From assembly GCA_026770705.1 (NCBI GenBank), contig JANJGN010000189.1, positions 186,001 through 250,000 on the forward strand: a DNA stretch of 64,000 nt. The letters are read 5' to 3'. Shown here piece after piece: positions 1 to 64,000 of this stretch (its first letter is position 1; each line of letters opens with the position of its first letter). The position numbers were made by a program, and so were the translations under genes. The stretch is from Isurus oxyrinchus (taxonomy: Eukaryota). The notes under the pieces were generated by a model. That model had not been told where the DNA came from and ran no database searches. It was given only the letters and a program-made list of their open reading frames with translations.

Positions 1-14000: not shown

Positions 14001-16554
14001 GATTGGCTAATCTGATTCAATCTGATTGGTGTTCATTCCCTCTTCAATGTTTAAGGAATCACCAATCACTCGGCCTCTAGTTATTCTCCTGCCCACAAGA
14101 GGGAACATTCTCTCTCTACCCAGTCAATCAAACCCTTTCATCTAAACCTCGTGGTGCTTGAGTATATAGTCGGGAATCCAGGGCAATGGAGCCTCAGGAG
14201 AAGAGATGGAAACCCTGTGAGGTGGAACGTCACTGAGGCCATCCGAGTTGAAGCGACTTTTGGAGAGAATTCCAAGGCAAGATCTTTGAAGTTGAAGATT
14301 GGAATCCCTCATGAGAGAAACAGAGTTTCAGTGAGATTGGTTGACTGACAGTGTTCACTGATGTCCGGGTGGGTTGTTGTGAAATCCGTGGGCTCTATCT
14401 TGGTTGCGTTTACAATTTAATGAGTAATGTGGCTGTGAGACCACAGTTTGCCTGTTAATTCACATGAGCTCATATTAATCCAGAATGTTAGGGTATAAGG
14501 TGGATATTGTGAATTATTTTATCTTTCTGAGCTGGTGCAGTCAAGTTTATTTTTGTTTGTTTAAAATCCATGGAATCTTGTAGCTTTATTCTCTTCACAA
14601 GCATCTTAAATCTCAAACCTCGTCTACTTGAAACAAAATATTATTGGTTCCTAACTGTAAATTATCAAAAAAAATTGGGTGTCTGTTCCTCCATCAGCAA
14701 CTCTTTAACCCTTTTATCCCGCCAAGTAATAAGATTTGTAAATGTATTCATTCATGGGATGTGGGCGTCGCTGCCAAGGCCAGCATGTGCTGCCCATCTC
14801 TAATGTCCCGTGACATAATCTCTGTAGCAGAGTAGAGACAATCATGATCACTCAGGATATTTGACATCTATCCACATGAGCAGCTTTACCTTCCTTCTCT
14901 CTTTCAGTTATCTTACTCCCTTATTGAAGTTTCTAGCATGGTGAGAACTGGATGGTTTGCTCGGACATTTCAGAGGAACCACGTTGCTATGAGTCTGGAG
15001 TCACATGTAGGCCAGACCAGATATAGACGGCAGATTTCCTTCCCTAAAGGCCATTAGTGAACCAGATGGGTGTGTATGACAATCGATGATAGTTTCATGG
15101 TCTCCATTACTGAGACTAACTCCCATTAGTGTAAACAGAGTGAACAGTTTTCCATTGATCCCACCTTTCCCGTTCTCTCCGGTGTTTTACACACTATTGC
15201 TCGATAATTTGATTCTGCCAAGGACCCCTTGGAAAATCATGGACCCCAGTTAGACAACCAATGGAATAAGAAATCTCTTTGGATTCTCATTGTCTGAAGA
15301 ATCTCTTTGTATCCTCATTGTCTAAGGGATTATTTCTGATCCAAACCCCATATTGTTGTATTGTTGATTCCGATGCAGCATTGTAGACTGACTTGTCCCC
15401 AAGCTCAGCACTGACCCTACTCCAGCAGACCCTGTGAAACACACTAACAAAGCGCCTCTAGCCTGAGCTCTGCATGTGTCGGAGGTGCCGCTGTGTTGGT
15501 TTCATGACTTTCATAGATGCTGTTGTCATTTTTTTTGTTCAAACTGAACTGGGCCCCACATGAAGTGTTGATACCAAAAACCTTGTGTTACCTGTCCTTC
15601 TGAAACATCTGTGATTCAGCAGGATTCTGAAGATTTGCTGATAAGTGTCTTAAATTGTCTGATTGTTGATTGATACAACACAAGAGGAGCTCATGTGACC
15701 CATCGTGCATGTGCTGACTCTTTCCCAATTCCTCTCCAACACCTTTCGCACATTCCTGCAAATTTCCCTTCAAGTATTTATCCAGTTCCCCTTCTGAAAG
15801 TTCCTGTTGAATCTGCTTCCACCGCCCTTTCAGGCAGTGAGTCAATGGTCTCTCTCTGAGCTGCAAAGTGCCCAGATTCCGTGAAATTTAAACTATGCAG
15901 CAGATCAGAGACACTCATGATAACTAAGAATATTTGACACCTTTACACCCAGTCAGCTTTGCCTTTCTTCTCTCTTTCAGTTATCTTGCTCCCTTATTGA
16001 AGTATCTAGCAAGGTGAGAATGGACAGGAAGTGTGACACTGAACAGCCTGTCTATTCTAGGAGCTGCTGTGTTGTCTTCATGGGCAATTTTGAATAAAGG
16101 CAGCAAAGGATACAAATTTCAGGCCATTGCTATCGGAGACCTAACATTAGGATAGGCTTCATCCCCCAGTTTTTATCCGTGCTTCTCTACTCAACACATC
16201 ACTCCCCATCGCTCACTGACCAACGTCTGACAGCACCTGAATTTTGAGATTCTGCTCTCGCTGCTACAACCCTGCCTATCCCTGTACACTCCTCCAGCCC
16301 CTACAACCCTTCAAGACCACTGGTCTCCTCCAATTCTGCTGTCAGACAGGGAGTCAGCGTATATCAGTGAGCACAGGGGTGATGGGTGAATGGGACTTGG
16401 TGTGAGTTTGTACACTGGCTCACTGCTGAATCAGTTCCCTATCAGAGCTCAATAAGAATGATCTTTAACAAAGACTATTAACCATAAATCTGTCCGAGCT
16501 GACAATGGTATTACCTTGGAGAAGTGACAGGGGGAAGTAAGATTTCCCGATCAT
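362..16554 (-). CDS. Gene A: Siglec-family receptor with 13 Ig domains (V-set + C2 + 11 tandem near-identical Ig exons); 3' end (TM/cytoplasmic) lies beyond the left window edge
   Basis: Spliced model, all phase-1 GT-AG junctions, no stops: 16554-16515, 13413-13048, 12676-12380, then 282-bp exons 11668-11387, 10763-10482, 9855-9574, 8354-8073, 7259-6978, 6166-5885, 5083-4802, 4019-3738, 2946-2665, 1691-1410, 643-362 (3805 coding nt in window). The V domain has Siglec hallmarks. Orthology to CD22, MAG, Siglec-1 or CD33-related genes cannot be assigned by eye. Confidence 0.88.
1410..1691 (-). CDS. Gene A repeated Ig exon 10 of 11
   Basis: 282 nt, intact splice sites and open frame. Confidence 0.9.
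1860..2190 (-). mobile_element. CR1-like LINE 3' fragment (co-duplicated at ~8520-8870)
   Basis: ORF remnant NKRESNHLPLMF…ITESPTINILG, matching the longer LINE at 46832-47910. Confidence 0.7.
2665..2946 (-). CDS. Gene A repeated Ig exon 9 of 11
   Basis: 282 nt, intact splice sites and open frame. Confidence 0.9.
3738..4019 (-). CDS. Gene A repeated Ig exon 8 of 11
   Basis: 282 nt, intact splice sites and open frame. Confidence 0.9.
4802..5083 (-). CDS. Gene A repeated Ig exon 7 of 11
   Basis: 282 nt, intact splice sites and open frame. Confidence 0.9.
5885..6166 (-). CDS. Gene A repeated Ig exon 6 of 11
   Basis: 282 nt, intact splice sites and open frame. Confidence 0.9.
6978..7259 (-). 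CDS. Gene A repeated Ig exon 5 of 11
   Basis: 282 nt, intact splice sites and open frame. Confidence 0.9.
8073..8354 (-). CDS. Gene A repeated Ig exon 4 of 11
   Basis: 282 nt, intact splice sites and open frame. Confidence 0.9.
8520..8870 (-). mobile_element. CR1-like LINE 3' fragment (paralogous to 1860-2190)
   Basis: Same sequence at the same position within the repeat unit. Confidence 0.7.
9574..9855 (-). CDS. Gene A repeated Ig exon 3 of 11 (most diverged copy)
   Basis: 282 nt; substitutions NLMWRHRN, RTNFNN, YQCEAE, GLIT; both Cys retained. Confidence 0.88.
10482..10763 (-). CDS. Gene A repeated Ig exon 2 of 11
   Basis: 282 nt, intact splice sites and open frame. Confidence 0.9.
11387..11668 (-). 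CDS. Gene A repeated Ig exon 1 of 11
   Basis: 282 nt, ttag|…|gtgagt; DAPQNLSIT…IICSVESFPASNLTW…DTGDYQCVAENEHG…ITVE. Confidence 0.9.
11800..12260. repeat. 33-bp minisatellite (cagtactgagggagtgctgcactgtcagagggt)n
   Basis: Visible tandem units; same family at ~21685-21960, 24620-25165, 27170-27415, 36800-36915, 38620-38985, 44428-44945, 52140-52425, 54510-54620, 63060-63400. Confidence 0.92.
12380..12676 (-). CDS. Gene A domain-2 C2-set Ig exon
   Basis: KPTI…VSCTFNTTC…LTW…YTSVLTLIP…LSCRV…LVLTVQ; the extra Cys fits the Siglec D1-D2 interdomain disulfide; 297 nt, ag/gtaagt. Confidence 0.92.
13048..13413 (-). CDS. Gene A Siglec V-set domain exon
   Basis: GSCVQIPC (Siglec double Cys), W in strand C, E-strand Cys (GDCSL), no F-strand Cys, DAGPYYFR with the essential Arg codon at 13111-13109, aromatic RYSY in the G strand; 366 nt, phase 1/1. 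Confidence 0.93.
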
Positions 16555-16596
16555 TGTCCACTCCCAGATATTTCCTCAGCTTCTAACTCTGAAGTT
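16515..16596 (-). CDS. Gene A leader exon (ATG at 16554; MIGKSYFPLSLLQ)
   Basis: Acceptor ctttctctttcag at 16597; donor CAAG|gtaata is phase 1 and joins in frame to the V exon (…LLQ-VGLSQEW). Same ending as the LLQG leader of genes C/D. Confidence 0.75.
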
Positions 16597-16986
16597 CTGA
16601 AAGAGAAAGGAGTTAATGAGACTTCACCTCTTGTCCGAATGCTCTTGAGAGATCAGAACTGCTTTTAGACAATATCTTCACAGACAAATTTGATTCTCTG
16701 TGGGATGATAGGTGCTCTACAGAGAGTTACAAGGCTTTCAGAAAGAAAAACAATGAAGGTCTTGCATTTCTATAGCACCTTTCACCACCTTGGATGTCCC
16801 CAAGCTCATGTCCCTTGAGCTAGAAAGATGTTCTGTACAACAGACTTGAGTCTCACACCCAGATCTCAATAATCAGTAGAAATCTTTCAAAGGCATCGAT
16901 CATTGGAATCTGTCTTTATAAAGTCACAACATCAACAAAGGACGGTGTTGGTGGTGGAAGTGAATTCCAATCGTTCCGTTACTTAC

Positions 16987-17130
16987 CCAGGACCTGTCCG
17001 ACTGCTCGCCTGGGGAGGAACTGCCCACACGCTCTGCTTGGGCTGAATGACCTCTTCCTGTGCTGATCCATCTGTGTATTAAATTAGAAAAGGCTGATGT
17101 GTCACTGTGAGCCAAAATGAGGAAGTTGGA
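16987..17130 (-). promoter_or_regulatory. Putative 5' non-coding exon/promoter of gene A with a PU.1/ETS-type site
   Basis: Strong donor CCTGG|gtaagt at 16987/16986; AAAATGAGGAAGT at 17114-17126 matches the PU.1 consensus. The transcription start is not determinable. Confidence 0.4.
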
Positions 17131-17419
17131 ACAAAGTGAGTGAACAGCACTTAGCTGTGCACTGTCAGCAAACCCTGTGTCTGTATAAGAATATAAGAAC
17201 AGAACAAGTAGGATCAGCTGGACACCCTGACATTTTCATTCCTTATATTCCATCCACTCATTTTTTTATCTACTCACTGAAACTATTTATCTCCCTCTGC
17301 AGCCTCTTTGTGTCCTCCTCACAACTTGCTTTCCTGCACAGCTTATATATTTCCTACCTATCTTCACCATACAGTCAGAAAATCTGCCTACAGTACAGTC
17401 AGTCTCTTCATCCAAGTCA

Positions 17420-20150
17420 CTAATGTAGATTGTGAATAGTTGAGGCCTCAGCACTGATCCCTGTGGCTCTCCACTAGTTACAGTTTACCAAGCTGAAAAT
17501 CACCCATTTATCCTGGCTCTCTGTTTCCTGTCAGTTAGCCAGTCCTCTATCCATATTAATATATCCCCCCCAACACCATCCAATTTCACCCTGTGCTGTA
17601 TCCTTTGATGTGGCACCTTATCGAATGCCTTTTGGAAATCCAATGTCATGAAGAGATATTTGTGTGTAAAATGTGCTTTGAAATTATTATTTAAAATAGA
17701 ATTCTAGTGGTGGTCCATGTATAGGTGTGTGTCTGGGTGTGTCTTAATTGGATTAAAGCCAGCTGGTCTGTGTGCTTTGATGTTTAGTAGTTTTGAGATG
17801 TTAATTGGGTGAATTGTGAGGAGAACAGTAAATTGTTCATTTGCAATTGTTGAATAAACCATTCCAGACTGGGGGTAAAATCTTGCACCTAGTTAGAAGG
17901 AGCCAAAAGATGTGTTTTTTCTTGAACTTACTAATGAAATTGGTGCTATGAAATGGGGTTTTATTGTTCGAAGAGGTGGAGTTCAGAAGACCGAGTGATA
18001 CAACGGAAAATTTACATTCAAAGGGAAAGCTAGCTATATAAAGGAATGAGTTTGTGTGTGTGAGGCAGGAGCATTTCAGACCGAACCAGCCTGTAGCCTC
18101 CAACCAACTTGCAAAGGAACCTCATTCGGAATTCGTAATGTCAAATGTGCTTTGCCTGGTGTCTATATTATGTCAATGGTTCATTGTTGCCTTAGTAGAG
18201 ATTTACATGGGGATGATTAGTTGGGGGATTTGTTAAAAAGTTATTATAATAGTTATTTGTAGCCAATGTGTATATGTTAATTTTGTTGTTAAGTTAATAA
18301 ATGGTCTATTTAGTTTTATATAAAAAACCCACAATCCTCGGTGGTCTTATTCCTACTGAATTCAAAGTCTTCATCTCGACATTACAAACAGCAAAATTGG
18401 GTTATGACAGTTGTTTCAATTTTCCCTCTGGGATTTGAACAACTCAGCCTTTACCCTTGGCTGTGTCATAGTCCCTAATACACCACATCTACAGGTTCCC
18501 CTTTATCCAATCCACTTGTTACATCCTCGAGGAAATCTAATTATTTTTTCAAACATGATATCCCTTTCACAAACCCATGTTGACTCTGTCTGATTGAATT
18601 ATGGATTTCTAAATGTCCTGCTGCTCCCTCCTTCATAATGAATTCTGGTATTTTCCCAATGACAGATGTTAGACTAACTGACCTGTAGTTTCTTGCTTTC
18701 TACCTCCCCCCTTTATTGAACAGAAGTGTTTTATTTATGTTTTTCCAATCCACTGGGACCTTCCCATAATCTAAGGAATTCTGGAAGATTACAACCAATG
18801 CATCCACTGTCTCTGCAGCCATTTCCTTTCAGACCCTCACATTCAGGCCGTCTGCTCCATGGGACTTGTCAGCATTTGTCTCATTAGTTTTCTTAATACT
18901 TTTTCTCTGGTGATAGTGATTGTTTTATGTTCCTCCCTCCTTGTTGCACCGTGACTTTCTCCTGCTATTGGGATGGTTTTAGAGATTTTTACTGTGAAGA
19001 CAGACACAAAATTCTTGTTGAAAGTCTCTGTCATTTCCTTGTTTCCCATTATTAATTCCCCAGTCTGATTTTCTATGTGTCCCATTATTACTGTAGCTTC
19101 TCTCTTATCTTAATGTACAACATCTCACTGTCATTGTTTATGGTTCTTGCTAGTTTACTCTCATATCATCATTTCTGCCTCCTTATATTTCTCCCCTCAC
19201 TTTTCTGGTTTCTCAAATATTCCCAATCTCCAGCCTATCACTAAGCATCCCAACATTGCCGGCTTTATCTCACAATTGGATACCGTCCTTAGCTTCCTGA
19301 GTTAGCCGCCGATGCTCCATCCTTCTTATAGATTCTTTCTTTCTTACTGGAAAATATCGTCATTGGAATTTATGAAACATCTCTTTAGACACCTGTTACT
19401 CCTCATCTACACCCCCCCCCCCCACTTTAACCTGCTGTCCCACTCTACTTGGGCCGACTCTACTTTTAACCCTTGTAATTGCCTTTAGTTAAGTTTGTGA
19501 CACTAGCTTAAGAACCAAGTTTCTAAACTGAATATTAAATTTCAACACCGTATGATTACTCTTCCCTTGAGGGTCCTTTACAATGAGATGTTAATTAGTC
19601 TTGTCTCATTAAACATTGCCAGGACTAAAACAGCCTCTTCCCTGGTTGGTTCCATGTTGGATTGTTCTAAAATACTGTCCTGAATACAATCTGTATAACC
19701 TCGCTGAAAGCTACATTTGCTAATCTGATTTGGCTAATCCATATGACGATTGAAAACTCCCATGATTAATGTGGTGCCTTTCTCATAAACCTCCTCATGT
19801 ATTGATTTATAATCTACCCCTGCAGTGTAACTACATTCAGGGGGGAGTATAAACCAACCCACCAGTGATTTCTTTCCCTTGCAATTCCTTATGTTCACCC
19901 AAACTGACTGTGCATCTTGACATCTGAGCCAAGATCATTTCTCACTATTTTACAGGTCTCATCTTTTATTAACAGAGCTACCCCACCTCCTTTTCATTTT
20001 TCCTATCCTTTCAAAGATTCCAAATATCCTTCAATTTTCAATTTCCAACCTTGGTCACTTTGCAACCAACTCTCTGCAGTGTCCATCTTATCGTACCCAT
20101 TAATCTCTATTTGTGCTATGACTTCATTCATTTGTTCCAACTTTATATTT
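17420..20150 (-). mobile_element. Degenerate CR1-type LINE ORF2 fragment, interrupted by a solo LTR
   Basis: ORF 18843-19085 GELIMGNKEMTETFNKNFVSVFTV is typical of CR1 ORF2; the LINE sequence gccttttggaaatccaa…aatacaccac resumes across the 17644-18473 insert. Confidence 0.75.
17644..18473 (+). mobile_element. Solo LTR-like insertion
   Basis: Starts TGTCATG, internal TATATAAA (~18035) and AATAAA (~18296); similar to 22092-22849 and 45937-46831. Confidence 0.6.
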
Positions 20151-21287
20151 TATATATTCATTCTTCCATGGGAAGTGGGCATCACTGGCTAGGCCAGCAT
20201 TTATGGCCCATCCCTAATTACCTTGAGAAGGTGGTGGTGAGCTGCCTTCCGGACCCTCTGCACTCCATGTGGTGTAGGTACACCCACAATGCAGTTAGAG
20301 AAGGAAGTCCAAGATTTTGACCCTAGTGGCAGTGAAGGAATGGCGATATATTTCAAAATCAGGATGATGTGTGTCTTGGAGGCGAACTTCCAGGTGGTGG
20401 TGTCTGGGCATTTCAATCCCTTGTGACAATAAATGTAATATTATAGAAAATGCAAAGGCTTCTTGTAATCTATCACAGAATAAACAAGTTGCAGAATTCA
20501 GAAAGCACTTTCTGAAATGTCAACAAAGTTCAGTGACATCACATTTCTGCTAATTACTATTCGGCCATGTTGGCTGCACGCAGTCAGGCAGTCCCTCGGT
20601 TGTGATGTGTCCACACAGCAGTACTGGGATGCATCAGCATCAAAGGACATGCTTAGTTGTTGCCGTGCAATGCATTTATTGCGAGGCTGTTGCACACACG
20701 CCCTGTCGATGGACCCTCCGAATTACCATTCTGAATCGAGGCAAATCAACTTTCCTGCAACAACTTGCATTTATATGGCACACTTAATGTAACAAACTGT
20801 CCCAAATCTCTTCAGGGGATTGTTACCTACATATAAATCCATCTCAGAGACACATAATGAGGTATTAGGGACAGGTGACAAAAAGCTGATTTCACAAAGC
20901 CAGTTAATNNNNNNNNNNNNNNNNNNNNNNNNNNNNNNNNNNNNNNNNNNNNNNNNNNNNNNNNNNNNNNNNNNNNNNNNNNNNNNNNNNNNNNNNNNNN
21001 NNNNNNNNNNNNNNNNNNNNNNNNNNNNNNNNNNNNNNNNNNNNNNNNNNNNNNNNNNNNNNNNNNNNNNNNNNNNNNNNNNNNNNNNACTGAATCTCTG
21101 TCCCCAATGACTCAGCATCAAGTCGTCACTGGGGAAACATTTCATTCCAAACCACACCAACCACAGACCCATTCAGTCCCTTCCTCCCTCTCTCCCCCTC
21201 TCCCCCAGTGGGTTGTCTCATGTTCCCAAGAATCTTCATCCCTGCCACCATCCACAAACCTCCTGACCACCTCTGCCTTTTTCACGC

Positions 21288-21536
21288 TCAGTTTCTCTTG
21301 AATCTGATCTGTGCGTATTCCGTCTGCTCTTCCCTGTGGACAGACCCATCACCACTGGGCACCCTGAAGACTTGGGGATTGGCGTAGAGAAACTCGTCAG
21401 GATTGTCGGGGTTCCCATGTCCAGCATTGCCTCCCACTGCACATTCAGAGACACCCTGGGGAGCTGGGGTCTCCCCCTCGCTAGTTGTGTCTCTGGTTGT
21501 GTTCCGGGGCTCAGTAATCAGCACGTTCTGTTTACC
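21288..21536 (-). pseudogene. Orphan Siglec terminal cytoplasmic exon (ITIM degenerate FLYANP, ITSM TEYAQI intact)
   Basis: 249 nt, acceptor ctgtag, paralogous to 45397-45645; no upstream TM exon found. Confidence 0.75.
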
Positions 21537-22091
21537 CTACAGAGAAATGGAAACAGAAGGCATCCTCACATCATTTACTGGCACTGATAGGGTTAAAATA
21601 TTCTGCAGCCTCGTTAGTGTCAGTCGTGGGTCAGTGGGTTTAACCCTCTCTCACATGTCTTATGAAAGAAAACACCTATGGCAGTGCAGTGCTCCCTCAG
21701 TACTGACCCTTCGATAGTGGAGCACTTCCTCAATGCTGACCATCCAACAGTGCAGCACTCCCTCAGTACTGACCCTCCGACAGTGCAGCGCTCCCTCAGT
21801 ACTGACCCTCCAGCAGTGCAGCGCTCCCTCAGTACTGACCCTCCGACAGTACAGGTCTTCCTCAGTACTGACCCTCTGACAGTGCAACACTCCCTCAGTA
21901 CTGACCCTCTGACAGTGCAGCACTCCCTCAGTACTGACCCTCTGTCAGTCTCGCACTCCCTCGGTAATGGCTCTGGCGAGTGTCGGCTTGGATTCTGCAC
22001 TCAGGTGCCTGGTGTGAGGCTCAATAACATGAATCTTGTAATCAGAGAGAGGATGAGAGAGAGAGAGAGAGATGAAGGGTCAGAGACTGAG

Positions 22092-22849
22092 CGTTATGAA
22101 TCTATTAATGTATGTATTGTAATTGGAAATTGTCTTTTTAAACAGAGGTTTAGTCTGTGGGTGTGTGTGTGTGTGTTTTAATTGGATTAAAGCCAGCCGG
22201 TCTGGGTACTTTTATGTATAGTAGTTTTGAGATGTAAACAAAGAGGTAAAGAGGCATATTGCATTTTTAAAAGGAGGATTCAAAGCCTGGGAGTGAATTC
22301 TTAAACCAATCAATGTTTATATTACTAATAAAATTGATACTATGAAACGGGATTTATAGTTAGAAGAGATGGAGATCAAAGGTCCTGATGATACAATGAG
22401 AATTTACATTCAAAGAGAAGAGCTGGGTATAACTTGAGCAGTTTTGTGTGTGCAGAGCAGAGGCTTGTAACATCAAAGCAGCTGTAAGCCTACACCTGTC
22501 TGCAAAGGAACCAAAGTGAAAGGAACCTCATTTGGAATTTGTGAGGTGAAAATGCTTCGCTTGGAATCTGCTTAAAGTCTATGGGTTGTCTTAGAGGACG
22601 TTAGTTTGGGAATTTGTTAAAAAGTTATGATAGTACTAGCTTGTAGCCATGTGCATATGATTAACTTGTGAAAATTAATAAATGTCTCATGTAGTTTGAT
22701 ATAAACCCATCTCAAGAACTGATGGTCTTATTCCTGAATTTAGAGCTGCATCTCAAACATTCCACTGGGAAATATAGGTTATGACAGTTGTTTAAAGTTT
22801 CCCTCTGGGATTTTAAACAACAGCCTTTACCAGTTGCTGTGACATAACA
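22092..22849 (+). mobile_element. Solo LTR-like insertion in the orphan-tail intron
   Basis: Ends CGTTATG…CATAACA (near-perfect inverted termini), internal AATAAA; absent from the paralogous intron of gene B (~44340). Confidence 0.65.
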
Positions 22850-22984
22850 GAGAGACAGCATGATACTGAACCATTGCTGACTCCACAGGTACAAATCAGT
22901 GGGTAACCTGGCTGGGAATCTGGGACATGTGTTGTCTACACACTGAGATAGAAGCTTTGGAGTGAGTGTAAACAGCTCCTGTAC

Positions 22985-23066
22985 CTGGTGCTTCACAGAG
23001 AGTGGACTGGGGGTCAATACAATGTCACTGGTCCCTGAAACTCTCTCCTCCATCGCTGTCTTTCTC
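22985..23066 (-). pseudogene. Orphan Siglec first cytoplasmic exon (RKTAMEERVSGTSDIVLTPSPLSVKHQ)
   Basis: 82 nt, ag/gt intact, paralogous to 44134-44215; homology to gene B stops at ~23170, next to a LINE fragment. Confidence 0.75.
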
Positions 23067-23199
23067 CTGTAATAACAAAATATCACACTGTGGTTATCAT
23101 ATAGCAGAGAGTCAGTGTAGCACAGACACAGAGCCCACTGTAATCTTAGACCAACGACTGGGACTGTCTCTTTAAATCAGTTCTATACAAAGCACAGAA

Positions 23200-23670
23200 T
23201 CAAGAAGCTTGACACCATCCAGGACAAAGCAGCCCGATTGATCTACACCCCATCCACCACATTAAACATTCACTCCCTCCACAACGAACACACAGTGGAA
23301 GCAGTGTGTGTACCATCTACAAGATGCACTGCAGCAACTCAGCAAGGCTCCTTCAACAGCACCTTCCAAACCCACGACCTCTACCATCTAAAAGGACAAG
23401 GGCAGCAGACACATGGGAACACCACCACCTGGAAGTTCCCCTCCAAGCCACTCACCATCCTGACTTGGAAATATATCATCGTTCCTTCACTGTCACTGGG
23501 TCAAAATCCTGGAACTCCCTCCCTAACAGCACTGTGGGTGTACCTACACCACATGGACTGCAGTGGGTCAAGAAGGCTGATCACCACCACCTTCTCAAGG
23601 GCAATTAGGGATGGGCATTAATGCTGGCATCACCAGTGACAGCCACATTCGATGTAAGAATTAAAAATCT
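23200..23670 (+). mobile_element. CR1-like LINE 3' end
   Basis: caagaagcttgacaccatccaggacaaagcagccc…caccaccttctcaagggcaattagggatgggc, matching 47450-47900. Confidence 0.75.
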
Positions 23671-23985
23671 CACAGCTCAATGTATTTATTGGGATCCTCC
23701 TGCACACACGCCCTGTCGAAGGAGCCTTTGTGGTTCCATTGTTAATCGAAGCAGATCAGACTTACTGCAACTACTTGCATTTATATAGCACCTTTAATGT
23801 AGCAAAATGTCCCAAGGCTCATCCGGGAATTGTTAGTCACATCTTCACCTGACTCTGAGGCACATGAGGAGATATAAGGGACAGGAGACCAACAGCTGAG
23901 TCAACAAAGTCAGTTATTAACGGGCATCTTAAAGGAGGAGCTGGAGATAGAGAATGAGTGACAGACACAGAAAGAAAGACAAAGA

Positions 23986-24024
<39 letters not shown>

Positions 24025-24221
24025 TGAATCTCTATCCCCAGTGGCTCAGCATCCAGTCCTCTCTGGAGAAGCATTTCATTCCAAACCACACCAACCGCAG
24101 CCCAATCGCATCCCTTCCTCCCTCTCTCCCCCTGTCCCCCGGTGGGTTGTTTCCTGTTCCCAGGAATCTCAATCACTACCCCCACCCCCACACCTCCTCA
24201 CTCTCACTCCCCATTTCTCAT

Positions 24222-24470
24222 TCAGTTATGCTCGAACCTGATCTGTGCGTATTCCGTCTCCTCTTCCCTGTGGACAGACCCATCATCACTGGACATCCTC
24301 AATACTTGGGGATTGGCGTAGAGAAGGCCGTTGGGATTGTCGATGTGCCAATGTCCAGCATCGCCTCCCAATGCACCTTCAGAGAGACCCCGGGGAGCTG
24401 GGGTCTCCCCCTCACTAGTTGTGTCTCTGGTTGTGTTCCGGGGCTCAGTAATCAGCACGTTCTGTTTACC
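24222..24470 (-). pseudogene. Second orphan Siglec terminal cytoplasmic exon (LLYANP / TEYAQI)
   Basis: 249 nt, intact acceptor and frame; part of a local duplication ~20690-21960 / ~23690-24720. Confidence 0.75.
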
Positions 24471-26859
24471 CTACAGAGAAATGGAAACAGAAGACATCCT
24501 CACATTATTTACTGGCACTGATAGGGTTAAATTATTGAGCAGCCTCATTAGTGTCAGTCTTGTCTCAGTGGGTTTAACCCTCTCTCTCATGTCATCTGAA
24601 AGAAACCACCTATGGCAGTGCAGTGCTCCCTCAGTACTGACCCCCCCGACTGTGCAGCACATCCTCAATAGTGACCCTCTGTCAGTCTCACACTCCCTCA
24701 TTACTGACCCTCTGTCAGTCTCACACTCCCTCTGTACAGTGCAGCACTTCCTTAGCACTGACCCTCTGACAGTGCAGCACTTCCTTAGCACTGACCCTCT
24801 GACAGTGCAGCACTCCCTCGGAACTGACCCTCCATCAGTGCAGCGCTCACTCAGTACTGACCCTCCAACAGTGCAGCAATCCCTTAGCACTGACCCTCTG
24901 ACAGTGCAGCACTCACTCAGTACTGACCCTCCATCAGTGCAGCACTCCCTTAGCCCTGACCCTCTGACAGTGCAGCACTCCCTCAGTACTGACCGTCTGA
25001 CAATGCAGCACCCCCTCAGTACTGACCCTCCGACTGTGCAGTCCCCCGCCGGTACTGACCCTCTGACAGTGCAGCACTCCAAGACTGACCGTCTGACAAT
25101 GCAGCACCCCCTCAGTACTGACCCTCCGACTGTCCTGCCCCCCCGCCGGTACTGACCCTCCGACAGCTCGGTAATTTCTCAATTATGCCTGGTGGTCCTT
25201 TTAACTCAGAGCTGAGAGTTGCAGAGAATCGAGCACACATCCTGAACTGACACTTGCAGTGCAAGTACTGGGAGCGCGCTGGTCATTATCATGCTGCTGT
25301 CTGTGGGATCTTACTGTGCGCCAATGGCTGATTCTTTTCCCACAGTACATCAGTGACCTCACATGAAAGAAAAAAACCACTTGATTGTCTGCGAAACACT
25401 TTGGGACGTCCTGATGTGTTGGAAGGCGCTAGAGAAATGCAAGTCCTCTTTGTCTTTCACTCGATCCTCTAAGGTGTCTGTTGATTAACCAGCCTCTCGG
25501 TGTTTGATGTAGGCCTGGTTATAAACAGGTAGAAGGATCAAATATCAAAAGTGCTTTGGCTGACAGTCAAACCGATTGTGCATTCGGAGAGATTAGATAT
25601 GGTCTGCACACAATGACTCCAGTCTCTGGCACTGACTGCCGCCTGGGGTCTCCCTTCCACATAACACTCACAACTTGCATTTACACAGCGCCTCTGATAT
25701 TGCAAAATGTCCCCGCCCACATTACCGGAGCGTAAATCAGAGAGAAGTCTAACACTGAGTCACATATGGAGATATTAGGGTTAGGTGACCAAAAGCTTGG
25801 TCAAAGATGTCAGTTTTTAAGGAGCGTCTTAAAGGAGAGAGAGAGAGAGAGGCAGAGAGGTTAAGGGAGGGCATTCCGGAGCTCAGGGCCCCAGGCAGCT
25901 GAAGGCACGGCCACCAATGGTGGAGCGATGGGAATCAGGGGGACCCGGGAGATGCAGTAATGTCAGAGATTTTGGAGGAACATCGGGACCGGAGGAGGTG
26001 TTCTCCTGCTCCATATCTCTCTCTCTCTTCCTCTCATCCACTCCTCCTCTCCCTGTCTCTCTCTCTCCTACTCTTCCTCTCAATTGCCCTCTCTCCCAAT
26101 CTTTCTCTCCTCTCTCCCTTTTCCTGTCTCTCTCCCTCTCTCTCCCCTGTCTCCTTCTCCCACTCTGTATCTCTCCCTCTCTCTCACACTATTTTTGTAC
26201 CTTTCGCTCACTCTGTAACTCTCCCTTTTCTGTTAATTTCTCTCTCTTGGACAATCTCTCTTCCCTTTTCACTTTCCCTCACTCTGCATCACTTCTTTAA
26301 TTTCTCCCTCTGTCACTCTCTCCCACCTATGTTCTTTCCCTTTCACCCCTCCCCGTCCCACTCTCTGTCTCTCTCTTCCAATCCCTCCCTCCCCCATTCC
26401 ATCCCTCTCTCCGACTCTCGACTCCCAGCCTCTCTTTAACCCACTCCCAGGCTGGATCAGTCTCCCTCTCACTATTCCCGGCGTGGGTTACATTTAAAAT
26501 TCCTGTGGGGATATGTTCACTTCCTTGGAATTGCCTCTTCCCAGCTTTGCAAAAAAAAGTTGGGGGGGGCTCGATTTCAAACATGCCTCCTGAGTATAAC
26601 CGAGACAGACTGCCACTGAAATCAGCTTGAAATCAGAAAACTTTCTGTGGAAGAAACGAGCAGGGAGAAACCTTAAAATAAGGAATGAATTTCCACCTAC
26701 CGTGTCCGGGGAATCCACAGATTTCTCAATCGTCGAAGAACCTAAAGCAGTGTCAACCTGCAAAAAGAAAGAATTTATCAGGGAGAAAGTGAGAGGAGGA
26801 TTGAGGGAGAGGGAGAGAGAGAGAGAGAGGTACAGGAGAGAGAGAGGGGGAGGAGGACA

Positions 26860-27160
26860 GACTTGCATTTCTCTAACGCCTTTCACCACATCCCAAAGCA
26901 TTTCACAGCCACTGAAGGATGTTTTTGAAGTGCACTCACACTGTAGGAAATGTGGCAGCTGATTTGTGCACAGCAAGATCCCACAAATAGCAATGTGATC
27001 ATGGCCTAGATCATCTGTTTTTGGTGATGTTGGGTGAGGGATAAATATTGGTCCCAGGACACCGGGGAGAACACCCCCTGCTCTTCCTCCAAATAGTGGC
27101 TGTGGGATCTTTCACACCCGCCCGAGAGGGCAGACGGGGGACTCAGTTTAATGTCTCATT
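26860..27160 (-). mobile_element. SINE resembling the Deu-domain SINE family
   Basis: Core gctatttgtgggatcttgctgtgcacaaat…cacttcaaaa…aaaggcgttagagaaatgcaagt on the minus strand; copies at ~25280-25450, 37330-37590, 42700-42850, 53840-54105, 63410-63715. Family assignment is from recollection, not a search. Confidence 0.6.
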
Positions 27161-27479
27161 CAACATTGTTGAGCTCCCTCAGTACTAACCCTTTGACACT
27201 GCAGCACTCCCTTAGTATTAACCCTTCGATAGTGCTGCGCTCCCTCAGTATTGTCCCTCCATCAGTGCAGCTCTATTTCAGTACTAACCCTTCAACACAG
27301 CAGTACTCCCTCAGTACTGACCCTCCGACAGTATAGCACTCCCTCAGTACTGTCCCTCCAACAGCGCAACACTTCCACACTACTGACCCTCTGAGAGTGC
27401 AGCACTCCCTCAGCACGGAGCGTTGACCTACATTATGGGACTGAATTCCCTGGAGTGAGACTCAGACCAGTGATTTAGG

Positions 27480-28335
27480 TAGGGTTGTGGGGGCTGGAGG
27501 AGGTTACAGAGATAGGGAGGGTTGTAGAGGCTGTAGGACGTTACAGAGATAGGGAGGGTTGTAGAGGCTGTAGGAGGTTACAGAGATAGGGAGGGTTGTA
27601 AGGGCTGGAGGAGGTTACAGAGATAGGGAGGGCTGTAGAGGCTGTAGGAGGTTACAGAGATAGGGAGGGTTGTAAGGGCTGGAGGAGATTACAGAGATAG
27701 GGAGTGTTGTAGGGACTGTAGGCGGTTACAGAGATAGGGAGGGTTGTAGGGTCTGGAGCAGGTTACAGAGATAGGGAGGGTTGTGGGGCTGGAGGAGGTT
27801 ACAGAGATAGGGAGTGTTGTCGGGGCTGGAGGAGGTCTACGGAGATAGGGAGGGTTGTAGGGACTGGAGGAAGTTACAGAGATAGAGATTGTTGTAGGGG
27901 CTGGAGGATGTTTCAGAGATAGGGAGGGTTGTAGGGGCTGGAGGATGTTACAGAGATAGGGAGGGTTGTAGGGGCTGGAGGAGGTTACAGAGATAGGGAG
28001 GGTTGTAGGGGCTGGAAGAGGTTACAGAGATAGGGAGGGTTGTAGGGGCTGGAGGAGGTTACAGAGATAGGGAGGGGTGTAGGGGCTGGAGGAGGTTACA
28101 GAGATAGGGAGGGCTGTAGGGGCTGGAGGATGTTACAGAGATAGGGAGGGTTGTAGGGGCTGGAGGAGGTTACAGAGATAGGGAGGGTTGTAGGGGCTGG
28201 AGGAGGTTACAGAGATAGGGAGGGGTGTAGGGGCTGGAGGAGGTTACAGAGATAGGGAGGGGTGTAGGGGCAGGAGGAGGTTACAGAGATAGGGAGGGTT
28301 GTACGGGCTGGAGGAGGTTACAGAGATAGGGAGTG
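27480..28335. repeat. 37-bp minisatellite (ggaggaggttacagagatagggagggttgtaggggct)n
   Basis: Visible tandem units; also ~30985-31640, 61365-61470, 62215-63000. Confidence 0.92.
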
Positions 28336-28698
28336 GCTGAGGAGGGATTGAAAACAAGAATGAGAATTTCAGGGGAAATGACAGAAGGAAATGATGTTAA
28401 ATTCATAGAGGGCGACAATATTAAAGGCACGAACATAATAATATCAAACTGCGGAAGAGACCAGTCTATCTGGGTGGTAGACGTAGAGTCATGTGCAAGA
28501 AACACCTCACCCAGAGGGACATCTCTTAGCTTAACCTCGACAAGGAGAAGAAGTGACTCAGCTGCAGGGAGAGCAGCAAAGTCAGAGTGGACAAGACAAG
28601 TCGCCATTTCATCTGGGAGCTTCCCATCTCTGCCTGTCTCTTCTGATCTTCTGGCTCTGCTTTGATGCTTTGGTTTGTAACTAGAGGAGCTTCCTGCT

Positions 28699-28846
28699 CT
28701 TATACCTGAAACACTTGAAGGGGACAGCCGCGGGCGGGTAGCTGTGTGGTATCACACCCATTTCTGGATATTGCAGTGTCGATGTTCCCTGTCCCACTGG
28801 CCTGGGACCAGCAGTAAGGTCACTGGGACATAGACTGTCTGGCGCC
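28699..28846 (-). promoter_or_regulatory. TATA promoter with BMP/SMAD composite element GGCGCC-N5-GTCT
   Basis: TATAAG at 28704-28699, ~75 nt upstream of ATG 28627; minus strand 28846-28832 reads GGCGCC AGACA GTCT; GC-rich box between them. Confidence 0.6.
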
Positions 28847-29309
28847 GAGAACTATCAGTCCCTCCGCAACGCCCTTCACCTTGTGCAAATATGTGTTCAT
28901 ATTGATGCAACACAACATAGCAAAAACATAGGGGCTGGTTCTAATGTCGGCAAATCAGGTGAACCGCATGCCCCCTAACCCCTTACTCCTCTCATTGCTC
29001 CTCCTTCCTGCCAGACACTTACTATTTTACAAATTGTGTGCGTTGCTTTTATTTCGGACAAGGGGCCTCGAGGGGGAACTGATTTACGCTGAGGTTTAGG
29101 GGTTAACAGCCATGTCATGTGTTGATCGGTCAGTGTTTACCATGTGGAGACTGTCTGTCACCAGCTTTGTTAATGGTTTATCCAGGAACATTGAAGGGCA
29201 TGAACGTTCTTGCTTTGTATGGAACAAGTTACCAACTGGGTTCAGTCATCGACTCAGACTCACATCAACATAAACTGGCTTCTGACAGGTAAGTTTCTAT
29301 TACATGAGG

Positions 29310-29900
29310 GTAGGAGGAGGCCATTTGGCCCCTCGAGCCTGCTCCACCATTCAATGAGCTCATGGCTGATCTGCAAACTAGCCCCATATGCCTTTGTCCC
29401 ATCTCCTTTAATACCTTTGGATAACAAAAATCTATCAGTCTCACAGGTTTAAAATGAACAACTTGATCGTGCATCAGTTCCTGTTTGGGGAAGAGAGTTC
29501 CAAATTTCTCCCACCCTTTGTACTTCCTCATTTAATTCCTTTTTAGGCTCTGACCCCGAGTCCCAGACTCCCCCCAACCAGGGGAAATGGTTTCTCTTTA
29601 TCTCCCCCGATCTGTTCCCCTTAATATCATGCGAACTTTCATCAAATCCCCTGCTTAACATTCTAACTTCCAGGGAGGACAAGCCGAGTTTGTGTTTAAT
29701 CTCTCCTTGTGATTTAACCCTTGGAGTCCCGGTCTCATTCTGGTAAACTGACACTGCTCTCCCTCCGAGGTCAATATATCCTTCCTAAGGTGTGGGGCCC
29801 AGAATGTCTCACAGTGACTCCAGGTGTGGTCTAGCCAGGGCTTTATGTAGACTGAAGCATGACCTCTGCCCCCTTATATTCTAATCCGTGAGATAGAAAG
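29310..29900 (-). mobile_element. CR1-like LINE 3' fragment
   Basis: Minus-strand remnants GLEYKGAEVMLQ, KLGLSSLEVRML, WNSLPQ. Confidence 0.65.
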
Positions 29901-32029
29901 GGCAGAGTTCCAGAATTGTTGTGTTTATTTGACAACAGAATAACAGAGGAAGGTTTCCTCTCTGCCCTCTTCAGCCCCACTGGGAAGGTCAGGATGAGAA
30001 GGTTGGGCTGGGTCCCCTGTACTGGACACTCGCTGAATCTTCCAATGATAGTTCTGGGCTGGATTTCAAAACGCATAGACAAGGATTCAGTGTTCCATCA
30101 CATTCTGCCTTTGTCTCTTTTCCTCTCGTTCTCTTTCTCTACCATCCTCTCTCTCTATCTATCTATCTTTCTCCTCATTCTCTCCTGCTTCATCTCTATC
30201 ACTTTCTTTCTACTTCTTTGTGTGTCTCTGTCTGTCTCTCTCTCTCACTCTTTCTTTCCTTGTCCTTATCTCTTTCAGTGTCTCCCTCTTTCTCTCTCTC
30301 TCTCTCTCTCTAAATGTGACCCTCTCTAACAGTTTGGCCCAGTACTCTTATTTCCCTGTTTTACTGGTGTTCCATTTGAAGGTATACAAGACCAGATCAG
30401 ACCAGAATGTTTATTTTCCAGTGTTTACTGTGTTTTTTTCATTCTGGGTGTCTCTCGACTCTGTCTGTCCCTCTCTGTCCTTTTATTTCATTCTTTCATG
30501 TGATGTGGACATCACTGCCTAGGCCAGCATTTATTGCCCAACCCTAATTGCCCTTGTTCAGAGGCCACTTTTTAAAAGTGAACCACATTGCTGTGGGTCT
30601 GGAGTCACATGTAGGCCAGACCAGGTAAGGACAGCAGATTTCCCTCCCTAAAGGGCATTTGTGACCCAAATACAAGAATCAGCAATGGTTTCCTGGTCAT
30701 CATCGGACTTTTAATTCCAGGTTTTTATTGAATTGAAATTCCACCAACTGCTGTGGTGAGATTCTAACCAGGGTCCCAGGAGCATTACACTGGGTCTCTG
30801 GATTACTGGTCCAGTGAAAATACCATCAGGCCAACACCTCCCCACTCTTCCCTTCCACCATCTTTCACACTTGTTCTCTCTCTCTCTCACTCTCCTTCTC
30901 TCTTCTCCCTCTCTCAGTCTCTGTCTGTCTCTCAATCTCTCTATCGCTCTCTCTCTCCCTGTCGCTCTCTCTCTGACTGTCTCCCTCCCTATATCTGTAA
31001 CCTCCTCTCTCTGTCCCTTTCCTCCAGCCCCTACAACCCTCCCTATCTCTGTAACCTCCACCAGCCCCTACAATCCTCCCCATCTCTGTAACCTCCTCCA
31101 CCTCCCACAACCCTCCCTATATCTGTAACCTCCTCCACAAGCCCATACAATCCTCCCTATCCCTGTAACAACCTCCAGCCCGACAACACCCCTATACATG
31201 TCACCTCCTCTAGCCACTGTAACCCTAATAATCTCCCAAGCCTCCACCAGCCTTGACAATCCTGCCCATCTCTGTAACATCCTCCAACCACCACAACCCT
31301 CCCTATTTCTGTAATCTCTTCCAGTCCCTACAACCCTCCCTATCTCTACAACCTGCTCCACCCCCTGCAACTCGCCCTATCTCTGTGTCATCCTCCAGCC
31401 CCTACAACCCTCCCTATACCTGTAACCTCCTCCAGCCCCTACAACCCTCCCTATCTCTGGAACAGCTTCCAGCACCTACAACCCTCCTTATCTCTGTAAC
31501 CTCCTCCAGCCCCTACAACACTCCTTATCTCTGTAACCTCCTCCAGCCCCTACAACCCTCCCTATCTCTGTAACCTCCTCCAGCCCCTACAACCCTCCCT
31601 ATCACTGTAACCTCCTCCAGCCCCTGTAACCCTCCCCATCTCTTGAAGGGTTCTCAAAATTTCCAACTGTCAAGGAACCCTGGGTTGGTGAGCGTGACCC
31701 CTGACCTCTCCTAGTGCAATTTAGTTAGGGTTTGGGGGTGGGACAAGGGTAAGGGCATTAGTAGCGTGATTCTCCCTCGTTATGCCGTGTGTTCCCTATT
31801 CTTAACTCAGTGTACTTTGTAAGTCTGTATAATCTCAGTGTCATCCTAATGTTAGAAGTTCATTTGTGACTTCAGTAAACTCAGTTTTTGTCTTGCACCA
31901 AAACCAGTTGTCTGCTGCACTTTGTGACAAGCCCCGAATAAGTCCAAGGTCTAGAACCCAGGGAGTGGGAGTGATTCAGACGGCTCAGAAGTCGCAGGTG
32001 AAGCTGACACACACCACCACACCCTACAA

Positions 32030-32430
32030 GGGGCTGAATGGCCTCCTCCTGTTCCTGTGTAATGGGCTTCAGTGGCTGAATGGCCTCCTCCTGTTCCTGT
32101 ATAACGGACATAAGTGGCAGAATGGCCTCCTCTTGTTCCTGTGTAACGGACATAAGTGGCAGAATGGCCTCCTCCTGTTTCTGTGTAACAGTCTTGAGGG
32201 GGCTGAATGGCCTCCTCCTGTTCCTGTGTAACAGTCTCGAGGGGGCTGAATGGCCTCCTCCTGTTCCTGTGTAACAGTCTCGAGGGGGCTGAATGGGCCT
32301 CTTCCTGTTCCTGTGTAACAGGCTCGAGGGGACTGAATGGCCTCCTCCTGTTCCTGTGTAACAGGCTTGAGGGGGCTGAATGGCCTCCTCCTGTTCCTGT
32401 GTAACAGGCTCAAGGGGCTGAATGGCCTCC
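32030..32430. repeat. ~41-bp minisatellite (ggctgaatggcctcctcctgttcctgtgtaaca…)n
   Basis: Visible tandem units; mirror copy at ~60655-60975 has fewer units. Confidence 0.9.
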
Positions 32431-32699
32431 TTCTGCACTGTAAACTTGTTGTGATACTGTAACTGCCTCTTTGGTTTCATTCAGCTGAATCTTCATCTCT
32501 TCAGTCTCTTCCTTGTATCTCTTGCCTTCCTCCTGGAACATTGGACATGGTTGGGTCTTCCCTGCCAACTGTTTCTTCAGTTTGCTCAGAGCGGCACAGA
32601 ATTCGCTTTCTTTCTCTTCAGGATTTTCCAGTGGAACCAACTCTGACCTGAGGGACACTTGCAGCCTGTGAGGATGCTTCAATTCTTCAAACTCATTCC

Positions 32700-33805
32700 G
32701 AGATACACTCTCATATTCCCCCAGCAACTCAGCAACTCCTCCAGTGAAACATTTCAGAGCAGCTGAGCTTGGTTTTCTGGAACCAGTCTCGGCCCAGAAG
32801 ACTAGGGCCCTCACCTGTCGCTATGATCACTGGAAGCTGGGCTGTCTGCTGCCTGTAGGACACAGGTACTGGGATGAGGTCCTTTCCCTGTATGGATTCT
32901 CCAGTGTGTGTCTTCAGCTGATCCATTGTTGGCTCTAAATTCAGCGTCTGGGTTCCTTCATTTAGCTGTTTAAATGTGGGCTCTTCCACCACTGTGTCTG
33001 AGGCTCCCGTATCTGCCCCATTACTAGTGGCTGCCCATTCACTTGGGTTGTGATGGTTATAGGTTCAGTTTTTACCACTGTGACATTGGACAGGGAATAG
33101 ACATCGGTATCAGCAGCTTCAGGCTCTGTGATATTATTCACTTCCATCATGTTGGTGCACTGTCTGATAGACTGTCTCGATTTCACCCTGCATTGCTTTA
33201 TTACCCACCCCTTTCTTGTGGCAGTGATGGCCTTCTGCCCCCTTGAACCTGCAGGTGTCCAGTACGTGCTCACTCCCCCCCACATCGAGAACAGGCCAAC
33301 TTCGGAGTTGCTGCTGAAATACTCCCACGAAGCCTTTTAGTTTCTGGAGCGGCAGAGACTGTCTCTCGCTTGGCGGCTGTCTCTCTCTCTCTCTCTCCAG
33401 TTTGAGCCTCACGCCTGGTGGTTGTTTCCTGTCCCAGCTGAGGAATGGCGCCATGTTGTACATCCTGTAAATCCCGCCAGTCTCTCCCAGCACTTTCCAT
33501 GCCTAGCGCTATTTCCATGGTGCGCTTCAAATCGATGTCGGCTTCTGCGAGTAAACGGCTCTGAATGGCGTTGGGGTGAACGACACAAACCAATCGGCCC
33601 CGCAACATGTCATTGAGTGTGTCTCCGAGGTCCCAGTGCTCAGTCACCTGCTTCCACTTCACTGTAGAGGTTGCGATGGACTCTCCCTGGGCCCTTACTC
33701 TGGAGTTAAACTTAAACCTTTTCATTATTACCCACGGCTTCAGCTGAAAACACATCTTCATGAGGTCGACTAATTGGTGAAAAGATTTAGAATTGGGTGC
33801 AATAC
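32700..33805 (-). mobile_element. Ty3/Gypsy-type gag-protease remnant
   Basis: Gag-like KRFKFNSRVRAQGESI…LNDMLRGRLVC…IQSRLLAE; zinc-knuckle-like CSRCGGEH…C; aspartic protease DTGA at 33013-33002 and PSLLGRDW; frameshifted, no RT or LTR seen. Confidence 0.85.
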
Positions 33806-34954
33806 ACGTCACTGTCTTCAGCTCTGAGACTGTCAATCCTCACCGAACAATTCTTCCCTTCCAAGTTGCCGATTATTTTAGCACGTCCCACGAATGTGGC
33901 CATCCCATAGTTGGGATCTTTGGTGTATGTGATGGTATATTTCCATCTATACCAATATTTATACCAAGCTCCGTGCAGTGCTGTGTAAGAGTGGGAAGGA
34001 AAGTCAAAGCTACACGGAATAACCACACAAGAGCTGCTGATGGCCCTCCGAGGCAGCGCCTTCATAGACCATCCCTCTGACGTCACTCCTGAAAGGCAAC
34101 AAGGGAGGGGACTGAACATCAAAAAGCAGAATATTACTTCAATGGAGAGAGTCTACAGAATGCGGTACAGAGGGATCTGGGTGTCCATGTACATGAATCA
34201 CAGAAAGTCAGCATTCAGGAACAGCACGGAATGAGGAAGGCAAGTGGAATGTTGGCCTTTATTGCAAAGGGATGGAGTATAAAAGGAGGGAAGTCTTGCT
34301 ACAACTGTACAGGGCGTTGGTGAGATTGTATCAGGAGCAGTGTGTACAGTTCTGGTCTCCTTACTTAGGGAGGGATAGACTCTGCATTGGAGGCAGTTCA
34401 GAGGAGGATCACTGGGCTGATTCCTGGGATGAAGGGGGTTTGTCTTATGAGGAAATGTTGAGCAGGTTGGGCCCTGTATCCATTGGAGTTTAGAAGAATG
34501 AGAGGTGATCTTATTGAAACATATAAGATTCTGAGGTGGTGGGGGGTTTGACAGGGTGGATGCTGAGGGGATGTTACCCCTTGTGGGGGAATCCTGTGAA
34601 GCAATAAGGTTGTTTTACTGCATTAAAGGTGCTGTATAAATGCACTGTCATTCCTATTGAAACAAGCTCTCTGATGCACAAACAGAAAATGCTGGAAAAA
34701 CACAGCAGGTCTGACAGCATCTGTGGAGAGAGAAACAGAGTTGGTGTTTCGAGTCCGTATGAGACTTTTTCTTTTGCTATATTCTCTGACTCGCTATTCA
34801 CTCACTCTCTGTGTGATCACTAACCCTGTTCTCTAAAATTAAATGTTCACTTCCTCACTCCAGGAAAGAATCCAATTCCCTGAGTTCCGATCAGTAATGA
34901 ATTTGTACCTTGCAGCAAGCTGATGAAGATCAATATCAGACCGACCTCTCCCAT
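33787..34954 (-). pseudogene. Gene C: second Siglec-type gene, leader + truncated V-set exon
   Basis: Leader 34954-34909 MGEVGLILIFISLLQG; V exon from 34088 with SCVVIPCSFDFP…HGAWY…FVGRAKIIGNL…NCSVRI…EDSDVY, then fused to gag sequence and stopped at 33789-33787. Confidence 0.85.
34160..34590 (+). mobile_element. CR1 LINE 3' fragment in the leader-V intron (mirror at ~58520-58950)
   Basis: MEYKRREVLLQLYRALVR…CVQFWSPYL…GLSYEE. Confidence 0.8.
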
Positions 34955-35219
34955 CTTCAGTACCTCATCTAAATGGAAATGATAAAGACAGAGACTTTTT
35001 CAGAAATTGTCCCCAGTGTTTCTTCCTCAAACAACAACTTGTGTTTAAATGGCACCTTTCAGTGAGTTAAACAGCCCCAGGGAATAAACTAATGTCAAGA
35101 CAAGGAAGGAGAGATTGAGAAGGGACATCGCAAACCGATTCACCAAACACGGCAAAAATTCATTGTTCCCTCACTCCCTGTGCTGGGTGTCCAGCTTTTT
35201 CTCTCAGTGAGTTTAGTCC

Positions 35220-35528
35220 TCACAATCTCTATCTATCACACTCTTCTGCTCTCTCTCTCTCTCTCACACACACATTCTCTCTCTAACACTCACAATCTCT
35301 CTCTATCACACTCTTCTGCTCTATCTCTCTCTCTCACACACACATTCTCTCTCTAACACTCACAATCTCTCTCTATCACACTCTTCTGCTCTATCTCTCT
35401 CTCTCACACACACATTCTCTCTCTAACACTCACAATCTCTCTCTATCACACTCTTCTGCTCTATCTCTCGTTCACTCACACACATTCTCTCTCAGACACT
35501 CACATTCTCTCTCTATCACACTCTTCTG

Positions 35529-35560
<32 letters not shown>

Positions 35561-36320
35561 TTCTCTCTCTAACACTCACAATCTCTCTCTATCACACTCT
35601 TCTGCTCTATCTCTCTCTCACACACATTTTCTCTCTAACACTCACAATCTCTCTCTATCACACTCTTCTGCTCTATCTCTCTCTCTCACACACACATTTT
35701 CTCTCTAACACTCACAATCTCTCTCTATCACACTCTTCTGCTCTATCTCTCTCTCTCACACACACACATTCTCTCTCTAACACTCAATCTCTCTCAAATG
35801 CACTCTTCTGCTCTATCTCTCTCTCACACACACACCTTCTCTCTAACACTCACAATCTCTCTCCATCACACTCTTCTGCTCTATCTCTCTCTCTCACACA
35901 CACATGCTCTCTCTAACACTCACAATCTCTCTCGCACTTTTCTGCTGTATCTCTCTCTCTTTCACACACACACATTCTCTCTCTAACACTCACAATCTCT
36001 CTCTATCGCACTCTTCTGCTCTATCTCTCTCTCTCACACACACACATTCTCTCTCTAACACTCACAATCTCTCTCTATCACACTCTTCTGCTCTCTCTTT
36101 CTCTCTCACACACACATTCTCTCTCTAACACTCACAATCTCTCTCTATCACACTCTTCTGCTCTATCTCTCTCACACACACCTTCTCTCTCTAACAAACA
36201 CAATCTCTCTCTATCACACTCATCTGCTCTATCTCTCTCACACACACATTCTCTCTCTAACACTCACAATCTCTCTCTATCACACGCTTCTGCTCTCTCT
36301 CTCTCTCACACACACATTCT
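35220..36320. repeat. ~60-70-bp CT/CA-rich satellite
   Basis: Unit ctctctctaacactcacaatctctctctatcacactcttctgctctat(ct)n(ca)n. Confidence 0.92.
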
Positions 36321-37739
36321 CTCTGTCTCCCTCCCTCAAATACATTCTCTCTCTCTCTCAGACACAAACACTCTCTCACACACTCACACACTTTCCCTAA
36401 AACTAACACAATCTCTCTTTCTGTCAAGCACACACTGTCTCTCACACACACACACTCTCTCTCTCAGACACACACATTCTCTCTCTCTCAAACATTTAAC
36501 ATTTCTCTTCATCTCGATCTTCTGCTGTCTCCCTCTTTCTCTCCCTCGCACACACACACACTCTCTGTCACAAACAAACTCTCTCTCCCACACACTCTCT
36601 CTCATGCACTCTCACAAGCACACTCTCTCCCTCATATACAAACACTCTCCCTCACACATGCACACACTCTCTCTATCTCTTTTTCTCTCTCACACAGTCT
36701 CTCTGTCTCTCTCTGTCTCTCAGACACTCTCTCTCTCTCTGATACAGAATGTTTTAAGACCTGCTCATGATTTCAGCTCAAAACCTAGGTAGATTCTCCC
36801 CAGTGAGGGAGTGGTGAGGGAGTGCTGCACTGTCAGAGGATCAGTACTGAGGGCGTGCTGCACTGTCAGAGGGTAAGTACTGAGGTAGTGCTGCACTGTC
36901 AGAGGATCAGTACTGAACACAATGTCCATTCAGAACAGCTCGGTCCCCGATCAGAGAAACAGCCTCAGACAGAACCAACTGACGCTGGAATCCATACAAT
37001 TCATCAACGTGTTGGGAGTTAGTTTGATGTCGGAGATGGAGTGTTACTGGGAAGGATGGAAGCCGTCAGGATGAACAGCTCGATGTACGACAAGGAAAGG
37101 ATGAGCTAAGAGGGGTTGGTCACGGACAGACGGAGCGTGTGAAGACTCAACAAGCTAATGGCAGGTGAAGAGCTGGAAAGGTGTCTTTTCAACACAAGGT
37201 TTAGACACAGAACTCGATGTTTGATTGGGTATTTCAAACCAGAGAAACTCTTTACAGGGTGAATGGACCTTGTCAATAATCCATCCAGCCAACCTCGCCT
37301 GGAGATTAGTCCAATATTAGACACTAAACCGAGTCCCCCGTCTGCCCTCTCGGGCGGGTGTGAAAGATCCCACAACCACTATTTGGAGGAAGAGCAGGGG
37401 GGAGATCTCCCCGGTGTCCTGGGACCAATATTTATCCCACAACCAACATCACCAAAAACAGATGATCACATTGCTGTTTGTGGGAGCTTGCTGTGCGCTA
37501 ATTGGCTGCTGCGTTTCCTACATTACAACAGTAACCACACTTCGAAAAAAGGGTGTACTCAACTGTAAAGTGTTCTGGGACATCCAGAGACCATGCTGTA
37601 CAGAAGAGATTTGACAGGAGCAGCAAGTGTTTTACTTACAGGAGAATGAGTCCCCAGGGTTGTAGAGTCAATCCTGTCAGATGAATGTCTAACTGGAGAC
37701 ACTTCAGGGAGCTGATCTCATTCTGGAAATGTTCAGTTT

Positions 37740-37960
37740 ACCAGGATCGGAGGAGAGATGATCTTCCTCTCCTGACTGCATCGGACACGAGGTGAACTGG
37801 CTCTGGGAGGAGGGTCAGTGTTAACCCAGTTTTTCTGTGTTTGAGGGAGATGTGAAACTGGGGAAGTCACGTGGTTTTTTGGTGTGGTCACTCCATGTCT
37901 TTATTTGGTGCAGCACTCATTTAGTTCATGTCGTTGTTTCAATGCTACAAAACCACAGCG
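37740..37960 (-). promoter_or_regulatory. Putative promoter/5' non-coding exon of gene C (mirror at ~53470-53685 for gene D)
   Basis: Clustered GGGGAAGT (PU.1/ETS), CACGTG (E-box) and TGTGGT (RUNX) motifs followed by a donor-like CCTG|gtaaac; motif-level inference only. Confidence 0.35.
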
Positions 37961-39190
37961 CATTCTGGACTATTTCTGCCTGACCTGCTGTCAGATACAC
38001 GCAGTCTGACAGAGAGGCGGAAAAGTGGTCCCTAGCAACGTGTGAAACTGTAAACTCGGCTCAGTCAGAATGCACACGCAGACACACACACACACGTACA
38101 CACATTTTCTCTTGTTCATTCTTTTAAACACACACACTCCCTCTCAAATACACACACCCTCTCTCGCACACTCCTTCTCTCAAACACATACACCCTCTCT
38201 CTCAAACACACACACACACACGCTCTCACGCACACGCTCTCTCACATACACACTCTCTCTTTCACACACACACTATCTAACACCCACAGATTCTCTCTCT
38301 TTCTTTCTCTCTCACACATAAGCTCTCTCTCTAACACAAACATTCCCTTTCTCTCACACACACTCTCTCTCTCACACAATTCAGCTACCTCACTCTCTCA
38401 TGCGTACACACTCTACCTCTCTTTTGCTCTCTCACACATTTTCTCTTTCTCTCTATCCTTCTCTCTCGCACACATACGCACTGTCACTCTCTCACACACA
38501 CATTGTCTCTCTTTCTCACACACGCACTCACTCTCTCTCTCTCTCTCTCCAAGACAGCAGGTTGGGGTTTTCAAACCATCTCAAGGTTACAGCTCAAAAC
38601 CCAGATGGACTCTCCCCAGTGAGGGAGTGCTGAGGGAGTGCTGCACTGTTGGAGGGTCAATATTGAGGGAGTGCTGCACTGTCAGAGGGTCAGTACTGAG
38701 GGAAACCCTGCTCTATCAAAGGGTCAGTACTGAGGCAGTGCTGAACTGTCAGAGGGTCAGTACTTAGGGAGTGCTGCACTGTCAGAGGGTCAGTACTGAG
38801 GGAGTGCTGCACTGTCAGAGGGTCAGTACTGAGGGAGTGCTGCACTGTTGGAGTGTTAGCACTGAGGGAGTGCTGCACTTCCAGAGGGTCAATACTGAAG
38901 GAGTGCTGCACTCTCAAAGCGTCAATGCTGAGGGAGTGCTGCACTGTCAGAGGGTGGACACTGAGGGAATGCTGCTCTGTCAGACCTGCCATATTTCAGA
39001 TGATGTTTGAAATTAGCAACATGCCTCATGTATAATTATATATCATCAACTCAAAATAAATAGATTATTCCTGTACATTTCACTTTACTGTAAATTGTTT
39101 GCAGTTTCATCTCCTTAGAAGCCAGGCTTGTGTGATCACTATTTTTAAATAACGTTAATAATAAAGATGCGACAATCCACATGCACACAT

Positions 39191-39232
<42 letters not shown>

Positions 39233-39935
39233 ATGTGTAGGCACATACATGCACATTTACACACAGTCATACACGTGCAAAAACCTACACAGAAACATAC
39301 ACACACTCAACTCACACACACACACTCACACGTGCACACACATACACATACACATGTACACACATTCACTTATGCACAGAAATATACACAAAGACACACG
39401 CACATTTGCGCAAACACATACACACATGCACACACAGACACATGCATGCATACTCACACAAACATACTCACATATGTAGAAACACAAACACATACACATA
39501 AACACGCGTGAGGTCCCTCTCCTCTCTCAGGGCTGCACTGGAGTCTCGGTGTCAGCTCCGATTCTGTGTTGAAGGAAGGTAAACTCCAGATCAACAAGAC
39601 CCTGAACTGGATGAGCAACCTCCTGAACAGAGAATTGTAGATTTACCCCTCAGTGCTCCATCGATCAAATACAATTCATTCCCGTAAATCCCTTGGCAAA
39701 ATCCTGAGGATGTGAAAGTTTCTTTCATTCTAGGTGAACAGCACCTCTACTGGTGGGAGAATGTAACTGTAGTTTGACTGTTTACATCGGCAGTGCCCAT
39801 TATAAATTTGACAGTGGAAGTTATATGGAGGGAAGGTATCTGGAAATGCATACAGACATCAGATACACAGAGATGATGCATGGAGTCTTGCTGTGCACGC
39901 TGCTTGCTCACATTAAACACTTGATTTGTTCTTAG

Positions 39936-40217
39936 ATGCTCCACAGAATCTCACATTTACTTCTCTTGAAATGATTAATGCTTCATCGATCAATATAATT
40001 GAGGGGAATTCTGCAGTGATAATCTGCTCTGTCGAGAGCTTCCCAGCTTCTAACCTGACGTGGCGACATCTTAATGTCCCAATGAACAGAACAAGTTCCA
40101 ACAATGAGCTGTGGTTGGTGATTCCTCACGTTACATCCAGGGACACTGGAGACTATCAGTGTGTGGCAGAGAATGAACATGGAGCAGTGGAGGGGTTCAT
40201 AACCATCACTGTGGAAT
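39936..40217 (+). CDS. Gene B Ig repeat exon 1
   Basis: 282 nt, ttag/gtgagt, open frame. Confidence 0.85.
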
Positions 40218-40969
40218 GTGAGTGTACACAGACTTCAACATCTCTCACACACACACTCACACATGCAAAAACACTCATGTGTAGACACAAACATGCACGC
40301 TTACACACAAACATACGTTCAAACACATACACAGAAACACACACAAACTCAACTCANNNNNNNNNNNNNNNNNNNNNNNNNNNNNNNNNNNNNNNNNNNN
40401 NNNNNNNNNNNNNNNNNNNNNNNNNNNNNNNNNNNNNNNNNNNNNNNNNNNNNNNNNNNNNNNNNNNNNNNNNNNNNNNNNNNNNAGACACGCGCATACA
40501 CACAAATACAAACTCACGTGCAGAAGTACACACACAAGTGTGAGCTCCCTCTCCTCTCTCAGTTCTGCACTGGAGTCATGGTATCAGCTCCCATTCTGTG
40601 CTGAAGGAAGGTAAACTCCAGATCAGCAAGACCCTGAATTGGATGAGCAACCTCCTGAACAGAGAAATGTAGATTTAGCCCTCAGTGCTCCATCGATCAA
40701 ATACAATTCATTGCCTATCAAGCCCTTGGGGACATCTTGAGAGTGTTAAAGGATGTTTCTTTCATTCTAGAGGGTTAGCAACTCTACTGGTGGGAGGAAG
40801 CAACTGCAGTGTGACAGTTTACATAGGAAGTGTCCATTATAAATATGACAGTAATTTTTCATGAGGGAAGGTACCTGGAAAAGCATTCCAACATCAGATA
40901 CAGAGAGATGATGCATGGAGTCTTGCTGTGCACTACGCTTGCTCACATTAAAATCTTTATTTCTTTTAG

Positions 40970-41250
40970 ACGCACCCAGAATCTCTCAATTAATTCTCTT
41001 GATATGATTAACGCTTCATCGATCAATATAATTGAGGGGAATTCTGCAGTGATAATCTGCTCTGTCGAGAGCTTCCCAGCTTCTAACCTGACGTGGCGAC
41101 ATCTTAATGTCCCAATGAACAGAACAAGTTCCAACAATGAGCTGTGGTTGGTGTTTCCTCACGTTACATCCAGGGACACTGGAGACTATCAGTGTGTGGC
41201 AGAGAATGAACATGGAGCAGTGGAGGGGTTCATAACCATCACTGTGGAAC
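40970..41250 (+). pseudogene. Gene B Ig repeat exon 2, frameshifted
   Basis: 281 nt; acgcacccagaat lacks one base relative to the …cca cag aat of intact copies, giving TGA at 41005-41007 in the spliced frame. Confidence 0.8.
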
Positions 41251-42059
41251 GTGANNNNNNNNNNNNNNNNNNNNNNNNNNNNNNNNNNNNNNNNNNNNNN
41301 NNNNNNNNNNNNNNNNNNNNNNNNNNNNNNNNNNNNNNNNNNNNNNNNNNNNNNNNNNNNNNNNNNNNNNNNNNNNNNNNNNCACACATGCATAATTATC
41401 CACACACAGTCATACACATACAAACACATACACAGGAAAATACACACCCATCTCAAACACACACACACATTCATGCCCACACATAGACACACACATGCAC
41501 ATACTCTCACTCATGGACAGACCTAGACACACAGACACATGCGCATGCGCACACACAGACACACGTGTGCATACACACACAAACACACTCACATGTGCAG
41601 AAACACAAACACACAGATACACACACGTGAGTTCCCTCTCCTCTCTCAGTGCCGCACTGGAGTCTTGGTATCAGCTCCGATTCTGTGTTGAAGGAAGGTA
41701 AACTCTAGATCAACAAGACCCTGAATTGGATGAGCAACCTCCTGAACAGAGAATTGTAGATTTACCCCTCAGTGCTCCATCAATCAAATACAATTCATTG
41801 CCTGTCCAGCCCTTTGCGAAATCCTGAGGATGTGAAAGCAAGCTTCTTTCATTCTAGATGGACAACACCTCTACTGGTGGGAGAATGCAACTGCAGTGTG
41901 ACAGTTTACATAGGCAGTGTCCATTAAAAATGTGGCATAAGACGTTATCCTGAGGGAAGTTACCTGGAAATGCATTCAGACATCAGATACAGAGAGATGA
42001 TGCATGGAGTCTTGCTGTGCAATAGGTTTGCTCACATTAAACATTTGATTTGTTTTTAG

Positions 42060-42341
42060 ATGCACCACAGGATCTCTCATTTACTTCGCTTAATATGATT
42101 TACGCTTCATCAATCAATATAATTGAGGGGAATTCTGCAGTGATAATCTGCTCTGTCGAGAGCTTCCCAGCTTCTAACCTGACGTGGCGACATCTTAATG
42201 TCCCAATGAACAGAACAAGTTCCAACAATGAGCTGTGGTTGATGATTCCTCACGTTACATCCAGGGACACTGGAGACTATCAGTGTGTGGCAGAGAATGA
42301 ACATGGAGCAGTGGAGGGGTTCATAACCATCACTGTGGAAC
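42060..42341 (+). CDS. Gene B Ig repeat exon 3
   Basis: 282 nt, ttag/gtgagt, open frame. Confidence 0.85.
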
Positions 42342-43158
42342 GTGAGTGTGGAGATACATTTGTTTGTTTGTTGTCTCCGTGGTCTCCGTGGAGCCATTGG
42401 GATCGTGTTGTTTTTAATCCAGTTTTCTTCAATCCTCGCTCAGTCCACGTTATCCACACATCCAATTTTTCCTCTCCCTTTCTGTTTTTGCTCTCAGTTT
42501 CTCCTTCAATGGTTGTGAGGACAAGGCTGTCAGGTCTTCGTTTCCAATCTCCATACTTGACGACCTTTCTCTCTCTAACTGTCCTGAACAACCCTTTTAA
42601 TTGCTGAACTTCTCATTCTTTAATTGATAAATATTATATATAAATGTTACATGGATTACTTTGAAATGCAACACCTGTATTCATAAATTGCTTAGAAATT
42701 ACTAAACATTCAACAGCCAGTGAAGCATTATCGAAGTGAGCACACTGTTGTAATGTAGGAAACACAGGTACTGATTTGTGCACAGCAAGATCCCGCAAAC
42801 CACCATGTGATAATGACCTGATAGTCAATTATTTCAGTGAGGTTGGTTGTTACATGTGTAGAGACTACATACCCTTTAGGGAGGGAAGCATGTCTCGATG
42901 TGGATGTGACTCCAGTCTCAGACACCAACATGGTTAACTCTGACCTGCCCTCTGAACTGGTCTCCCAGTTTGGGACAAACCAGTGGTTCAGGAGGAAGAC
43001 CCCCCACCACCTTCTCAAGGGGAAACTAGGGATGGACAATAAATGTCAGCATTGCCCGAGAATGAGTATTTAAACATTGAGTGAGTGTATCGCTTCTCGA
43101 GATACATCGGAGCATCATTGTAAACCTGTAGTGCAGTAATTAATGGCTGTTTTTACAG

Positions 43159-43255
43159 GTAGAGACTCCAGTAAATGGACAGTAGGATTATTCACGGCTG
43201 GGATCATGTTGAGTGTTTTCCTGGCTGGAATCTTCATCTTCATCTGTGTGAGAAA
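43159..43255 (+). CDS. Gene B transmembrane exon (RDSSKWTVGLFTAGIMLSVFLAGIFIFICVRK)
   Basis: ttttacag/gtaagt, phase 1 to phase 2, ~25 uncharged residues followed by a basic stop-transfer sequence. Confidence 0.9.
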
Positions 43256-44133
43256 GTAAGTCTGAAGATTTAACTTGATTTTAATATAAACATTTGCTTC
43301 AATGTTCTTTCCTTAAGTCGGTGATTGTTTCCCTTGGGATCAGCACCAGTTCCCTCTCTGTAAGTGGTCCCTGCGTCCACTCTGATCCGGAGAGAACCTT
43401 TCATTGTCCTGTATCCAGGTAAACAATCACGAGACTCAGAGATTCCTCACTCTGCACGATTACTCCTGGATAAATATTTGCTTCAATGTTCTTTCCTGAA
43501 GTCGGTGATTGTTTCCCTTGTGTTAAGCGCCAGATGCCTCTCCGTAACTGGTCTCTTTTGTCCCTTACGATCCAGACAGTGTTTTTCATTGCCCGTTATC
43601 CAGATGAATAATAATCAGTTGCTGTGATCTGGAAGGTTCTGCCTGAAAGGGCGGTGGAAGCAGATTCAATAGGAACTTTCAAAAAGGGAATTGGATAAAT
43701 ACTTGAAGGGGGAACATTTGAAAGGCTATGGGGGGAAGAGCAGGGGTGGAGGGGGGGTCAAAGATATGGCGTGTTATTATAATGATATTATACCTTAGGC
43801 TTATTTACTGTACAAGAAACAAAGCACCAATCGCTCACAGGGATTGGGTGAGAATGTTATGGGCTCGTTAATCAAGACTCGGCACGAGAACAGTTATACA
43901 TACGGATAAAGATTGAAGGCATCAGAGCTGTGTGTGTGTGTTCTGCTCAAAGCAAAAGTGAAACTAATATTGGATCACAGGACACACTTCCATTATAGTG
44001 ATTTCACGCTGATACCCCTTATTGGAACTAGAGACAGTCCAGTCGTTGGTGTAAGGTTACAGTGGGCTCTGTGTCTGTGCTGCACTGACTCTCTGCTATA
44101 TGATAACCACAGTGTGATATTGTGTTATTGCAG

Positions 44134-44215
44134 GAGAAAGACAGCGATGGAGGAGAGAGTTTCAGGGACCAGTGACATTGCATTGACCCCCAGTCCACTC
44201 TCTGTGAAACACCAG
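44134..44215 (+). CDS. Gene B cytoplasmic exon 1
   Basis: 82 nt, phase 2 to 0, in frame with the TM and last exons. Confidence 0.85.
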
Positions 44216-45396
44216 GTACAGGAGCTGTTTACACACACTCCAAAGTTTCAATCTCAGTGTGTAGACAACACATGTCCCAGATTCCCAGCCAGGTTACCCA
44301 CAGATATCTACCTGTGGAGTCAGCAATGGCTCAGTAGGTAGCACTGTCTCTCGCTCCCTCCCCCTCTCTCCCTCCATCACTCGCTCTTTGACCAGAAACC
44401 TGAACACAATAATGACAAGGCACCTGATGTCAGTACTGAGGGAGTGTTGCACTGTCATAGGGTCTGTGCTGAGGGAGTGCTGGACTGTGGGAGGGTCAGT
44501 ACTGAGGGATTGCTGGACTGTCATAGGGTCTGTGCTGAGGGAGTGCTGGACAGTCAGAAGGTCAGTACTGAGGGAGTGCTGCACTGTTGGAGGGTCAGTA
44601 CTGAGGGAGTGCTGCACTGTCAGACGGTCTGTGCTGAGGAAGTGCTGCACTGTTGGAGGGTCAGTACTGAGGGAGTGTTGCACTGTCAGAGTGTCAGTAC
44701 TGAGGGAGTGCTGTGCTGTCATAGGGTCAGTACTGAGGGAGTGCTGGACTGTCGGAGTGTCTGAACTGAGGGAGTGCTGCACTGTCGGAGGGTCAGTACT
44801 CAGGGAGTGCTGCACTGTCGGATGGTCAGTACTGAGGACAGTACTGAGCGAGTGCTGCACTGTCGAAGAGTCCATTTTCCAGGGGTGCTACCCTCTCGAA
44901 GGGGCAGTTCCGAGGGAGTGCTGCACTGTCAGGAGTCAGCACTGAGAGAACATTGCAGTGTTCGAGGTGCCTCTTTCAGAATAGTTGTATAATGCTGACC
45001 ATGTTTACCATCTTATCTGGTCCCACGGCCACATTTCCAACACTGTAGTAGTGTCGCCCTTCAATAAAATTCCTTCATTGGCGTGAGGTTCTTTGTGTGT
45101 CTGTGTTTGTGAATAATGGGGCACAAATCTCATGATTGGGATGGTAACATAGGACTTCAAGACTCAGGTCTGCGATAGCGAGAGAGATTACATGATAAAT
45201 AGAGCGAGAAAGCAAGAGAGAGAGAGAGAAAGAGAGACAGAGAAAGAGATTGAAAAAAAGGAGACAGAGAAAGAGAGTGAAAAAGAGGGTTAAACCCATT
45301 GAGACACGACTGACACTAACGAGGCTGCAGAATAACTTAACCCTATCAGTGCCAGTAAATGATGTGAGGATGTCTTCTGTTTCTATTTCTCTGTAG

Positions 45397-45645
45397 GGTA
45401 AACAGAACGTGCTGATTACTGAGCCCCGGAACACAACCAGAGACACAACTAGTGAGGGGGAGACCCCAGCTCCCCGGGGTCTCTCTGAAGGTCCAGTGGG
45501 AGGCGATGTTGGACATGGGAACCCCGACAATACCGACGAGCTTCTCTATGCCAACATCAACTTTTCAAAGCTGCCCAGCGGTGACAGGACTGTGCACAGG
45601 AGCGAGGACACGGAATACGCACAGATCAGGTTCCAGAAAAACTGA
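45397..45645 (+). CDS. Gene B terminal exon with ITIM (LLYANI) and ITSM-like motif (TEYAQI)
   Basis: Acceptor ctgtag; motifs match (I/L/V)xYxx(L/V/I) and TxYxx(I/V); TGA at 45643-45645. Confidence 0.9.
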   Translation, partial: GKQNVLITEPRNTTRDTTSEGETPAPRGLSEGPVGGDVGHGNPDNTDELLYANINFSKLPSGDRTVHRSEDTEYAQIRFQKN

Positions 45646-45834
45646 GTGTGAAACAGGGAGCGGGGCTGTGGGGTGTGTGCAGCCAACATGGCCAAATAGT
45701 AATGAACACAAATATGATGTTGCTCAACTTTTTTTTATTGGTTTTAACTGAGCTTTCTGAATGCTGCACCTTTTTCCATGCTGTAAAAGATTGTGAGAAG
45801 CTTATGAATTATGTATAATTTAACATCTGTTAAT

Positions 45835-47910
45835 ACAAGGTGAGGTGACAGTGACTGCCTTTGACATCAAGTCTGCATTTGACCGAGTGTGGCATCTAGG
45901 AGCCCGAGCAAAACTGGAGTCAATGGGTATCAGGGGTGGTACGAAAGTATAATAATTTGCTTAATATTTTCCTGGTTTGTTGTAAACTAGGTTTATGGGT
46001 GTGAGTGTAGATGGGTCTGTCTGTGTAGTTTAATTACATCTGGAGACAGGTAGACTGCAAGTTTGAGATTATCAAAAGAAGCTAGGTGTAGAAATGTACT
46101 TGAAATGCTAATGAGAACACATGGAGGCTGCCTTAGCATGTAAGGTGTGAAGGGGCTGTTTAGATTTCAAAGGGATGTTGGTCTGTTTAGGACAAGCCCA
46201 ATAAGCAAAGCTAAGGAGTTTTTTTTTAATTTTACCCAAACTTCATTGACAATATTGGCAACATGAAAGTTTATATTATGGGAAAGGTACAGTTCCAAAG
46301 AATTTACACATCAAAGAGAGAGAAACATGTATAAAGGAGAATGAAAGGCTATGTTGGGGGCCATGTAAGATCTAACAGGAGTGTGTGAAACAGGCTTGAA
46401 GAAGCCTCCAGGCATTTGTGCATAAGTCTGTTATGTTCAGTAAATAAAGTTGGAGAAATCCATTTAGAATTCCAGTGTCAAGTGTGTGCTGTGTTAACTC
46501 GCTGGATTTGTTTTTAATCTAAAATCTTATTTTGGACTGTTGCCTTAAACAGGCTCTGTAACTGGGAGTCAGGTTAATTAGGAATTTGAGAATATATTTT
46601 AGCTGTAACTAACCGTGGTATTATGTCTGTGCTTGAAATCTTTTATTTTGTTAATAAATATCTTAATTGAATTTTTAAAATCTCTAAAGGTTGTGGTCAT
46701 CTCATTACTCCTGAATTCAGTGCACGCTTCTTGTAATAAATACAAATTGCAAAACTATTGTGATAGCTTGAACAATTTTCCCTTGTGGATTTGGAGCACC
46801 AAGCACACATCATCTGCCATGTCATGTCACAGGGAAAACTCTCCACTCGTTGGATTCATACCAAGTACAAAGGAAGGTGGTTGTGCTTGTTGGAGGTCAG
46901 TCATCTCAGTTCCAGGACATCACTGCAGGAGTTGCTCAGTGTAGTGTCCTAGGCCCAACCATCTTCAGCTGCTTCATCAATGACATTCATTCTATCAGAT
47001 GGTCAGAATTATGGAAGGTCGCTGTTGATTGCACAACGTTCAACATCATTCATGACTCATCAGATGCTGAAGCAGTCCATGTCCAAATGCAGCAAGACCT
47101 GGACAATATCCAGGCTTGGCCTGACAAGTGGCAAGTAACATTCATGCCACACAAGTGCCAGGCAATGACCATTTCCAACCAGAGAGAATATATCCATCTC
47201 CCCTTAATGTCCAATAGCATCACCATTGCTGAATCCCACACTATCAACACTCTGGGGGTTACCAATGACTAGAAACTGAACTGTACTAGCCATATAAACA
47301 CTGTGACTATAAGAGCAGGCCAGAGCCTGGGAATCCTGTGGTGAGTAACTCACCTCCTGACTCCCCAAAGCCTGTCCACCAACCTCAAGGCACAGGTCAG
47401 AAGTGATGGAATACTCTCCACTTTCCTAGATGAGTGCAGCTCCAACAACACTCAAGAAGCTCGACACCGTCCAGGACAAAGCAGCCCCGCTTGATTTGCG
47501 CCCCATCCACAAACATTCTCTCCCTCTACAACTGACGCACAGTGGCAGCAGTGTGTGTACCATCTACAAGATGCAATGCAGGGAGTCACCAAGCCTCCTT
47601 AGACAGCACCTTCCAAACACATGATCACTACCATCTCGAAGGACAAGGGCAGCAGACACATGGGAACACCACCACCTGGAAGTTCCCCTCCAAGTCACTC
47701 ACCATCCTGACTTGCAAATATATCACCGTTCCTTCACTGTCGCTGGGTCAGAATCCTGCAACTCCCTCCCAAACAGTTCTGTGGGTGTACATACACCACA
47801 GGGACTGCAGCAGCTCAGGAAGGCAGCTCACCCCCATATTCTCAAGGACAATTAGGGATGGGCAATAAATTCTGGCCTCGCCAGTGACAGTGAATGAATA
47901 AAAAAAAGAA
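45835..47910 (+). mobile_element. CR1-like LINE RT and 3' end (split by the LTR)
   Basis: AGVAQCSVLGPTIFSCFINDI…QQDLDNIQAWPDKWQVTF…KCQAM; A-rich tail at ~47900. Confidence 0.85.
45937..46831 (+). mobile_element. Solo LTR inserted into a LINE
   Basis: TG…CA termini with gggg/ggga flanks; LINE sequence is continuous across it; internal TATAAA and AATAAA. Confidence 0.7.
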
Positions 47911-49559
47911 GCAATTAAAATGCCCTGACATTTCTGTACAGTTTTATCAAATTAAATACGTACTCTAGTGAATAATTTCATTCTCCAAGGCACCACTTCC
48001 TGTTGTCACATGCCCTTCTGATTATTTAAATTCCTGTGTCATTGGTAATGGAACATTCCCATGTAAACATGTCACACTGTAATTACAGCCTCCTACCAGT
48101 GGTGGTGCTTTAGTGTCCTAGTTTTGCTTCTCAGAGACTGGAGGAGCTGGAAACGTTGTGTTTACAATATAAGTAACACTCAGGAGTGACCAGGGGGATT
48201 CTTTTGGCCAAGTTTACGATGTTGCTAAGATACAATGGCCCCGTAGGATTTTTCCTACTGCGTTTACAAGGTTGAATTGAAGAGATTTTTGAAGTGTCTG
48301 GCACAGTTTTATTAAGGTCCCCTCACATCCAATCTGATGTCACTGGGTTCAGTTCTGGGTCCAGCAGCTTAGGAAGGATATATTGTCCTTGGAGGGGGTG
48401 CTGTGCAGAGTCACCAGAATGATCCCGGGGCTGAAAGGGTTAAATCCCGAGGACAGGTTGCACAGACCAGGCTTGTGTTCCCTCGAGTCTCGAAGATTAA
48501 GGGGTGATCTAATCGAGGGGTTTAAGATGAGCCGTCTCTGTGACCTGCTTCAACCCTGTGAGTCAGCAATGACAACATGAGTTGATGTTAGCCTGATATG
48601 TAGTGCATGGAGGGATATTACTCTCCAGGGTGTGTGTGCATCACAGTGCTCATTCACATGTGTTCCATGTGCACCTACATCAGCTGTGTAGACATACAAG
48701 CCTCAATGCTGCATCCGCGGAATGTACCATGTCTCACACCTTAGCTGCAGCACGACCCTTCCCTTGGAGCTCTGTGTGCTCGAGACATATTTTGTTATTT
48801 TTTCCTGCCGTCTCTGTGTCCCCCGACCCGGGAGTGAAAATCCGGCCTTAACTTCCACTTTCTAGTGTCTGAGACAAGAGGCAATGAGTGAGTGGGCTGA
48901 CGGTCAGGATTAATGCTGTTAATCTGTGTTTGAGGGGCTGTGAATTCTCGGGGGACTAGTTACTCTCTGAGCAGCAGCTTCCAAATCCTTATTTGATGCC
49001 GTGCATGTGGGGTTGGAAGATTTTTTTTAAAACCACAGGCAGTTCACAGAAACCCACAGGAAACCCACAGAGAGACAGTCACTGAGAAAGTCACTCACTC
49101 CTTGTGGTTTCACCTTTTAACCACATCCTGTCTGTGTGGCTTAAATGTTAAACACAGTGGCCACACTCAGGGAGGTTTCACTCTGTNNNNNNNNNNNNNN
49201 NNNNNNNNNNNNNNNNNNNNNNNNNNNNNNNNNNNNNNNNNNNNNNNNNNNNNNNNNNNNNNNNNNNNNNNNNNNNNNNNNNNNNNNNNNNNNNNNNNNN
49301 NNNNNNNNNNNNNNNNNNNNNNNNNNNNNNNNNNNNNNNNNNNNNNNNNNNNNNNNNNNNNNNNNNNNNNNNNNNNNNNNNNNNNNNNNNNNNNNNNNNN
49401 NNNNNNNNNNNNNNNNNNNNNNNNNNNNNNCAGACAGACACAAACACACACATTCACACACACACACACACATTCACTCACACACATTCACTCACACACT
49501 CACTCACACACAAACACACACACAAAGACAATATCCCAATGACAACAAACTGCGATTAA

Positions 49560-63869: not shown

Positions 63870-64000
63870 GTAGGTGGAAATTCATTCCTTATTTTAAGGT
63901 TTCTCCCTGCTCGTTTCTTCCACAGAAAGTTTTCTGATTTCAAGCTGATTTCAGTGGCAGTCTGTCTCGGTTATACTCAGGAGGCATGTTTGAAATCGAG

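Follow-up and report, generated by a model that had tools for sequence, protein, structure and literature searches.

A dead hepcidin gene in a Siglec array of the shark Isurus oxyrinchus belongs to a large, apparently undescribed hepcidin family with many intact copies

Mammalian HAMP and teleost HAMP1 genes comprise three phase-0 exons. Immune gene clusters that evolve by birth and death, such as those of the CD33-related Siglecs and the copy-number arrays of defensins, carry segmental and inverted duplications, many pseudogenes and mosaic copies. Hepcidin is reported to be single-copy in nearly all mammals, with multi-copy defence forms coming mainly from percomorph fishes (PMC6240063). Teleost HAMP2 (sea bass Hamp2, bass hepcidin PDB 1s6w, croaker Hamp2-1 to 2-5 and seabream hamp2.1-2.14) is such a multi-copy, diversified second class beside a conserved HAMP1; hepcidin counts are given as 3-6 in several teleosts (PMC6240063) and as 2-14 per species in a table of 14 fish (PMC10608450), and seabream gene names run up to hamp2.14 (PMC11043163). 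Human HAMP carries GGCGCC elements at positions -84 and -2255, and its iron response is driven by BMP elements (PMC3879105). With respect to sharks, the accessible text of a paper on nurse shark plasma names hepcidin once (PMC9207270), that of a comparative review holds no detail on shark hepcidin (PMC6795676), and the literature that we searched, which covers few subscription journals, did not describe an expansion of hepcidin in any shark.

The window studied here is a stretch of 64,000 nucleotides from I. oxyrinchus (contig JANJGN010000189.1, positions 186,001 to 250,000), for which an original prediction, made from the letters alone, had proposed a dead, duplicated, hepcidin-like gene within a Siglec cluster. 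The hepcidin assignment is borne out by an exon past the window that encodes RQKR and eight cysteines and passes the Pfam hepcidin cut-off, and intact paralogues splice the same exons to a mature peptide with eight cysteines. The promoter element, the TATAAG, the ATG, the 57-nt phase-0 exon and the second copy are all present as described (Table 1); the GGCGCC-N5-GTCT element, read on the minus strand from 28846 to 28832, is the sole such match within the window.

Table 1. Features of the two hepcidin copies and their surroundings, in window coordinates
Feature	Position	Strand	Remark
Siglec-type V-set exon and first C2 exon	12348..13435	-	Downstream of copy 1, same strand
Breakpoint zone in 33-bp satellite	24610..24928	-	Exon 3 absent; same tail in 16/88 copies read
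Originally predicted third exon, here intron-2 sequence	25455..25514	-	Position inside intron 2 of intact copies
Copy 1 hepcidin exon 2, 57 nt, 19 codons, propeptide	26701..26757	-	AG/GT ends, phase 0; spliced in run X1
Intron-1 minisatellite arrays, ~37-bp and ~33-bp units	27174..28335		
Inverted segmental duplication arm carrying hepcidin 5' end	27544..38051		Partner ~53375-64000
Broken exon-1 donor, TT where GT expected	28533..28534	-	Common to 51 copies
Copy 1 hepcidin exon 1 CDS, 31 codons, predicted signal peptide	28535..28627 (ATG 28627)	-	Phase 0
TATA box (TATAAG from 28704)	28699..28704	-	Homologous to TATAAAG of C34 genes
GGCGCC element, BRE-like	28832..28846	-	Inside ~235-bp module
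Copy 2 promoter and exon 1 (exon 1 = 61923-62015)	61704..62015	+	TT donor here too
Copy 2 exon 2	63813..63869	+	

Copy 1 is a pseudogene, as had been proposed, with neither a donor after exon 1 nor an exon 3. Its first exon is one codon longer than the 30 originally counted and is itself in phase 0; the phase mismatch reported after it is due to a G-to-T change at the first donor base, as judged against paralogues in which the donor reads AGG/GTAAG (70 copies) or, in two genes on a separate contig (C34), AAG/GTAAG. The peptide quoted for copy 1 carries F13 and is that of copy 2, copy 1 having S13. The signal region of exon 1, as computed on an intact copy, reaches a hydropathy peak of 2.5. Rescue of the TT donor via a GT one base upstream leads to a stop at codon 36, and among the spliced joints listed (2263 further joints lie outside this set) none uses that GT; translation from a third ATG in another frame restores the phase, yet by inspection gives no signal peptide. 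The stretch ending in DRVK, originally taken as a third coding exon, is intronic in intact copies, and its acceptor at 25514 starts only a minor, stop-containing cryptic exon, found in run X1 in copies with a downstream insertion, the joints of which (depths 844 and 510) occur in one contig each with sides of fewer than 30 letters. Copy 1 is homologous to an intact copy only as far as ~24928, inside the 33-bp satellite, with no exon 3 beyond, and a search for exon 3 elsewhere in the window gave only short acceptor-like matches.

The second, inverted copy spans 61704-64000 of the window. The original prediction had pointed to the region past 64000 as the place to seek an RxKR and 8-Cys exon, and copy 2 has it 2.3 kb beyond the window end (G000:C189:252274-252390); this intact exon 3 reads GSLLQRQKRMGRQQLCRFCCNCCNWREPNETCGLCCRY, with RQKR and eight cysteines, scores 29.2 bits against Pfam PF06446 (cut-off 27) and has hepcidin 1s6w as its sole, weak match in the PDB at E ≤1 (E 0.26). 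Copy 2 is also a pseudogene, its donor being lost though exon 3 is intact. The flagged stretch by itself is an ordinary pseudogene; the family to which it belongs is unusually large and apparently undescribed. The description of the gene as duplicated holds for the inverted second copy in the window, but falls short of a family that numbers 121 copies or more.

These copies, counted by exon 1 and exact donor patterns (70 with GT and 51 with TT), lie on 15 small contigs besides C34, with one contig, C52, alone holding 39. A 421-bp promoter and exon-1 query found 132 candidates, the best 40 of which, those that were scored, were all 99-100% identical. The PF06446 profile gave 97 matches among 150 scored, with 78 above cut-off (2 on C34 and 76 on the small contigs). 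For pairing with exon 1, 12 of the 97 matches were dropped (the 2 on C34 and 10 weak ones elsewhere); the remaining 85 follow a GT copy in 46 cases, a TT copy in 31 and neither in 8, and because of these last 8 the copy counts are lower bounds. Reading in full covered all 70 GT copies and 18 of the 51 TT copies, 88 in total. Of the GT copies, 41 are intact, with three exons (signal, propeptide and mature), canonical junctions and eight cysteines, a layout that window copies 1 and 2 fail to keep; 24 lack exon 3 within 6.2 kb, and 5 have a frameshift or a bad acceptor. The intact copies, 17 of which are on C52, encode 21 distinct mature peptides. Mean divergence is 1.3% among the 82 copies with exon 2 (1480 columns), and every one of the 30 C52 copies compared differs by at least 3. 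Only 3 of 3321 pairs are identical, and the copies are therefore mostly distinct recent paralogues; some may be alleles, but pairwise divergence does not support the family as a whole being purely haplotigs or assembly duplicates.

The peptide encoded by intact copies is recognizably a hepcidin: one of them (L081) scores 31.6 bits and a C34 gene 37.6 bits against PF06446. The furin motif is RQKR in 32 of the 41, RQNR in 7 and HQNR in 2, and is followed by eight cysteines in the order C-CC-CC…C-CC; none of the 41 copies has lost any of the eight or the N-E-T N-glycosylation sequon, while nearby codons take up to four states. The expanded-type peptide is predicted from these features to be secreted and furin-cleaved. 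Single-sequence AlphaFold2, given no alignment, returned two helices and no hairpin (pLDDT 71, pTM 0.38). Protein homologue searches gave no candidate in one case and, in the others, one repetitive 577-residue match and one match at 0.76, all spurious. The 41 intact copies range in net charge from 0 to +4, most often at +2 (25 copies), compared with +5 in the C34 type. This low charge, which speaks against a defence role, recalls the croaker Hamp2s with fewer arginines, for which no antibacterial activity is reported (PMC6240063).

Evidence for splicing comes from public contigs of one sample (organism A) whose RNA status is presumed, four runs of which contain 72-97% of the sampled words; none of the listed data sets that contain the sequence is catalogued as RNA. 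In run X1, GT..AG joints fall exactly at both introns (11 and 9 contigs); run X4 has the second intron joint, and runs X9 and X10 have neither. Exon 3 in X1 is represented by 639 contigs, of which 410 match the expanded type at 99% or more and include several paralogue variants. Several variants, the 6-nt-deleted form among them, recur across X1-X3, and C34-type sequence appears in the contigs as loose ends. The expanded type is not confined to this genome, since an exon 3 of this type that differs at 11 of 291 bases occurs in a second organism (B). Contig depths were left out of the ranking of the two gene types and of the organism B copy number.

We consider it probable that the two window pseudogenes descend from a hepcidin gene amplified recently with a Siglec array to at least 121 copies, that the 41 intact copies likely encode a HAMP2-like defence peptide (predicted to be secreted and furin-cleaved, with eight cysteines), and that the C34 genes likely keep iron control. 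The embedding of the gene in a Siglec cluster, claimed from the outset, is confirmed, with hepcidin copies interleaved with Siglec V exons. The Siglec-type V exon of the window has its best matches in sialoadhesin, MAG and CD33-type Siglecs, and the window also has one C2 exon and an array of 11 others in tandem; of 150 scored matches to the Ig_CD22 profile (810 candidates), 145 lie on hepcidin contigs. On C34, two hepcidin genes lie among Siglec V and C2 exons, with an FFAR1-like gene ~30 kb away, a neighbourhood matching the human order, which we take to be HAMP-MAG-CD22-FFAR. C34 has no match to LSR, matches to which are on C18, C452 and C1620. Across 390 kb of C34, Ns occur in a single run, a 100-N gap located ~26 kb past the final Siglec exon, and the small hepcidin contigs may belong at this gap. 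As in birth-and-death immune clusters, segmental and inverted duplications, many pseudogenes and mosaic copies are found here; the difference is that a receptor array and a secreted-peptide gene have been amplified in the same region.

This association also underlies the main rival explanation, in which the Siglec array is under selection or drift and the hepcidin copies ride along, their number and within-family variation being neutral even if some are expressed. One hepcidin copy per ~114 kb throughout the Siglec contigs is what such a process would produce, and so is the state of the copies, about two thirds of which are broken (51 of 121 without a donor, plus 29 of the remaining 70 with other defects), the dead donor and, in 16 of the 88 copies read, the form lacking exon 3 having themselves been multiplied. 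A single origin of the TT donor does not fit the tree, on which 9 changes are needed compared with 14 after shuffling; the trait is clustered but mosaic, with the donor base included in the alignment. Within the family, variation was analysed in 38 full-length intact copies, the 3 with the 6-nt deletion being left out. piN is 0.046 in the mature region, compared with 0.0015-0.0025 in exons 1-2 and 0-0.019 in the flanks; the mature region has 14 amino-acid-changing variants, none at cysteines, and exons 1-2 have 4, with no synonymous ones. The excess in the mature region gives a Fisher p of 0.03 versus non-coding sites but 1.0 versus synonymous sites, and diversifying selection on the mature peptide is therefore no more than suggested. 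The latter value suits neutrality, whereas the retention of every cysteine and the sequon amid codons with up to four states, the concentration of variation in the mature peptide and the presence of several variants in spliced runs do not. Passive amplification would, moreover, account for copy number but not for divergence from the C34 type, and overall we regard it as rather unlikely, if the most serious competitor.

That divergence is concentrated in the mature peptide, which has changed faster than the remainder of the gene. The peptide of the C34 type reads MSHLSICMYCCGCCNKKGTKKTCGYCCKL, and the HAMP1-like N-terminus Q/M-S-H-L/I-S occurs only in the two C34 genes, the expanded type beginning MGRQQL or variants thereof. 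The C34 peptide and teleost HAMP1 have SHLS, YCC, KG and CGYCC in common, and the expanded peptide and sea bass Hamp2 share CRFCCNCC, PN and CG[LI]CCR (sequences from PMC5665920 and PMC6240063; PDB 1s6w). A comparison of one C34 gene with one intact copy shows differences at 30 of the 87 bases of the mature region, against 90 of 942 (9.6%) in non-coding sequence and a dN of 0.067 in the remaining coding sequence. The mature region has 14.5 synonymous sites and equal pN and pS (0.345), so that dN/dS is not above 1 there.

The promoters also differ. The GGCGCC module lies 142 bp from the TATA box in the expanded type, and ~3.4 and ~2.8 kb upstream in the C34 genes, which carry GTCG after GGCGCC. 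When the 691 bp that precede the C34 core promoter were used as a query, the two C34 genes alone gave a full-length match among the best 40 of 136 candidates. That the ancestor of the expanded type lost promoter sequence would be a simpler reading than an insertion, the direction being unpolarised by an outgroup. The exact GTCT half to which the original prediction gave weight is carried by only 7 of the 88 copies read, the others having GTCA (63), GGTGCC (16), GGCA (1) or no match (1).

Given this arrangement, the expanded type might still be an iron hormone, either as a ferroportin ligand that is driven by BMP, amplified in dosage and altered at its N-terminus or as a decoy that modulates the C34 hormone. 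The module is kept, exact in 29 of the 41 intact copies and now beside the TATA box where the C34 proximal promoter was lost, and BMP elements have the role in human HAMP described above; the low net charge of the expanded peptides and the report that one croaker Hamp2 raised macrophage iron (PMC6240063) point the same way. However, the SHLS start is gone, 11 of the 41 intact copies have GGTGCC, and diversification would be more readily expected for a target that varies than for one host ferroportin, which together make a hormonal role improbable. A defence role would be analogous to that of teleost Hamp2, and sea bass Hamp2 is reported not to regulate ferroportin (PMC5665920).

The comparison with described hepcidins is consistent with this division. 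The two C34 genes resemble HAMP1 and mammalian HAMP in their three phase-0 exons, furin site, eight cysteines, GGCGCC element and Siglec-FFAR neighbourhood, from which the expanded type departs in its missing SHLS start and proximal module. The expanded type resembles teleost HAMP2 in the former respect and in its CRFCCNCC…PN…CG[VIL]CCR core, but differs in its number (at least 121 copies, 41 of them intact), its 8-residue loop, its co-amplification with Siglecs and its apparent derivation from the genome's own HAMP1-like gene. The ~90% non-coding identity to that gene makes the expanded type likely convergent with, rather than orthologous to, teleost HAMP2, and this identity and the loop length shared with the C34 genes point to an origin separate from that of percomorph HAMP2. 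It is highly improbable that the two types are an ancient HAMP1/HAMP2 pair that arose before sharks and teleosts diverged, conversion having homogenised everything else in the gene, since, against the match of diagnostic residues to teleost HAMP1 and HAMP2 and the 3 synonymous differences in the 12 codons with unchanged residues, 7 of 8 cysteine codons are identical between types, both types have the 8-residue loop missing from the teleost peptides compared, the flanks differ by only 9.6%, and HAMP2 is reported mainly from percomorphs (PMC6240063).

For the preferred reading, a recent amplification of a HAMP2-like gene together with the Siglecs, we propose that a duplicate of a C34 gene would have lost ~3 kb of promoter, bringing a distal BMP-type element beside the TATA box; that its mature peptide would then have changed fast, losing the SHLS start; and that unequal crossing-over, inversion and gene conversion could have multiplied a ~110-kb unit of Siglec and hepcidin genes, live and dead, by birth and death. 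The last step draws on the inverted repeat, the mosaic tree and the common truncation. More tentatively, and with rather less confidence, a shark lineage may have independently evolved a HAMP1/HAMP2 split, joined a distal BMP enhancer directly to the TATA box of the new gene and multiplied this gene with Siglecs several-fold past the largest hepcidin counts found in the literature consulted, yielding dozens of expressed, diversifying, possibly glycosylated putative defence peptides.

If this is true, the switch from iron hormone to defence peptide would have evolved twice, with the second and far larger expansion in a cartilaginous fish. The locus offers natural pairs for comparison, the C34 and expanded types with respect to ferroportin binding and the distal and proximal BMP elements with respect to promoter logic, and the 21 mature peptides are natural variants from a group with few descriptions of antimicrobial peptides.

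When the expanded promoter of the amplified, Siglec-associated hepcidin copies (window 28790-28810, minus strand) is compared with the promoters of the two HAMP1-like genes on contig C34, the segment missing from the expanded type has an 8-base direct repeat close to either end, with the junction lying a few bases beyond the repeat. The donor of the stop-containing cryptic exon observed in sequencing run X1, the RNA status of which is presumed, comes from an insertion in hepcidin intron 2 (table).

Features located in the window and on related loci of the assembly (G000)
Feature	Location	Strand	Remark
C2-set Ig exons, Siglec-type genes	window 99-11795	-	11 in tandem, near-identical
C2-set Ig exons, Siglec-type genes	window 39917-42604	+	3 in tandem, near-identical
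Degenerate V-set exon	window 33790-34152	-	one arm of inverted duplication
Degenerate V-set exon	window 58914-59300	+	other arm
Hepcidin intron-2 insertion	L081 (intact expanded-type copy) 3878-4032		carried by 28 of 88 copies read
FFAR1-like receptor ORF	L135 (stretch of C34) 274-1285 (G000:C34:15,265,273 onward)		ORF divided between two frames

A scaffold gap of 100 N at G000:C34:15,110,243, ~26 kb past the point where the Siglec exons of the HAMP locus end, is a candidate location for the unplaced Siglec/hepcidin contigs, which total roughly 13 Mb. Equal-scoring LSR-family matches on two small contigs (G000:C452:60361 and C1620:70134) suggest that the assembly contains some haplotig or segmental duplication. 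The split FFAR1-like ORF may belong to a pseudogene or result from misassembly.

The degenerate V-set exon has a profile score of 24 bits, below the cut-off; the broken ORFs that come after it appear, as judged by eye, to be retroelement-derived. The C2-set exons are spaced at about 1.1 kb in both arrays, which represent a recent, very long stalk expansion of Siglec-type genes.
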